From NCBI GenBank assembly GCA_963557065.1, contig CAUWCT010000043.1:4197-68196 (forward strand): 64,000 nt of DNA, in the 5' to 3' direction. The position numbers and the translations under genes were made by a program. Position 1 is the first letter of the stretch. Each line of letters starts with the position of its first letter. Of the stretch, positions 1 through 64,000 are shown one piece after another. The notes under the pieces are model-generated. The model ran no database searches and was not told the DNA's origin. It saw only the letters and a program-made list of their open reading frames with translations. This stretch comes from an uncultured Lachnospiraceae bacterium (lineage in GTDB: Bacteria; Bacillota; Clostridia; Lachnospirales; Lachnospiraceae).

Positions 1-1355
1 AGCATCAGAAAATCCACGTCGGGAAGGATTTCGTATCTGATACATTCCCGTTTCAGCGTCAGCAGCGCCCTGTTGCAGGCATCCAGCAGTTTTTTTATCT
101 TTTCTGAACGGTTATGGAAAATCCGTTTAACCAGAAGGACGTCTTCCTTTTTCAAAGCCGCGCTGTACATCTCTCTGGCCCGTCCTACCAGGTTATGGGC
201 CTCGTCTGTCAAAAACAGGTATTTACCCGTTGTGTTTCCTTCTGCAAAATACCGTTTCAGCTTTACGTCTGGATCAAAGACATAGTTATAGTCGCAGATA
301 ATGGCATCTGTCCAGTTGGTTATGTCCAGACAGAACTCAAATGGGCAGACCTGATACTGCTTTGCATATTGGAGAACAATCTCCCTGGTTATTCCAAACT
401 CCTGATGAATAATGTCAAATACTGCGTCATTTACCCGGTCATAATGGCCTTTTGCATAGGGACAGGCGTCTGGATTGCACTCCGTTTTTTCCTGAAAACA
501 AAGCTTTTCTTTGGCCGTAATGGTCACGCTTTTTAAATACAGCCCCTTTTCCCGCAGGATCTGAAAGGTCTCTTCCGCTACCGTCCTGGTAATGGTTTTC
601 GCAGTCAGATAAAAAAGTTTGTCCGCCTTTTCTTCCCCCATGGCCTTTAAAGCCGGATAAACGCAGGATAAAGTCTTTCCAATGCCGGTAGGCGCCTGAA
701 TGAACAGGTTTCTCTCCTGCGCAATGCTTTTATAAACAGAAATTGCCAGCTCCTTCTGCCCTTTCCGGTAGGGGTAGGGAAATTCCAGTTCTTTTATGGA
801 CTCTGTCCTGCGGACTGCATTGCGGTACAGATATTCGGCCCATTTTACGTATTCATGGATCAGCCCTAAAAACCACTGGCTCAATTCTTCCCAGGACCAT
901 TCTTTCCGGAACCGGCGGATTTCCTCGGTTTCAATATTGCAGTACGTAATCTGTATCCCAATAGAAGAAAGATTGTGTTTCAGGCCGTACAGATAACCGT
1001 AGCAGGCCGCCTGGGCCATATGTACCGGAACTGCTTCTTCCAGTCGGTTTACATCCATATACATACATTTAATCTCGTCAATGGTCACTCCGGAAGGTTC
1101 TGTCAGAATTCCGTCTGCCCGTCCCTCTACCTGGATGAGAAAGCCTTCCTCCTGAATCTGATGCTTTAACGGTACTTCCGCCTGGTATCCGGCTCCCATC
1201 CTTTTTTGAATCTTGCGGTGCAGACGGCTTCCTGCCTGCATGGCTTCCCTTTGCGATCCTGCGGTCTTCCGGTTGTCCAAGTCTCCGGATCGCAGGACAA
1301 ATTCTACCAGGTTCCGGACAGAAATCCGGATCACTGTGTTGGAATCCTGGCTCAT
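1..1355 (-). CDS. DinG/XPD-family ATP-dependent DNA helicase with an N-terminal PD-(D/E)XK-like nuclease module. Only the first 451 codons are present; the C-terminus lies left of the window.
   Basis: My own minus-strand translation from the ATG at 1355 (absent from the ORF track because there is no in-window stop): MSQDSNTVIRISVRNLVEFV... It has Walker A QAPTGIGKT, a DEAH box (FLTDEAHNL) and the Cys cluster CFQEKTECNPDAC...CPFEFC typical of the XPD/DinG Fe-S domain. The frame is open to position 1. Confidence 0.8.
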   Translation of the reverse strand, partial: MSQDSNTVIRISVRNLVEFVLRSGDLDNRKTAGSQREAMQAGSRLHRKIQKRMGAGYQAEVPLKHQIQEEGFLIQVEGRADGILTEPSGVTIDEIKCMYMDVNRLEEAVPVHMAQAACYGYLYGLKHNLSSIGIQITYCNIETEEIRRFRKEWSWEELSQWFLGLIHEYVKWAEYLYRNAVRRTESIKELEFPYPYRKGQKELAISVYKSIAQERNLFIQAPTGIGKTLSCVYPALKAMGEEKADKLFYLTAKTITRTVAEETFQILREKGLYLKSVTITAKEKLCFQEKTECNPDACPYAKGHYDRVNDAVFDIIHQEFGITREIVLQYAKQYQVCPFEFCLDITNWTDAIICDYNYVFDPDVKLKRYFAEGNTTGKYLFLTDEAHNLVGRAREMYSAALKKEDVLLVKRIFHNRSEKIKKLLDACNRALLTLKRECIRYEILPDVDFLM

Positions 1356-1414
1356 ATCAGACTGTCCCCTTTCTCTCGTCTCTCATTCTACCACAGATTC
1401 CCCGTATTCGGAAA

Positions 1415-1461
1415 GCAAAAAACCACCGGGGAACCAAAATCTCTTTTGTCCCTGATGGTTT
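1415..1461 (-). terminator. Rho-independent terminator downstream of the flagellin gene
   Basis: Minus strand AAAACCATCAGGG-N18-CCCCGGTGGTTTTTT: a 13-bp stem with one mismatch and one G.U, running into a T tract. Confidence 0.6.
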
Positions 1462-1472
1462 TGTCTTTTTAT

Positions 1473-1493
1473 GTAACAGTTTAGCCATGCATG
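1473..1493. repeat. Solo terminal fragment of the 151-bp MITE family (GTAACAGTTtAGCCATGCATg)
   Basis: A 20/21 match to the first 21 nt of the intact copy at 22837. Similarity stops abruptly after that. The fragment lies 4 nt from the flagellin stop codon. Confidence 0.6.
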
Positions 1494-1497
1494 TTTT

Positions 1498-2925
1498 TTA
1501 TCCCTGCTGAATCATATTTAATACTGATTCCGGCACGAGATTAGCCTGGTTCAGCATAAACTGGGATGCCTGCAAAATAATATTGTTTTTTGTCATTTCC
1601 GTAATTTCTTCTGCCATATCTGTATCCCGTATATTGCTTTCTGCTGTTGTAATATTCTCATTGTAGCAGGTCAGCGTATTATACGTGTGCTCCAGCCGGT
1701 TTTCATAAGCTCCCATACGCCCCCGCTCTGTGCTTAAATGATCAATGGCATTGTCCAGCAGATCAATGGCCGCAGAAGCTCCCGGCTGAGTCGTCAGATC
1801 CACTCCTGCGATCTTTAAATCGGCGGCGCTTAAATAGGGAAGATCCACATATAACGTTTCTTTTTTGGAAGGCCCAATCTGAAATACAATATCTCCCCCT
1901 GTCCCCGGATCTACCGCAACTCCCTCGCCGAATTTCCCGTCATTCGGATAGGTGTTATGGTTGGTGTTAAATTGGGGCCAGTCCCAATTTGGCCAACTCC
2001 CAGTCGGCAAATTCTGGGGAGGCGGAGCGCTGGAGCGATCATCATATACGATTAATTTATTGGGATTCGTTGGATCCACAACCAGCTTTGTATAATGATT
2101 GTCCGGATTGCCGTTATCCGCCCCGGCTATAATGGCCTGCACCAAATCCTGGGCGCTGCCAATGTTGTCAATCCCGATATTATAAATGTAATGGCTTCCG
2201 CTTCTGTCCACGCTGTTGGTGTTCCCATCTGTAAATTTAATGCTGTAATGATTATTACAGGTAAAACAGGTCATGTAAAACCCGCCCTCTTTTAATTCCT
2301 TTTTCTGAGCATCCGTTCCTGTATATGCGCTAAAGTCCAGATAGGTAGCCGCATGATCGATCTGATATTTGGTCTCTGTTCCGGTCGCCTGATCTTTAAA
2401 GACCTCCTCGGTTGTATAACTTTCATTTAAATACCCATTCTGCATAGAAGAATCTGTGCCCACCCAAGGCGGAAGGGTTCCTTCATAGGTCACTGTAGGC
2501 CCCTGCTGCTTTCCCCGCAGCAGCTGAACTCCATTAAATTCTGTGTGCTCTGAAATCCGATCAATTTCCAATAAAATTGCATCCACCTCTTCCTGAATGG
2601 CCTCTCTGCTGGTATCATTATAGGTGCCATTGGCAGACTGAATGCTTAATTCGTGTATGCGCCCCAACATAGCGTGTATCTCCTGCATCGCTCCTTCTGC
2701 TGTCCGTACCAGTCCGATTCCGTCCTGGGTATTTCTGGCAGCCTGATCCAGCCCCTTTATCATAGCCCGCATACCCTCTGAAATTGCAAGCCCTGCTGCA
2801 TCATCCCCTGCCCGGTTAATGCGGTAACCAGAAGAAAGCCGTTCCAGGCTGCGGCTCATATTTTTTCTGTTTGTATTTAAATTCCGCTTTGCATTAAGCC
2901 CCGGCAGATTATGCTGTATATACAT
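1498..2925 (-). CDS. fliC: Flagellin (475 aa from the ATG at 2925)
   Basis: N-terminus MYIQHNLPGLNAKRNL...LERLSSGYRINRAGDDAAGLAISE and C-terminus ...TDMAEEITEMTKNNIILQASQFMLNQANLVPESVLNMIQQG are the canonical D0/D1 flagellin helices. The listed 515-aa ORF has a 40-aa extension that would start inside the promoter. GGAAGGTG precedes 2925. Confidence 0.93.
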   Translation of the reverse strand: MYIQHNLPGLNAKRNLNTNRKNMSRSLERLSSGYRINRAGDDAAGLAISEGMRAMIKGLDQAARNTQDGIGLVRTAEGAMQEIHAMLGRIHELSIQSANGTYNDTSREAIQEEVDAILLEIDRISEHTEFNGVQLLRGKQQGPTVTYEGTLPPWVGTDSSMQNGYLNESYTTEEVFKDQATGTETKYQIDHAATYLDFSAYTGTDAQKKELKEGGFYMTCFTCNNHYSIKFTDGNTNSVDRSGSHYIYNIGIDNIGSAQDLVQAIIAGADNGNPDNHYTKLVVDPTNPNKLIVYDDRSSAPPPQNLPTGSWPNWDWPQFNTNHNTYPNDGKFGEGVAVDPGTGGDIVFQIGPSKKETLYVDLPYLSAADLKIAGVDLTTQPGASAAIDLLDNAIDHLSTERGRMGAYENRLEHTYNTLTCYNENITTAESNIRDTDMAEEITEMTKNNIILQASQFMLNQANLVPESVLNMIQQG

Positions 2926-2965
2926 ACTTCTCAACACCTTCCCAATTATTCTGTCCTTTGCTATT

Positions 2966-2994
2966 ATTATAGGAAAGAACCAAAATACCGTCAA
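2966..2994 (-). promoter_or_regulatory. Sigma-A-type promoter candidate for flagellin (TTGACG-17 nt-TATAAT)
   Basis: Read on the minus strand, the -35 is 2989-2994 and the -10 is 2966-2971, about 40 nt upstream of the ATG at 2925. Confidence 0.55.
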
Positions 2995-3043
2995 CGCTGC
3001 CAGGCTGTTATTTTTGCTATACCAATCTTCTTTTTTGTCAATC

Positions 3044-3072
3044 AAAAAAGCAGATCTCCTGGACCTGCTTTT
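3044..3072 (-). terminator. Rho-independent terminator after the HPr-like gene
   Basis: Minus strand AAAAGCAG-N11-CTGCTTTT followed by TT: an 8-bp stem plus a T6 tract, 12 nt after the stop at 3084. Confidence 0.6.
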
Positions 3073-3083
3073 CTCAATCCTTC

Positions 3084-3323
3084 TTATGCAACTGCAATAT
3101 TTTTCTCCAAATCCTCTAACAATTCTTCAAACTCATCATTCTCGCCATTGTACTCTACCGTAAGCACTCTGGTCAAATCCAGACTCAGTACGCCCAGCAA
3201 AGATTTGGCATCAATAATAATCCGATTATAAAATATGTTAATATCAAAATCACATTTTCCTGCTTCTTTTACAAACTCTTTTGCAGCCGCAACAGATGGC
3301 AGCATGATTTTCTTCTGTTTCAT
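3084..3323 (-). CDS. HPr-fold protein lacking the His15 phosphorylation site but keeping the Ser46 motif (Crh-like paralog), 79 aa
   Basis: DAKSLLGVLSL aligns gap-free with B. subtilis HPr NLKSIMGVMSL, and YNRIIID aligns with YNGKTVN. The His15 position is Ser10 and the Arg17 position is Ala. ATG at 3323 is preceded by AAGGAG; the track start at 3335 is TTG. Confidence 0.7.
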   Translation of the reverse strand: MKQKKIMLPSVAAAKEFVKEAGKCDFDINIFYNRIIIDAKSLLGVLSLDLTRVLTVEYNGENDEFEELLEDLEKNIAVA

Positions 3324-3380
3324 AAAATAAATCAACTCCTTTGATGGTGATAAAAATTAAAAGTGATTTGTATTCCAATA

Positions 3381-3409
3381 TATATATCACGAATGTCAAT
3401 TCTTGTCAA
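3381..3409 (-). promoter_or_regulatory. Sigma-A promoter candidate for the HPr-like gene (TTGACA-17-TATATA)
   Basis: On the minus strand the -35 is 3404-3409 and the -10 is 3381-3386. Confidence 0.45.
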
Positions 3410-3509
3410 ATTTTTGGTTATATTTTTGTAAACGCTTACATTTTATGCGTTTTTTCCAGTTTACAGAATTCCCGTTTCTCCTTTTTTCGCAAAATAGCCA
3501 CACTTTTTT

Positions 3510-3573
3510 CGACAAAAAAATTGGCATCCCCTCTGCAGTTATCGATTTCGCATGAAAGAGAATGCCAATTTTT
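3510..3573 (-). terminator. Terminator after pfp, with a duplicated 5' arm
   Basis: Minus strand AAAAATTGGCAT ... ATGCCAATTTTTTT. A second copy of AAAAATTGGCAT (3582-3593) overlaps the pfp stop codon, so two alternative stems are possible. Confidence 0.55.
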
Positions 3574-3591
3574 CTGTATTTATGCCAATTT

Positions 3592-4833
3592 TTAGCGTTT
3601 CAGCACCAGATGCTGAGGAAGTCCATTTACCATAAATGGCTGATAATCTCCCTGGATCAAGGGCTCTATATAATTTAAGAACTCTTCTGTCACATAGTTT
3701 CCTTCTTTATTGATCCAGTTTCTCGGAACCAGTTTTTCATTGTTTGCAATGCGGTGAACATCATAAATGCCGGCCGCGCTCATATAGGGATCATCGGAAA
3801 TGCGATCAATGACTACCATCTTTCCAGTGTCTCCCTCGTCTGCTGCCTTGACAGCGGCGCCACCCACCATAAACGCTTCATTGACATCCACTCTGGATGC
3901 CATATGAGATGCGCTTCTCTGAAGAGTGGAAAACTCCACGCTTCTGGTCTTACAGCCTATCTCTGCTCCCATAAATCCGGCCAGATAAGCAGCCGTTCCC
4001 TGAAGCTGTTTGTGTCCAAAGGCGTCCACATACTCTCCTCCTCCGGAAAGTTCGCACACGTAACGGCCGTCCGCCAGCTTGATTCCTTCTGATACTGCAA
4101 TTACAATGGAACTTTTCTTCTTTAAAAGTTCCCGTACTTTTTTTAGACATTTATCCAAATCAAAAGGAAGTTCCGGAAGATAAATCAAATCCGGACCCTC
4201 GCATTCTTCCGTCTTTGCCAGAGCAGTGGCTCCTGTGAGCCATCCTGCATTGCGGCCCATTACCTCAATAATGGTAATCATACTCTTATTATAAGTAAGA
4301 CCCAATGCGTCTCTGATAATCTCTTTGGTGGATGCTCCAATATACTTGGCAGCGCTGCCAAAACCGGGAGTATGATCCGTCAGAGCCAAATCATTGTCTA
4401 TGGTCTTGGGAACCCCCAAAAACTTTTGACTGTGTCCCTTTACAATGGCATAATCCGACAATTTTTTAATCGTATCCATGGAATCATTGCCGCCAATATA
4501 GATAAAGACCTCTATCTGCAGCTTATCCAGAATCCCGAAAATCTTTTCGTATACCTCCGGATTGGTGTGAATCTCCGGCAGTTTATAGCGGCAGGAACCC
4601 AAAAACGCAGACGGAGTCCGTTTTAATAATTCAATATCCATATCGGAATGAATCTGCGTGGATAAATCTACATACTGTTCATCCAACAACCCCTGAATCC
4701 CATGAAGCATTCCGTATACTTTATGAAATCCTCTCTCCTTGGCAGTCTTATAAACCCCTGCCAAACTGGAATTAATGACAGACGTAGGCCCGCCGGACTG
4801 TCCCACGATAATATTTCTCTTTTTCTGCGCCAT
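3592..4833 (-). CDS. pfp: 6-phosphofructokinase of the long (about 413 aa) type, probably pyrophosphate-dependent (PPi-PFK)
   Basis: GQSGGPTSVINSSL, IGGNDSMDT and VPKTIDNDL. Asp and Lys occupy the positions equivalent to E. coli PfkA Gly104 and Gly124. ATG at 4833 is preceded by GGGGGA. The longer track ORF would start inside the -35 box. Confidence 0.85.
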   Translation of the reverse strand: MAQKKRNIIVGQSGGPTSVINSSLAGVYKTAKERGFHKVYGMLHGIQGLLDEQYVDLSTQIHSDMDIELLKRTPSAFLGSCRYKLPEIHTNPEVYEKIFGILDKLQIEVFIYIGGNDSMDTIKKLSDYAIVKGHSQKFLGVPKTIDNDLALTDHTPGFGSAAKYIGASTKEIIRDALGLTYNKSMITIIEVMGRNAGWLTGATALAKTEECEGPDLIYLPELPFDLDKCLKKVRELLKKKSSIVIAVSEGIKLADGRYVCELSGGGEYVDAFGHKQLQGTAAYLAGFMGAEIGCKTRSVEFSTLQRSASHMASRVDVNEAFMVGGAAVKAADEGDTGKMVVIDRISDDPYMSAAGIYDVHRIANNEKLVPRNWINKEGNYVTEEFLNYIEPLIQGDYQPFMVNGLPQHLVLKR

Positions 4834-4867
4834 AACAAACATCCCCCTGTTCTCATACTTTCTTTCT

Positions 4868-4896
4868 ATTATAGCAAAGGAAATCTCCCTTTTCAA
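4868..4896 (-). promoter_or_regulatory. Sigma-A promoter candidate for pfp (TTGAAA-17-TATAAT)
   Basis: On the minus strand the -35 is 4891-4896 and the -10 is 4868-4873. Confidence 0.55.
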
Positions 4897-5041
4897 CCAA
4901 AATTTGGATACTATGTATATTTTTATTTGTATACAAGCTATACATTTGTATGTTTTTCACACTCAACTCTCTAAGATACTGTTGTCTCATTTTCTTATGA
5001 CGGAACTGTTACAATTTTTCAAAAAATTTGAAAAATAATCA

Positions 5042-5070
5042 TTGACAGTCCTTCTCGATTGTGCTATTAT
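5042..5070 (+). promoter_or_regulatory. Sigma-A promoter candidate for tRNA-Trp (TTGACA-17-TATTAT)
   Basis: -35 at 5042-5047 and -10 at 5065-5070, about 30 nt upstream of the tRNA. Confidence 0.55.
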
Positions 5071-5103
5071 AATGGAGCACGAGGCAAACAGCCAAGCGCA
5101 CAA

Positions 5104-5174
5104 AGGGGAATAGTTCAATGGTAGAGCAGCGGTCTCCAAAACCGTAGATGGGGGTTCGAGCCCCTCTTCCCCTG
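5104..5174 (+). tRNA. trnW: tRNA-Trp (anticodon CCA); the 3' CCA is not encoded
   Basis: Acceptor stem AGGGGAA/TTCCCCT with discriminator G, D-loop AGTTCAATGGTAGAGC, anticodon loop CTCCAAA, and T-loop GGTTCGAGCCC. Confidence 0.93.
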
Positions 5175-5218
5175 TTTCCTTTGGGAAGAATTATAAGTGT
5201 GAAAAAGTGTGGGAAAAC

Positions 5219-5248
5219 TTCGGAGTATGATTACTCCGGAGTTTTTTT
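5219..5248. terminator. Bidirectional hairpin terminator between tRNA-Trp and the radA 3' end
   Basis: CGGAGTA-TGAT-TACTCCG (5221-5238), followed by T7 on the plus strand and by TTTT on the minus strand. Confidence 0.65.
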
Positions 5249-5301
5249 GTACCTATAATAGCAGTATACAGGGGGCATTGCCTCTGTATACTGATGCTGC
5301 T

Positions 5302-6708
5302 CTATATCAGCCCAATGGCCTCTTTTATATTGCGGACTCCTATCAGCCGGATCCTGTCTGTGGGCTTCATTTTTTCCAGACACAGCTGGGGCAGAACGCA
5401 GGTGGTAAATCCCAGCTTTACCGCTTCCGCCACTCTCTGCTCCGCCATGGATACCGCCCGGACTTCTCCGGACAGCCCCACTTCTCCAAATAAAATGATC
5501 CCCGGGTCCACCGGCCTGTCTTTATAGCTGGAAATCAACGCCATCACAATCGCCAGATCCAAAGCCGGTTCATTCATCTTCATGCCTCCGGCTATATTGA
5601 CATAGGCATCAAATCTGGCCAAATCATAATGACACCGCTTTTCCAGCACTGCCATTAAAAGATTCACCCGGTTGTAATCCGTTCCGGCAGCCGTTCTCCT
5701 GGGCATTCCAAAGCTGGTCTCTGTCACCAGCGCCTGCACTTCCAAAAGAATGGGCCTGGTTCCCTCAATGAGACATGCCACAACCGCCCCGGACGCATCC
5801 TGGGGCCGTCCGGAAAGCATATATTCAGATGGATTTTCCACTTCTGCCAGTCCCGTCTCCTGCATCTCAAACACACCGATCTCATTGGTGGAACCAAAGC
5901 GGTTTTTGACTCCCCGAAGAATCCGGTAAGACGCATGGCGGTCCCCCTCAAAATACAGAACCGTATCTACCATATGTTCTAAGACTCTCGGCCCTGCCAC
6001 TACCCCTTCTTTGGTCACATGTCCTACAATGAAAACCGTAATGCCCAGGCCCTTTGCAATCTGCATCAGCAGACTGGTAGACTCCCGGACCTGGCTGACG
6101 CTGCCTGGCGCAGAAGTCACTTCTTCCCGAAACATAGTCTGAATAGAGTCGATGATTACCACTTCCGGCTTTTCTCTGCCGATCACTCCCTCTATCTGTT
6201 CCAGATTCGTCTCGCACAAAAAGCGGAGATCGCCGGTCACATGGCCTATCCGGTTGGCTCTGAGCTTAATCTGTTTTAAGGACTCTTCTCCGGAAATATA
6301 TAAGACTCTTCTGCCGTCATTTGCCAGATTGCGGCAGACCTGTAAAAGCAGGGTGGATTTTCCAATTCCCGGATCTCCTCCCACTAACACCAGAGAACCT
6401 TTTACAATTCCATCCCCCAAAACCCGATCCAATTCTAAAAAACCAGTAGAAATCCGATCCGTTTCCTCTACGGAAATTTCAGATAAAAGAGAGGGATGAA
6501 GGGCTGTCTCTCCATTTTTAGAAGCTTTTCCTCCCAATCCCCCTAAACTGCGGGAAGCCGCAAGGCCAAGGCCCCGCGGCTCCTTTTTTTCAACCGGCTC
6601 TTCTACGAATGTGTTCCACTCTTTGCAGGCCGGGCACTGGCCCATCCATTTCGGGGATTCATACCCGCATTCCCTGCAAAAAAATACTGTCGTCTTCGCC
6701 TTTGCCAT
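5302..6708 (-). CDS. radA: DNA repair protein RadA/Sms
   Basis: N-terminal zinc ribbon CRECGYESPKWMGQCPACKEWN, Walker A GDPGIGKST, the KNRFG motif and a Lon-like C-terminal domain. Confidence 0.95.
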   Translation of the reverse strand: MAKAKTTVFFCRECGYESPKWMGQCPACKEWNTFVEEPVEKKEPRGLGLAASRSLGGLGGKASKNGETALHPSLLSEISVEETDRISTGFLELDRVLGDGIVKGSLVLVGGDPGIGKSTLLLQVCRNLANDGRRVLYISGEESLKQIKLRANRIGHVTGDLRFLCETNLEQIEGVIGREKPEVVIIDSIQTMFREEVTSAPGSVSQVRESTSLLMQIAKGLGITVFIVGHVTKEGVVAGPRVLEHMVDTVLYFEGDRHASYRILRGVKNRFGSTNEIGVFEMQETGLAEVENPSEYMLSGRPQDASGAVVACLIEGTRPILLEVQALVTETSFGMPRRTAAGTDYNRVNLLMAVLEKRCHYDLARFDAYVNIAGGMKMNEPALDLAIVMALISSYKDRPVDPGIILFGEVGLSGEVRAVSMAEQRVAEAVKLGFTTCVLPQLCLEKMKPTDRIRLIGVRNIKEAIGLI

Positions 6709-6711
6709 AAA

Positions 6712-7122
6712 TTATCTCTTCTCCACCCGAATATCTGCGGCTGCGCCTTCTCCCAACTCTACGCTGACTACCAGCTTGCCGCTCATGTTGGTCTTCATCC
6801 CGCCTACAGAAACGCCGTCCACATAAACTTCATAGTCGCTGTCATCCTCTAACTGGATGGTAAGCTGTGCATCCTTATCTCCTTTTACAATACAGCTGCA
6901 TCCTCTGTCGGTCACATGAAACTTTTCTACTGCTGTTCCCGGCACAGATTCATAGACAAACATCCCATTTCTTTCTAATTTGGTCATTTCATAAAAGGTT
7001 TTTACTTTATACAAGTCTCCCTGATGTTCAAAATTGTCTAATTTTGCCTTGGCAGACCGTTTATAATCTCCAAAACTGATGCTTCCGTCGGCTTCGCTGC
7101 GGATTAATTCATTTGCTGGCAT
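6712..7122 (-). CDS. Hypothetical 136-aa protein wedged between clpC and radA
   Basis: ATG at 7122 follows AGGAGG. The stop lies 3 nt before the radA start. I recognise no motif. The listed 159-aa version has a hydrophobic extension without an RBS. Confidence 0.6.
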   Translation of the reverse strand: MPANELIRSEADGSISFGDYKRSAKAKLDNFEHQGDLYKVKTFYEMTKLERNGMFVYESVPGTAVEKFHVTDRGCSCIVKGDKDAQLTIQLEDDSDYEVYVDGVSVGGMKTNMSGKLVVSVELGEGAAADIRVEKR

Positions 7123-7195
7123 TTCTTTATCCTCCTGGTATTTTGCTGTAAATAGTATGGCTATTATAGCATTTTTTTGTAAAAATAACAAGTTT

Positions 7196-9637
7196 CTACA
7201 AGAATTTGAGATCGCCGGATTCTAAAACCACCTCTACTTTATCTCCCACTTTCACAGTGCCGTCCAATACCGCCTCTGCCAGCTTGTCCTCCAGCAGATT
7301 CTGAATGGTTCTTCTCAAAGGACGGGCGCCGTACTTTTCATCATACCCCTTTTCTACCAAAAATTCTTTGGCCTGGCCGGTTACGGAAATCTCAATATCC
7401 ATCTGCTCCTTTGCCCGCTTTTCAACGGATTTTAACATAATGGAGACAATTTCCTTCATATGCTCTTTGTTAAGCTGGTGGAATACGATAATGTCATCAA
7501 TCCGGTTTAAAAACTCCGGTTTAAACAGGCGTTTCACCTCATCCATGACCCGCCCCTTCATAAAGGTATAATTTTCCTTTTCATCACTGGCAGATGCAAA
7601 GCCTAAGCGTTTTGGCGAGATAATATTTTCTGCCCCTGCATTGGAAGTCATAATGAGAATTGTATTTTTAAAATCGATCCTGCGTCCCTGGGCATCTGTA
7701 ATATGGCCGTCGTCCAACACCTGCAAAAGGATATTGAACACATCCGGATGCGCCTTTTCCACCTCATCAAACAAAATCACAGAATAGGGATTTCTGCGCA
7801 CTTTCTCACTAAGCTGCCCGCCTTCTTCATATCCTACATATCCTGGCGGAGAGCCAATCATCTTGGATACGCTGTGCTTTTCCATATATTCAGACATGTC
7901 CACCCGGATCAGGGCATTTTCTGTGCCGAACATGGCTTCTGCAAGAGCCTTGCAAAGTTCCGTCTTTCCTACGCCCGTAGGACCTAAAAACAGGAAGGAG
8001 CCAATGGGGCGTTTTGGATCTTTTAAGCCAACCCTGCCTCTTCGGATTGCCTTGGAGACAGCCGTCACCGCCTCTTCCTGGCCTACTACCCGCTCATGAA
8101 GAATGGATTCCAGCTTCTTTAACCGCTCTGACTCTTCTTCTTCCAGCTTGCGGACCGGAATCTTGGTCCATCCGGCAACCACGTCCGCGATTTCGTTTTC
8201 ATCTACAATTCTCGGACGGCTGCTCCGCTCTTTTTCCCATTTTGCGCGGATTTTTTCAATCTTTTCCCGTTTCTTTTCCTGCTTCTTTTTGATTTCCGCC
8301 GCCTTTTCATAGGCTTCTGTCCGGATAGCGTTTTCCTTTTGTTTTTCCAGGGCATGAATGCCCTCTTCCAAATCCTTAATCTCCGGCGGCTCTGCAAATC
8401 CGGCCAGACGCACTTTGGAAGATGCTTCGTCAATTAAGTCAATGGCTTTGTCCGGAAGGAAGCGATCGTTGATGTAGCGGGCAGACAGCTTGACTGCCGC
8501 CTCCAACGCCTCATCGGTTATGGTCACTTTATGGTGTTCCTCATACCTGGCTTTTAACCCTTTTAAAATCTCTACCGCCTCTGTCTCTGACGGTTCTTCC
8601 ACTGTAACCGGCTGGAACCTTCTCTCCAGCGCTGAATCCTTTTCAATGTATTTGCGGTATTCCTCTACAGTTGTGGCTCCAATCAGCTGGAGTTCTCCTC
8701 TGGCTAAAGACGGCTTTAAAATATTGGATGCATCCAGCGCCCCTTCTGCCCCTCCTGCGCCGATGATGGTATGAATCTCATCAATAAACAGGAGTACATT
8801 GCCATCCTGGGTCACTTCGGAAATCACGTTTTTAATGCGCTCCTCAAACTCTCCCCGGTATTTGGACCCGGCTACCATGCCGGAAAGATCCAGAGTCATA
8901 ACCCGCTTGTCTGCAATGGTATCCGGCACGTCTCCGGAAGCAATTAACTGGGCCAGTCCCTCTACTACTGCTGTCTTTCCAACTCCCGGCTCTCCAATGA
9001 GACAGGGATTATTTTTCGTGCGCCGGCTTAAAATCTGCACAACTCTCTGCATTTCCGTCTGACGTCCGATTACCGGGTCCAGTTTTCCCTCTTTTGCCAG
9101 GGCAGTCAAATCCCTGCTGTAGGCATCCAGAGTCGGAGTCTCCCGCCTTGCACCTGCACTTTTTCCATTCATCGCCTCGGAGCGGGCTAAAGACGGTGCG
9201 TCTTCTCCCATAGCTACCAAAAGATCCACATTAATCTTCTGAACGCTGATTCCCATGGTATTTAACAGACGGGCCGCCACACAGTCCCCGTCCCGAATCA
9301 TAGCTAGCAAAAGATGCTCGGTGCCAATGAGAGGCGCTTTGAAACGGATGGCCTCCCGATAGCTGTTTTCAATGGCTCTTCTGGCACTGGGCGTATAATT
9401 TTCCTGTTCCGCCAGTCCTACGGTATTATCCGGGGCAATGAGCTGGCTGATCAGGCTTAATATCTTTTTTTCCTCTACTCCATTTTCCGTCAGCACTCTG
9501 GCCGCCACACCGCTGCCTTCTCTTAAAAGTCCCAACAGCAGATGCTCGGTCCCCACATAGCTGCGCCCCAGTTCTTCTGCTGCATCCACAGCCAGGCTGA
9601 TGGCCTCCTTTGCTTTGGCAGTAAATCGATCGATCAT
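7196..9637 (-). CDS. clpC: ATP-dependent Clp protease ATP-binding subunit ClpC
   Basis: Double Clp_N repeat at the N-terminus, two AAA+ modules (GEPGVGKT and GPTGVGKT) and a UVR-like coiled coil between them. Confidence 0.95.
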
Positions 9638-9666
9638 ATTGTGTCCTCCTAAACAGTTGCAATTCG

Positions 9667-10710
9667 TTATCGTTCTTCCCTGAGTTCAGGAAGTTCTTCC
9701 CGCAAATACGCGGCTCTGGCAATGTCCAGTTCTTCCTGGCTTAAAGGACGGCTGGACAACTTCTGCAGATTGGCAGTCTGAATCCCCAGCATCAGGGAGT
9801 AAATGGAACATGGCTCTTTTGTGTGAATCAGGCCGTCCGCTATACCGGACATCAGCTGAGACAGAAAAATCATCGCGTCTTTTTTTGTCAGCCGTCTGGC
9901 GAATTTCAGGACGCCGTAAGACTTATACGCCTCGTCTTCCCTCTCCAGACGGTGATTTTCCAGAGCCATTTTACGCACCTTTTTCTCCTGAGCGTCCAGT
10001 TGTCTGGCAATCTTGGTAACCAGTTCGATTATATCCTTTTCGCTTTGTCCCAGAGTCTTTTGATTGGCAATCTCGTAAAGGGCTCCGTAATTGTCGCTTC
10101 CCTCTCCGTACACGCCCCGGATGCTTACTCCAAACCGGCTCATCTCTGCCAGAAGATTCTGAAACCGTTTCCCCATGGAAAGGGTCGGAAGGTGCAGGAT
10201 GGCCGATGCCCGCAGCCCGGTTCCCACATTGGTGGGGTAAGAGGTAAGATAGCCGTATTTTTCATCATAGGCATACGAAAAATGGGTATTGACGTAATCA
10301 TCCAGTTTATCCGCTCTCTGCCACAATTCATCCAGATGAAGCCCCGGCGACATAACCTGAAGCCGGATATGATCATCTCCATTTAAAATAAAACTGGTGC
10401 CTTCATCTTCTGAAATAATAATTCCTGTGGGGCTTTTCTTCGCCACTGTGCCGGAATTTAAAATTCTTCTTTCCCTGAGCGCCAGCCGATCCAGCTCTTT
10501 TAATTCTTCCAGAAACGCATATTCGTAAACGTTCCCATCCTCTTCTTTCAGATCTTTTAACCCGTTTTCAAGGCGTTTCACTACTTCTTTTCCTTCCTCA
10601 TCTGAAAGAGTCTGAGGAAACCGGTAGGCATCCCAGTTTCTTGCCAGGCGTACCCGGCTGTACACTACATTTCCTGAGGAAGTCTCCGGCTTTTCAAACC
10701 ATCTAAGCAT
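9667..10710 (-). CDS. mcsB: Protein arginine kinase McsB
   Basis: Phosphagen-kinase-like domain (NEEDHIRLQ-type segment ILNGDDHIRLQV, TNVGTGLRAS). The ATG at 10710 overlaps the mcsA stop by 8 nt (ATGCTTAG). Confidence 0.9.
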   Translation of the reverse strand: MLRWFEKPETSSGNVVYSRVRLARNWDAYRFPQTLSDEEGKEVVKRLENGLKDLKEEDGNVYEYAFLEELKELDRLALRERRILNSGTVAKKSPTGIIISEDEGTSFILNGDDHIRLQVMSPGLHLDELWQRADKLDDYVNTHFSYAYDEKYGYLTSYPTNVGTGLRASAILHLPTLSMGKRFQNLLAEMSRFGVSIRGVYGEGSDNYGALYEIANQKTLGQSEKDIIELVTKIARQLDAQEKKVRKMALENHRLEREDEAYKSYGVLKFARRLTKKDAMIFLSQLMSGIADGLIHTKEPCSIYSLMLGIQTANLQKLSSRPLSQEELDIARAAYLREELPELREER

Positions 10711-11278
10711 TGCTTTCTTCCCCCTTTTCTTTTTCCAATTCCCGGATCTGATCCCGGTATCTGGCAGCCTGTTCATACTCTTCGCTGGAAATAGCGGATG
10801 CCAGACGGGCCTTTAACAGTTCAATCTGATCCCTGACCGAGGCCGGCTCATCCTTTTCATCCTCTTTTCCCAAAATCTGCGAAACCGGATGAATTTTCTG
10901 AAACTTTGGCTGCTTTCCCACATGGGCATCCCCGCCCTGAAGCTTTTTAATATTGTCGCTCATCAGCAGGTCAAATACACTGTAGCAGTCCATACAGCCA
11001 AACCGGCTGTTGCTTACAAACTCTTCATAACTGGTGCCGCAGGAAGGGCAGACCACCTGGGCCATCTTATCTTCTTGTCGGTCTTCTTCGTCGTCAATGC
11101 CTAAAAGTCCAGACAACAGTTTTCCCAGAGGAAATTCCCCGTCAAAAATAGCGGAATATCCGGTAAAATCCATTTCCCTGGCACATTGGCTGCAAAGATT
11201 GTGCTCATTTTTTATTCCATTAATAATCTCTGTATACTTAATATTCGCCTCGCGAATCCTGCATCTTTCACACAGCAT
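10703..11278 (-). CDS. mcsA: McsA (zinc-finger plus UVR-domain activator of McsB)
   Basis: CERC...CSQC and CPSC...CMDC zinc-finger pairs, plus a C-terminal UVR motif EEYEQAARYRDQIRELE. Confidence 0.88.
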   Translation of the reverse strand: MLCERCRIREANIKYTEIINGIKNEHNLCSQCAREMDFTGYSAIFDGEFPLGKLLSGLLGIDDEEDRQEDKMAQVVCPSCGTSYEEFVSNSRFGCMDCYSVFDLLMSDNIKKLQGGDAHVGKQPKFQKIHPVSQILGKEDEKDEPASVRDQIELLKARLASAISSEEYEQAARYRDQIRELEKEKGEESNA

Positions 11279-11321
11279 AGATTATCCTCCTTGAGAAATC
11301 ACCCTGCCTTTCGCAAAATGA

Positions 11322-11708
11322 TTAAATTTCCCTGTCATTTTTCGCATAGCTGTCAAACACCTCATCCAGAAGCTGGTGAGCCTCTTTTCTGCTTACATTC
11401 CGGCAGATCCCCCTGGCAAGGACAACTTCCAACTCCTGGCGCATCTCTTCTAACGCCTGCATCTTATCCATATCCAGACAGATAAATGCTCCCTTTCTCC
11501 TGTCCAGTTTCACAAACCCTTCCTGTTTTAATACTGCATACGCTTTGTTGACTGTATGCATGTTAATCCCGATATTGTCAGCCAGTTGACGGACGGATGG
11601 AAGGGAGTCCCCATCCCGCAGCGTATCTGCGGCAATATCCATAATAATTTGATTGCACAGCTGCAGATACAGGGCCTCGTCACTGCTGAAATCAATTTTC
11701 CAGAGCAT
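11322..11708 (-). CDS. GntR-family (YtrA-like, short effector domain) transcriptional regulator, 128 aa, first gene of the mcsA-mcsB-clpC operon
   Basis: Winged-helix segment LPSVRQLADNIGINMHTVNKAYAVLKQEGFV. ATG at 11708. There is a 43-nt gap to mcsA. Confidence 0.8.
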   Translation of the reverse strand: MLWKIDFSSDEALYLQLCNQIIMDIAADTLRDGDSLPSVRQLADNIGINMHTVNKAYAVLKQEGFVKLDRRKGAFICLDMDKMQALEEMRQELEVVLARGICRNVSRKEAHQLLDEVFDSYAKNDREI

Positions 11709-11724
11709 GTTATCACCATCTTTC

Positions 11725-11771
11725 GTTATAACTGTTATAGTAATCTTATAACATTTAACGGAAATGGTCAA
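11725..11771 (-). promoter_or_regulatory. Promoter TTGACC-17-TAAGAT overlapped by three GTTATAAC-type palindromic boxes (candidate GntR operator)
   Basis: -35 at 11766-11771 and -10 at 11743-11748 on the minus strand. Boxes are GTTATAAC (11725), GTTATAGT (11734) and CTTATAAC (11745), spaced 9 and 11 nt apart. GTTATAAC is self-complementary. Confidence 0.5.
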
Positions 11772-12904
11772 GTTACAATTTGAAACATTTCATCCATCAT
11801 CAGCCAGTTGGCCCGAAAGTAGTTCATCAGCTGCCAATACCCTGCGCCCAGAAGGCCGTACTCTTTTATCAGTTCAAATTTGGCCAGTATGCTCCGCACG
11901 TCTTCAAACCACACTTCATGTTCGATCCCGTTTTGACTGTAGTGAAAATACGGGGACTTGGCAGTCTCATCAAATTGAATCTCTGCTCCCTGCTCAACTG
12001 CCAGACGGACTGCTTCCACATTGGAGACAGTCTTTGCCCTTGTCACTCCCTGCTTAAAAGGAAGGGGCCAATCATATCCGTAATTGGGAATTCCCAGACA
12101 AATCGTTTCTCCCGGTATCTCGGTTACTGCATACTCCACTACCTTTCGGACCATATGAATCGGCGCAACTGCCATAGGAGGCCCCTGGCTGTATCCCCAT
12201 TCATAGGTCATCAGCATTACGTAATTGGCCGCCTTGCCCAGAAGCCCGTAGTCAATTCCTTCATATAAAAGCCCTTTCTGATCCGCAGACGTCTTGGGAG
12301 ACAGAGCCACTGAAACCGAATATCCAAATAGATTTAAAGTTTTTCTGGCCTGACTTACAAACCTTGCAAATCGTTCTCTGTCTTCTGCCAGAACATATTC
12401 AAAATCAATGTCCAATCCCCGAAATCCCTTCTCCTGCATAGTCCGGCCCAGTTCCCAAATCAGTCTCCGGGAGGCATCCGGATTTCTCACCAGTTCCGAT
12501 ACCAGCTGATTGTTAAATCGTCCATCTTCTCCCAGCGGCGTAAGAGTAAGCACCGGAGCAGTCCTGGCCTCTTTGGCCTCTTCTATCATCCAGGTATCGT
12601 CCAATGCAGGAGGAATTAAATGCCCTTCCTTTGTAAATCCATAAGAAAATACATAAAGAGCGCTTAAAAACGGCAGAGTTTCGTTGAGGGTTCTGTAATG
12701 GATAAAGGTATATGCGTAACCAAAGGAAAAAAGAGGGCTTTGGTCAAAATAAGGATGCTTTTCTGCAAGATAAAGGGCCTGACCTATGGCCAGAGGATAT
12801 GGATAAAGGATTTGATTGTCATCTGCAATCTCTGATGCCGGAATACCGGCATCAGAAGCAATGGTATCCAAGGTATCTCCCTCTTTCACTACATAAATCG
12901 CCAT
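11768..12904 (-). CDS. LysM-domain glycoside hydrolase family 18 protein (YaaH/SleL-like spore peptidoglycan hydrolase)
   Basis: N-terminal LysM YVVKEGDTLDTIASDAGIPASEIADDN, and the GH18 catalytic motif GLDIDFEY (DxDxE). Confidence 0.85.
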   Translation of the reverse strand: MAIYVVKEGDTLDTIASDAGIPASEIADDNQILYPYPLAIGQALYLAEKHPYFDQSPLFSFGYAYTFIHYRTLNETLPFLSALYVFSYGFTKEGHLIPPALDDTWMIEEAKEARTAPVLTLTPLGEDGRFNNQLVSELVRNPDASRRLIWELGRTMQEKGFRGLDIDFEYVLAEDRERFARFVSQARKTLNLFGYSVSVALSPKTSADQKGLLYEGIDYGLLGKAANYVMLMTYEWGYSQGPPMAVAPIHMVRKVVEYAVTEIPGETICLGIPNYGYDWPLPFKQGVTRAKTVSNVEAVRLAVEQGAEIQFDETAKSPYFHYSQNGIEHEVWFEDVRSILAKFELIKEYGLLGAGYWQLMNYFRANWLMMDEMFQIVT

Positions 12905-12960
12905 AGCTGTCTCCGGCAGTTCTTTCCATCATGTATATGCCCACATCCGGCTAAAGATGC

Positions 12961-12999
12961 AAAAAGAGGGAGGAAACCGCCTTTGGTCTCCTGCCCTCT
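12961..12999 (-). terminator. Rho-independent terminator after the MBL-fold lipoprotein gene
   Basis: Minus strand AGAGGGCAGGA-N13-TTCCTCCCTCT followed by TTTTT. Confidence 0.65.
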
Positions 13000-13014
13000 T
13001 TCTGATTATGAAAC

Positions 13015-14118
13015 CTATTCGTTCAAAAAGCTGTCTTTCTGATCGATGACCTCCAGATTCTTTTTGTCATCCATCCGAACTTTTACTACGCCATCATAAA
13101 ATGTGTGATGGTACTGAGCGCCTTCTTTCTGATAGTTCTCGCAAACCGTCATGTTGGGCGCCTTGTCGTTCATGGCTACCACCACCTGGGGAGAGACGGC
13201 CTTGATCCATTTTTTTGAATTGGAAGTATCTTTTCCATGGTGATTGGCCTTTACCAGATCGCTGTGCAGCTTTTCCCCATACTGTTCTACATACTCCCTC
13301 TCCTGGGGAAGGTACAAATCTCCGCTGAACAATGCGGTAGACTCCCCATATGTAAACTTTAAGGTAAGGGAATTGTTATTTAAAAATTCTGTGCTGTTGT
13401 CTGGAAATCCTTCTGGATACTGAATATCCTCTCCGGGTCCCAACACTTCTACCTGAACCTGATCTCCAAACTGAAATACATCTCCGGTTTTTAAAAGATG
13501 GTTTTCTGCACTGCTTTTTTCCAGAGCAGCCATATAATTGTCATAGGTCTTTGTGGTATACTCCACATAGGAACGATACGTCTCCCCTACCGGAAACGCT
13601 TCCATTACCTCCGGAATCCCCCCAATGTGATCGATATGAGGATGAGATGCCACCAGATAGTCAATCTTTTCAATCCCCAAATCCTTTAATGCCTGAACCA
13701 CCATATCCCCTGCATCCGGATGGCCTGCATCCAACAGCATAACCTTGCCGTCCGGCGAAATCAAAATCGTAGAATCTCCCGCCTTATCCTCCGCATCCGG
13801 CTCTGTCTCTAAATTCAGAAAATAGGCGGTCAGCTTGCCTTCATCCTGGCTGCGATCCACAATTTCCTGATACCGGTCTATCTGGTCAGATCCCCCTGAC
13901 TCTTCTGTCTCACCGGACGTCTCCGGCTTTGTCTCTCCTGTCTGGCCGGATGTCTCCTGGCCAGTCTCTCCTGCCTGGGCTGCGTCAGTCCCGGCAGTCT
14001 GCTTAGTCCCCGCAGATGCCTGCGTTTGTGCCAAATCCGCTTCCCCGCCGCAGCCTGTTAAATAAAGCGCTGCCAGCAAAGCAATTCCCATTTGTTTCAA
14101 ACCTGATTTTCGTTTCAT
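13015..14118 (-). CDS. Metallo-beta-lactamase-fold lipoprotein (similar to the ComEC C-terminal domain)
   Basis: Lipobox LTGCGG, a Thr/Glu/Gly-rich linker, and MBL motifs LLDAGH and ASHPHIDHIGG. Confidence 0.8.
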   Translation of the reverse strand: MKRKSGLKQMGIALLAALYLTGCGGEADLAQTQASAGTKQTAGTDAAQAGETGQETSGQTGETKPETSGETEESGGSDQIDRYQEIVDRSQDEGKLTAYFLNLETEPDAEDKAGDSTILISPDGKVMLLDAGHPDAGDMVVQALKDLGIEKIDYLVASHPHIDHIGGIPEVMEAFPVGETYRSYVEYTTKTYDNYMAALEKSSAENHLLKTGDVFQFGDQVQVEVLGPGEDIQYPEGFPDNSTEFLNNNSLTLKFTYGESTALFSGDLYLPQEREYVEQYGEKLHSDLVKANHHGKDTSNSKKWIKAVSPQVVVAMNDKAPNMTVCENYQKEGAQYHHTFYDGVVKVRMDDKKNLEVIDQKDSFLNE

Positions 14119-14235
14119 TCTGATAAGCCTCCATTCAAGTCATTTTCTGTTCAAACAGGCGAAAAATCGTACTATCAGATTAGCATGAATTTGTGTATTT
14201 TGTCAACTATTTACGACTTATCAAGGAATTTTTTG

Positions 14236-14386
14236 GTAATAGTTCAGCCATGCGAAGATTCAGGCAGAAAAAAGCGTTGAAAACTTGCTTTCATAAGAGT
14301 TTTTCTGTCTGAATCTTTATAGGGCGGACGCCAGACGCTTCTTGTCCGCTGCAGGCGGGCAAGAAGATGCATGGCTGAACTGTTAC
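14236..14386 (+). mobile_element. 151-bp MITE, copy A (non-autonomous, highly structured)
   Basis: TIR GTAATAGTTCAGCCATGC / GCATGGCTGAACTGTTAC. Flanking 8-mers are ATTTTTTG and TTTTTTTG. It is 96% identical to copy B. Confidence 0.85.
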
Positions 14387-14430
14387 TTTTTTTGTAAGAA
14401 TTCAAACAGGAAAACGCGTTGAACGCTTCT

Positions 14431-15765
14431 TTAGTAATGGTATTTCTTTCTTTTTGCAATCAAGAACAGCATGGAGATCAGAAATGCACAGATTTCTGCT
14501 ACCGTAATTGCCAGCCAGATTCCGTCAATTCCTAAAAATATCGGCAGAATCAATACGGAAAGCAGCTGAAATACCAGAGTCCGCAAAAAGGAAACTGCTG
14601 CAGACACTCCTCCATTGTTTAAGGCTGTAAAGAAAGAAGAGACAAAAATGTTGATGCCAGACAGAACAAACGCAAAGGAGAATATCTGGAATGCGTGTCT
14701 GGTCATGGCAAAAAGTTCCGGATCATATCCTACGAAAATCCGGGCCAGAGGACCTGCCAGAACCTGCGCCAGACCCATCATAATTACGCCTATGGTTCCC
14801 ATAATCAGAAGGCTCTTTTTCAGCATACTTTTCAGTTCGCTGTGATTTCCGGCCCCATAGTGATAACCTATAATGGGCGCTGTTCCAATGGAATATCCAA
14901 TGAAAATGGCAATAAAAATAAACTGGACATACATAAGAACACCGTAAGCCGCTACTCCGTTTTCTCCTGCAAACCGAATCAACTGGAAATTGTACAGCAT
15001 ACTGACAATGGATGAGGAAATATTGGTCATCAATTCAGAAGAACCGTTGATGCAGGCTTTAATAAGGGGACCAGCTTCCATCCGGGTTTTCTTTAACTGC
15101 AGCAGACTGTCATTGGGGCGAAGGAAATAAATTAAAGGCAGAATGCCGCCGACGCACTGGCTGATTCCGGTGGCAATGGCCGCACCTGCCACGCCCCAGT
15201 GAAACACTGCAATAAATAAAGCGTCCAGCACCATATTGGTAATTCCGGCTGCAACTGTAGCCGCCAGTCCCAGTTTCGGCTTTTCTGCCGTAATCAGGAA
15301 ACTCTGAAATACATTCTGCAGCATAAATGCAGTATTAAAAAACAGGACAGAACGGCTGTAAATCACACATTCCTGAAGCATTCCTTCTGTTGCCCCAAGA
15401 AAAATGGCAATGGGGCGGATAAATACAATTCCGACTATGGATGAAAGAATACCCAGGATCAAAGTCAGATAAATCATCATGGTAAAATACCGGTGGGCCA
15501 GTTCCTTTTTTCCTTCTCCCAGAGTCTTTGCCACCAGCGCGCTTCCGCCGGTACCGATCATAAAACCGATTCCGCCCAAAACCATAATAAAAGGCATTAC
15601 CAGGTTAATTGCGGCAAAAGATGTCTTTCCCACAAAGTTTGACACAAAGAGACCGTCTACCACACCATAGATGGAAGTGAATACCATCATAATAATAGAC
15701 GGCACGCAAAAACGGAATAATTTTTTATAAGTAAAATGTTCAGATAACTGAATTTGCTGCTTCAT
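14431..15765 (-). CDS. MATE-family efflux transporter
   Basis: 12-TM profile with a MATE-typical N-terminus (KKLFRFCVPSIIMMVF) and repeated GxG-rich helices. Confidence 0.88.
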   Translation of the reverse strand: MKQQIQLSEHFTYKKLFRFCVPSIIMMVFTSIYGVVDGLFVSNFVGKTSFAAINLVMPFIMVLGGIGFMIGTGGSALVAKTLGEGKKELAHRYFTMMIYLTLILGILSSIVGIVFIRPIAIFLGATEGMLQECVIYSRSVLFFNTAFMLQNVFQSFLITAEKPKLGLAATVAAGITNMVLDALFIAVFHWGVAGAAIATGISQCVGGILPLIYFLRPNDSLLQLKKTRMEAGPLIKACINGSSELMTNISSSIVSMLYNFQLIRFAGENGVAAYGVLMYVQFIFIAIFIGYSIGTAPIIGYHYGAGNHSELKSMLKKSLLIMGTIGVIMMGLAQVLAGPLARIFVGYDPELFAMTRHAFQIFSFAFVLSGINIFVSSFFTALNNGGVSAAVSFLRTLVFQLLSVLILPIFLGIDGIWLAITVAEICAFLISMLFLIAKRKKYHY

Positions 15766-16249
15766 TTTTTCTGCTGTCCCTCTCCTTCTTTTTCCGGCTG
15801 ATCAGGCCGGCTGTCTCCATTTCTTTTTTCAGATTTTCTGTGTAAACAAAAAACAGGTGCAAAAGCCTCTCTCTTTCTGACTCCGGCATATTGCAGAACG
15901 CCCGGTACTCTGCATCCATCACTGCATCTGCTGTCTTTGCTGCAAGCCGGATGCCGGATTCTGTCAGCTTTACCAGTTTGCTTCTTCGATCTTTCCCCTG
16001 AACCTGCTCTATCATTCCCTCTGCTTCCATCTTTTTCAACGCAGAGTTAATGGTCTGTTTGGGTTCGTAAAGCATACTGCAGACTTCCCTTTGAGTTGCC
16101 ATGTTATTGCTTTCCCGCAGAGTATATAAAATCCAGAATGCTGTATCTGATAAACCCAGCGTCTTTGCCGCTCCCCGATACAGGTCATTATTTTCCTTAA
16201 AAATCTGATTGTATTCCCGAAGAATTTTATCTGTCATCCAAAGACTCAC
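15740..16249 (-). CDS. MarR-family transcriptional regulator (GTG start), overlapping the MATE start by 26 nt
   Basis: Winged-helix segment TQREVCSMLYEPKQTINSALKKMEAEGMI. GGAGG lies 8 nt before the GTG at 16249. Confidence 0.85.
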   Translation of the reverse strand: MSLWMTDKILREYNQIFKENNDLYRGAAKTLGLSDTAFWILYTLRESNNMATQREVCSMLYEPKQTINSALKKMEAEGMIEQVQGKDRRSKLVKLTESGIRLAAKTADAVMDAEYRAFCNMPESERERLLHLFFVYTENLKKEMETAGLISRKKKERDSRKNEAANSVI

Positions 16250-16284
16250 ATTTTCTGCCTCCTTGTTTTTTTAGTTGAAATAAT

Positions 16285-16335
16285 TAGTCCGAAATCGGAT
16301 GTTTTTGATGTCATTCTGTATTATAGTCCGAAATC
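16285..16335. promoter_or_regulatory. Two copies of TAGTCCGAAATC spaced 39 bp apart, upstream of marR (candidate operator)
   Basis: Exact 12-mers at 16285-16296 and 16324-16335. The first is embedded in the palindromic arms TCCGA-AA-TCGGA. Confidence 0.4.
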
Positions 16336-16361
16336 AGACTTTTGTCAAGAATTGTTACATG

Positions 16362-16398
16362 AAAAAAAGGACTGCCACTTCATAAAGCGACAGCCCTC
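16362..16398 (-). terminator. Strand-specific rho-independent terminator closing the cinA-to-ytfJ gene string
   Basis: Minus strand GGGCTGTC-N12-GGCAGTCC followed by T7. The two G.U pairs would be A.C mismatches on the plus strand. Confidence 0.6.
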
Positions 16399-16409
16399 TG
16401 ATATCTGAA

Positions 16410-16547
16410 CTAACAACAAAATAAATTGTATCCCACTACCAGACACCCGATAATAAACACCAATGTCCCGAAGGTTTCCGGTATAAACAGCATCACCGTC
16501 ATTCCGGCGCCAAAACAAAACAGCATTAATCCGCAGACCCGCTTCAT
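16410..16547 (-). CDS. Unlisted 45-aa hydrophobic micro-protein (MKRVCGLMLFCFGAGMTVMLFIPETFGTLVFIIGCLVVGYNLFCC)
   Basis: My own translation. GGAGGA lies 6 nt before the ATG at 16547. There are two predicted TM segments, and the terminator follows directly. It is below the 60-aa cut-off of the ORF track. Confidence 0.5.
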   Translation of the reverse strand: MKRVCGLMLFCFGAGMTVMLFIPETFGTLVFIIGCLVVGYNLFCC

Positions 16548-16617
16548 AGAAATCCTCCGTTTTCACCTCTATAAAGTATCCTATGCAGCAGCAGGCGGGT
16601 CTATGCCGCCCCTGTCT

Positions 16618-17037
16618 TTATGGCTCTGCCGTCTCATCCTCCATATCCTTGGCCAGTTTCCGGGCAGTTTCTACAGCCTCAGGATCGATCTCATCATCAA
16701 AGGTTTTACCGCTCATAAACCGGTTTACAAGGTCCGGCACCATATCGATCACTTTGCTCATGGCATCCTGATTTTTCACATTTACCAGTTTGGCAACTCC
16801 ATTTTGGATAATCAGAACAGCACTGGGGCTGATCCTGGCATTCATGCCGCCTCCTCCGCTTTCTTTTGCCTGTTTCTGGAAGGAACCGGCTGCCATACCG
16901 CAGGTTACGTCCACCAGCGGGAGGATGATGGCATCTCCGATCTTTACTGCATCTCCAACTACTGTTTTAGTGGAGACAAACTGATCCATTCCTTTAAATA
17001 ATGCGTCTATTGCTTCTGAAACATGTTTCTCTGCCAT
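16618..17037 (-). CDS. ytfJ: GerW/YtfJ-family sporulation protein
   Basis: TVVGDAVKIGDAIILPLVDVTCGMAAG...GGGGM...SPSAVLIIQNG is the typical YtfJ/GerW core. Confidence 0.85.
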   Translation of the reverse strand: MAEKHVSEAIDALFKGMDQFVSTKTVVGDAVKIGDAIILPLVDVTCGMAAGSFQKQAKESGGGGMNARISPSAVLIIQNGVAKLVNVKNQDAMSKVIDMVPDLVNRFMSGKTFDDEIDPEAVETARKLAKDMEDETAEP

Positions 17038-17051
17038 TGCAGGTACCTCCT

Positions 17052-17939
17052 CTATCCCACTGCCCGAAAGGCGCGGATATTTTTGCGAATATTTTTATCA
17101 AACAGCAGTCTTAGCCCATATCCGATGACCACTCCTATACGAATGCGTCCCTTTATGCAGCCTTCTGCCTCAAATACCTGATGTTCAAAATCCGGATACA
17201 CGTGAATATGTTCCCCATACAAGGGATAAAAAGGCGCAATCCCTGTTAAAACTTTTCCGGTCAGATATGGATCATCCCCAAACCCAAAGGTAATGGTTCC
17301 ATGGCATTTTCCCGGCAGGATGTGCCGGATTATTTTCCCTGTCTGGCGAAGGATCAATGTTACAGACTGCCGGTTTTCTTCGTTTTCTATCCAGGAAACC
17401 GCCTTCTCCCTGCAGGCCATTGCTGCAAGAAACCGCCGCTTTATGTTGGCAGCTGTCCGCCGTATCTTCCTCCAGGCCTTTTTTACTGCCCTGACCAGAC
17501 GGTCGGCAAAGGAAACGGCAGGGGGCCTCACTTCCTGCACACTTAGTATCCCCTCTTCTTCCTCCAAAGTTTCCCCCTCCGGTTCCGGATAATCCTCTGT
17601 GTCCTGCTCCGGGGTCCGGAAGGGTTCTTTTGGTGATTCTTTTGATAACTCTTCAGATACCGGCTGCGTCTCTGTCTGCTTTGTCATTCTCCAGACCGGT
17701 ATCCCGAAAATCCGAAGCGCTGCCTTTTTTTCTTCTTCCCAGACTATATGAAACGTCACGATATGAAACAGCCAGGAAATTTTTCCTGTCCCTTTCAGTA
17801 TTTTTTCCTGATAGGAACCCTTTGCCTGATAACAGACAGCAGAAAACAGCAACAACAGCACTGCGGCTAACAAAAAAGCCAGCACTGCCAGCAGAAGAAT
17901 CCCTATGATTTTCAGAACCCAAAGGACTGTGCCTGTCAT
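17052..17939 (-). CDS. DUF2953 (YtfI-like) membrane protein
   Basis: N-terminal TM helix and a charged linker. It precedes ytfJ as in the B. subtilis ytfI-ytfJ pair. Its start overlaps the upstream stop (ATGA). Confidence 0.7.
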   Translation of the reverse strand: MTGTVLWVLKIIGILLLAVLAFLLAAVLLLLFSAVCYQAKGSYQEKILKGTGKISWLFHIVTFHIVWEEEKKAALRIFGIPVWRMTKQTETQPVSEELSKESPKEPFRTPEQDTEDYPEPEGETLEEEEGILSVQEVRPPAVSFADRLVRAVKKAWRKIRRTAANIKRRFLAAMACREKAVSWIENEENRQSVTLILRQTGKIIRHILPGKCHGTITFGFGDDPYLTGKVLTGIAPFYPLYGEHIHVYPDFEHQVFEAEGCIKGRIRIGVVIGYGLRLLFDKNIRKNIRAFRAVG

Positions 17940-18253
17940 GGAGTCTCATCTCCCAATAAATCATTTAAACAAAAACCGCCTGTTTTGCAGTACAAATCCG
18001 TTACAATCCTGGACGCTAATTCAGTCGCTTCCTCATAACCTACGGCAATGCCCATAATCAGGAAGTCTTTCTCCCTGTAATAAGGGAGCAAAAGTTCGGC
18101 GGCCGGATAAATATCAAGGATATTATTGCCTCCGCTGGCGGGAGTAATCACATAAGCTCCCATACAAAGTTTTTTTCTGCGAAGTCCCTGTATCAGGGAA
18201 AACCTCTTTTTTGCCGCCTGCTCACCCATATAAAGGGGTTTATACCATCTCAT
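17936..18253 (-). CDS. Hypothetical 105-aa protein
   Basis: The ATG at 18253 lies inside the last codons of the upstream gene (14-nt overlap). GGTGGA is a candidate RBS. No recognisable motif. Confidence 0.6.
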   Translation of the reverse strand: MRWYKPLYMGEQAAKKRFSLIQGLRRKKLCMGAYVITPASGGNNILDIYPAAELLLPYYREKDFLIMGIAVGYEEATELASRIVTDLYCKTGGFCLNDLLGDETP

Positions 18254-19565
18254 TTGCTTCCACCATAATATCCCGGATCAGTTGTATGGAACTTAACTTT
18301 TCATCTATATCCGTACAGCTTCCCAGGCTTTTTTTCATATACTCCTCTACCTCAGAAATGGAGTTAAAACAAAGGGGAAGATTGGACAGCATCCTGGCCA
18401 TAATGGCCCGGACCACTGCTTTTGGCATTTGCTGCCAGAGGGTTTCCAGTTCTTTAAAAAACTTCTGAAGTTCTTCTTCCAGCATAGTACCGGTCACTTC
18501 TGTATCTGTTTCTGTCTCCTTGTCCAATTCCACAAACGAACTGCCGGAAAGAAGGAGTTCCACATTTTGCAAATCTCTTAAAAGCGCCTTTCCCTCTTCA
18601 TCCAGCCCCTCTTCTTTCGGAAGTTCATGGCGCAGCCACCGCTCATAATAGCGTTCCTGTTTTCCTTCCAGCTGTATCAGCATCTCATCCGCTTCCTCCG
18701 GTAAGCCGGAACCGTTTTCCTGCTCCAGACTTTCCCAGACAGTGGAAATCAGTTTCTGGAGATTCTGCTTTTCTGACGCGTCCATCACAGTCTGAGTATC
18801 CGTTATATGGATCACATAGAGATCGTTGATCAAATCCATCTCAAAAAGCAGTTCCGAAGAAAGATTTACCAGGGTTTCACTGGCCAGCAAAAGGCCGTCT
18901 GACAGGCGGGAAAACTCTTCTTTTGGCAGATTCCTGTAATCTGCTTTTGAAAGGAGCAAAAGCAGTTCATGAAGTTTTTCATGATCCCGTTCCATATGTT
19001 TGGGAAGGCTGACCATGGACTCTGTGCGGAGCACATACATCATGGCATCCAGACTGCTTTTTAAGTTCCCTTTGTAAACGGACATACCCTCCTGAACCAT
19101 GGAGAAAAATTTGCTTTTTGTAAACCGGATGGGAAGCTGCTCCAGTATCATCTGGATTCGCTCATTCATCAGGGCGCCATCTCTGGAAGAAGCCAGAAAG
19201 TTTAAAATTTCTGCGACAAAATAGTCGTCATCCTCCAGTTTGGGTTTGTCTTCCACAGGAACATACCGCAGTTCCAACCGGTTTAATACATGCTCATAAA
19301 TCTGGAAACAGTCTGTATAAGCAGTGAGAACTTCCATTTTCTCCATGACGGTTTCCCTCAGTTTTTTAAGGCTGGAAAGATCCCCTTCTCCGTCCAGGAC
19401 TGCTTTTATAATTTTTTGAAATTCAGAAAAAAACGTTTCTTTCCAGGGGTCCTTATTCTCTCCTTCAGCCCTTTCCTCACAATACATATAGTAATTCAGC
19501 GCCAGCCTGGTATAAGAATAATGGCGGGCTGCTGACAGAGATTTTTTCATAGCCAGATACTCCAT
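18240..19565 (-). CDS. Hypothetical 441-aa acidic protein, predicted all-helical
   Basis: AGGAGG lies 5 nt before the ATG at 19565, which is 9 nt after the cinA stop. I recognise no catalytic or binding motif. Confidence 0.7.
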   Translation of the reverse strand: MEYLAMKKSLSAARHYSYTRLALNYYMYCEERAEGENKDPWKETFFSEFQKIIKAVLDGEGDLSSLKKLRETVMEKMEVLTAYTDCFQIYEHVLNRLELRYVPVEDKPKLEDDDYFVAEILNFLASSRDGALMNERIQMILEQLPIRFTKSKFFSMVQEGMSVYKGNLKSSLDAMMYVLRTESMVSLPKHMERDHEKLHELLLLLSKADYRNLPKEEFSRLSDGLLLASETLVNLSSELLFEMDLINDLYVIHITDTQTVMDASEKQNLQKLISTVWESLEQENGSGLPEEADEMLIQLEGKQERYYERWLRHELPKEEGLDEEGKALLRDLQNVELLLSGSSFVELDKETETDTEVTGTMLEEELQKFFKELETLWQQMPKAVVRAIMARMLSNLPLCFNSISEVEEYMKKSLGSCTDIDEKLSSIQLIRDIMVEANEMV

Positions 19566-19574
19566 GATGTCCTC

Positions 19575-20846
19575 CTAGTCTTTGTCTTTTTCCTTATCTT
19601 TCCGGTAATTGTTTAAGATGGACAGGCGCAAAAGATTCAGGCCCCGAACCACTGCCTGCTCCCGGATATTCTCTCTGTTTCCTTTAAAATGGCAGCATTC
19701 CACAGTAACTTTATCCTTGATATAGCAGGCAATATACACCAGTCCTACCGGCTTTTCCTCGCTTCCGCCATCGGGTCCTGCAATTCCGGTCACAGCAATG
19801 CAGACATCCGCATCTGCTGCAAATGCACCTCCGGCCGCCATCTCTTTGGCCGTCTGTTCACTGACCGCTCCGTATTTTTTCAAAGTAGCCTTACTGACGT
19901 CCAGGCGCTTTCTCTTTGCTTTGTTGGAATAGGTCACGAATCCCTCTTTAAATACTTCGGATGCACCTGGCACGTTGACGATCCGGCCTGCCAGCAGTCC
20001 TCCTGTACAGGATTCTGCTGTACATACGGTAAGTCCGTATTTTTCCAGCAGACGGACGGTCGTGCCTTCTAAAGTTTCAGCCTCTTTTACAGAGTAAACA
20101 CTGTCCTCAAACCGTTTTTTTACTTCTTTTACCACTGGTTTTAACAGCTTTTTTGCCTCATCCTCGGTTCTGGCGCCGGCCGTAATCCGAAGATGAACTT
20201 CACCGGTCCTGGCATAGGTAGCAATGGTAGGATTGGTCTGTCTGTCAATTAAGTCCAGAAGTTTATCTTCCACCTGGCTTTCCCCGTATCCGCATATTTT
20301 TACCATCTGGGAAACAATCGCTTCCGGCTGTCTCTTTTTTAAATAAGGGGCAACCTGTTTTTCAAAAAGCGGCTTTAATTCTCCGGGAGGTCCCGGAAGA
20401 AGGATGGCTGTCTTATCGCCCTTTTCCAGAATCAATCCGGGCGCAGTCCCGTTGTCATTGTCCAACACAATGGCTCCTTTTGGTACAATGGCCTGTTTCC
20501 AGTTATTGTCCGGAATCTTTTTGTAAATCCCATTTTTAAAATACTTCTCTATCCGCTTTCTGGTATGGGAATCTTCTTTTAATTCATACCCCATCACTTC
20601 TGCACAGACCTCTTTTGTCAAATCGTCTTCTGTGGGGCCAAGTCCTCCCGTTAAAATGATGACATCTGAACGGCTAAGCGCTGTCTGAATCGTCTCTGCC
20701 AGCCGTTCTCTGTTGTCTCCTACAGTAGACTGGTAATACATTGTCAGTCCTAAAAGCGCACATTGTTCAGCCAGATACCGGGCGTTGGTATTTACAATAT
20801 TTCCCAATAACAGTTCCGTTCCTACGGAAATCAGTTCGGCTGCCAT
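19575..20846 (-). CDS. cinA: Competence/damage-inducible protein CinA (MoCF-like N-domain plus PncC NMN-deamidase C-domain)
   Basis: MAAELISVGTELLLGNIVNTNARYLA... and C-terminal AESCTGGLLAG. Confidence 0.92.
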   Translation of the reverse strand: MAAELISVGTELLLGNIVNTNARYLAEQCALLGLTMYYQSTVGDNRERLAETIQTALSRSDVIILTGGLGPTEDDLTKEVCAEVMGYELKEDSHTRKRIEKYFKNGIYKKIPDNNWKQAIVPKGAIVLDNDNGTAPGLILEKGDKTAILLPGPPGELKPLFEKQVAPYLKKRQPEAIVSQMVKICGYGESQVEDKLLDLIDRQTNPTIATYARTGEVHLRITAGARTEDEAKKLLKPVVKEVKKRFEDSVYSVKEAETLEGTTVRLLEKYGLTVCTAESCTGGLLAGRIVNVPGASEVFKEGFVTYSNKAKRKRLDVSKATLKKYGAVSEQTAKEMAAGGAFAADADVCIAVTGIAGPDGGSEEKPVGLVYIACYIKDKVTVECCHFKGNRENIREQAVVRGLNLLRLSILNNYRKDKEKDKD

Positions 20847-20849
20847 AGA

Positions 20850-21392
20850 TTACATGCTCCCTTCTGTCAGTACCTTGTGATTCTTAATTAAATAGTCTAC
20901 TAACGATACAATGGTTAAAATAAGGGCAGTCCACAGACAAATCTGAGTTACCACAAAAAGGGCCGGAATGTTGAAAATCAACAGCACAATGGCAATCATC
21001 TGAAATGTGGTTTTAAATTTCCCCCAATAGCTTGCTGCAATGACAACTCCATTATCAGATGCCACCAGGCGGAAGCCGCTGATAATAAATTCCCGGCTGA
21101 TAATAATAATAACCATCCAGGCCGGAACCTGTCCCAGTTCAATAAAACAGATCAGGGCCGAACACACTAAAAGCTTGTCAGCCAGGGGGTCCATAAATTT
21201 TCCAAAATTAGTTACCAGATTGTATTTTCTGGCAATTTTACCATCTAACAAATCCGTCAGGCTGGCCACGATAAAGATCACAGCCGCCGCAATCCGCATC
21301 GTTTCATTGGTTCCATTCTGGAACATCAGGGCTGCTACAAAAAACGGGATCAAAATCACCCGAAGGACCGTCAGTTTATTTGGCAAATTCAT
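20850..21392 (-). CDS. pgsA: CDP-diacylglycerol--glycerol-3-phosphate 3-phosphatidyltransferase
   Basis: MNLPNKLTVLRV... and the CDP-alcohol phosphotransferase motif DLLDGKIARKYN...GKFMDPLADK. Confidence 0.92.
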   Translation of the reverse strand: MNLPNKLTVLRVILIPFFVAALMFQNGTNETMRIAAAVIFIVASLTDLLDGKIARKYNLVTNFGKFMDPLADKLLVCSALICFIELGQVPAWMVIIIISREFIISGFRLVASDNGVVIAASYWGKFKTTFQMIAIVLLIFNIPALFVVTQICLWTALILTIVSLVDYLIKNHKVLTEGSM

Positions 21393-22716
21393 CGTATATC
21401 TCTCCAATCAAATCGTATTCGCTGGCTCCTACCACTTTTACCCGTACAAAATCTCCGGACATGAGAAGTTCTCCTGTATTGACAAAGATCAGGCCATCCA
21501 CTCCTGGAGCGTCCATGTACGTGCGGCCCACATAGGCAGGCTCATCCGCCACTTTTCCTTCAATCATAACATCCAGAATCCGACCCACCATTTCCTCGGA
21601 ATGCGCAAAGGCAATCTCCTGCTGGAGTTCCATAATCTCATCCCTGCGTTCTTCCTTCACTTCCTGAGGAACCTGGTTTTCAAAGGAATAGGCCGGTGTA
21701 TCTTCTTCTGCGGAATAAGCAAACACGCCTAAACGGTCAAATTCCATCTCATCTACAAATTCCATTAAAATCTCATGATCCTCACTGGTCTCTCCCGGAA
21801 AACCGGAGATTAAAGTGGTTCGCAGGGCAATATCCGGAATCTCGCTGCGCAGTTTTGCAACCATTTCTTTTATCTGCGCCTGATTGGTCCTGCGGTTCAT
21901 GGCTTTTAAAATTTTATCACTGGCATGCTGGACAGGAATATCCAGATAATGACAGATCTTTTCTTCCTCTTTGATAACCTGAATCAACTCGTCCGTAATC
22001 TCCTCCGGGTAGCAATACTGAATCCGAATCCACTGAATCCCGGAAATTGCAGCCAGACGCCTAAGCAGCGTCGGAAGCATCTTTTCTCCATACAGATCCA
22101 CTCCGTACAGAGTGGTCTCCTGAGCCACTAAAATCAGTTCCTTTACTCCGCCTTTTGCCAGAGACTCTGCCTCTTTTACCAGTTCTTCTATGGGATAGCT
22201 GCGGTAAGGCCCTCTGAGACTTGGAATAATGCAGTACGTACAGCGCTTATCGCACCCTTCTGCAATCTTTAAAAATCCATAATATCCTCCTGTGGTCACT
22301 ACCCTCTCTGCGCTGCTTTTTGGAAGGCGTTTTAAATCCTCAAAACAGGACACCGGTCCCTGACCGCTGGATACTTTCTCCAATGCTTCTAAAACCTCAT
22401 CATAAGAAGAGGTGCCCACAATCGCGTCTACTTCCGGAATCTCCTCTAAAATCTCCTGCTTATACCGCTCTGCCATACATCCGGTAACCAGAAGCATTTT
22501 TACAGTTCCTTCTTTTTTTAACTCCGCCATCTCTAAAATCGTATTGACGCTTTCTTCCTTGGCGTCGCCGATAAAGCAGCAGGTATTGACCAGCACCGCA
22601 TCCGCCTGGCTTTCATCATCGGTAAACTCCCAGCCTTTTTGGCGGAAAATTCCCATCATCTTCTCGGTATCCACCAGGTTTTTATCGCATCCCAGTGAAA
22701 CGCACAGTAATTTCAT
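21376..22716 (-). CDS. rimO: Ribosomal protein S12 methylthiotransferase RimO
   Basis: N-terminal SLGCDKNLVDTE, radical-SAM CDKRCTYCIIP, and a C-terminal TRAM domain. Confidence 0.9.
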   Translation of the reverse strand: MKLLCVSLGCDKNLVDTEKMMGIFRQKGWEFTDDESQADAVLVNTCCFIGDAKEESVNTILEMAELKKEGTVKMLLVTGCMAERYKQEILEEIPEVDAIVGTSSYDEVLEALEKVSSGQGPVSCFEDLKRLPKSSAERVVTTGGYYGFLKIAEGCDKRCTYCIIPSLRGPYRSYPIEELVKEAESLAKGGVKELILVAQETTLYGVDLYGEKMLPTLLRRLAAISGIQWIRIQYCYPEEITDELIQVIKEEEKICHYLDIPVQHASDKILKAMNRRTNQAQIKEMVAKLRSEIPDIALRTTLISGFPGETSEDHEILMEFVDEMEFDRLGVFAYSAEEDTPAYSFENQVPQEVKEERRDEIMELQQEIAFAHSEEMVGRILDVMIEGKVADEPAYVGRTYMDAPGVDGLIFVNTGELLMSGDFVRVKVVGASEYDLIGEIYDEFAK

Positions 22717-22836
22717 AAATCTAAAAACACCTCATCTTCTTTTTGATTTTTCATGTGCAGATTCGTCTGCAGTTCAAATCTATGCCTTGATGCGGAAAAT
22801 GGAGCGACAGACTTTCTGGCATACGTGTACATAAAT

Positions 22837-22987
22837 GTAACAGTTCAGCCATGCATCTTCTTGCCCGCCCATGGCGGACAAGAAGCGTCTGGCATCCGCC
22901 CTATGAAGATTCAGACAGGAAAAATCTTATGAAAACAAGCTTTCAACATTTTTTCCTGTCTGAATCTTCGCATGGCTGAACTGTTAC
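22837..22987 (-). mobile_element. 151-bp MITE, copy C (inverted relative to A and B)
   Basis: Perfect 18-bp TIR GTAACAGTTCAGCCATGC, and a perfect 8-bp direct repeat ACATAAAT on both flanks (22829-22836 and 22988-22995). Confidence 0.9.
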
Positions 22988-23038
22988 ACATAAATAAAAG
23001 TCTTCCCGCTCCACTTCACGAAAAAGCCTGACTCCGGA

Positions 23039-23299
23039 TTACTCTGCAGTTGCTTCTCCTTCCGGAACTTCCTCTTCTCCAAGGATTTTTACTTTGGTCT
23101 TATATAATTCTTCAATGGCAACAGAAAGAGGTTTCTTGCCTGCGCCGGGAACCAGCGGCTCTGCCCCGTCAATAATCTGTCTTGCCCGCTTTGCAGATGC
23201 AATGACAATGGAATAACGGCTCTGGACAACCGGCTGTTCTCCCGGTTCTACCTCTTTATTTACTACATTAATTAAATCCGAATAAGATGGATGCAACAT
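23039..23299 (-). CDS. rpoZ: DNA-directed RNA polymerase subunit omega
   Basis: SRYSIVIASAKRARQII core, and the gmk-rpoZ synteny. Confidence 0.88.
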   Translation of the reverse strand: MLHPSYSDLINVVNKEVEPGEQPVVQSRYSIVIASAKRARQIIDGAEPLVPGAGKKPLSVAIEELYKTKVKILGEEEVPEGEATAE

Positions 23300-23323
23300 A
23301 TCTGAAAATCTCCTTTCTGTCTT

Positions 23324-23947
23324 TTAGCCCATCTGGTGAAGCTGGGCACGCATATTCTCAATAAATTCTGTCTGATTGCAGGTGTGGCTGTGGTGATCCT
23401 GAATCAACTGGTGCATGCGCATGACGCAGTCTTCTACTGTGTCGTTGACCAGAATATAATCATAGTTTTCAATGCCCTCAGACTCTTTTACCGCCCGCTT
23501 TAACCGGCTCTCAATCACTTCCTGAGTCTCTGTGCCCCTGCCTGTGAGACGCTCCTTCAGCGCAGCGGCACTGGGCGGCATGACAAACAGCAAAAGCGCA
23601 TTGGGAAACTGCTTCTTTACTTTCAGCGCCCCCTGAATCTCAATCTCCAGGATTACATCTTTTCCCGCTTCCATCTGCTGCATTACATATTGCTTTGGCG
23701 TCCCGTAATAGTTATCCACATAGCGGGCATATTCGATTAGCTGATTGGCGCGGATCATGTCTTCAAACTGTTCTCTGGTTACAAAAAAATATTCTCTGCC
23801 GTCGATCTCGCCAGGTCTGGGATTTCTGGTAGTGGCGGAAATGGAAAGGGCATAATTGTCATATCTGTCCACCAAAGCCTTCATAAGCGTGCCTTTTCCT
23901 GCACCGGAAAATCCGGACACAACGGCCAATATTCCTGTTTCTTTCAT
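23324..23947 (-). CDS. gmk: Guanylate kinase
   Basis: P-loop SGFSGAGKGT, TTRNPRPGE and GREYFFV. Confidence 0.95.
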   Translation of the reverse strand: MKETGILAVVSGFSGAGKGTLMKALVDRYDNYALSISATTRNPRPGEIDGREYFFVTREQFEDMIRANQLIEYARYVDNYYGTPKQYVMQQMEAGKDVILEIEIQGALKVKKQFPNALLLFVMPPSAAALKERLTGRGTETQEVIESRLKRAVKESEGIENYDYILVNDTVEDCVMRMHQLIQDHHSHTCNQTEFIENMRAQLHQMG

Positions 23948-23959
23948 ATTCTGTTCCCC

Positions 23960-24838
23960 TTACTCAATGTTCTGGATCTGTTCCCGAACCTTTTCTACTT
24001 CGGTCTTTAGCGCAATCGCCCTCTGGGAAATCTCCAGATCATTGGCTTTAGATAAAATGGTGTTGGCCTCCCGGTTCATCTCCTGGGCAATAAAATCCAG
24101 CTTTCTGCCAATGCTGCCGCCCTCTGTCAATTCTTTTCTGGTATTGCAGATGTGGCTGCGCAGCCGGACCGTTTCCTCATCTACGCAAATCTTGTCCGCA
24201 AAGATCGTCACCTCTGTAGCAATACGGCTTTCGTCGATTGAAATGCCGGACAGCACCTCCTGGATTTTATCCTCCAGCTTTGCCCGGTATTCTGAAACCA
24301 CCTGCGGGGAACGTTCCTCCACCTCTGCTACCAGACGTTCCATATAATCCAGCTTGCCAAGCAAATCCTTTTTTAAATGCTCGCCCTCTAACGTACGGGT
24401 ATCCACAAACCGGCCTGCAGCCTCTTTTACAGCGTGAGAAAGGACTTTCCACATCTCTTCTTCATCATCCGGAGCCTGCTCCATGGTAAATACTTCCGGG
24501 CATCGGGCCAGATCGTTGACCGTCACTGTATTGGGAAGGCCAAACTGATCTGCCATCCTCTGATATGCTTCCATATACTCTGCGGCCAGCGCCCGGTTGT
24601 ACTTTAAACACAGGCGGCCTTCCGTATAATCCTCATAACTGATATAAACATCCACCTTTCCCCTCTGGATATAATCCTTTAGCAGGGTCCGGATGCCAGC
24701 CTCAAAGTAATTAAACTTCTTGGGCATCTTGATGCTCAAATCCAGATACCGGTGGTTGACTGCCTTCATCTCCACAGATATTTTATAATCATCTGTTGTC
24801 TCCTCAAATCTGCCGAAACCAGTCATGCTTTTTATCAT
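23960..24838 (-). CDS. yicC: YicC-family protein (292 aa from the ATG at 24838)
   Basis: MIKSMTGFGR... at the N-terminus and C-terminal DFIAQEMNREANTILSKA. The 47-aa extension in the track ORF has no family support. Confidence 0.88.
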   Translation of the reverse strand: MIKSMTGFGRFEETTDDYKISVEMKAVNHRYLDLSIKMPKKFNYFEAGIRTLLKDYIQRGKVDVYISYEDYTEGRLCLKYNRALAAEYMEAYQRMADQFGLPNTVTVNDLARCPEVFTMEQAPDDEEEMWKVLSHAVKEAAGRFVDTRTLEGEHLKKDLLGKLDYMERLVAEVEERSPQVVSEYRAKLEDKIQEVLSGISIDESRIATEVTIFADKICVDEETVRLRSHICNTRKELTEGGSIGRKLDFIAQEMNREANTILSKANDLEISQRAIALKTEVEKVREQIQNIE

Positions 24839-25002
24839 AACATCAGCCTCACTTTCGCCATGGCCTTTCTTGCCATAGATAGTTCCATTATAAGGCAAAG
24901 GCTTTTGCAAGTCAATAAAACATTTCAATCTGCAACAAGATGTGGTATAATAACTCCAAAATGCAGTTGTGCTGCGCACATCTGCCAGAAAGGAGTTTTA
25001 TC

Positions 25003-26745
25003 ATGGCTTTTGACGGAATTACAGTTGCCAATCTGACCCATGATTTAAAACAGGCCATTGAGGGAGGACGCATTGCCAAAATCGCCCAGCCGGAAAAAGA
25101 CGAATTATTGTTCCAGATCAAAAAAGACGGCTCTTCTGTCCGGCTTTTAGTCTCGGCCAGCGCCAGCCTTCCTTTGGTCTATATCACCGATACCAACAAG
25201 CCCAGTCCTATGACTGCCCCTAATTTTTGTATGCTTTTGCGAAAGCATATCGGAAGTGCAAGAATCATTTCTGTATCCCAGCCTGGCCTGGAACGGATTA
25301 TAGAGCTGATCCTGGAGCATCTGGATGAAATGGGGGATGTGTGCAGAAAGCGCCTGATAATTGAAATTATGGGAAAACACAGCAACATCATTTTCTGCAA
25401 AGAAGACGGCACGATTTTAGACAGTATTAAACACGTTTCCGCCCAGGTAAGTTCGGTCAGGGAAGTGCTTCCGGGACGGATGTATTTTATTCCCCATACA
25501 ATGGAAAAATCCGATCCCTTTACTGTATCGTCAGAAGAATTTGCCGGGCAGATGTCTCATGCGCCCATGGCGATACAAAAGGCCCTGTATAACCGCCTGA
25601 CCGGAATCAGCCCCATTATCGCGGAAGAACTGTGCCATCTTGCTTCTATTAATCCGGACAAGGCAGCCGGGGATCTGACCGAAGATGAAACCGTCCACTT
25701 ATACCGGACCCTTGTCCTGATGATGGAAGACGTAACAGAGGGAAACTTCTTTCCCAATATTATTTATGACGGCGACGTCCCCACAGAGTTTGCCTCCCTG
25801 CCCCTGACCTGCTTTGACAGCGAGCGGTTTTCCAGCCGGAAATTCGATTCAATCAGCCAGGTTCTTAAGACTTACTATTCTTCCAGAGAGACCATTACCA
25901 GAATCCGGCAGAAATCCTCTGATCTGCGGCGGATTGTCCAGACCGCCTTAGAGCGGAATTATAAAAAATACGATTTACAGCTAAAACAGCTAAAAGATAC
26001 GGAAAAACGGGAAAAATACCGGATTTACGGAGAACTTTTAAACACCTACGGCTATGAACTTTCCGGCGGGGAAAAGGAATTTACGTGCATCAATTATTAC
26101 ACCAATGAAAAAGTGCGGATTCCGCTGGACCCCCAACTGTCCGCCAGAGAAAATGCCCAGAAACATTTTGATAAATACAATAAGTTAAAGAGGACGTTTG
26201 AAGCCCTAAACGACCTGACAAAAGAAACAAAGGAAGAAATCGACCATCTGGAATCCATCAGCGCCGCGTTAGACATTGCGTTAGAGGAAAATGACCTGGT
26301 ACAGATCAAAGAAGAATTAATGGAATACGGCTATATCAAAAAGCGCAGGGCCGGAGAAAAACGCCCCAAAATCACCAGCCGTCCCTTCCACTATTTATCC
26401 AGCGACGGGTTCCATATCTATGTAGGCAAGAACAACTATCAGAATGAAGAACTGACCTTTAAACTGGCAAACGGAGGCGACTGGTGGTTCCACGCAAAAG
26501 GGATTCCCGGCTCTCATGTAATTGTAAAAACAGAAGGCAAAGAACTGCCCGATCGGGTATTTGAAGAAGCCGGGGCCCTGGCAGCCTGGTATTCCAAGGG
26601 CAGAGACAATGACAAGGTAGAAATCGACTATATCCAGCGAAAAAACGTCCGAAAGGCCGCAGGCGGCGCGCCTGGATTTGTGATCTACCACACCAATTAT
26701 TCTCTGGTGGCAGTGCCGTCCTGCAGCTTTAAGGAACTGTTGTAA
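25003..26745 (+). CDS. rqcH: RqcH / FbpA-type NFACT-family ribosome quality-control protein
   Basis: MAFDGITVANLTHDLK... (NFACT-N), a coiled-coil middle region, and C-terminal GGDWWFHAKGIPGSHVIV (NFACT-R). AAAGGAG lies 7 nt before the ATG at 25003. Confidence 0.88.
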   Translation: MAFDGITVANLTHDLKQAIEGGRIAKIAQPEKDELLFQIKKDGSSVRLLVSASASLPLVYITDTNKPSPMTAPNFCMLLRKHIGSARIISVSQPGLERIIELILEHLDEMGDVCRKRLIIEIMGKHSNIIFCKEDGTILDSIKHVSAQVSSVREVLPGRMYFIPHTMEKSDPFTVSSEEFAGQMSHAPMAIQKALYNRLTGISPIIAEELCHLASINPDKAAGDLTEDETVHLYRTLVLMMEDVTEGNFFPNIIYDGDVPTEFASLPLTCFDSERFSSRKFDSISQVLKTYYSSRETITRIRQKSSDLRRIVQTALERNYKKYDLQLKQLKDTEKREKYRIYGELLNTYGYELSGGEKEFTCINYYTNEKVRIPLDPQLSARENAQKHFDKYNKLKRTFEALNDLTKETKEEIDHLESISAALDIALEENDLVQIKEELMEYGYIKKRRAGEKRPKITSRPFHYLSSDGFHIYVGKNNYQNEELTFKLANGGDWWFHAKGIPGSHVIVKTEGKELPDRVFEEAGALAAWYSKGRDNDKVEIDYIQRKNVRKAAGGAPGFVIYHTNYSLVAVPSCSFKELL

Positions 26746-26846
26746 ACCAGCCGTCTGCCCCCATGTCTTCCTGTACACTGTAAGCGCGCAGGAAGCGTCG
26801 GGCATCCGGCCTGTGATTTAGTGAGAAAAACGATTCTTGTTATTTC
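26742..26846. repeat. Diverged partial relative of the MITE family at the convergent rqcH/GDPD gene ends
   Basis: CAGGAAGCGTCGGGCATCCGGCCTGTGA matches CAAGAAGCGTCTGGCATCCGCCCTATGA of copy C at about 24/28 positions. It has a P3-like hairpin CTTCCTG-N15-CAGGAAG and a GTAA-type start that coincides with the rqcH TAA stop. Confidence 0.45.
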
Positions 26847-27565
26847 TGACTTTCCAGCCATGCTTTTACTACATCCGGATAATTGGTAATGGCTCCTGCG
26901 CAGTCCCAGTCGTACAGCTTTTCCAGAACTCCCATATCATTGATGGTCCATGCGTTGATTCCGACTCCATGTTTTTTGCAGCTTTTAAGCACATCTTCTG
27001 TCAGTTTTGATCCGTTTGGATGGTAAAACTCAAATCCGTATTTCTTACAGCAGTATCCTGCATTGCCCAAGGAAGCATCTACCAGAAATCCACATGGTAT
27101 CCGGGGAGCAATCTTTTTGGCTTCCATAAGGGATAACGGATTAAATGATGAAAACATAACCTTCCCTTCCAGGCCATATTTTCGGATGATGGCAATGGTT
27201 TTTTCCTCCAGTCCCTCATAAAAGAAAACACCGGTTTTCAGTTCAATGTTCGTGGTCACCGTCTGTGCAGCCGCCCATCTGCAGTATTCTTCAAACGTAG
27301 GAATGTTCACAAACCCATACTGTTCTCCAAACACTGAGCCGGCATGGAATTTCTGAAGTTCCTCACAAGTATAGTCCCTTACCAGACCAACGCCGTCTGT
27401 GACCCGATCAATGGTTTCATCATGGATTACAACAACTGTGCCGTCTTTTGTCAGCTGAACATCCAATTCAATCTCATCACATCCGGCTTCTGCTGCCTTT
27501 TCAAACGCCAGCATGGTATTTTCCGGATATTTTCCACTGTATCCCCTGTGCGCAATTACTTTCAT
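26840..27565 (-). CDS. Glycerophosphodiester phosphodiesterase (GDPD family)
   Basis: MKVIAHRGYSGKYPENT, ELDVQLTKDG and VIHDETIDR. AGGAG precedes the ATG at 27565. Confidence 0.88.
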   Translation of the reverse strand: MKVIAHRGYSGKYPENTMLAFEKAAEAGCDEIELDVQLTKDGTVVVIHDETIDRVTDGVGLVRDYTCEELQKFHAGSVFGEQYGFVNIPTFEEYCRWAAAQTVTTNIELKTGVFFYEGLEEKTIAIIRKYGLEGKVMFSSFNPLSLMEAKKIAPRIPCGFLVDASLGNAGYCCKKYGFEFYHPNGSKLTEDVLKSCKKHGVGINAWTINDMGVLEKLYDWDCAGAITNYPDVVKAWLESQK

Positions 27566-27596
27566 CAAAAACATTCTCCTTTTCTGGTGTGCGGTC

Positions 27597-29321
27597 TCAC
27601 CCACATAAATTCTGAACATCCTTAATCTGTTCCGGATCAAATTTGTATTGGTGATCACTGGTCAAAAGGCCATTTTTCTCCTGTTCTACATCTACAAGCT
27701 GAGTGTAGCAGTATCCGCAGATCTGCTCCGCCTCACTGACTGCCTCCATAATCCGGCGAAGTTCCTCTAAAAACTCCGAATTTTTTACAGATGTATATCC
27801 CCATCCCTCCATGCTCTCTTCTGCAATGGATATTCCTCCAAACTCAGTCAGCATAACCGGCTGTCCCTCGTAAGAAGTTTGCCCTGCAAACAGCGGTCTC
27901 TCTACGATTTTTCCCAATGTATCTACTGATTTTAAGGATTCTTTAAAACGCTCCTGCTGCCGTTTGTCTTCCGTTTTTCCATGCTGGTAGGAATGAAATG
28001 CACAGATATCTGTATCTGTCATCTCCCATCCGTCATTAGAAATCACCAGTCTGGTATCATCCAGACTGTGGGCCAGGTAATACAACGATTTTGCAAAAGA
28101 CTGCTGAGTTCTGCTTGTTCCGATCTGCGGAACGCCCCAGCTTTCATTTAACATCCCCCAGACTAAAACAGAGGGATGATTATAATCTCTGCGGATTAAT
28201 TCTGCCCATTCTTTTGCAAAGGCCGCTGCCCCTTCTGGCGTATAGACCCAGAAACTGGCCATTGCCTCCCAGACAATAAATCCCAGTTTATCTGCCCAGT
28301 AAAGGAATCTGGGATCTTCTGCTTTCTCATGTTTTCTGCAGCCATTAAATCCCATGGCCTTGGCTTTTTTTATATCCTCTATGTAGGACTGATCATCGGG
28401 AGCCGTAATGAGACTGTCCTTCCAATACCCCTGATCCAAAACCAGTTTCTGATAATAAGGCTTATGGTTTAAATAGATCCGGCCATTTTTCACCTCCACC
28501 TTTCTCATGCCGAAATAGGTCACAACCTGATCGGTTCCATCATTTTCCTCTCCTGCTGTCAGCACTGCCTCATACAGATTGGGAGTTTCCGGAGACCAGT
28601 ATGCGCCGGTAAAATGAAAGGAACCATTGAGCGCCTTTTTCTGAAACACATCTACTATTATAGTCTGCCGGTACTCTTTTGCAACCATTCTGCCGCAAAA
28701 AATCAAATCATTTTGAAACGAAATGGCAATCTCCACTGTACATGGGAGCACACTCTGCAAAGACAGTTCATAATCAATCCGCACTGTTCCTTCATCAATG
28801 TCCGGGGTAAAGCGGATCTGCTCAAAATGTGTTTCTTCCACCGGTTCCATCCATACCGTCTGCCAGATACCGGTACTGGGCGTATACCAGATAAACCGGG
28901 ATTCTTCCTCCCAGAACTGTTTGCCTCTGGCAATGCTTTCATCCTTTAAAGGGTCCCACACCTCTACCCGGATTACCTCTTCTTCCCAGGTAAGGCTGTC
29001 TGTAATATCGAAAGAAAAGGGAGTCTGCCCGCCCTCATGGCATCCGGCCATCCGGCCGTTTACCCATACCCTGCAGCGGTAATCCACTGCTCCAAAATTT
29101 AAACGTATGCGTCTTTTTTTCCAGTCCTCCGGCACCTGAATGCGGCGTTCATAGGTCACTCTGTCCTGTGTGATTTTCTCGCCGATTCCGCTCATTGCGC
29201 TCTGGCACACATAGGGTACCTGGATCTCATACTGCTTATCTCCAATATAAAAATCCCAGGTTCCGTTTAAATTCAACCATTCCTTCCGAACAAAATCCGG
29301 ACGGGGATACTCATTTCTCAT
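27597..29321 (-). CDS. Glycoside hydrolase family 2 enzyme; substrate unresolved
   Basis: VLVWGMLNESWG (acid/base Glu region) and VMLTEFGG (nucleophile Glu region) align with E. coli GUS VVMWSIANEP and IIITEYG. ATG at 29321 (the track start is TTG). Confidence 0.8.
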   Translation of the reverse strand: MRNEYPRPDFVRKEWLNLNGTWDFYIGDKQYEIQVPYVCQSAMSGIGEKITQDRVTYERRIQVPEDWKKRRIRLNFGAVDYRCRVWVNGRMAGCHEGGQTPFSFDITDSLTWEEEVIRVEVWDPLKDESIARGKQFWEEESRFIWYTPSTGIWQTVWMEPVEETHFEQIRFTPDIDEGTVRIDYELSLQSVLPCTVEIAISFQNDLIFCGRMVAKEYRQTIIVDVFQKKALNGSFHFTGAYWSPETPNLYEAVLTAGEENDGTDQVVTYFGMRKVEVKNGRIYLNHKPYYQKLVLDQGYWKDSLITAPDDQSYIEDIKKAKAMGFNGCRKHEKAEDPRFLYWADKLGFIVWEAMASFWVYTPEGAAAFAKEWAELIRRDYNHPSVLVWGMLNESWGVPQIGTSRTQQSFAKSLYYLAHSLDDTRLVISNDGWEMTDTDICAFHSYQHGKTEDKRQQERFKESLKSVDTLGKIVERPLFAGQTSYEGQPVMLTEFGGISIAEESMEGWGYTSVKNSEFLEELRRIMEAVSEAEQICGYCYTQLVDVEQEKNGLLTSDHQYKFDPEQIKDVQNLCG

Positions 29322-29342
29322 AACGTTTCCTTTCCGCAAATA

Positions 29343-30176
29343 CTACTTGATTCCAGACTGTGTAAAGCCTTTTACTACATACTTATTTGCAAACATGAAA
29401 ATAATCATCACCGGGACTACGGATACCACTGTTGATGCCATCATAAGACCTGGATTTGTATAATTTTCTCCTAATACCAAAGACGCGATTCCCAGTGTAA
29501 CCGTCCGGTTTTCCTGACGGTTAATCACCAGAGACGGCCATAAATAACTGTTATATAGTCCTAAAAATGTGATAAACGCCTGGGTAATCACTACCGGCTT
29601 TACAGACGGAAGCACAATATGCCATAAAATCTGAAATACTCCGGCCCCTTCCACCAGTCCGGCCTCTTCCAGTTCTTTTGGAAATGACAGCAGAAAGTTG
29701 TAAATCAGATAAATGCACATCACTCCGGAGCCGGAGGGCAGAATCAAAGGAAGCAGCGAATTTAACATTCCAATCTGTTTAAAAATGTAAAACAAGGGAA
29801 AGAAGGTTACAATCTCCGGGATTGCCATGGCCCAGACCAGACCGGCTACAATAAACCGTTTTCCCGGGACCGGCAGTCTTGCCAGCGCATAAGCCGCCAG
29901 CACACTGGTAGTAATCCGAAGCAGCGTACCACTTACGGTTACAATCGCCGTATTAAACAGCCATTTAAAAATCGGCGCTGTTGATGTGCTGGCAAACAGT
30001 TCCCTGTAATTTTCCAGAGTCCAGGTCTTTGGAAGCAGCGTAGAAGACGTCATGGATTCCGCCAGCCCTTTAAAGCTGGTAAAGAGCATAAACAAAAGGG
30101 GAAGCAAAAAAGCATAGGCCAAAACACAGGCGCACATAACCAGAAGAATCCGGCTGAATTGTTTCTTTTTCATCAC
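29343..30176 (-). CDS. Carbohydrate ABC transporter permease (MalG-like)
   Basis: 6-TM profile with an EAA-type loop (ELEEAGLVEGAGVFQILWHIVLP). Confidence 0.88.
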   Translation of the reverse strand: MMKKKQFSRILLVMCACVLAYAFLLPLLFMLFTSFKGLAESMTSSTLLPKTWTLENYRELFASTSTAPIFKWLFNTAIVTVSGTLLRITTSVLAAYALARLPVPGKRFIVAGLVWAMAIPEIVTFFPLFYIFKQIGMLNSLLPLILPSGSGVMCIYLIYNFLLSFPKELEEAGLVEGAGVFQILWHIVLPSVKPVVITQAFITFLGLYNSYLWPSLVINRQENRTVTLGIASLVLGENYTNPGLMMASTVVSVVPVMIIFMFANKYVVKGFTQSGIK

Positions 30177-30186
30177 AAATCCCCTC

Positions 30187-31083
30187 CTATTTCAGATTTT
30201 CTTTTTCTCTGGTCAGATAATACTGTCCTATGGAACAGAGAATAATAACGATTCCCATCAATATGGTCATAGCGCTCCCCACTCCCAGATCGTTCCGATC
30301 CATAATCGTAGATGTAATCATCATAATTAATGGTTTGGTAGTTTCTCCGGGGCCGCCTTTTGTCATCAGCCTTGTCTGCCCATAGACGTTAAATGAAGCA
30401 ATGATAGTGGTCATCAGCACAAAATAGAAGATATTTTTAATGTTGGGCAGGATAATGTATCGAAGCTGTACAAAAAATCCGGCTCCATCCATGGAGGACG
30501 CCTCATATAGATTTGCATCAATATCATTTAACGCATTGACAAACAGCATCATGTTATACCCGATGGTCCACCAGACGGTTGCTGCTGTCAAAGAAACCCA
30601 CACAACGGGCTGCTGCTCCAGCCAGGGGACCGGCTTATCAATCAGCCCTATATTCATCATCAGATTATTAAGGTATCCGCCGTTTCCCTTCATCAGCCAT
30701 ACAAACACAGCGGCCACAGCGGTTACGGAAACCGAATATGAGGCAAAATAAATCGTTCTGAAAATCCCTTTTAACCGCTCCGGAAGGCGATCCAAAAGCA
30801 AGGCCAGCGCCAGACTTCCAAACACCAGAAACGGAGTGGTACACACTACAAAAATAATGGTATTTTTCAGCCCCAAAAAGAAGGACTTGTGGTACATAGA
30901 AGAAGAAAACAGAATTTTTATATAATTTCCCAATCCCACAAATCCCTGATTTCCCCGAATCAGACTATATTTGGAAAAACTCATATAAATCCCGAATCCA
31001 AAAGGAATCAGCCAGAACAGCAGAAAAAATACCAGAAATGGGAATATAAACAAAACTGCAGTTGCTTTTTTCTTTTTCATCAT
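30187..31083 (-). CDS. Carbohydrate ABC transporter permease (MalF-like)
   Basis: EAA loop LYEASSMDGAGFFVQLRYIILP. AAGGAG precedes the ATGATG at 31083/31080. The listed 331-aa ORF starts inside MITE copy B. Confidence 0.85.
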   Translation of the reverse strand: MMKKKKATAVLFIFPFLVFFLLFWLIPFGFGIYMSFSKYSLIRGNQGFVGLGNYIKILFSSSMYHKSFFLGLKNTIIFVVCTTPFLVFGSLALALLLDRLPERLKGIFRTIYFASYSVSVTAVAAVFVWLMKGNGGYLNNLMMNIGLIDKPVPWLEQQPVVWVSLTAATVWWTIGYNMMLFVNALNDIDANLYEASSMDGAGFFVQLRYIILPNIKNIFYFVLMTTIIASFNVYGQTRLMTKGGPGETTKPLIMMITSTIMDRNDLGVGSAMTILMGIVIILCSIGQYYLTREKENLK

Positions 31084-31166
31084 AGCTCCTTTCTGCTGAC
31101 AGTGCACCAGACAGTTTCCCGGATTGTTTGCAGTTTGGGAATAAACATCCCAAACTGCGAAAACAC

Positions 31167-31317
31167 GTAACAGTTCAGCCATGCGAAGATTCAGGCAGAA
31201 AAAAGCGTTGAAAGCTTGTTTTCATAAGAGTTTTTCTGCCTGAATCTTTATAGGGCGGACGCCAGACGCTTCTTGTCCGCCGCACGCGGGCAAGAAGATG
31301 CATGGCTGAACTGTTAC
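31167..31317 (+). mobile_element. 151-bp MITE, copy B, inserted between the SBP and permease genes of the ABC operon
   Basis: Perfect 18-bp TIRs. Flanking 8-mers are GAAAACAC (31159-31166) and GAAAATAC (31318-31325). The right flank abuts the SBP stop codon at 31326. Confidence 0.9.
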
Positions 31318-31325
31318 GAAAATAC

Positions 31326-32672
31326 TTAATACTCTGAAAGTTCGATTGCGATCTCGGTGGCATTTTTCAGTTCTTCCATTAATGCTTCCCTGCTTAAATC
31401 TTCCGTCTGAACAACCATGGACCACACATTGGTATTTACATACTTAACCTGCTCCCGAATGTTGTAAATAGCCGGAAGGATCTGGGCGTCATCAAAAATA
31501 CCATAATTTACATTGGCAACCGGATATTTGTCAGGAGACTGCTTTACCAGCTCCATTGTCTCCAAATGAATCGGCGCCTGACCAGAGTCAGCCCAGTTTA
31601 GCATGATTTCCGGCTGATAGGCGAATTTCATAAACTCTGCAATACCTGCCAGTTTCTTTTCATCTGTTACCTTTGCAGATACCGCAAAGGTATGTCCGCC
31701 AGCCGGGACACAAGGGGTATCGCCGTAGAGCTGAGGAAGAGTTCCGATTCCCAGATTTTCTCCCAGTACTTCCTTTGCAGCCGTATAATTCCATGGCCCG
31801 GTCAATGCGCAGGCAGAGCTTACATTGGTACTGCCGTCAGATTCTTTAATAAAGGTATTGAAATGGTCATTGTCCCCCAGACCAGGCGCGCTTAAATGAT
31901 CCTTGTAAATCAAATCGTGAATCTTCATAAACGCATCGCAGATTTCTTCCGTATCCATCTTAATATGCCCGTCTTCCACCCAGGTGCATCCCGACTGTCC
32001 GAGGGCTGTCATCCAGGCCCACTGATGGTCTCCTGTCAACGGAATTGCCATCGGGTATATGCCGGAATTTTCAGAATCCAGCTGATCCCGCAGCGCCGCC
32101 ATATCCTCGTACGTTTTCGGAGGTTCTGTCACATACTCTTTATTGTAATAGAAGGTCTCTGCATACAAATCCAGGGGGAAAGCAAAAATTCCATCCTCAT
32201 ACTTTGCATAGGTCTGGGTAATGGGATGAAAATCCTCCTCAAAGGAAAGACCAGCCATCTCATATAAATCTGATACTTCCCGCAAAAGCCCGTCTGCGTG
32301 ATAAGTGGAAATCCAATCTGCATGAATAATCAGCATATCAAAGTCATCGGATTTAAATTTTGTGTAATGATCTGCATCCTGAAGCTGTTCGATGTAATAC
32401 TGATCCTGAGACTGGTTAAAAGCATCTACAATTTTTGTCATAAACGGGCCGTCACCGCCGGTAAAACCATTAATAAATGTAATTGTAGTCCTGTCTTCTG
32501 CATTTGCCTCCTGGCCGCCCTCTTTGCTTTCTTCACCCGCCCCGGCTGCCGCAGTCTTTGCCGGCTCATCTGTCCCGGCAGCGGTTTCTGTATTTCCCCC
32601 TCCGCATCCTGCCAGAGAAACTGCCATTACGCCAGCCATAACCAATGAGATTGCTGTTTTCTTTCTTTTCAT
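31326..32672 (-). CDS. ABC transporter extracellular solute-binding lipoprotein (family 1, sugar type)
   Basis: Lipobox SLAGCGGG followed by a low-complexity linker. AAGGAG precedes the ATG at 32672. Confidence 0.85.
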   Translation of the reverse strand: MKRKKTAISLVMAGVMAVSLAGCGGGNTETAAGTDEPAKTAAAGAGEESKEGGQEANAEDRTTITFINGFTGGDGPFMTKIVDAFNQSQDQYYIEQLQDADHYTKFKSDDFDMLIIHADWISTYHADGLLREVSDLYEMAGLSFEEDFHPITQTYAKYEDGIFAFPLDLYAETFYYNKEYVTEPPKTYEDMAALRDQLDSENSGIYPMAIPLTGDHQWAWMTALGQSGCTWVEDGHIKMDTEEICDAFMKIHDLIYKDHLSAPGLGDNDHFNTFIKESDGSTNVSSACALTGPWNYTAAKEVLGENLGIGTLPQLYGDTPCVPAGGHTFAVSAKVTDEKKLAGIAEFMKFAYQPEIMLNWADSGQAPIHLETMELVKQSPDKYPVANVNYGIFDDAQILPAIYNIREQVKYVNTNVWSMVVQTEDLSREALMEELKNATEIAIELSEY

Positions 32673-32765
32673 AACCTCTTCTCCTTTTCTTCTTGAATTT
32701 GCAGCGCCCGTTCATTATAATATTTCTGTAATAACCATTGCTGCAAATACCTTCGCGGAACTTTA

Positions 32766-32901
32766 TTACATAAATTACAATAGCATATTTTCACATTTTA
32801 GGCAATATCATTTCTATTTTCACCTGTATATTTGTGATAATTACATAGTTTTTCGCTGATATTCTTGTGTATATTGATATTTTATTTTATAATTTATGTA
32901 A
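32766..32901. promoter_or_regulatory. Divergent promoter region with an exact inverted 12-mer pair, TTACATAAATTA / TAATTTATGTAA, and a third TAATTACAT box
   Basis: 12-mers at 32766-32777 and 32890-32901 (112 nt between them). A related box lies at 32838-46. The region is AT-rich and sits between the SBP operon and the ArsR-like regulator. Confidence 0.4.
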
Positions 32902-32958
32902 TTAATGTTCGTTTTTTATTACAGCAATCAAAAAATAATGTAGAAAAGGAGACTCCCT

Positions 32959-33930
32959 ATGTCTGGAAAAACAAAAACCCCTGTCAAGATTATCGGAGAA
33001 CGGGACATTGAACTCCATCTGGGAAATACAGAACACCACCAGAGAATCGCTCAAATCGGGAAAGCATTATCCTCCCCTATCCGGCTGAACATTTTAAATA
33101 TTTTAAAAAATACCGCCCTTTCCCTTCAGGAAATCGCGGCAATCTTAAAAATCCCTGTATCCTCTACTGCTCTTCACATCAAGATTCTGGAAGAAGCAAA
33201 ACTCATTGTCACAGAAACGCAGCCCGGAATCCATGGATCTATGCGGGTCTGCATTTCCAGCATGCAGTCTTTCCATCTGGAAACCTTTGACGCAGACACT
33301 GACCTGGCAGACAATACGGTATCTTTGGATATGCCTATTGGAAATTATTTTCAGTTTGACATTGAGCCTACCTGTGGCCTTGCCGATGAAAATGGTGTTT
33401 TAGATGTATATGACAATGTCCGTTCCTTTTATTCTCCTGCACACACCAAAGCCCAGCTTCTATGGTTCCAGCAGGGGTTTATTGAATACCGGTTCCCCAA
33501 TCTGGCAAATCCTCTCTTAAATCTTCATGAACTGGCTTTTGCCATGGAAATCTGCTCCGAAGCGCCGGGATTTTTGGAAAACTGGCCATCTGACATTACA
33601 GTATCCATCAACGGCCATCCTGTGGCAACTTATTGTTCTCCTGGGGATTTCGGTGCCCGCAGAGGACGGCTTACTCCTTCTTCCTGGCCCAACGGCAGAA
33701 CCCAGTACGGACTTTTAAAAACCTTTTCCGTCCGGGAAAACGGCGGCTATCTGGACGGAAAACTGGTAAACCAGACCTTAACCTTAGCCCGGTTAAATCT
33801 TTCTGAACTTCCTTATATCTCTCTGAAAATCGAGATCAAAAAAGATGCCCGCCATATCGGGGGCATCAATCTGTTTGGGGAAAAGTACGGAGACTTCCCC
33901 CAGGGGATTGTGATGAGTCTAATCTATTAG
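32959..33930 (+). CDS. ArsR-type winged-helix regulator fused to a C-terminal domain of roughly 220 aa and unknown function
   Basis: ArsR HTH segment SSPIRLNILNILKNTALSLQEIAAILKIPVSSTALHIKILEEAKLI. I recognise no motif in the rest. AAGGAG precedes the ATG. Confidence 0.75.
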   Translation: MSGKTKTPVKIIGERDIELHLGNTEHHQRIAQIGKALSSPIRLNILNILKNTALSLQEIAAILKIPVSSTALHIKILEEAKLIVTETQPGIHGSMRVCISSMQSFHLETFDADTDLADNTVSLDMPIGNYFQFDIEPTCGLADENGVLDVYDNVRSFYSPAHTKAQLLWFQQGFIEYRFPNLANPLLNLHELAFAMEICSEAPGFLENWPSDITVSINGHPVATYCSPGDFGARRGRLTPSSWPNGRTQYGLLKTFSVRENGGYLDGKLVNQTLTLARLNLSELPYISLKIEIKKDARHIGGINLFGEKYGDFPQGIVMSLIY

Positions 33931-35213
33931 TGTTTTCTGCAGATGGCTTTCTGTCCGCCCATGTAAGGCTGCAGCGCCTCCGGGATACGGACACTGCCGT
34001 CTGCCTGAAGATTATTCTCCAAAAATGCAATCAGCATACGTGGCGGAGCCACAACCGTATTGTTTAAGGTGTGTGCAAAATACTTGCCGTCTTTGCTGTT
34101 TACCCGGATCTTTAAGCGACGGGCCTGAGCATCTCCTAAATTAGAACAGCTTCCCACCTCAAAATACTTCTTCTGTCTTGGGGACCAGGCTTCCACGTCA
34201 ACGGATTTTACCTTTAAGTCTGCCAGATCGCCGGAGCAGCACTCTAAGGTGCGGACCGGAATATCCATGGAGCGGAATAAATCAACGGTATTCTGCCATA
34301 ATTTGTCAAACCACACAGGGCTTTCTTCCGGACGGCATACTACAATCATCTCCTGCTTTTCAAACTGGTGAATGCGGTATACGCCTCTTTCCTCCAGGCC
34401 ATGCGCGCCTTTTTCCTTGCGAAAGCATGGAGAATAGCTGGTCAGGGTCTTGGGAAGCTCCTCTTCCGGGATAATCTGATCGATAAACTTTCCAATCATG
34501 GAGTGCTCGCTGGTACCGATCAAATACAGATCTTCTCCCTCAATCTTGTACATCATGGCGTCCATCTCAGCAAAACTCATAACGCCGGTGACCACGTTGC
34601 TGCGAATCATAAACGGAGGAACGCAGTAAGTAAATCCCCGGTTAATCATAAAGTCTCTTGCATAGGAAATCACTGCAGAGTGAAGTCTTGCAATGTCACC
34701 CATCAGATAATAGAACCCATTGCCCGCCACTCTTCTGGCAGCGTCTAAATCAATGCCGTCAAAGCTTTCCATAATATCCGTGTGGTAAGGAATCTCAAAA
34801 TCCGGAACTACCGGTTCCCCATACCGTTTTACTTCTACATTTTCGCTGTCGTCTTTTCCAATGGGCACGCTTGGGTCAATGATATTGGGAATGGTCATCA
34901 TAATCTTTTTGATGCGTTCCTCATACTCGGCCTCTTTTTCTTCTAACTGGGCAAGGCGCTTTGCATCTTCACTTACCTGACGTTTAACCTCTTCTGCCTC
35001 CTCTTTTTTGCCCTGTCCCATTAAAGCGCCAATCTGCTTGGACAATTTGTTGCGGTTGGCTCTCAAAGAATCTGCCTCTGCCTTGGTGGTACGGCTTTTG
35101 GCATCCAGTTCAATTACCTCGTCTACTAACGGAAGTTTGGAATCCTGAAATTTATTTTTAATGTTCTGTTTTACAATTTCCGGATTTTCTCTGACAAACT
35201 TTAAATCTAACAT
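33927..35213 (-). CDS. serS: Serine--tRNA ligase
   Basis: MLDLKFVRENPEIVKQNIKNKF..., an N-terminal coiled-coil arm, and class II motifs (FRKEKGAHG, GSCSNLGDAQARR). AGGAGG precedes the ATG at 35213. Confidence 0.93.
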   Translation of the reverse strand: MLDLKFVRENPEIVKQNIKNKFQDSKLPLVDEVIELDAKSRTTKAEADSLRANRNKLSKQIGALMGQGKKEEAEEVKRQVSEDAKRLAQLEEKEAEYEERIKKIMMTIPNIIDPSVPIGKDDSENVEVKRYGEPVVPDFEIPYHTDIMESFDGIDLDAARRVAGNGFYYLMGDIARLHSAVISYARDFMINRGFTYCVPPFMIRSNVVTGVMSFAEMDAMMYKIEGEDLYLIGTSEHSMIGKFIDQIIPEEELPKTLTSYSPCFRKEKGAHGLEERGVYRIHQFEKQEMIVVCRPEESPVWFDKLWQNTVDLFRSMDIPVRTLECCSGDLADLKVKSVDVEAWSPRQKKYFEVGSCSNLGDAQARRLKIRVNSKDGKYFAHTLNNTVVAPPRMLIAFLENNLQADGSVRIPEALQPYMGGQKAICRKH

Positions 35214-35259
35214 AATCTCCTCCTGATATGTCACTTTCTTCGGTGATAGTCTGGGTAGG

Positions 35260-35288
35260 ATTATACTACAGATCCTTAATAAATGCAA
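35260..35288 (-). promoter_or_regulatory. Sigma-A promoter candidate for serS (TTGCAT-17-TATAAT)
   Basis: -35 at 35283-35288 and -10 at 35260-35265 on the minus strand. The leader is only about 40 nt. Confidence 0.6.
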
Positions 35289-35300
35289 GGCGGCCCCTGG

Positions 35301-35376
35301 TTTTCAACGCTTTTCCCTGTGAAAACGAGTTTTCAACGCTTTTTCCTGTCTGAATCTTCGCATGGCCAACTGTTAT
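35301..35376 (-). repeat. Truncated MITE copy D (one TIR plus half of the long hairpin, with an internal 29-nt duplication)
   Basis: GAAAACGAGTTTTCAACGCTTTTTCCTGTCTGAATCTTCGCATGGCCAACTGTTAT matches the right end of copy C. TTTTCAACGCTTTT(T)CC(C)TGT occurs twice (35301 and 35330). Confidence 0.75.
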
Positions 35377-36215
35377 CTGGAAATCAGTTTTCCCAAAATC
35401 ATCTCCAGACACACCCCGTTTTCTCTGGGAATCTCTAATTTATCCGAGATTTTGATACATTCCCCTACAAAACGGGCTGCTTTTTTCACAGAATCGTTTA
35501 ACTCTTCCCCCAGGACCATGCCGCCGGCCAGAATGGAAGAAAACACATCTCCTGTGCCGGGCCGCTCTTTTCCTGCAATCCTGGTTCGGATAAACTGAAT
35601 CTTCTGATCCGGCTGGGCTACTGTGTTGGTCAGATAACTGCCTTCCAAAACCCCTGTGATGACCACCTGTTTTGGTCCCATTTCCTGAAGTTTTTTTGCC
35701 ATTTCTTCCAGTTCTCTCCGTTTCCAGCCAGACGCCTTATAGGGCGTGCCGGTCAGAATGCAGGCTTCTGTCACATTGGGGGTAATCATGTCTGCCAGAG
35801 AGATTAGATGCCCCATCTTCCCGCACATTTCCTCTGTGTAGGTGGCATAAGCCTTTCCCTCATCCCCCATAATCGGATCAATTAACACTTTGGTGTCCGG
35901 TCCTTTAAAGGCTTCTATCGCCTGTTCTACGATTTTGATTTGTTTTGCAGATCCTAAAAAACCGGCTGCAATTCCGTCAAAAGTAAGATCCAGTTCCTCC
36001 CACTTTTTCAGATAGTCTGGCATACTCTCTGTATAGTCATCCATATGCCAGGAAGGAAAGCCGGTATGATTGGAAAAAATCGACGTGGGAACCGGACAGC
36101 ACTGAATCTTCATAGCGGCCAAAACTGGAATGGCAACTGTAAGAGAACAGCGGCCATAACCGGACAAATCGTTGATCATCATAATTTTTTTCTGATGGTT
36201 CTGGATTGTATTCAT
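35373..36215 (-). CDS. pdxK: Pyridoxal/pyridoxamine kinase (PdxK/PdxY ribokinase-family)
   Basis: INDLSGYGRCSLTVAIPVLAAM and C-terminal GTGDVFSSILAG. ATG at 36215. The stop TAA lies within the last nucleotides of MITE relic D. Confidence 0.8.
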   Translation of the reverse strand: MNTIQNHQKKIMMINDLSGYGRCSLTVAIPVLAAMKIQCCPVPTSIFSNHTGFPSWHMDDYTESMPDYLKKWEELDLTFDGIAAGFLGSAKQIKIVEQAIEAFKGPDTKVLIDPIMGDEGKAYATYTEEMCGKMGHLISLADMITPNVTEACILTGTPYKASGWKRRELEEMAKKLQEMGPKQVVITGVLEGSYLTNTVAQPDQKIQFIRTRIAGKERPGTGDVFSSILAGGMVLGEELNDSVKKAARFVGECIKISDKLEIPRENGVCLEMILGKLISR

Positions 36216-36260
36216 CAATAAATCCTCTTTTGCTTCTTGTATTTGGCGAAAGCCGCCCAT

Positions 36261-36911
36261 TTAGTCATGGGATTCCACACAGATTAAAACGCCCTCCCGA
36301 AATTCGATTCTGGCTTCCTCCCCGGCCAGTTCATTGCTGATGCACAGACTGGTGCCGATTTCAATATCTTTTTCCCGGAGAGGATAACGAAATCCGGTAA
36401 GGGTAATCCCCTTTACCTCCTGGCTGAGAGGTAGAAAGGAGACGTACTTTCCCCACAGAGTTTCTTTAAAAAAATCTTTTCCCTCATCCAGCAGATACAC
36501 TTTATTCTGCGGGTCTAAAAGATAGGCAAAAATCCCCTTCTGAAGGCAGGGATATAAAAGATGAATATTCCCAATCATGTGATCCAGACGCCCTCCGGTA
36601 GCGCCCAGCACTGCAATCTCGCCGCAGCCCAAAGCCATTGCCCGGTTGAAAGCCAGTTCTGTGTCTGTCTCATCTTTTTCCGGCTGATGGACCTCCCATA
36701 CAATATGCTCTTGTTTACGAAATTCCAAAAGCACAGTCTGATCCACTGTGTCAAAATCTCCTACAATCACATCCGGCAAAAGGCCAAGAGCCTTTACCGC
36801 TTCCAGCCCTGCATCGACTGCAATGATTTTATTAAAGCTTCTTTTCTTTAAAAAATCGCCGGCAAACCTCAAATCAATGGGGCCACCGGTAATTATCAGA
36901 CAAGTTTTCAT
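36261..36911 (-). CDS. thiN: Thiamine diphosphokinase
   Basis: LIITGGP..., IAVDAG and VGDFDTV motifs, followed by a C-terminal thiamine-binding beta domain. Confidence 0.85.
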   Translation of the reverse strand: MKTCLIITGGPIDLRFAGDFLKKRSFNKIIAVDAGLEAVKALGLLPDVIVGDFDTVDQTVLLEFRKQEHIVWEVHQPEKDETDTELAFNRAMALGCGEIAVLGATGGRLDHMIGNIHLLYPCLQKGIFAYLLDPQNKVYLLDEGKDFFKETLWGKYVSFLPLSQEVKGITLTGFRYPLREKDIEIGTSLCISNELAGEEARIEFREGVLICVESHD

Positions 36912-37582
36912 ACTCTCTCAGATGGATACTCCTTAAAAATTTCTAAAAATCCGGCTACATTGGCAGCCGCATCCTGTCTAAATACTGCGGAACCGGCCAC
37001 CAGAATATTGGCTCCGGCATCTAAAAGCGTTCTGGCATTATTAAGAGTCACTCCGCCGTCTACCTGAATATCTGTCTCTAATCCCTGCTCCCTTATCATA
37101 GCCCGCAGTTTTTTTACCTTTTCCACTGCATAGGGGATAAATTTCTGTCCCCCAAAGCCGGGATTTACAGACATAACAAGGACCATATCCGCTGCCGGCA
37201 GAACATACTCCACTGCATTTATGGGGGTCGCCGGATTTAAAGCCACTCCCGCTTTTAGGCCGGCCTCTTTAATCTGATTGAGGGTCCGGTCCAGATGGCG
37301 GCAGGCTTCTGCATGAACACAAATCAAATCCGCCCCGGCCTGTTTCATATCCCCAATATACCTTCCCGGCTCTTCTACCATCATGTGGACGTCAAAGATC
37401 TTATTCGTAACTGCCCGCAATGCCTGAATCACCGGCATTCCAAAGGAAATGCTGGGGACAAACGTCCCATCCATCACATCTAAATGAATATACTCTGCCC
37501 CTGCATCTGCCACTGTTTTGACTTCCTGTCCCAACTTTGTAAAATCCGCCCCCAGTACAGATGGCGCCAATATATACTCCAT
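36908..37582 (-). CDS. rpe: Ribulose-phosphate 3-epimerase
   Basis: APSVLGADF, HLDVMDGTFVP, MSVNPGFGGQKF and VDGG. Confidence 0.95.
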   Translation of the reverse strand: MEYILAPSVLGADFTKLGQEVKTVADAGAEYIHLDVMDGTFVPSISFGMPVIQALRAVTNKIFDVHMMVEEPGRYIGDMKQAGADLICVHAEACRHLDRTLNQIKEAGLKAGVALNPATPINAVEYVLPAADMVLVMSVNPGFGGQKFIPYAVEKVKKLRAMIREQGLETDIQVDGGVTLNNARTLLDAGANILVAGSAVFRQDAAANVAGFLEIFKEYPSERV

Positions 37583-38463
37583 TAGTATTTCCTCCTGTCT
37601 TTTTCCTTTAGTTCCTCATAAATCAGAAGATAGTTGCTGTAACGGCTTTTGCTCAGAGCGCCTTCTTCCACCCCGCGTTTTACTCCGCATACCGTTTCTC
37701 CCACATGAACACAGCCCAGAAACTTACATTCGTCCTCATATGGGGCAAACTCGCCAAAATAATTTTTTAATTCCTGGGGAGGTATGTCCAGATACAGGGA
37801 ACTGAATCCGGGCGTATCCATTAAATAGGTTTCCTCTTCCACACAAAACAGCTGGGAATGACGGGTGGTGTGTTTTCCCCGCTGAATCTTTTTGCTGATT
37901 CCTCCGGTCTCCATGGCAGCCTCCGGCAACAGAAAATTGGTCAGGGAAGATTTGCCCACGCCGGAAGGCCCGGCAAGAACCGTAGTTTTTCCTTTTAAGA
38001 GTTCTTTCAGCCCGGCCATACCGGTTTGATCGTAAGTGCTGATAAAGACTACCTGATAACCGGCTTTTTCATAAATAGACCGGTAAGATTCCATCAATTC
38101 CCCATCACACAGATCAATCTTATTAAAGCAGATGAAAACCGGCACATTCTGTACCCCCATCATAACCAAAAACCGATCCAGAAGATTTAAGTTTGGCTCC
38201 GGATGAGTGATGGCAAATACCACCAGAGCCTGGTCCACGTTGGCGGATGCAGGCCGGATTAACTCATTTTTTCTGGGAAGAATCTCATCAATGTTTCCCT
38301 CTGACTGCTCTTCATTTAAAATTGTAAATTCTACGTCATCCCCCACCAGAGGTTTGATTTTCCGGCTGCGGAATACCCCTTTTGCCCGACATTCGTAGAC
38401 CCGGCCTGCTCTGTCATGGACATAATAAAAACCGGCAATTCCTTTTATAATCTTTCCTGTCAT
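37582..38463 (-). CDS. rsgA: Ribosome small-subunit-dependent GTPase A
   Basis: N-terminal OB fold, circularly permuted GTPase motifs (NKIDL, GPSGVGKSSL), and a C-terminal zinc cluster C..C.H....C. Confidence 0.92.
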   Translation of the reverse strand: MTGKIIKGIAGFYYVHDRAGRVYECRAKGVFRSRKIKPLVGDDVEFTILNEEQSEGNIDEILPRKNELIRPASANVDQALVVFAITHPEPNLNLLDRFLVMMGVQNVPVFICFNKIDLCDGELMESYRSIYEKAGYQVVFISTYDQTGMAGLKELLKGKTTVLAGPSGVGKSSLTNFLLPEAAMETGGISKKIQRGKHTTRHSQLFCVEEETYLMDTPGFSSLYLDIPPQELKNYFGEFAPYEDECKFLGCVHVGETVCGVKRGVEEGALSKSRYSNYLLIYEELKEKDRRKY

Positions 38464-38466
38464 AAC

Positions 38467-40467
38467 CTATTCTTCCAGTTCAAAGAAGACGTCATAGGAT
38501 TCCAGCACCTTTCCGGTCTGGGTATTGACCACCTCAACTTCTCCTTCTTCTACTCCGTACTCTCCAATAATCTCCGGGAACACAATGGAAATCGTACTGC
38601 TTCCGTTGACTTTATGCTCTGGAATCAGCGTTTTATATACTGTTTTTCCCTTTACAATCTGTTTTAACTGAATCTCAATGGAAACCTGGGTGCTGTCGCT
38701 TCCGGGCCCGATAATAGGATTTAAATCAAACTCTTCATTAATAGAACCCACATAGACATTTCTGCTGGCTCTGGTTTCCGCCTGGTGAACTGGCACTTCT
38801 TCCGGCCCGTAACTCACCACATACCCAATGGCAGTTCCCTCTGCTACTTCGGTTCCCGCCGGAATGCTCTGGCGGATAATACTCCACTCTTCAATCATGT
38901 CATTGTGCTCAATCTCTACATCTCCCGGCTTTAACTTAGCTGCTTCCAGAAGTTTTAACGCCTGATCTTCCGGGAGTCCTTCCAGAGCGGGAACCAGAAC
39001 TTTCTTTGCCAGAGGCCCTAAGCTGATATAAAGAGTAATCGGCTCTCCGCCTTTATAGATAACGTCTGCCGGCTCTGTACGGATTACCCGTCCCGCTTCC
39101 ACAGTCTCGCTGTTTTCAGAGGTCACAACCACAGAAATGTCTCCGGCATTCAGAACTGCTTTTGCCTCCGCTTCTGTTTTTCCAATGAGATTTAAGGATG
39201 CAACTTCTGTCTTTCCGCTGCCTTTGCTGACAGTAATACTCACTGCTGTTCCCTTTTCTACGATTGTACCTGCATCATCCTGAGCAATCACATAGCCTTT
39301 CCTTCCGGTTTCCGAATAGGCATAGTGAATATCCGGAACCAATGACAGTTCTGCCAGACGGGCCTTGGCTCCTTCTTCTGTAATCCCTAAAAGCTCCGGG
39401 ATATTGGTCTGGGAATCTGAAAGCACAATGGTGCTTTCTGCCCGGCTCTCGCCGCTTTCCCCTGTAGGCAGGGCGATGCCCGGACCAATCTTAAGAAGCC
39501 CTGAAATCTGAGCGATGAGAAAAATCAGAGCTGCAACAATAAAAATTGCTCCTGCGATTCCTCCCACAGAAAACAACCTCTCCAGGCTGCGGTTTACCTC
39601 TTTTTCCGTATGGATCTGCGCCTGCTTTCCCTTTTTTTCTTCGTCTTTTGGATTTAAGAGTGCGTGACGCAAATCGTGAATCACCTCAGACGCAGAATCG
39701 TAGCGTTCGCATGGATTTTTTCTGGTACATTTTAAAATAATCGTTTCCAGTCCAGGCGCTACGTTACTGTTTATATGAGACGGTGGCGTAAGGTCCTGTT
39801 CCATATGGGCAATGGCAACTGATTCTGCATCGTTTCCGTCAAATGGAAGGATTCCTGTGACCATTTCATATAAAGTAATACCAAAAGAGTAGATGTCGCT
39901 TCTGGCATCGCTGATGTTGCCGCTGGCCTGTTCCGGCGGAATATAGTGAACCGATCCAATGGCATCGGAATTTTTCGTCTGCATACTGATAGCCTTGGCG
40001 ATGCCAAAATCAGCTACTTTCACTTTTCCATCCATAGAGATAATAATATTCTGAGGTTTAATATCCCGATGGATAATATGGCGTTCATGGGCCGCCATCA
40101 TACCCTGCGCAATCTGAATGGCAATCCCGATCGCCTCTTTATTGTCCAGCCTTCCTTTTTTTGCAATGTAATTTTTCAGGGTAATCCCCTCGATAAGTTC
40201 CATCACAATATAATGAATATCGCCCTCATCCACAACGTCATAGACATTGACAATATTGGGATGGGACAGTCCGGCAGCAGCCTGAGCCTCCATCTTAAAA
40301 TTGCTGACAAAGCCCGCGTCTGTGCAGAACTCCTTTTTTAACACCTTGATGGCCACCAGACGGTTTAATTTGTGGCATTTTGCCTTGTATACATCAGACA
40401 TACCGCCGGAACCGATTTTTTCCAAAATCTCATATCGGTCCTGCAAAAAATCTCCGTTTTTCAGCAT
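38467..40467 (-). CDS. prkC: Ser/Thr protein kinase with extracellular PASTA repeats (PrkC/Stk1)
   Basis: GSGGMSDVYKA, HRDIKPQN and DFGIA, one TM segment, then repeated PASTA-like modules. Confidence 0.92.
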   Translation of the reverse strand: MLKNGDFLQDRYEILEKIGSGGMSDVYKAKCHKLNRLVAIKVLKKEFCTDAGFVSNFKMEAQAAAGLSHPNIVNVYDVVDEGDIHYIVMELIEGITLKNYIAKKGRLDNKEAIGIAIQIAQGMMAAHERHIIHRDIKPQNIIISMDGKVKVADFGIAKAISMQTKNSDAIGSVHYIPPEQASGNISDARSDIYSFGITLYEMVTGILPFDGNDAESVAIAHMEQDLTPPSHINSNVAPGLETIILKCTRKNPCERYDSASEVIHDLRHALLNPKDEEKKGKQAQIHTEKEVNRSLERLFSVGGIAGAIFIVAALIFLIAQISGLLKIGPGIALPTGESGESRAESTIVLSDSQTNIPELLGITEEGAKARLAELSLVPDIHYAYSETGRKGYVIAQDDAGTIVEKGTAVSITVSKGSGKTEVASLNLIGKTEAEAKAVLNAGDISVVVTSENSETVEAGRVIRTEPADVIYKGGEPITLYISLGPLAKKVLVPALEGLPEDQALKLLEAAKLKPGDVEIEHNDMIEEWSIIRQSIPAGTEVAEGTAIGYVVSYGPEEVPVHQAETRASRNVYVGSINEEFDLNPIIGPGSDSTQVSIEIQLKQIVKGKTVYKTLIPEHKVNGSSTISIVFPEIIGEYGVEEGEVEVVNTQTGKVLESYDVFFELEE

Positions 40468-41207
40468 GGACTCACCTCGCTTTCCGCCGGTTCTGCCAAA
40501 ATAACGGAAATATTATCTTTTCCTCCATTTTCATTGGCCCGACGCAAAAGGTTCCATGCTTTTTCTGAAAGAGACCCTTCTTTCGATACAATGGAATAAA
40601 TCTCTTTATCGCTGACCATATTGCTAAGGCCGTCTGAACACAAAAGTATCCTATCCCCTTTATGGAGCGACACCTCAAAAAAATCCGGCTCTACCTCCGG
40701 CTCTGTGCCGATTGCCCTGGTAATATAATTCTTTTTTCTCTGATAGTCCTTACTTCCCCGGTTTAAAAGCCCCAGTGACACCATCTCTTCTACATAGGAG
40801 TGATCTTTGGTTACCTGAATCAGACCGCCGCGGATCAGGTACAGCCGGCTGTCTCCTATATTGGCCACATACAAAGTTCCATCCGAAACCGTAGCCGCCA
40901 CCATAGTAGTACCCATCCCCTCAAAAGACGGATCTTTTAATGATTCCTCATAAAGTCGTTTGTTTACCTCTGAAATCCCTTTGTTTAAGACCAGAATTTC
41001 CGCTTCTCCATCCGGCTGGCGGTTTATGTATGCCACCAGTTTTTCCACCAGAAAACGGGAAGCAAAGTCTCCTGCATTGGCGCCTCCCATACCGTCTGCA
41101 AGCAGTAAAAGATTGGGCAGCGGACCGGTTTTCTGCTGGGAAGCGTAAATATAGTCCTGATTTGTGGACCGGACCCTTCCGGTATCCGTATATGCACTGA
41201 TCTGCAT
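40461..41207 (-). CDS. stp: PP2C-family Ser/Thr phosphatase (Stp/PrpC)
   Basis: TDTGRVRSTNQD, LADGMGG and CSDGLSN. It overlaps prkC by 7 nt. Confidence 0.92.
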   Translation of the reverse strand: MQISAYTDTGRVRSTNQDYIYASQQKTGPLPNLLLLADGMGGANAGDFASRFLVEKLVAYINRQPDGEAEILVLNKGISEVNKRLYEESLKDPSFEGMGTTMVAATVSDGTLYVANIGDSRLYLIRGGLIQVTKDHSYVEEMVSLGLLNRGSKDYQRKKNYITRAIGTEPEVEPDFFEVSLHKGDRILLCSDGLSNMVSDKEIYSIVSKEGSLSEKAWNLLRRANENGGKDNISVILAEPAESEVSPC

Positions 41208-41228
41208 TCTGCCATCCTCCTTTCTGTT

Positions 41229-42281
41229 TTAAGACTGAAAATCCTGTTTGTTATCAATAAAGCTTTTGCGCAGCTGACCACAGGCGCCGTTAATATCCCG
41301 TCCCATTTCTCTGCGGACTGTGACGGCAATTCCCTGGCGTTCCAGATAATTTTTAAATGCTTCTATGGCTTTTTTGTCAGATTGAACAAAATCCCGCTCC
41401 TTTATGGGATTGACCGGAATCAGATTGACATGTCCATGATAGTCTTTAATGAGAGCCGCCAGCGCTTTTGCCTCTTCTAAATTGTCATTGACCCCGCTTA
41501 CCAGGCTGTACTCAAATGTCAGCCTTCTGCCGGTCTTTTCAAAATAGGCTTTACAGGCAGCTAAAACTTCCTCCAGATGATATTTCTTTGCAACAGGCAT
41601 CAAATTCTTTCTCACTTCGTCATTAGGGGCGTGAAGGGACAATGCCAGGGTGATGGCCAGATTTTCTTCTGCCAGTTCGTAGATTTTGGGGACAATGCCA
41701 CAGGTGGAAACCGTTATGTTTCTCTGGCTGATATGAAGCCCGTTTTCATCCGTCAAAAGCCGGATAAACCGTACAAGATTGTCGTAATTGTCAAGTGGTT
41801 CCCCGGAACCCATAACTACTACATTAGAAACACGTTCCCCGGTATCTTTTTGTATCTGATAGATCTGGTCAAGCATCTCTGAAGGGAGGAGATTTCTCTC
41901 CAGTCCGTCTAATGTGGATGCACAGAACCGGCATCCCATGCGGCACCCAACCTGGGAAGAAATACATACGGAATTGCCATGTTTATATTTCATCCAGACA
42001 CTTTCAATCACATTTCCGTCTTCCAGTGCAAACAGATATTTTCGGGTTCCATCTATCCTGGAAATCCTCACATCCGCCTTCTGCAGAGAGATAAGGCGGT
42101 ATCCTGCATGGAGCCGTTCCCTTAGGGATTGGGGAAGATTGGACATCTCCTCAAAGCTGTCCGCCAGCTTTTCATGAATCCACTGATAAATCTGTCTGCT
42201 GCGGAATGCTTTTTCTCCTTCTTTCTCCATGAGCAGAGAAAGTTCTTCTAATGTCAGGGATTTGATATCACATTTTTCCAT
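41229..42281 (-). CDS. rlmN: 23S rRNA (adenine2503-C2)-methyltransferase RlmN
   Basis: Radical-SAM CRMGCRFC and the downstream GMGEP-like MGSGEP. The start is uncertain: ATG at 42281 (MEKCDIKSLTLEEL) or at 42332. Confidence 0.88.
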   Translation of the reverse strand: MEKCDIKSLTLEELSLLMEKEGEKAFRSRQIYQWIHEKLADSFEEMSNLPQSLRERLHAGYRLISLQKADVRISRIDGTRKYLFALEDGNVIESVWMKYKHGNSVCISSQVGCRMGCRFCASTLDGLERNLLPSEMLDQIYQIQKDTGERVSNVVVMGSGEPLDNYDNLVRFIRLLTDENGLHISQRNITVSTCGIVPKIYELAEENLAITLALSLHAPNDEVRKNLMPVAKKYHLEEVLAACKAYFEKTGRRLTFEYSLVSGVNDNLEEAKALAALIKDYHGHVNLIPVNPIKERDFVQSDKKAIEAFKNYLERQGIAVTVRREMGRDINGACGQLRKSFIDNKQDFQS

Positions 42282-42294
42282 CAATTCGTCTTTT

Positions 42295-43635
42295 TCAATC
42301 CTTTCTTCGGAATACGGACAGGAAAAATCCATCGCTATGGTGACGGTTGGGAAGAAGCTGCAAATATCCTTCTTTTAAGGACTCTTCTGAACATACTCCC
42401 TCCATAGTCTCTGAGATATCCGCCGGTTCAAAAGGAAAATTCTCCAAAAACCAGTCCCGGTTATCTTCATTTTCCAGTTTGTCAATGGTACAAGTGCTGT
42501 AAACAAGGGTTCCTCCGGGTTTTACGTACTCCCAGACCACAGACAGAATCTCCCTCTGCAGCCTGGCTAAGTCTTCGCAGGTCTCTTTCGTCATCCGGTA
42601 TTTGATATCCGGTTTGCGCCCGATAATCCCCAGACCGGAGCAGGGAAGATCCGCAAGGACAATATCCGCCTTCTCTTTTACAGACGGATCGGGATTTAAC
42701 GCATCCCAGACCCTGGCCCGGATATTTGAAAATCCCAGGCGGTTGATATTTTCTTCAATGAGGGATACTTTCTGGAAGGTTAAATCCCTGGCTTCTACCA
42801 TGCCGGTCCCCTTTAACAGGTCTGCCATGTGAAGGCTTTTTCCTCCGGGCGCTGCGCAGACATCCAGCACAAAATCCCCTGCCCTGGGGGCTGCTGCCCG
42901 TCCCACTAAAGAGGAACTCACATCCTGTACCTGAATCAATCCTTCTGCAAAAGCATCTAAGGCCTCCAGATAATCATAGCCGCTTATATAAAGCACATCC
43001 TCAAAGCCAGAAATCCTGGTTGTTTTGACGTTCTGGCTGGTTAAACTTCCGATAATCTCATCCGCGCTGCACCTGTCCAGATTGCAGCGGACGCAGGTAG
43101 GCCGTTCCTGTAAAAAAGCTTCTGCTGCCGCAAGGGCGTTTTCCTCTCCCAAATCCTGTTTCCACATGGAAAGAATCCAGGAAGGAATGGACAGTCTGGT
43201 TTCTTCGTCGGGAAATATTAAGTCTTCCCGGCTTCTTGCAATGGATCGCAGCACTCCGTTTACAAAACCTTTTAATCCCGAAAAGCGCCGTTTTACTGCC
43301 AGTTTTACCGCCTCATTGCAGGCAGCTGAATCCGGTATCCGATCCATATAAAGGAGCTGATATGCGCCTATCCGGAGAATATTGCGGATAACCGGCTTCA
43401 TCTTTTCTGTTTTCGTCCTGGAAACCTGGTTAATGGCATAATCAATAGAAATAAGCCGCTCAATGACTCCTTCCGTCAGACGGGTAGCAAGCGCCCTCTC
43501 TTTTTTAGGGAGATACTGGTATTTGGAAAGGGCCTGCCGTTCTACAATATGACAGAACCCTCCTTTTTCCAAAATCTCCAGCAGCATATCAAGAGCCAGT
43601 TCCCTGGCGGTCATACCAGTCTTATCACTCATCAT
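42295..43635 (-). CDS. rsmB: 16S rRNA (cytosine967-C5)-methyltransferase RsmB
   Basis: N-terminal NusB-like domain, the SAM site DVCAAPGGKS, and catalytic DLPCSG and YSTCT. The start ATGATG overlaps the upstream stop. Confidence 0.9.
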   Translation of the reverse strand: MMSDKTGMTARELALDMLLEILEKGGFCHIVERQALSKYQYLPKKERALATRLTEGVIERLISIDYAINQVSRTKTEKMKPVIRNILRIGAYQLLYMDRIPDSAACNEAVKLAVKRRFSGLKGFVNGVLRSIARSREDLIFPDEETRLSIPSWILSMWKQDLGEENALAAAEAFLQERPTCVRCNLDRCSADEIIGSLTSQNVKTTRISGFEDVLYISGYDYLEALDAFAEGLIQVQDVSSSLVGRAAAPRAGDFVLDVCAAPGGKSLHMADLLKGTGMVEARDLTFQKVSLIEENINRLGFSNIRARVWDALNPDPSVKEKADIVLADLPCSGLGIIGRKPDIKYRMTKETCEDLARLQREILSVVWEYVKPGGTLVYSTCTIDKLENEDNRDWFLENFPFEPADISETMEGVCSEESLKEGYLQLLPNRHHSDGFFLSVFRRKD

Positions 43636-44338
43636 CCCGTCCCCGTCCGCCAAACAAAAGCACCAGACGCAGAAGCTGCAAAATAGAGCCTAACGCCGCT
43701 GCCACATAGGTCAGAGCCGCAGCGCCCAACACTTTTTTCGTGCCGTCTACTTCCTGTTCCATCAAAATGCCTGTATCCCCTAAAAGGCGAACGGCCCTGG
43801 CAGAAGCATTAAATTCTACCGGAAGGGTGATAAGCTGAAACAAAACTGCTCCTACAAATAAAAGAATCCCAATCTGAATCAGTATATGCCCTCCTCTTCC
43901 CAAAAGCAGGCCGATTAAAATCAAAGGCCAGGAAAGCTGAGAGCCAAAATTGGCAATCGGTACAAAAGCGCCTCTCAGTTTCAGGGGAGCGTAATCTCTG
44001 GCATCCTGAATGGCATGTCCGCACTCGTGAGCCGCAACCCCCAGCGCCGCAATGGATGTGGCTCCATATACCGACTGGGACAGGTTGACTGTCCTGCTTC
44101 TGGGATCATAGTGATCCGTAAGGTTTCCTCTTACCTGGCGAACCGATACGTCATAAATCCCCTGGGAGTTTAAAATCCGCATTGCCACCTCTGCGCCTGT
44201 CATGCCGCAGGCGCTGCGCACCCTTGCATACCGGTTAAACGTAGAATTGACTCTGGCAGAAGCCAGGGCAGACAGCAGCACTCCGATTAAAACCAGGATC
44301 ATCGTCGGGTCAAACCTGTAGTAGTATCCATATCCCAT
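43625..44338 (-). CDS. YugP-type putative neutral zinc metallopeptidase (membrane)
   Basis: HECGHAIQ (HExxH) with flanking TM helices. Confidence 0.8.
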   Translation of the reverse strand: MGYGYYYRFDPTMILVLIGVLLSALASARVNSTFNRYARVRSACGMTGAEVAMRILNSQGIYDVSVRQVRGNLTDHYDPRSRTVNLSQSVYGATSIAALGVAAHECGHAIQDARDYAPLKLRGAFVPIANFGSQLSWPLILIGLLLGRGGHILIQIGILLFVGAVLFQLITLPVEFNASARAVRLLGDTGILMEQEVDGTKKVLGAAALTYVAAALGSILQLLRLVLLFGGRGRDDE

Positions 44339-45280
44339 TTACTGTGTTCTCCTTTCAAATACGGCGCCTTTTTCCACTGAAAATCCTCTTAAAAATGCGC
44401 CTGCATCCATCCGCTTTTTTCCCTCCAGCTGAAGTTCGCAAAGCTTTAAGGCACCCTTGCCGCATGTTACAATCAGGCCATCTTTTAACACTTCCGTTAT
44501 CTGTCCAAAAGTCCCCTCATACTCCCCGTCCAGGACCTGGGCTTTCCAGATCTTAATGGTTTTGCCTTTTAAGGAAGAATAGGCGCTGGGCCAGGAATTT
44601 AAAGCGCGGATAAGACGCTCAATCGCCGGCGCGTCCATAGACCAGTCAATGTCTCCCAGTTCCTTTGTAATCTTTTTGGCATAACAGGTTCCTGTCTCCG
44701 GCTGCCTGGTCCGGGTAAGAGTGCCTGCTTCTAATTTTTCCAGAGTGGAAACAATCAATCTGCCCCCTGCCAAAGCCAGTTTGTCATGAAGGCTTTCCCC
44801 TGTGTCCTGACTGTCAATGGGCACTGCTGCCTTTTCCAGCATATCTCCTGTATCCAGTCCTGCATCCATCATCATGGTGGTAATGCCGGTTTCTGTCTCT
44901 CCGTCAATGAGCGCCCACTGAATGGGAGCGGCTCCCCGGTATTTGGGAAGGAGGGATGCATGAATGTTGATGCAGCCGTATTTGGGCAAATCCAGAATCT
45001 CCTGAGAAATAATCTGTCCAAAGGCCACAACTACAATTACCTCCGGGGCAAGTTGGGCCAAAACTTTTACAAATTCCGGATCCCTCACCTTTGCCGGCTG
45101 ATATACCGGAATGTTCAGTTCCATAGCCCGCATCTTTACCGGAGTCATCAAAACCGCCTTTCCTCTGCCCTTAGGCTTATCCGGCTGAGTTACGCAGGCA
45201 AGAATCTGATGGCCCGCCTCTGTCAGACTGTTTAAAGCAGCCACCGAAAAGTCCGGCGTTCCCATAAAAACAATCCGCAT
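44339..45280 (-). CDS. fmt: Methionyl-tRNA formyltransferase
   Basis: MRIVFMGTPDFSV, HASLLPKYRGAAPIQWA. Confidence 0.95.
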   Translation of the reverse strand: MRIVFMGTPDFSVAALNSLTEAGHQILACVTQPDKPKGRGKAVLMTPVKMRAMELNIPVYQPAKVRDPEFVKVLAQLAPEVIVVVAFGQIISQEILDLPKYGCINIHASLLPKYRGAAPIQWALIDGETETGITTMMMDAGLDTGDMLEKAAVPIDSQDTGESLHDKLALAGGRLIVSTLEKLEAGTLTRTRQPETGTCYAKKITKELGDIDWSMDAPAIERLIRALNSWPSAYSSLKGKTIKIWKAQVLDGEYEGTFGQITEVLKDGLIVTCGKGALKLCELQLEGKKRMDAGAFLRGFSVEKGAVFERRTQ

Positions 45281-45759
45281 TATTCCTCATCCTCCATCTC
45301 TTCTGTATCTTCCAGCTCACCTTCTACCTTTTCCACATACAGATGTCCATGCAGGTGATCGCATTCATGGCAGATTGCTCTGGCCAAAAATCCTTCGCCT
45401 TCCAGCTCAAACTCTTCCATATTTTCATTATATGCCCGAACTCTTACTTTATCAGGCCGGGTTACAATGCCGGATTTCCCCGGAACGCTCAAGCACCCTT
45501 CCGGACCGGTCTGGCTGCCCTCCGTCCAGGTAATTTCCGGATTGATAAGCACATACTGATTGCCGTCTTCTACATCAATGACCACAATCTGCTTTAAAAT
45601 ACCGACCTGGGGAGCCGCAAGCCCTACTCCGCCGGTCTCATACATAGTCTCAAACATATCCTCAATCAGTTCTCCCAGGCGGGGCGTCATCTCTTTTACC
45701 GCCTTACACTCTTTTGTTAAAATATCGTCTCCTATGGTACGAATCTGTCTGATTGCCAT
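45280..45759 (-). CDS. def: Peptide deformylase
   Basis: GVGLAAPQ, EGCLSVPG and HECDHL. Confidence 0.95.
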   Translation of the reverse strand: MAIRQIRTIGDDILTKECKAVKEMTPRLGELIEDMFETMYETGGVGLAAPQVGILKQIVVIDVEDGNQYVLINPEITWTEGSQTGPEGCLSVPGKSGIVTRPDKVRVRAYNENMEEFELEGEGFLARAICHECDHLHGHLYVEKVEGELEDTEEMEDEE

Positions 45760-45799
45760 AACTGTCCACTCACCTTTTCTCTCTCATTTTACGCAGATC

Positions 45800-48040
45800 C
45801 TACGTAATATCATATTGGATGGCTGTCTCTTTCGATAGATCCGCCATCTCCCATAATTCTTCCAGATAGGTCCTGATTTTTATTAGTATATCATAGTTTT
45901 CAGATTTCAGATATAAAATTTTTCTGTAGATATCATTAACTTTGTAGATCGGGGCATTGACCGGTCCAATCAGAGAAACCGGTTGGGCTTTTAGAACTGC
46001 CTTTTCGCTCCAGCCTTTCAGCAGGTTTACAGCCGCCTTAAGCACATCCTCCCGTTTGTCTGATACCTGAATGGTTAAAATCCCGCACGCCGGAGGATAT
46101 TTGAGCATGCGCCGAAATGCCATCTCCTGCTGAAAAAAAAGGCTGTAATCCTGTTTGGCAGCAGCCTGAATGCTGTAATGATCCGGCGCATAAGTCTGAA
46201 TCACCACATCTCCGGCCTGTGTATCTCTTCCGGCTCTTCCGGCTGCCTGGGTCAGAAGCTGAAATGTTCTCTCCGCGCATCGAAAGTCTGGTGCATAAAG
46301 GGAGGTATCCGCTGCCAGCACGCCTACCAGTGTCACGTTTGGGAAATCATGGCCCTTAACAATCATCTGAGTTCCGATTAAAATCTGAGCATCGCCCTGT
46401 TCAAAAGCAGACAGAATTTCCTCATGGCCTCCCTTTTTGGAAGTCGTATCCAGATCCATCCGCAAAGTGGACACTCCGGGAAACCGTTTCTCTGTCATGG
46501 CCTGAATTTTTTGAGTTCCCGTCCCGAATCCGGCAATATAGGGAGAACCGCAGTCCGGACACCGTTCTGGTTTGGGAATCGTATATCCGCAGTAATGACA
46601 TATCATGCGCCCATCCTGGTGAAGGGTCAGTGTCACATCACAGTGAGGACATTTAATCGCTTCCCCGCAGGATCGGCAGGAAATAAAGCTGGAATATCCT
46701 CTCCGATTCATAAACAGCATAATCTGCTGGCCTTTTTTCAGCCGGTCCTCCATCATTTCCTGAAGCAGTCCGCTGAATATGGATTTATTGCCTGCCCGCA
46801 TCTCTTCCCTTAAATCCACGATATGAACATTGGCAAGGCGGCTGTTTTGTTTCGCCCGTTCCGTCAAGGTATACAGCCGGTACTCACCCCTTACGGCTTT
46901 GTCGTAGCTTTCCACAGAAGGCGTGGCAGACCCCAGCACTAAAGACGCCTGGTTTTGCCTGGCACGAAACCAGGCAGTTTCCCTGGCATGGTATCTGGGG
47001 GAAATCTCACTTTTATAGGCCCCCTCATGTTCTTCATCTATAATAATCAGTCCCAGATTCTGAAAGGGCGTAAAAAGCGCCGATCGGGGGCCAATCATAA
47101 TCGAGATTTCTTTCTTCTTTGCCCGCTCAAACTGGTCGTACCGTTCTCCTGCAGAAAGCCTGGAATTGATAAAGGACACGTCCGATCCAAATCGCTTATA
47201 AAACCGCATCACCGTCTGATAGGTCAGGGCAATCTCCGGGATCAGCACAATCACTTCTTTTCCCAGTTTCCTCATATACTCAATAAGCCCCATATAGACT
47301 TCCGTTTTGCCGCTTCCCGTAATGCCATGGATCAGAGAAATTCCCCGCTCTCCCTGCTGGTAACGGGCAATAAAATCATCTACAATCTCCTGCTGTCCGG
47401 CATTTAATGCAGGGGGTGCCGCCTTTCTTTTTTCTGAAGAAAGAAAGGCGGCACCCGGATTCCGGTAAACACTTTCAGACTCGATTGCCACAATCCCCTG
47501 TTTTTTTAGAGGCGTCAAAGTAGCAGGCGTCAGCGAGAGCTGATGGACTGCGGTTTCGTAGGGGAGCACATCCACTGACTGAAACGTCTCAAGAAGCCGG
47601 ACTCTGGCCCGGTATTTCTTTCGTTCTGCTTCCTGTAAGGCTTCTATCAGCGCTTCTTTTGACAGAAGACAGCGAATATACTTTTTTTCTTCTCCTCTGA
47701 CCTTCTGTTTAACTGGAAGTACGGTTTTTAATGCCTGATTCATGGTAGAACCGTACCGTTCCTTCATCCACCAGGCCAGTTCAATCAACTGGGATTCTGC
47801 GCTTACGCTGCCCTCTACCACTCCCAGGATTTCTTTTACCCTGCTTTCGTCAAAATCAATTTTTTCGCTTAGTCCTACCACATATCCGGTTCTCTCTTTA
47901 TTGCCGGCTCCAAAGGGAATCCGCACCCTCATCCCGGCCTGAATATTTCCCAAAAGCCTTTCTGGAATTCGGTACGAAAAAGGACGGTCTACTTTTTCGT
48001 GAGAAATATCAATAATCACCTGGGCATATTTTATGGCCAT
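45800..48040 (-). CDS. priA: Primosomal protein N' (replication restart helicase PriA)
   Basis: GITGSGKTEVY, DEEHE, and the Cys-rich zinc region CRSCGEAIKCPHCDVTLTLH...CHYCG...CPDCGS. Confidence 0.95.
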   Translation of the reverse strand: MAIKYAQVIIDISHEKVDRPFSYRIPERLLGNIQAGMRVRIPFGAGNKERTGYVVGLSEKIDFDESRVKEILGVVEGSVSAESQLIELAWWMKERYGSTMNQALKTVLPVKQKVRGEEKKYIRCLLSKEALIEALQEAERKKYRARVRLLETFQSVDVLPYETAVHQLSLTPATLTPLKKQGIVAIESESVYRNPGAAFLSSEKRKAAPPALNAGQQEIVDDFIARYQQGERGISLIHGITGSGKTEVYMGLIEYMRKLGKEVIVLIPEIALTYQTVMRFYKRFGSDVSFINSRLSAGERYDQFERAKKKEISIMIGPRSALFTPFQNLGLIIIDEEHEGAYKSEISPRYHARETAWFRARQNQASLVLGSATPSVESYDKAVRGEYRLYTLTERAKQNSRLANVHIVDLREEMRAGNKSIFSGLLQEMMEDRLKKGQQIMLFMNRRGYSSFISCRSCGEAIKCPHCDVTLTLHQDGRMICHYCGYTIPKPERCPDCGSPYIAGFGTGTQKIQAMTEKRFPGVSTLRMDLDTTSKKGGHEEILSAFEQGDAQILIGTQMIVKGHDFPNVTLVGVLAADTSLYAPDFRCAERTFQLLTQAAGRAGRDTQAGDVVIQTYAPDHYSIQAAAKQDYSLFFQQEMAFRRMLKYPPACGILTIQVSDKREDVLKAAVNLLKGWSEKAVLKAQPVSLIGPVNAPIYKVNDIYRKILYLKSENYDILIKIRTYLEELWEMADLSKETAIQYDIT

Positions 48041-48046
48041 ATCAGC

Positions 48047-49486
48047 CTATATCTCCTTTACAAACTCTGCTGCAATGCTCCCCAATCCCATACAGTTGGA
48101 GCCTTTAAAGAGCACGCAGTCTCCATCTTTTAAATTGGTTTTTAAATACTCCAAAAGAGAGTTTTTATCCTCAAAAGAGACAATCTTTATCCTCTGTCCG
48201 GCATCTGGTTCTGCCTCTAAAAGTCCGTTCCCGATCTCTTTTGCCAGTTCTCCCAACAGCAGCAGTTCGTCTGCCATATGCTCCTTTAAATGACCGGAAA
48301 TGTAAGTTCCAATTTCTTTGTGATAGATCTTTTCCTCTGGCCCCAGTTCCTTCATGTCTGCCAGGACTGCCACTTTGCGCCGCCCTGGATGGATGGACAT
48401 TAATACCTCCAATCCAGCCTTCATGGATACCGGGCTTGCATTGTAAGAATCGTCAATCACAGTATAACTGCCGGTCTCAAAAATCTGCTGTCTGCCCTGA
48501 TAACCGGTAAAGTTTTCCAGCGCCTTTGCCGCATCCTCAAGCGCCACATTATTTTCTTTTGCCACTGCAATAGACAAAATGGCATTTAATACATTGTGGC
48601 TTCCCAAAACCTTTAACCGGACTTTTGTCTGCTCTCCATCCGGACAGCAGGCAGTAAATACAGGAAATCCATCTTCCAACGTCACATCTGCTGCCCGATA
48701 ATCGCAGTTTTCTCCTGTGCCGTAATAAATGGTCCGACAGCCCGGCTTTGCAGTTTTATTTTTTAAAAAGGGATCGTCCCCGTTTAAAAACAGGACGCCA
48801 CCGTCTTTCATCCCTTCCTGAATCTTTAATTTTTCCATGCAGATATTCTCCTGGGTCTTTAACTGGCCGATATGTGCAATTCCAATGTTGGTCACTGCGG
48901 CCATGTCCACTCTGGCTATCGAGGCGATTTTTTCCATTTCTCCCGGTTCGCTCATTCCCAGTTCCAGTACCGCGATTTCCTCTTCCGGTTCAATCTGAAA
49001 CAGGGTAATGGGTACACCCACCTGGCTGTTGTAGTTTCCGGCAGTTTTAAACACCCGTCTATATCCCCCGGACAGGGCGCAGGAAATCATCTCTCTTGTG
49101 GTGGTTTTTCCCACGCTTCCCGTCACACCGATTACCGGTATCTTTACGCGGTTTCTGCAAAAAGAACCAATATCCTGGAGGGCTTTTACGGTGTCCTCTA
49201 CATAAATCCAGGCCGCATCCGGCAGGAAAGAAAACTTTCTCATCTCCTGCTCTGCTGATGCCCGGTCAGGGTGTCTGGCTGTGAGGACCGCCACTGCCCC
49301 CTGTTTTATGGCAGGGCAGATAAACTGGTGGCCGTCAACCCGCTCTCCCACAACCGGAACAAACAGGGCGCCTTTTCCCGCTTTTCTGGAGTCTGTCTCA
49401 ATAGAGGTAATTCGCATCTCTCCAGACCCCCATACCAGTCTCCCTCCAGATGCCTTTACAATCTCTTCTGCGCTTAACTGAGACAT
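48047..49486 (-). CDS. murF: UDP-N-acetylmuramoyl-tripeptide--D-alanyl-D-alanine ligase
   Basis: GVTGSVGKTTTREM and the Mur ligase middle and C-terminal domains. Its stop is 6 nt from the priA start. Confidence 0.9.
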   Translation of the reverse strand: MSQLSAEEIVKASGGRLVWGSGEMRITSIETDSRKAGKGALFVPVVGERVDGHQFICPAIKQGAVAVLTARHPDRASAEQEMRKFSFLPDAAWIYVEDTVKALQDIGSFCRNRVKIPVIGVTGSVGKTTTREMISCALSGGYRRVFKTAGNYNSQVGVPITLFQIEPEEEIAVLELGMSEPGEMEKIASIARVDMAAVTNIGIAHIGQLKTQENICMEKLKIQEGMKDGGVLFLNGDDPFLKNKTAKPGCRTIYYGTGENCDYRAADVTLEDGFPVFTACCPDGEQTKVRLKVLGSHNVLNAILSIAVAKENNVALEDAAKALENFTGYQGRQQIFETGSYTVIDDSYNASPVSMKAGLEVLMSIHPGRRKVAVLADMKELGPEEKIYHKEIGTYISGHLKEHMADELLLLGELAKEIGNGLLEAEPDAGQRIKIVSFEDKNSLLEYLKTNLKDGDCVLFKGSNCMGLGSIAAEFVKEI

Positions 49487-50937
49487 GACTGTACCACCTC
49501 CTCGATAACCGCACGATCTGAAAATGGCCGGCGCACTCCGTTTTCTTCCTGATAATCTTCATGACCCTTTCCGATTACTGCAATCATATCTCCCTCTTTT
49601 GCATGAGTAATGGCATAGGAAATAGCCTCTCTTCTGTCTGGAATCTCCAGATACTTCCCTCCGGTGGGAATAAGAGCTGACTTAATATCTGCAAGAATAT
49701 CCTCTGTCTTTTCAAACCTGGAGTTATCCGCTGTCAAAATACACAGATCCGCCATCTTTCCTCCCATTTCTCCCATGGCATACCTTCTGTCTTTAGAACG
49801 GTTTCCTCCGCATCCAAACACACATACCAGACGTTTGGGATGGTATTCCCTCAAAGTCTTCAAAAGACTTTCCATGCTCACTGCATTATGGGCATAATCT
49901 ACGATTACAGAACACCTGGGAGAACTGTGTACCAGTTCCATCCGGCCGTTTACCCGCAGGCTTTTCAATGCCTGCTCCGCCTTACTCTCAGGAAGATCCA
50001 AAAAGCTTGTCACTGCAAATGCTCCCAGTGCATTATAGACATTAAACCGTCCCGGAACTCCCACTTTGACATCTGCCTCATATCTGCCTTTCATGTCAAA
50101 CTCAGTGCCCACAAATCCATCCTCTGCCACACAGCGGATATTGTCTGCCAGGAAATCGCAGGAAGTCTTCAGACTGTACTCATAAACCGGACACGCTGCA
50201 TGTGTTCGGATTTCCTCATAATGGCTGTCATCCCGGTTTAAAATCCCCACCTTTGCCATGGTAAAAATCCGGGACTTCCAGTATAAGTATTCCTCAAACG
50301 TCTCATGTTCATTGGGACCGATGTGATCCGGCGAAAGATTGGTAAACAGGGCATAATCAAAGCAAATCCCATCTACCCGGTGCATTTTTAACCCCTGAGA
50401 AGAAACCTCCATGACCACGTACTCGCACCCGGCCTTTACCATTTTATCCAATGCTTCCTGGATGGTCCAGGATTCCGGTGTGGTATTGACCGTCGGCCAG
50501 GTCTTATGGCCAATCACAATCCCTGTGGTTCCAATCATCCCCACCTTTTTCCCGCAGGCTTCTAAGATCGCCTTGATCATATGGGTTGTGGTTGTTTTTC
50601 CTTTTGTGCCTGTTACGCCGATGGTCACCATTTTTTCAGCCGGATAACCGAATCTGGCAGCGGAAAGACAGGCCAGAGCCCTGCGGCCGTTTTCTACCTG
50701 AATGACTGTAACATCTTCCGGAACCGTTACCGGATGTTCTACTACCAGCACTTTGCAGCCGGATAAAAGAACGTCCGGAATAAACTGGTGGGAATCTTCA
50801 TTTGCTCCTCTCATGCAGACAAATACTGTGTGCCCTGCTGCCTTTCTGGAATCATAAATTACTTCTGTTACTTCCTCATCCAGGTTTCCCTGAAGAAGGG
50901 TATAAGAGATATTTAGAAGCCAATCTCGAACTGCCAT
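49474..50937 (-). CDS. murE: UDP-N-acetylmuramoyl-L-alanyl-D-glutamate--2,6-diaminopimelate ligase (probably meso-DAP adding)
   Basis: GVTGTKGKTTTTHM. The specificity segment TADNSRFE keeps the Asn and Arg of the DNPR motif seen in DAP-adding MurE. Confidence 0.85.
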   Translation of the reverse strand: MAVRDWLLNISYTLLQGNLDEEVTEVIYDSRKAAGHTVFVCMRGANEDSHQFIPDVLLSGCKVLVVEHPVTVPEDVTVIQVENGRRALACLSAARFGYPAEKMVTIGVTGTKGKTTTTHMIKAILEACGKKVGMIGTTGIVIGHKTWPTVNTTPESWTIQEALDKMVKAGCEYVVMEVSSQGLKMHRVDGICFDYALFTNLSPDHIGPNEHETFEEYLYWKSRIFTMAKVGILNRDDSHYEEIRTHAACPVYEYSLKTSCDFLADNIRCVAEDGFVGTEFDMKGRYEADVKVGVPGRFNVYNALGAFAVTSFLDLPESKAEQALKSLRVNGRMELVHSSPRCSVIVDYAHNAVSMESLLKTLREYHPKRLVCVFGCGGNRSKDRRYAMGEMGGKMADLCILTADNSRFEKTEDILADIKSALIPTGGKYLEIPDRREAISYAITHAKEGDMIAVIGKGHEDYQEENGVRRPFSDRAVIEEVVQSCLS

Positions 50938-50947
50938 AGTTCCTCCT

Positions 50948-52618
50948 TTAGAATAATCCGGTGATTACTCCCTTTTCATTTACATCAATATTGTCTGCAG
51001 CCGGTTTTTTGGGAAGCCCCGGCATGGTCATAATAGCCCCTGTAAGCACCACTACAAAGCCTGCCCCTGCAGATACATAGGCATCTCTTACCGTTATGTT
51101 GAATCCGGTAGGACGGCCCAGTTTGGTCTGATCATCCGATAAAGAATACTGGGTCTTTGCCATGCAGACCGGAAGACTGCCAAATCCCATTTCCTCAATT
51201 CGCTTTAACGCTTTCTCTGCTGCCGGCGCATAGGACACTTTGTCGGCTCCATAGATTTCAGCGGCAACCGTATGAATCTTGTCTTTTAAAGACAGTTCAT
51301 CCGGATAGAGAACGTGGAAATTGCTTTCCTTTCTCTCTAACGTATGAATGACTTTTTCCGCCAGTTCCACACCGCCTTCTCCGCCTTTTTCCCAAACCTC
51401 AGAGAGAGCAAATTCACATCCTCTGTCCTCGCAGAATTTCCTGACATATTCATACTCAGCCTGTGTATCTGTGATAAAGGAATTTAATGTTACTACAACA
51501 GGAACCCCGTATTTTTGCAGATTTTCAATATGTTTTTCCAGATTTACGATTCCTCTGGAAAGAGCCGCCATATTTTCCTCTGCCAAATCGGCTTTTGCCA
51601 CGCCGCCATTGTACTTTAATGCCCGGATGGTTGCCACCAAAACCACTGCATCCGGCTTTAATCCCGCCTTGCGGCACTTGATGTCAAAGAATTTTTCTGC
51701 ACCCAGGTCTGCGCCGAATCCTGCTTCTGTTACCACAATATCCGCCAGCTTCAAAGCTGTCTTGGTTGCTCTTACGCTGTTGCATCCATGGGCAATATTG
51801 GCAAAGGGACCTCCATGAACAATGGCTCCTGTGTGCTCTAATGTCTGGATTAAGTTTGGCTTTAAGGCATCTTTTAACAGAGCCGCCATAGCGCCCACTG
51901 CATGGAGCTGGGCAGCCGTAACCGGTTCTCCTGCAAAATTATATGCAACTACAATTCTTCCCAGACGCTCCTTTAAATCTTTCATATCGTCTGCCAGACA
52001 GAGGATCGCCATAATTTCAGAGGCAACTGTAATTACAAAATGGTCTTCTCTTACCATTCCGTCTCCCTTTGCTCCCAGGCCTACCACAACGTTTCGCAGT
52101 ACCCGGTCATTCATGTCCAGACAGCGTTTCCATAAAATCTGTCTCGGATCAATGCCAAGGGCATTCCCCTGCTGAATATGGTTGTCCAAAAGAGCGGCTA
52201 ACAGGTTATTGGCTGAGGTGATAGCATGAAAATCTCCTGTGAAATGAAGGTTTAAATCTTCCATGGGGACTACCTGGGCGTAACCGCCTCCGGCAGCACC
52301 GCCTTTTATGCCAAAGCATGGTCCCAAAGAAGGTTCCCGTAAGGCAATAATGGCATTTTTCCCCACCCTGGCAAATGCCTGCCCCAGTCCTACGGAAGTG
52401 GTGGTCTTTCCCTCTCCGGCCGGAGTAGGATTGATGGCTGTTACCAAAACCAGCTTGCCGTCCGGCCGGTTTTTGATTCTCTCCCAAAGTTCATCGCCAA
52501 GCTTTGCCTTGTATTTTCCGTAGAGCTCCAGTTCCTCCTCCATTACTCCGTAATTTGCAGCCACTTCTTTAATGGGCTGCATAACTGCTTCCTGTGCAAT
52601 TTCAATATCGGTTTTCAT
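50948..52618 (-). CDS. fhs: Formate--tetrahydrofolate ligase
   Basis: [11 protein letters not shown]..., the P-loop [10 protein letters not shown], and full-length FTHFS similarity. Confidence 0.95.
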
Positions 52619-52644
52619 CCTTCATCCTCCTGTGTGTTTTATTC

Positions 52645-55506
52645 TCAACCGCCCAGTTCCATCAGTTCTTCAAACTGCTCCATGGACATGAGGACCTTCC
52701 GCGGTTTTGTGCCTTCTTCTTCTCCCACTACTCCGGCTTCCGCCAGCTGATCCATAATGCGGGCCGCCCGGTTAAATCCAATTTTAAATACCCGCTGGAG
52801 CATTCCAATAGAAGCCTTATCTTTTTCTATGATAAATTTTGCCGCCTGAGCAAAATACTCATCCCTGCTGTCGCCGCCTCCCATGCCGCCCTGGGGGCCT
52901 TTTGCAATCTGCTGTTCCACATCCGGACTGTACGGAGTGCCCAGTTCCTGTTTGCTCAAAAATTCGACTACCTGAGCCACTTCTCCATCGGAGACAAACG
53001 CCCCCTGAACACGCTGAGGTTTCGGCATACCGGAAGGATAAAACAGCATATCTCCCTTTCCCAGCAGCTTTTCCGCACCATTCATATCAATAATCGTCCG
53101 GGAATCCACTCCCGATGAAACGGCAAATGCAATTCGGGACGGCACATTGGCTTTGATAAGTCCTGTAATGACATTGACAGAGGGACGCTGCGTCGCAATC
53201 ACCAGATGAATGCCTGCTGCACGTGCAAGCTGGGCCAGACGGCAGATGGAATCTTCCACCTCTCCCGGAGCCACCATCATAAGATCCGCCAGTTCATCTA
53301 CAATAATCACAATCTGCGGCATCTTTTTGGGCTTTTTATCATCCTCAATATCCTGAATATTTTCTACGCGGGCATTGTACCCTTTCAGATCCCTGACTCC
53401 GTATTCTGCAAATTTTTTGTAGCGGTCTGTCATCTCTGCCACTGCCCAGTTTAAGGCTCCGGACGCTTTTTTCGGATCTGTCACAACAGGAATCAGCAGA
53501 TGAGGAATGCCGTTGTAAACGCTTAATTCTACTACCTTCGGGTCAACCATAATCAGTTTTACATCATCCGGATTGGCCTTGTAGATAATACTCATAATCA
53601 GCGTATTAATGCACACAGATTTACCGGAACCGGTAGCGCCGGCAATCAGCAGATGGGGCATTTTGGCAATATCCGTAACCACCGTCTGTCCGCCAATATC
53701 TTTCCCCACTGCAAACGCCAGCCGGGAAGAGTGATTTTTAAATTCCTCTGATTCAAATAAATCCCTTAAGTATACGATGTTGTTTTCTTTGTTTGGCACC
53801 TCGATTCCCACTGCGGATTTGCCGGGAATCGGCGCTTCAATCCGAATATCCGCAGCTGCCAGACTTAGTTTGATGTCATCTGCCAGGGCCACGATTTTAC
53901 TGACTTTTACTCCCTGTTCCGGGTGAAGTTCATAGCGGGTAACAGAGGGACCGCAGCTGATATTGGTAACCGTCACTCCCACTCCAAAATCCCGCAGCGT
54001 CTGCTGCAGCTTGATTGCCGTATCCTTATATTCCTGTTCAGAAAAGGCAGTATTTTTATTTCCTTTTTTCAAAAGGCTGGTAGGCGGGAATATGTATTCT
54101 TTGTGGACTTCCTGGATTTTTTCCCTGGCTTCCATCGCCACCGCTGCCTGGGAACTTCCTTCTTCTCTAACCTCTTCCCTCCGTTTTTCCAGCTTCTTTT
54201 GGAGAAGTTCGGTCTCGCTTTCAATTACTTTTCCAGTAGCAGTGACTACCCGTTTTTCCCCTTCCGGCACAAACACAGAGTCCATGAACGGCGTGTCCCC
54301 TTCGTCTATAACCTCTTCATCTATAATAATAGAAGAAGGCATTTCCTCTGCTTCCTCTTTTACAGGCACCGCATCAAATTCCCCTTCATAATTGAGACCC
54401 TGGTTTTCTTTGTCCAGCCGATAATAATCCCCTCTCTCTTCCAGCAGGTCCATCTCTGTCAGGGTACTGGTATTTTTAGGTGCAACAAAGGAAAGGGAGC
54501 CCCTTCCTGTCTCCAGGCCGTCTTCCTCAAAAGGCGGAATATCCAGTTCTTCCTGAGAAGAAGGCGTTTCTTCTGAATGCGCAATCTTTCCGGTAAATAC
54601 ATCAGCAGAGGAAAAAACCGGTTCTGCCGGTTCCTGTCTGGACTTTGGCGTTTCTTCCTGTCTTATCTCCTGCTTTTTGTCTTCTTCCGCCCTCTTTAGC
54701 ATCTCTTCCAGGGACGGCGGTTCAGGAGCCGGATCAAACATAGAACGAATGGGCGCATCCGTACATAATGGTGCATCGGCCGGATCGTCTATTTTTGTAG
54801 CATTTAAATCCACGCCGCTGACTCTCTGCTCTCTCCGAATCCGCCTTTCTTCCTGCCGCTCCGCATGGATTTCCCGCCGTCTGTCTATATCCTCTTTGGC
54901 ATAGTGGTAAGCTTTGTCTCCTCCATTTTTCATGGCTTTCACCACCGATTTTTCTGTAATGCAGACAATGCAGATAATGAGCAGAGCCGTCAATACCACA
55001 TAGGCGCCTGCCTTTCCTATCACCGATGTCAGACCGCCTGCCAGAAGACCGCCTGCCAGGCCGCCTCCCTTTCCGGTAGCGGCAGATAACTGATAGTATT
55101 GTAAAAATCCCATTTCCCCGGTCTCTTTTCCCCCGAAAAGGAGCTGAAAAAAGCCGCACAAAATAAGCGCAGCGCCCACAGCCGCGCAAAGTTTCAGCGT
55201 AGCCCGCACATTTCCTCTGTTGGAAAGGGCAAAACAGGTCCCGATAAATAAGAAAATGGGAACCAGATATCCCACGCTTCCAAAGAGACCCAGCTGGGCG
55301 CTTTTTAATACCTGTCCCACTGCGCCGCATAAATTAAAATTGCTTAGAAACAATAACACTGCCACTACAAAAGAACTGATAATAAAGACCTCGGCCCGTA
55401 TTACCTCCGCTCCCTCATCATATTGAGGCTCCGGCGTTTTTTTGGGACGCCCCGGTTTTCTTGTACTGGTTTGTGATGGTTTCTTTGTCTTTTTCGTTTC
55501 TGACAC
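52645..55506 (-). CDS. ftsK: DNA translocase FtsK/SpoIIIE
   Basis: N-terminal TM helices, a long acidic linker, the motor domain (AGATGSGKSV, IVDELADL), and the C-terminal gamma winged helix LQRVFKIGFNRAARIMDQLE. Confidence 0.93.
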   Translation of the reverse strand: MSETKKTKKPSQTSTRKPGRPKKTPEPQYDEGAEVIRAEVFIISSFVVAVLLFLSNFNLCGAVGQVLKSAQLGLFGSVGYLVPIFLFIGTCFALSNRGNVRATLKLCAAVGAALILCGFFQLLFGGKETGEMGFLQYYQLSAATGKGGGLAGGLLAGGLTSVIGKAGAYVVLTALLIICIVCITEKSVVKAMKNGGDKAYHYAKEDIDRRREIHAERQEERRIRREQRVSGVDLNATKIDDPADAPLCTDAPIRSMFDPAPEPPSLEEMLKRAEEDKKQEIRQEETPKSRQEPAEPVFSSADVFTGKIAHSEETPSSQEELDIPPFEEDGLETGRGSLSFVAPKNTSTLTEMDLLEERGDYYRLDKENQGLNYEGEFDAVPVKEEAEEMPSSIIIDEEVIDEGDTPFMDSVFVPEGEKRVVTATGKVIESETELLQKKLEKRREEVREEGSSQAAVAMEAREKIQEVHKEYIFPPTSLLKKGNKNTAFSEQEYKDTAIKLQQTLRDFGVGVTVTNISCGPSVTRYELHPEQGVKVSKIVALADDIKLSLAAADIRIEAPIPGKSAVGIEVPNKENNIVYLRDLFESEEFKNHSSRLAFAVGKDIGGQTVVTDIAKMPHLLIAGATGSGKSVCINTLIMSIIYKANPDDVKLIMVDPKVVELSVYNGIPHLLIPVVTDPKKASGALNWAVAEMTDRYKKFAEYGVRDLKGYNARVENIQDIEDDKKPKKMPQIVIIVDELADLMMVAPGEVEDSICRLAQLARAAGIHLVIATQRPSVNVITGLIKANVPSRIAFAVSSGVDSRTIIDMNGAEKLLGKGDMLFYPSGMPKPQRVQGAFVSDGEVAQVVEFLSKQELGTPYSPDVEQQIAKGPQGGMGGGDSRDEYFAQAAKFIIEKDKASIGMLQRVFKIGFNRAARIMDQLAEAGVVGEEEGTKPRKVLMSMEQFEELMELGG

Positions 55507-55575
55507 GAAATGATGCCTCCTACTATCTTCCTAATCAGGCAAAGACCAAATTTGCCCATTGTTGATAGTATACAA

Positions 55576-55604
55576 AAATTTCAAAAAATTTGCAAGTCTG
55601 GGGT
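55576..55604 (-). promoter_or_regulatory. Sigma-A promoter candidate for ftsK (TTGCAA-17-TATACT)
   Basis: -35 at 55599-55604 and -10 at 55576-55581 on the minus strand. Confidence 0.45.
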
Positions 55605-56308
55605 TATGACTCATCCGATATCATTTGATGAAGTTTTTCTAAAGCTTCTTTTATGCCTCCTACTTCCTCAATCAGCCCTGCTTCTACTGTCTCCCGTCCC
55701 ACTAAAACTGTGCCTAAATCTCTTGTCAGCATTTCCGTATTGTGCATCAGACGCTTTAATTTTTCATAACTGATTCTGGAATGGGAGGACACAAAACTTA
55801 AAATCCGATCCTGAATCATGTCAAAATATTCATACGTCTGGGACGCTCCTATGATCATCCCGCTCATTCTGACCGGATGAATCATCATGGTTCCGGTGGG
55901 GACAATAAAGGAATAATCCGAAGCCACTGCCAGAGGCACCCCGATGGAGTGACTCCCCCCCAACACCAGAGAAACGGTGGGAATACTTAAAGACGCAATC
56001 ATCTCCGCAATGGCAAGTCCTGCGTCCACGTCTCCCCCGGATGTATTTAACAGCACCAACAGTCCCTCTACTTCTTTGTCATCTTCAATTTCCGCCAATT
56101 TTGGAAGCACATGGTCGTATTTTGTAGCTTTGCTGTTTCCTGACAGATTTTCGTGGCCTTCCACTTCCCCTATGATGGAAAGCAGGTGGATATTGTGGCG
56201 GCTTTTGCTGTTTTTAAGACACATCTGCCCCAAATCTTCCATCATCTGATTTTCTTTTTCTTCCACTTCTTTCTTTTCTGCTTCTTTTTCCGGTTTTGAA
56301 CTGCTCAT
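55604..56308 (-). CDS. tepA: TepA-like ClpP-family (translocation-enhancing / sporulation) protein
   Basis: IIGEVEGHENL...KATKYDHVLP...LLNTSGGDVDAGLAIAEMIASLSIPTVSLVLGGSHSIGVPLAV closely parallels B. subtilis TepA. GGAAGGAG precedes the ATG at 56308. Confidence 0.8.
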   Translation of the reverse strand: MSSSKPEKEAEKKEVEEKENQMMEDLGQMCLKNSKSRHNIHLLSIIGEVEGHENLSGNSKATKYDHVLPKLAEIEDDKEVEGLLVLLNTSGGDVDAGLAIAEMIASLSIPTVSLVLGGSHSIGVPLAVASDYSFIVPTGTMMIHPVRMSGMIIGASQTYEYFDMIQDRILSFVSSHSRISYEKLKRLMHNTEMLTRDLGTVLVGRETVEAGLIEEVGGIKEALEKLHQMISDES

Positions 56309-56466
56309 ATCTGTCTCCTTCCATCGTTTTCTTCCTGTTAGTGTACGCGAAATCCCATCGATTATACAAAACAAACCCGCTCCGATTTCTTACAAGCCTT
56401 CTGTACATTTTTTTCTTTTTGTAGTAAACTGTAACTATTCAAATTAATAAACACAGGAGGCTTTTA

Positions 56467-57669
56467 ATGGAAAAGATAAAAATGACAACTCCCCTGGTTG
56501 AGATGGATGGGGATGAGATGACCAGAATCCTCTGGAAACTGATCAAGGACGAACTGTTACTCCCTTTCATTGATTTAAAAACCGAGTATTACGATCTGGG
56601 CCTTAAAAACAGAGATGCCACAGAGGATCAGGTTACCATCGACTCTGCCCTGGCCACCAAAAAATACGGCGTTGCTGTCAAATGCGCTACTATCACGCCA
56701 AATGCGGCCAGAGTAAAGGAATATAACTTAAAAGAAATGTGGAAAAGTCCCAACGGAACCATTCGGGCTATCCTGGACGGAACTGTATTCCGCAGTCCCA
56801 TTGTTGTAAAGGGAATCGAGCCCTGTGTAAAAAACTGGAAAAAACCCATTACCATTGCAAGACATGCCTACGGTGACGTATACAAGGGTGTAGAGATGAA
56901 AATTCCTGCTGCCGGAAATGCAGAACTGGTCTATACCGCAGCCGATGGCTCCCAGATGCGGGAAACCATTCACGAATTTGACGGCCCCGGCATTGTTCAG
57001 GGCACCCATAATATTTCTGCTTCTATTGAAAGTTTTGCAAGAAGCTGTTTTAATTACGCATTGGATGTAAAACAGGATCTGTGGTTTGCCACCAAGGACA
57101 CCATTTCCAAAAAATACGATCACACCTTTAAGGATATTTTCCAGGAAATCTTTGACGCAGAATATGCAGGAAAGTTTCAAGAGGCAGGCATTACTTATTT
57201 CTATACGTTAATTGACGATGCCGTAGCCCGCGTAATGAAGTCGGAAGGCGGCTATATCTGGGCCTGCAAAAACTACGACGGGGACGTGATGAGCGATATG
57301 ATCTCTTCTGCTTTTGGCTCTCTTGCCATGATGACTTCTGTTCTGGTTTCTCCGGAAGGCTATTACGAATACGAAGCTGCCCATGGCACTGTACAGCGCC
57401 ATTATTATAAGCATCTGGCCGGCGAAGAGACTTCTACCAATTCTGTTGCCACTATTTTTGCATGGTCCGGCGCTTTGAGAAAGCGGGGCGAGTTAGATGG
57501 CAGCAAAGAATTGATGGAATTTGCAGACAGGCTGGAAAAAGCAACTCTGGACACCATTGAGAGCGGCTCTATGACCAAGGATCTGGCTCTGATTACCACA
57601 ATTCAAAATCCGGTTGTGTTAAACAGCGAACAGTTTATCAAGGCAATCGCAGCCCGGCTTGCATCCTAA
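56467..57669 (+). CDS. icd: NADP-dependent isocitrate dehydrogenase, eukaryote-like homodimeric type (about 400 aa)
   Basis: [39 protein letters not shown]. Confidence 0.92.
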
Positions 57670-57692
57670 GGCTGTCCATGCTCAACCACATG

Positions 57693-57742
57693 AAAAAGGG
57701 AGTTGTCGGTTATTTTTTGAATTAACCGACAGCCCCCTTTTT
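57693..57742. terminator. Bidirectional hairpin terminator after icd
   Basis: AAAAA-GGGAGTTGTCGGTTA-N9-TAACCGACAGCCCCC-TTTTT. Confidence 0.65.
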
Positions 57743-57858
57743 ATCTTCCTCTCTCTTCTCATTTTTCAGGGCAATGATACCTGGGCTTTCCCACACTTCT
57801 TTTTCCATATTCAATGGCCTCTGTGGAAAATATAAAATCATTTTCAAAACACCAGCCA

Positions 57859-59241
57859 TCAGGCAGCCGGGAGCACCAGGGTCTGGCCCACATGGATTCT
57901 TTCAGGATTCTTAATCTTTGCGGCATTGGCCTCATAAATCTCATTCCAGCGATTTCCGGTTCCATACACGCGAAGGGCAATATCCCAAAGGGTATCACCG
58001 CTAACTACGGTATAGGTGCTCGGTCCTGAAATAATTTCAGGAGTTTCATCTGCGGCAGGCTGTACCGGCAGGGAATAATCAGCGGCAAGATTGTTCTTTA
58101 AGGCAACCAGCTCTTCATCTGAAAGTCCGCTGGAGCGAATGTATTCGGCAGCGCCTGCAGCCAGCTGTTCACTGGTCAGTTCAGCAACATTCTCGCTTCC
58201 TGTAATGTGGCGCAGCATATTGTCAATATTACTGCTCTTAACCGCCTCATACTTTTCAGATCCCTTAACAAGATGGTAGTAATTCTCATAGGTAGTCATA
58301 TAGTCCTCTACAACCTCGTCATAAGTAGCTCCCATGAGGCAGGCCAGCAGCGCAGAGGTAAATCCTGCACGGTCCTTGCCTTCGGTACAGTGAATCAGAT
58401 AAGGGCCGCTGTTAGAAGCTAAAAATTTCAGTCCTTCACCCAAACCTTTCTTAAAATCCTCAGCTTTGAAATCCACCGAAAGGTTCAACGCAATCACATG
58501 CCCATTTTCATAAAGAGATTTGTAATAAGGGGAGTCAAATCCTTCTTCTGCAAAAAAAGACTCCACCCGTTCCGGATAATCTGTCAGATTCAGAACTGTC
58601 TGGACGCCATTGGCCTCTGCAAAATCATCTGCGTAGGCGGCGCGGCCCAGTTCCGGATTGATCGGGCTGCTGCTGCGAAAGAGTGCATTCTCTCCCAAAT
58701 CGCCGCTGGAAATATTGCGGAAATTGGCAAAAACAGCATCTGAGTCATAATCTTCGCGGTTGTTGGTGCGCTCTAACTGATGGATCATCATCTGTGTAGT
58801 ATAGGCGCCCTTCTCTGCCATCTCAATAGTAACAGATGAAGACTCTAAGGACTGACCCTCCGGAAATGTCCAGGAAACAGTCTTGTCCTCATTGGTAGTT
58901 TTTGATGCCAGATTATAAGCAGAGGCGTAATCACCCATATTAATAGCGATGGTCAGCCCCTCGTTATCCCGCAGGACCATCTGCCCTACATCCACATCTG
59001 AATAATTGGTACAGAAAGGCATTGCATTTGTCACGCCGTTGACCGTTACAGAAACAACGTCGCCGTACTCATAACCGGCTGCCAGCAGTTCCTCGCCGGT
59101 AATACCGCTTACAGAGATATTCCCATACTTTTCAATCTCCTCAATGCCGCCGCTAAAAGCGGGATACTCCGCTCCATATCCAGTCAGAGTCGTTGACAGC
59201 ATAAGTAAGAATGCCAAAGTCAGAGATAAAAATTTTTTCAT
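57859..59241 (-). CDS. Secreted three-module protein: N-terminal beta-barrel-like module, a Cys-based tyrosine-phosphatase-like domain (CX5R), and a C-terminal LysM
   Basis: Signal peptide MKKFLSLTLAFLLMLSTTL, P-loop HCTEGKDRAG, and LysM YTVVSGDTLWDIALRVYGTGNRWNEIYEAN. GAAGGAGG precedes the ATG at 59241. Confidence 0.75.
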   Translation of the reverse strand: MKKFLSLTLAFLLMLSTTLTGYGAEYPAFSGGIEEIEKYGNISVSGITGEELLAAGYEYGDVVSVTVNGVTNAMPFCTNYSDVDVGQMVLRDNEGLTIAINMGDYASAYNLASKTTNEDKTVSWTFPEGQSLESSSVTIEMAEKGAYTTQMMIHQLERTNNREDYDSDAVFANFRNISSGDLGENALFRSSSPINPELGRAAYADDFAEANGVQTVLNLTDYPERVESFFAEEGFDSPYYKSLYENGHVIALNLSVDFKAEDFKKGLGEGLKFLASNSGPYLIHCTEGKDRAGFTSALLACLMGATYDEVVEDYMTTYENYYHLVKGSEKYEAVKSSNIDNMLRHITGSENVAELTSEQLAAGAAEYIRSSGLSDEELVALKNNLAADYSLPVQPAADETPEIISGPSTYTVVSGDTLWDIALRVYGTGNRWNEIYEANAAKIKNPERIHVGQTLVLPAA

Positions 59242-59368
59242 GGTTCTTTCCTCCTTCAAATGGTAATTCACTCATTTTTTGTTAGAATACCACGAAAAAT
59301 ACAGTGTGTCAATGAATAAATCTGACATAAACATAGAAATCGACCAACTGGTACAAAAAACTCTGTGC

Positions 59369-59407
59369 AAAATAAAATATGGCTGTCGCATGTTAAAGCG
59401 GCAGCCA
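59369..59407 (-). terminator. Rho-independent terminator after the lipoprotein gene
   Basis: Minus strand TGGCTGCCGC-N8-GCGACAGCCA followed by a T-rich tract. Confidence 0.6.
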
Positions 59408-59441
59408 CATCTTTCTGTCCTCTCAGACAAAGTAGATTCTA

Positions 59442-60059
59442 TTAGTAGTTAATACCGGTAACTTTTAATTCGCCTTCTACTACACCAAAAATAATATTAG
59501 CAGAAGAATCTTCCGAAGATAATACAAAACCTGCTTCACTTGGCTCAAGAGCAGTTTCGTCAGCGCCTCCTACAGACTTGGTCAGTTCTTCTGTAAATAC
59601 AGCGTCAGCGCCTAATGCAAGGAAGTCTTCCTTGGTCTCCACGCCCTTAACGCCTTCTAATCCAACATATACCGGATAGGAAGTCAATTCTGCCAATGCC
59701 TCTAAATCTTTTGCTTCTACAGCAGCCTTGATGTCTTTTCCCATTTCAGCAACGGTTTCCATATCTACTGTAAAGTTGTCCATCTCCGGCTCAGCCGCTT
59801 TAGCGCCGCTTTCTGTTTCTGCACCTTCAGAAGTCTCTTCCTTGCTCTCAGCCTTAGAATCCTCTGTCTTACTCTCTCCTTCAGAAGATTCTGCCTCTGT
59901 GCTTTCGCTCTCGGTCTCTTCCTTGGTCGCTGCAGTGGTTTCTGCTGCTTCAGTTGCCTGGGAAGCAGAAGTATCTGTAGTAGTCTCTGCACTCTGGCTG
60001 CATGCCGCAATACCTAAACAAGCTGCTCCAATCGTAACTGCTAATGCTAATTTTCTCAT
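59442..60059 (-). CDS. Hypothetical lipoprotein with an acidic Ser/Thr/Glu-rich linker
   Basis: Lipobox GIAACSQ, about 90 aa of low complexity, then a C-terminal globular part of about 110 aa. GAGGAG precedes the ATG. Confidence 0.7.
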   Translation of the reverse strand: MRKLALAVTIGAACLGIAACSQSAETTTDTSASQATEAAETTAATKEETESESTEAESSEGESKTEDSKAESKEETSEGAETESGAKAAEPEMDNFTVDMETVAEMGKDIKAAVEAKDLEALAELTSYPVYVGLEGVKGVETKEDFLALGADAVFTEELTKSVGGADETALEPSEAGFVLSSEDSSANIIFGVVEGELKVTGINY

Positions 60060-60402
60060 AACAATCTCCTCTTTCTAGCAAAACATTTATTGTCGTGTTA
60101 CAAGGTGGCATTATAGCGCAGGCGGTTTTCTTTTTCAATACGATTTCAAATCTTTTATAATATCGTAATATTCCTTATAATTTTTTTAATATTATCTTTT
60201 CTTTTTATTCATAAGTATTTCTAATAATATTTCCGCATACTAATTTATAAACAAATAGAACGCGCCTTGTTTTTGTGAAAAACAGCGAAATTTATCTGTT
60301 TTTTTTGAAATGATTTTATCAAAATAAAAATATAGTATTCTTTTCCATTTTGTGCTACACTACACCTGTACGTAAGTTTAAAACTTTTATGCGGAGGTCA
60401 AT

Positions 60403-61086
60403 ATGAAGAAACTATACGAAGGTAAAACCAAAGATGTATTTCAGTTAGACAACGGCAATGTATTATTAAAGTTTAAAGATGACTGCACCGGAAAGGACGG
60501 CGTATTTGATCCAGGCGAGAATTCCGTAGGCTTAACCATTGAGGGTATCGGCAAGGCCAACCTGGAAACTTCCATCCATTTCTTTGAATTATTAAAGGAA
60601 GCCGGCATCAAAACCCACTATGTCAGCGCAAACTTAGAGGATGCAACTATGGAAGTGCTTCCTGCTACCGTATTTGGAAAGGGACTTGAAGTTATCTGCC
60701 GTTTGGTTGCTACCGGAAGTTTTATCCGCCGCTATGGTGCATATATTGAAGATGGTACAGAACTTCCCGGCGGCTATGTAGAAGCCACTTTCAAAGATGA
60801 TGACCGCTGCGATCCTCTTGTAACCTGTGAAGGGCTTGTTGCATTAAATGTTATGAGCAAAGAAATGTTTGAATCCATGAAGGAGCAGACCTTAAAAATC
60901 ACCAGAATTGTTGCAGACGATCTGGCAAAGAAGGGCTTAAAACTTTATGACATCAAGTTTGAATTTGGTTACAACAATGGCGAAGTCATCCTGATCGATG
61001 AAATTGCCAGCGGCAACATGCGTGTTTACAAGGACGGAAAAATCGTAGATCCCATGGATCTGACCTCCATTATCTTAGGAAAATAG
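60403..61086 (+). CDS. purC: Phosphoribosylaminoimidazole-succinocarboxamide (SAICAR) synthase, short form
   Basis: [13 protein letters not shown]..., [22 protein letters not shown] precedes the ATG. Confidence 0.85.
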
Positions 61087-61099
61087 TCTTTTTACCCGG

Positions 61100-61168
61100 A
61101 AAAATAAAAATCTCCCACAGCATGTCAGATGTTAAAAACTCTGATTTCTATGGGAGATTTTTATTTTA
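61100..61168. terminator. Bidirectional terminator between purC and the DUF1097 gene
   Basis: AAAAATCTCCCA ... TGGGAGATTTTT with an inner TCAGA/TCTGA stem. A and T tracts lie on both sides. Confidence 0.6.
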
Positions 61169-61172
61169 ATTA

Positions 61173-61643
61173 TCATTCTTTTTTCACGCTGCACAAAAAC
61201 TTTCCAAATGTATCACAGGCGAATCCCAGCAGAATCCCAAGCAAAATGGCTGCAGCTGCTTTTACATCTCCTCCTGACGCAAACGTTGAGAAGGAACCGA
61301 TGAAAGCGCCTGGAACAAATGCGAGAATCCGGCTGTTTCCGGCAGCACACATAAGGAATGTAGTCAAAAACGTCATGATCAGTCCTACTGCCTGCCCAGA
61401 GATAAAACGGGCTGCCAAAAAAGAAAGCATGGCATAAAGAATTCCGCTTCCTACACAGGCAAATGTCTTCGGCAAATTTCCCGCCCCTTTCCATGGCGCT
61501 GCAAAATATGCTGTACATCCTGCAAAACCGGCCCATCCGGGAAGTCCCAAAAACGCAGCTGCCATCATCCAGAGCGTACACAAAACAGCTGTCGCAAATG
61601 CGCATTTGTAAGTATCTCTGCAATGTCCGGAGGTGTCTTTCAT
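61173..61643 (-). CDS. DUF1097 (E. coli YcdZ-like) inner-membrane protein
   Basis: GWAGFAGCTAYFA and AFVPGAFIGSFSTFASGGD parallel YcdZ SWAGFLGCTAYFA and SFVPGTFIGACATFAGQGD. The start is 4 nt after the preA stop. Confidence 0.75.
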   Translation of the reverse strand: MKDTSGHCRDTYKCAFATAVLCTLWMMAAAFLGLPGWAGFAGCTAYFAAPWKGAGNLPKTFACVGSGILYAMLSFLAARFISGQAVGLIMTFLTTFLMCAAGNSRILAFVPGAFIGSFSTFASGGDVKAAAAILLGILLGFACDTFGKFLCSVKKE

Positions 61644-61647
61644 ATCA

Positions 61648-62895
61648 TCACACTTTCTTATCCTGCGGACTTCCCTTCCTTCCTGGTTTCAGCACAATCT
61701 CTCCTTTGGAAATCGCATGAACCGGACATACCAGTGCACAAAGGTGACATCCTACACACTTATCCGTATTGCAGTTTGGCTTACGGTTCTTTTCATTCCA
61801 CTCCATGGCCTGATGTGCACCGTCATAGCAGGAAATATAACACCTGCCGCATCCGATACACTGTTCCTCATCAATCTTTGGATAGACAATATAGTCTCTG
61901 TCCAGATTTTCTGCCGGAATAATATTCTGATTTGCCAGTCCCACAAGTTGGCTTAAATGATCGACTCCCTGTTCTTCCATATAATGCATCAGGCCGTTCT
62001 TCATATCTTCTACAATCCGGTAGCCGTACTGCATAATCGCAGTGGTAACCTGCAGAGTAGAAGAACCCAAAAGAATAAACTCTGCCGCATCTTCCCAGGT
62101 CTCAATACCACCAATTCCGGAAATCGGAAGTTCTTCCAGTCCTTCTGCCGTTCTGAGCTGCTGAATAAAACGCAGAGCAATCGGCTTAACTGCTTTTCCG
62201 GAATATCCGGAAATAGAAGACTTTCCATTGATAATCGGCATACCAATCTTACGATCCAAATCTACATCTGTAACAGACTTTACGGTGTTAATAGCGGAAA
62301 TACCATCTGCTCCGCCTTCCAGACATGCCTTTGCTACTCCGACCATATCGGTAATGTTAGGCGTCATTTTTGCCAGAACCGGAAGAGAAGAGCCTCTTTT
62401 TACGGCTGCACAGTATTTCCGACACAGTTCCGGATTAGTACCCACGTCTGATCCCATAGCATGCGAAGTCATTTGCGGACAGGAAAGATTCATTTCAATC
62501 ATATCTGCTCCTGCTTCTGTAACCAGACGTGCCAGTTCCACCCAGTCCTCTTCATTGGTTCCCATAATAGATGCAATCAAAACCTTATCCGGATATTCCT
62601 CTTTTAAGCGCTTTACATCTGCCAGATTTTCTTCCAGCGAGTGCTCGGCGATCTGTTCCATATTTTTAAATCCTACAAACGGCGTTCCCTCTTTTGTCAG
62701 AGCCGCAAACCTGGGGGAAACTTCGTCAACCACAAAATGCTTTGGTCCTATGGTCTTAAATACAACTCCGCCCCATCCTGTGTCGTATGCTTTCTTACAC
62801 ATATCATAACAGTTCCCTACCGGAGATGAGGACAGACAAAACGGATTTTCAAAATGAACTCCCAGAAAATCAATGGATAAATCCTTGTTGATCAT
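61648..62895 (-). CDS. preA: NAD-dependent dihydropyrimidine dehydrogenase subunit PreA (DHOD-like FMN barrel plus two 4Fe-4S ferredoxin motifs)
   Basis: FENPF...SSSP and NLSCPQ, plus C-terminal [11 protein letters not shown] and [12 protein letters not shown]. Confidence 0.85.
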
Positions 62896-64000
62896 GAACG
62901 GCTCCCCCTTTCCTGAAGGCTTTGGTGAATCATCTGTGCAGCTTCTTTTCCCTTTCTTACAGCCCAGACAACCGTTTTATCTCCCAGAGCCAAATCTCCT
63001 GTTACAAATACTTTGGGATCTGCAGTCCTATACCCTTCTGCATCTCCTGCTCGTTCCTTTAATTCCAGGCCCAGGCCGTCAAGGTCCGGTTTCTGACCAA
63101 CTGCCAGAATAATCTTATCCGCACGAATCCGCAATGTTCCGTCCATATGGCGATGCTTAAATGTTACGGTCTGTTTGTCTGCCTGTTCCGGAACATAACC
63201 GTCAATAATCGTGACTCCCATTTCTCTCGCGCCATCCAGTTCCTTTTCAGAAGCCAGAAATTCACAAAGTTCCTCATAAGCAACATCTGTTACCCGCTTT
63301 GCGCCCAGACGTTTTAAAGTAGTTGCCGCATCCATGGCTACGTCACCGCCGCCAATCACCAGAACATGATCCGGCACCTCTTCTTTTCCTTTGTTCGCTT
63401 TTACTCTTGCTAAAAATTCAACTGCAGTCTCTGCATATTCGTTTTCCTCAAACATGGGGAGCATTTTTCCGGAACTGAAGCCAACTGCTGCCAAAACTGC
63501 ATCGTATGTATCTTTTAATTCTTCTATGGTTCGATCCCTTCCTATGCGAACATTGCAGTAAAGCCTGGCTCCCAGTTTTTGAATTCGCTCTATCTCTCTG
63601 TCAACTACTGCATTGGGAAGTCTGTATTCCGGAATGCCATAACGCAGATAACCACCTGCCTGTTTTGCTTTCTCATAAATATCTACTTCATACCCAAGTT
63701 CCAGCAGGGAAGCCGCTGCCTGAAGTCCGGATGGTCCGCTTCCGATAACTGCAACCTTCTTTCCATTTGGCTCTCCCTTTTTCAGGATTTCCATTCCTGA
63801 CCTGTCTTCAAAATCTGTCACAAACCTCTGGATTCCGCCAATATCAATGGGACGATCAATTCCGCATCTGGAACAAGCCTGCTGACAGTAGCGTTCGGTA
63901 GGACAAACCCTTGCGCAAATGCTGCCGATTGCATTATTTTCCCGAATCGTCTCGGCTGCTCCCTTTAAATTGCGAAAACGTACACTCCGAATAAATTTTG
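62892..64000 (-). CDS. preT: Dihydropyrimidine dehydrogenase subunit PreT (GltD-like NAD/FAD oxidoreductase). Partial: the N-terminus lies right of the window.
   Basis: GSGPSGL dinucleotide fold. My translation of 63822-64000 continues the frame without stops (…[38 protein letters not shown]…), so the GTG at 63821 in the track is internal. Confidence 0.82.

Follow-up and report, generated by a model that had tools for sequence, protein, structure and literature searches.

Structured 151-bp repeats of Lachnospiraceae are very probably non-autonomous transposons of the IS66 family

The window, the whole 64-kb stretch of Lachnospiraceae DNA analysed here, carries three full copies (A, B and C) of a 151-bp repeat and two relics, and every copy in it is intergenic. 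Copy A (14236..14386, plus strand), whose left terminal inverted repeat (TIR) has one mismatch (GTAATAG...), lies between an MBL-fold gene (13015-14118, minus strand) and a MatE gene (14431-15765, minus strand), flanked by the 8-mers ATTTTTTG (14228..14235) and TTTTTTTG (14387-14394), which are equal at 7 of 8 positions. Copy C (22837..22987, minus strand) is inverted, its hairpin module H1 coming first on the minus strand; both of its TIRs are perfect, it sits in the gap that separates rpoZ (23039-23299, minus strand) from rimO (21376-22716, minus strand), and ACATAAAT stands twice beside it, at 22829..22836 and 22988-22995, identical at 8 of 8 positions. Copy B (31167..31317, plus strand), in which both TIRs are again perfect (GTAACAGTTCAGCCATGC at 31167..31184, plus strand, and the right TIR at 31300-31317), lies in an ABC-transporter operon, 8 bp past the stop codon that ends the solute-binding-protein gene (31326-32672, minus strand) and in front of the permease gene, from which an intercistronic hairpin separates it; its flanking 8-mers, GAAAACAC (31159..31166) and GAAAATAC (31318-31325), agree at 7 of 8 positions. 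An earlier, sequence-only reading of this DNA had taken the repeats for MITEs, that is non-autonomous transposons, and the coordinates, length, orientations, 18-bp TIRs and flanking 8-mers that it gave for the three copies were all re-found. Its comparison of the copies likewise agrees with ours: A and B, for which it reported 6 differences in 151 positions, are 96.0% identical, A and C, which it put at about 90%, are 90.1% identical, and B and C are 91.4% identical. As the three copies are 4-10% diverged from one another, these insertions may be old.

Of the three relics that the same reading had counted beside the three intact copies, only two were found. One is a solo TIR (1473..1492, plus strand; GTAACAGTTTAGCCATGCAT) that follows the stop codon of a flagellin gene (1498-3045, minus strand) at a distance of 5 bp. 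The other is a truncated element (~35300..35377, minus strand) that retains a degenerate TIR (ATAACAGTTGGCCATGC), the 5' arm of H1 and the apical hairpin, the remainder being gone; it contains a 15-nt internal direct duplication (AAAAGCGTTGAAAAC), its TIR overlaps the TAA stop of a kinase gene (35373-36260, minus strand), and serS lies downstream of it. With up to three mismatches allowed, the 18-mer GTAACAGTTCAGCCATGC occurs seven times in the window, against 0.02 occurrences expected, and none of 100 shuffles reaches seven. The high genomic copy number that the sequence-only reading had deduced is less firm than it was put, the 64 kb giving three full copies and two relics.

Between the TIRs, which can pair as a stem, the elements follow one plan, a long hairpin H1 with an apical stem, a CTTG cap and a 3' bulge of TAAG type, then a mini-hairpin (family consensus ATAGGGCGGACGCCC), then a second hairpin, H2. 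In copy B, read on the plus strand, the stem of H1 (31185..31249) is about 19 bp long, with GAAAG-CUUG-UUUUC as apical hairpin and AUAAG as the 3' bulge, the central mini-hairpin (31253..31264) reads GGGCGGACGCCA, and H2 (31269..31297) pairs CTTCTTGTCCGC with GCGGGCAAGAAG over 12 bp that include one T.G pair on the plus strand.

Some further features of the window touch the copies or their surroundings. The point at which copy B is inserted lies between the solute-binding-protein stop codon and a native hairpin (GCAGTTTGGGATGTTTATTCCCAAACTGC, gene strand; 31125-31158) that separates the solute-binding-protein and permease genes and is conserved in a related locus, L150. The permease ATG given by the ORF list, at 31182, falls within copy B and is probably not the true start. 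A tRNA gene (5104-5174, plus strand) is the sole Rfam match in the window at gathering score. Four metagenome contigs (L133-L136), 100% identical to window positions 10515-14270, all end 35 nt inside copy A; these ends are an assembly break in the repeat, and the family breaks short-read assemblies.

Relatives whose RimO or solute-binding protein is at least 90% identical to that of the window show what the sites look like unoccupied. The rpoZ-rimO spacer measures 159 bp in L143-L149 versus 322 bp in the window, and when these loci are aligned at site C they lack the whole element together with one 8-mer, leaving the single copy ATTTATGa (gene strand). One isolate that is empty at site C, 29-1_20 (JBKUOG01), has the same MITE elsewhere in its genome (L047, L061 and L071). 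Site B is empty in L150, which is on the same 140-kb contig as L149 and reads TAA-GGGTTTTTA-hairpin where the window reads TAA-GTATTTTC-[MITE]-GTGTTTTC-hairpin. The single 8-mers at the empty sites equal those of the window at 6-7 of 8 positions, those genomes differing slightly near the junction. Insertion is polymorphic at two of the three window sites, B and C. The sequence-only reading had proposed a search for empty sites and had named their non-existence as evidence against transposition; in close relatives they exist for both of these copies, each with a single 8-mer.

The repeat extends far beyond this genome. A scan for the exact 18-mer TIR, using one genome per species, gave at least 117 loci, and among the matches listed nearly all are from Lachnospiraceae (Muricomes, Acetatifactor, Mediterraneibacter, Eisenbergiella, Lachnoclostridium and many MAGs), with several loci per genome, for example at least five in Muricomes intestini. 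One of the loci listed is an insertion sequence (IS); the others are MITEs or MITE fragments. In a census of target-site duplications over the listed loci and the window, which reached about 60 other genomes, 67 elements have two inverted TIRs, and these span 50-388 bp with length modes of 151 and 186-187 bp. The 8-mers on their two sides are exact repeats in 28 of the 67 and agree at seven or more of the eight positions in 43, compared with 0.4% in a shuffled control made of mismatched left and right flanks, and no repeat length other than 8 bp fits the flanks of these 67 elements. The duplicated 8-mers contain 17% G+C, against 39% immediately outside them and 46% in the window. Duplications and AT-rich targets of this kind mark the action of a cut-and-join transposase whose staggered cuts are 8 bp apart. 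The further copies that the sequence-only reading had suggested looking for are thus present in many Lachnospiraceae genomes, with 8-bp target-site duplications. No vector for the spread was identified among PLSDB plasmids, where neither the MITE nor the IS has a match, or among IMG/VR viral contigs, from which the TIR is absent.

Individual loci show rearrangements involving the element. L061:2454-2845 holds five 79-bp units in tandem (97% matches), each made up of 14 nt of flanking DNA, the MITE TIR, H2 and part of the mini-hairpin, and this array continues into a full 151-bp MITE at 2785-2935; it is a local amplification across the element boundary. At L045:1836-2941 two inverted TIR-bearing element halves 1,106 bp apart enclose a 289-aa NagB-like ORF, the pair being either two unrelated relics or a composite element with a host gene.

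A transposase-bearing partner was found through a locus with an unpaired TIR, L062, in which the stop codon of a 494-aa ORF lies 26 bp before an exact TIR. The protein matches PF03050 (DDE_Tnp_IS66; E = 7.5e-19, 68.6 bits against a cutoff of 23.1) and also DUF6444; against NCBIfam transpos_IS66 it reaches E = 9e-40 and 137 bits, under the 180-bit equivalog cutoff, and it is therefore a divergent member of the IS66 family. A search at E <= 1e-20 gave 1,593 relatives, most of them about 487 aa long and mostly on contigs of 1.6-2.5 kb, short as expected for collapsed multi-copy repeats, and many of these IS contigs begin exactly at the TIR. The IS is 1,814-1,817 bp long with one transposase gene (487-494 aa) and occurs widely among Lachnospiraceae of the gut. 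The TIR of copy B forms both ends of the 1,817-bp contig L139, where the 18-mer is exact on either side; in L137 the right end is likewise exact (18 of 18), and the left agrees at 17 of 18 positions. L118 holds a 1,814-bp IS copy between a perfect 8-bp duplication (AGTTTTTG), and in L129 the IS stands between two copies of ATCAATCA. The outer 14 nt, GTAACAGTTCAGCC, are kept at both ends of all the IS variants, which are mutually 76-85% identical. A single ORF is called within the 1.8-kb IS (L118-L142), with no second gene, which is the layout of the ISBst12 group, defined by a single ORF without the classical IS66 accessory genes tnpA and tnpB (PMC12898284). The guess of IS66 in the sequence-only reading has therefore held at the level of the family, the long element with the same TIR encoding a DDE_Tnp_IS66 transposase, and is refined here to the single-ORF ISBst12-group type in place of the classical three-ORF IS66.

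The search for other transposases beside unpaired TIRs gave no further candidate: when the 31 adjoining ORFs were compared all-against-all no two were alike, and the IS66-family gene of L062 is the sole transposase-like one. The 64-kb window contains no IS66-family transposase gene. MITE and IS match over the terminal 18-20 nt only, and we rejected the idea that the MITE is a simple internal-deletion derivative of the IS, as there is no interior homology beyond these terminal nucleotides.

The left end of the IS has a feature of its own. In L139:60-121 two perfect DnaA-box 9-mers, TTATCCACA and TGTGGATAA, stand inverted at IS positions 60 and 112-113, upstream of the transposase start. They recur at the same IS positions in L118, L124 and L128 and are conserved among IS variants that are 76-85% identical, with weaker boxes of TTTTCCACA type nearby. 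This conservation suggests that DnaA might control transposase expression or transposition.

From these data we conclude, with high confidence, that the 151-bp repeats are non-autonomous transposons (MITEs) of the IS66 family, of ISBst12-group type. At 151 bp the window copies have no coding capacity, and their 18-bp TIRs are perfect in B and C. The MITE TIR is the end of the IS, both elements have 8-bp duplications, sites B and C are polymorphic and the transposase of the IS belongs to the IS66 family. The original MITE reading, drawn from TIRs and flanking repeats, is borne out by duplications that are statistically strong, by empty sites and by a transposase-bearing element with the same TIR. 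We infer that the MITE would be mobilised in trans by the 487-494-aa transposase of the IS.

The interior of the elements is also distinctive. The single-strand fold of the element has a minimum free energy of -87.8 kcal/mol (z = -11.3), that of its opposite strand -79.3 kcal/mol (z = -13.0), and in the single-strand model H1, the mini-hairpin, H2 and the TIR stem would make a four-way junction. Subfamilies differ almost wholly in stem sequence and keep the same plan and pairing, and shorter members hold part of the modules, namely H1 alone (98 bp), H2 alone (103 bp) or H1 with the mini-hairpin (126 bp). The distance from TIR to mini-hairpin is nearly constant, 71 of 84 distinct sequences, all of which had passed a pairing filter, having the same 88-nt frame. 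Covariation in H1 was counted in a gap-free alignment of 35 sequences mutually less than 94% identical. Both sides have changed in 26 of its 29 pairs, in 205 cells, against 59 +/- 7 in shuffled and 31-46 in slid controls, and none of 500 shuffles reaches the observed count. Within this alignment 89.5% of cells are paired, a figure inflated by the pre-filtering of sequences for lower-stem pairing, which does not inflate the compensatory counts. Given these compensatory changes across H1, the fold, or at least foldability, seems to be selected; as judged from this variation the interior fold appears to have been under selection in the propagating lineages, and the folded interior is unusually well kept.

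Interiors were also found apart from the usual ends. Motifs of the interior away from the TIR were absent from the roughly 985 kb sampled ahead of a metagenome scan, and that scan, made with the central 16-mer, gave at least 120 loci. Among those listed, TIRs of IS66 type can be recognised in about two-thirds, roughly a dozen loci are chance matches in GC-rich DNA, and a few keep the interior with other closing inverted repeats (L152, L218/L263, L262, L269, L202 and L174/L200/L205/L236), for example TTCTGCCGTGC, GTCTGAAGTGC, AATGAACTGC and GCAACAGTTCCGCCGTGC. The interior is better conserved than the termini in some copies. No 8-bp duplication is seen in the flanks of L152 and L218. Such alternative ends point either to decay of the copies or to relatives adapted to other transposases.

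One subfamily, of 186-187 bp (L109:2553-2609, L040, L041, L050, L023 and L037), has in the loop of H2 a conserved TGTAYAWT resembling an extended -10 and pointing out of the right end, which could act as an outward-facing promoter. The 151-bp copies of the window have a different H2, without TGTAYAWT.

Changes in the stems were further compared between strands. In H1 (alignment A3, columns 9-73), counted with a strand-symmetric filter on the strand that has H1 first, there are 48 G.U events versus 21 A.C events (p = 0.0016), and 13 versus 3 among private changes, an asymmetry that hints at constraint on one single strand, whether RNA or single-stranded DNA. It is not reproduced in H2 (16 versus 15) or in the TIR stem (29 versus 28), and the orientation of the elements shows no bias with respect to co-directional flanking genes (27 versus 21, p = 0.47). 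With the H1 signal absent from H2 and the TIR stem, and no orientation bias, we did not adopt strand-specific selection as the explanation of the H1 asymmetry. A scan of copy B for promoters and terminators found no promoter-like or terminator-like site.

The elements were also compared with described RNA families. A gathering-score scan of the window with Rfam 15 gave nothing for the MITEs, which answers the check for a described non-coding RNA that the sequence-only reading had proposed. Permissive scans of the 151-bp and 186-bp elements gave only sub-threshold hairpins of miRNA-precursor type, nothing credible; a match to HDV-F-prausnitzii scored 20.6 bits against a gathering score of 44 and pairs an H1 arm with an H2 arm, on which grounds it was rejected, and rRNA models, tried for the resemblance of the GGGAGCTTGCTC loop to 16S helix 6, likewise gave nothing credible.

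So stable an interior raises the alternative that the repeats are a structured non-coding or cis-acting RNA, such as an mRNA stabiliser, a processing site or a small RNA, with the TIRs serving as its closing helix. The very stable fold (z = -11 to -13), the heavy compensatory variation of H1 and its excess of G.U over A.C on one strand all agree with an RNA, as do the loci that keep the interior with other closing inverted repeats (L152, L218, L262 and L269) and the place of copy B within an operon, where an RNA hairpin could matter. We nevertheless judge this alternative improbable, as 8-bp duplications and empty sites show insertion of DNA and the supposed closing helix is the end of a transposase-bearing IS; moreover orientation relative to flanking genes is unbiased, G.U and A.C changes are symmetric in H2 and the TIR stem, copy B lacks any promoter-like or terminator-like site, and no Rfam family matches at gathering score, the sub-threshold matches being generic hairpins. 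An RNA-level side effect of single insertions is possible and compatible with the MITE explanation. Repeats that are short, intergenic, palindromic and highly structured also bring to mind REP/BIME palindromes spread by a RAYT (Y1) transposase, or a host-made repeat such as a terminator family. This we find barely credible: REPs have neither target-site duplications nor IS-type TIRs, whereas here duplications are the rule and the ends are those of a DDE IS, and no T-tract follows the hairpins. The sequence-only reading, which had set REP and terminator repeats aside, thus agrees with the 8-bp duplications and IS-type TIRs and with the scan of copy B.

A transposon origin could be granted and the IS66 family still be the wrong one. 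Duplications of 8 bp are made by several IS families, and with no partner IS in the 64-kb window the MITEs might be moved by another 8-bp-duplicating family (e.g. ISL3, IS256, IS6 or IS1595), the match to the IS66 ends being coincidence or nesting. Such an explanation is very unlikely in view of the IS copies, 76-85% identical, all of which are bounded by GTAACAGTTCAGCC and have DDE_Tnp_IS66 as their single ORF, and of repeat-collapsed IS contigs that start exactly at the TIR; the TIR also shares 11 of 14 positions with the one published for ISDge4, of the ISBst12 group, and the one transposase-like gene among the 31 ORFs beside unpaired TIRs belongs to the IS66 family.

For the MITE explanation the course of transposition can be sketched from the known parts. 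An IS copy elsewhere in the cell would make the 487-494-aa DDE transposase, which would bind both TIRs of the MITE, bring the ends together and insert the element into a very AT-rich 8-bp target, and repair of the staggered cut would duplicate the 8-mer. The fold may aid this process, a suggestion made with low confidence, by joining the ends of a short stiff element through cruciform extrusion or a folded single strand: the ends are only about 115 bp apart, below the persistence length of duplex DNA, and in a folded strand the intrastrand TIR stem would be, in sequence, the normal TIR duplex. That only foldable copies seem to propagate suggests that the fold helps the transposition reaction itself, and it is less likely that the fold serves the host; possible effects on host transcripts, for example at copy B between the solute-binding-protein gene and the native hairpin, would be by-products of individual insertions and not the reason for the family. 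We put forward tentatively, and consider rather doubtful, the further proposal that the folded interior is a selected module required for, or boosting, mobilisation by ISBst12-group transposases, which would take a folded strand or cruciform as substrate, and that this module is able to swap its terminal repeats and partner transposase.

These elements form a widespread repeat family of gut Lachnospiraceae that is tied to a specific transposase family, and the full-text literature yielded no description of this TIR sequence or of IS66-linked MITEs in Lachnospiraceae or Clostridia, so that the family is ordinary in kind and apparently undescribed. Recognising the elements would aid the assembly and binning of an important gut clade. 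As the insertions fall in operons and promoter regions (the gap between the solute-binding-protein and permease genes, and the rpoZ-rimO spacer), they contribute to regulatory differences among strains. The transposition mechanism of the IS66 family, and of the ISBst12 group especially, is poorly characterised, and the compensating interior raises the testable question of whether a folded substrate is needed by this family of DDE transposons. If the folded-module proposal were true, it would mean structure-dependent transposition in a DDE family of poorly known mechanism.

Among known systems the partner IS is closest to the ISBst12 group (ISBst12, ISDge4), which it resembles in its length of 1.8 kb, its single DDE_Tnp_IS66 ORF, its GTAAC TIRs and its 8-bp repeats. 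For ISDge4 of this group a TIR of GTAACTGCTCAGCA, direct repeats of 8 bp and one ORF, coding for a 449-aa transposase, have been described (PMC12898284), and the TIR of the partner IS equals that of ISDge4 at 11 of 14 positions. The partner transposase diverges from the IS66 model (137 versus 180 bits, the NCBIfam equivalog cutoff). Unlike the insertion sequences of the ISBst12 group, the window elements measure 151 bp, lack an ORF and have only the 18-20 terminal nucleotides in common with the IS; the literature offered no MITE partner for the group. MITEs with structured interiors are known from other bacteria, among them Correia/NEMIS of Neisseria, ERIC/IRU of enterobacteria, RUP and BOX of Streptococcus pneumoniae and Bcr1 of Bacillus cereus. 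MITEPsy1 of Pseudomonas syringae is likewise a bacterial MITE (PMC3189936). Like all of these the present repeats are short, non-coding, intergenic and apparently multicopy, with TIRs and target duplications, a transposase that would act in trans and a stable fold, and like BOX the Lachnospiraceae family is modular, with H1 only, H2 only or H1 and the mini-hairpin. REP/BIME sequences share with it abundance, intergenic position and palindromic form, but REPs depend on a Y1 enzyme and lack both the IS-type TIRs and the 8-bp duplication that mark the window family. From the other structured MITEs it differs in its IS family, its AT-rich 8-bp target and its Lachnospiraceae hosts, and in having an interior plan kept by compensatory change across many genera.
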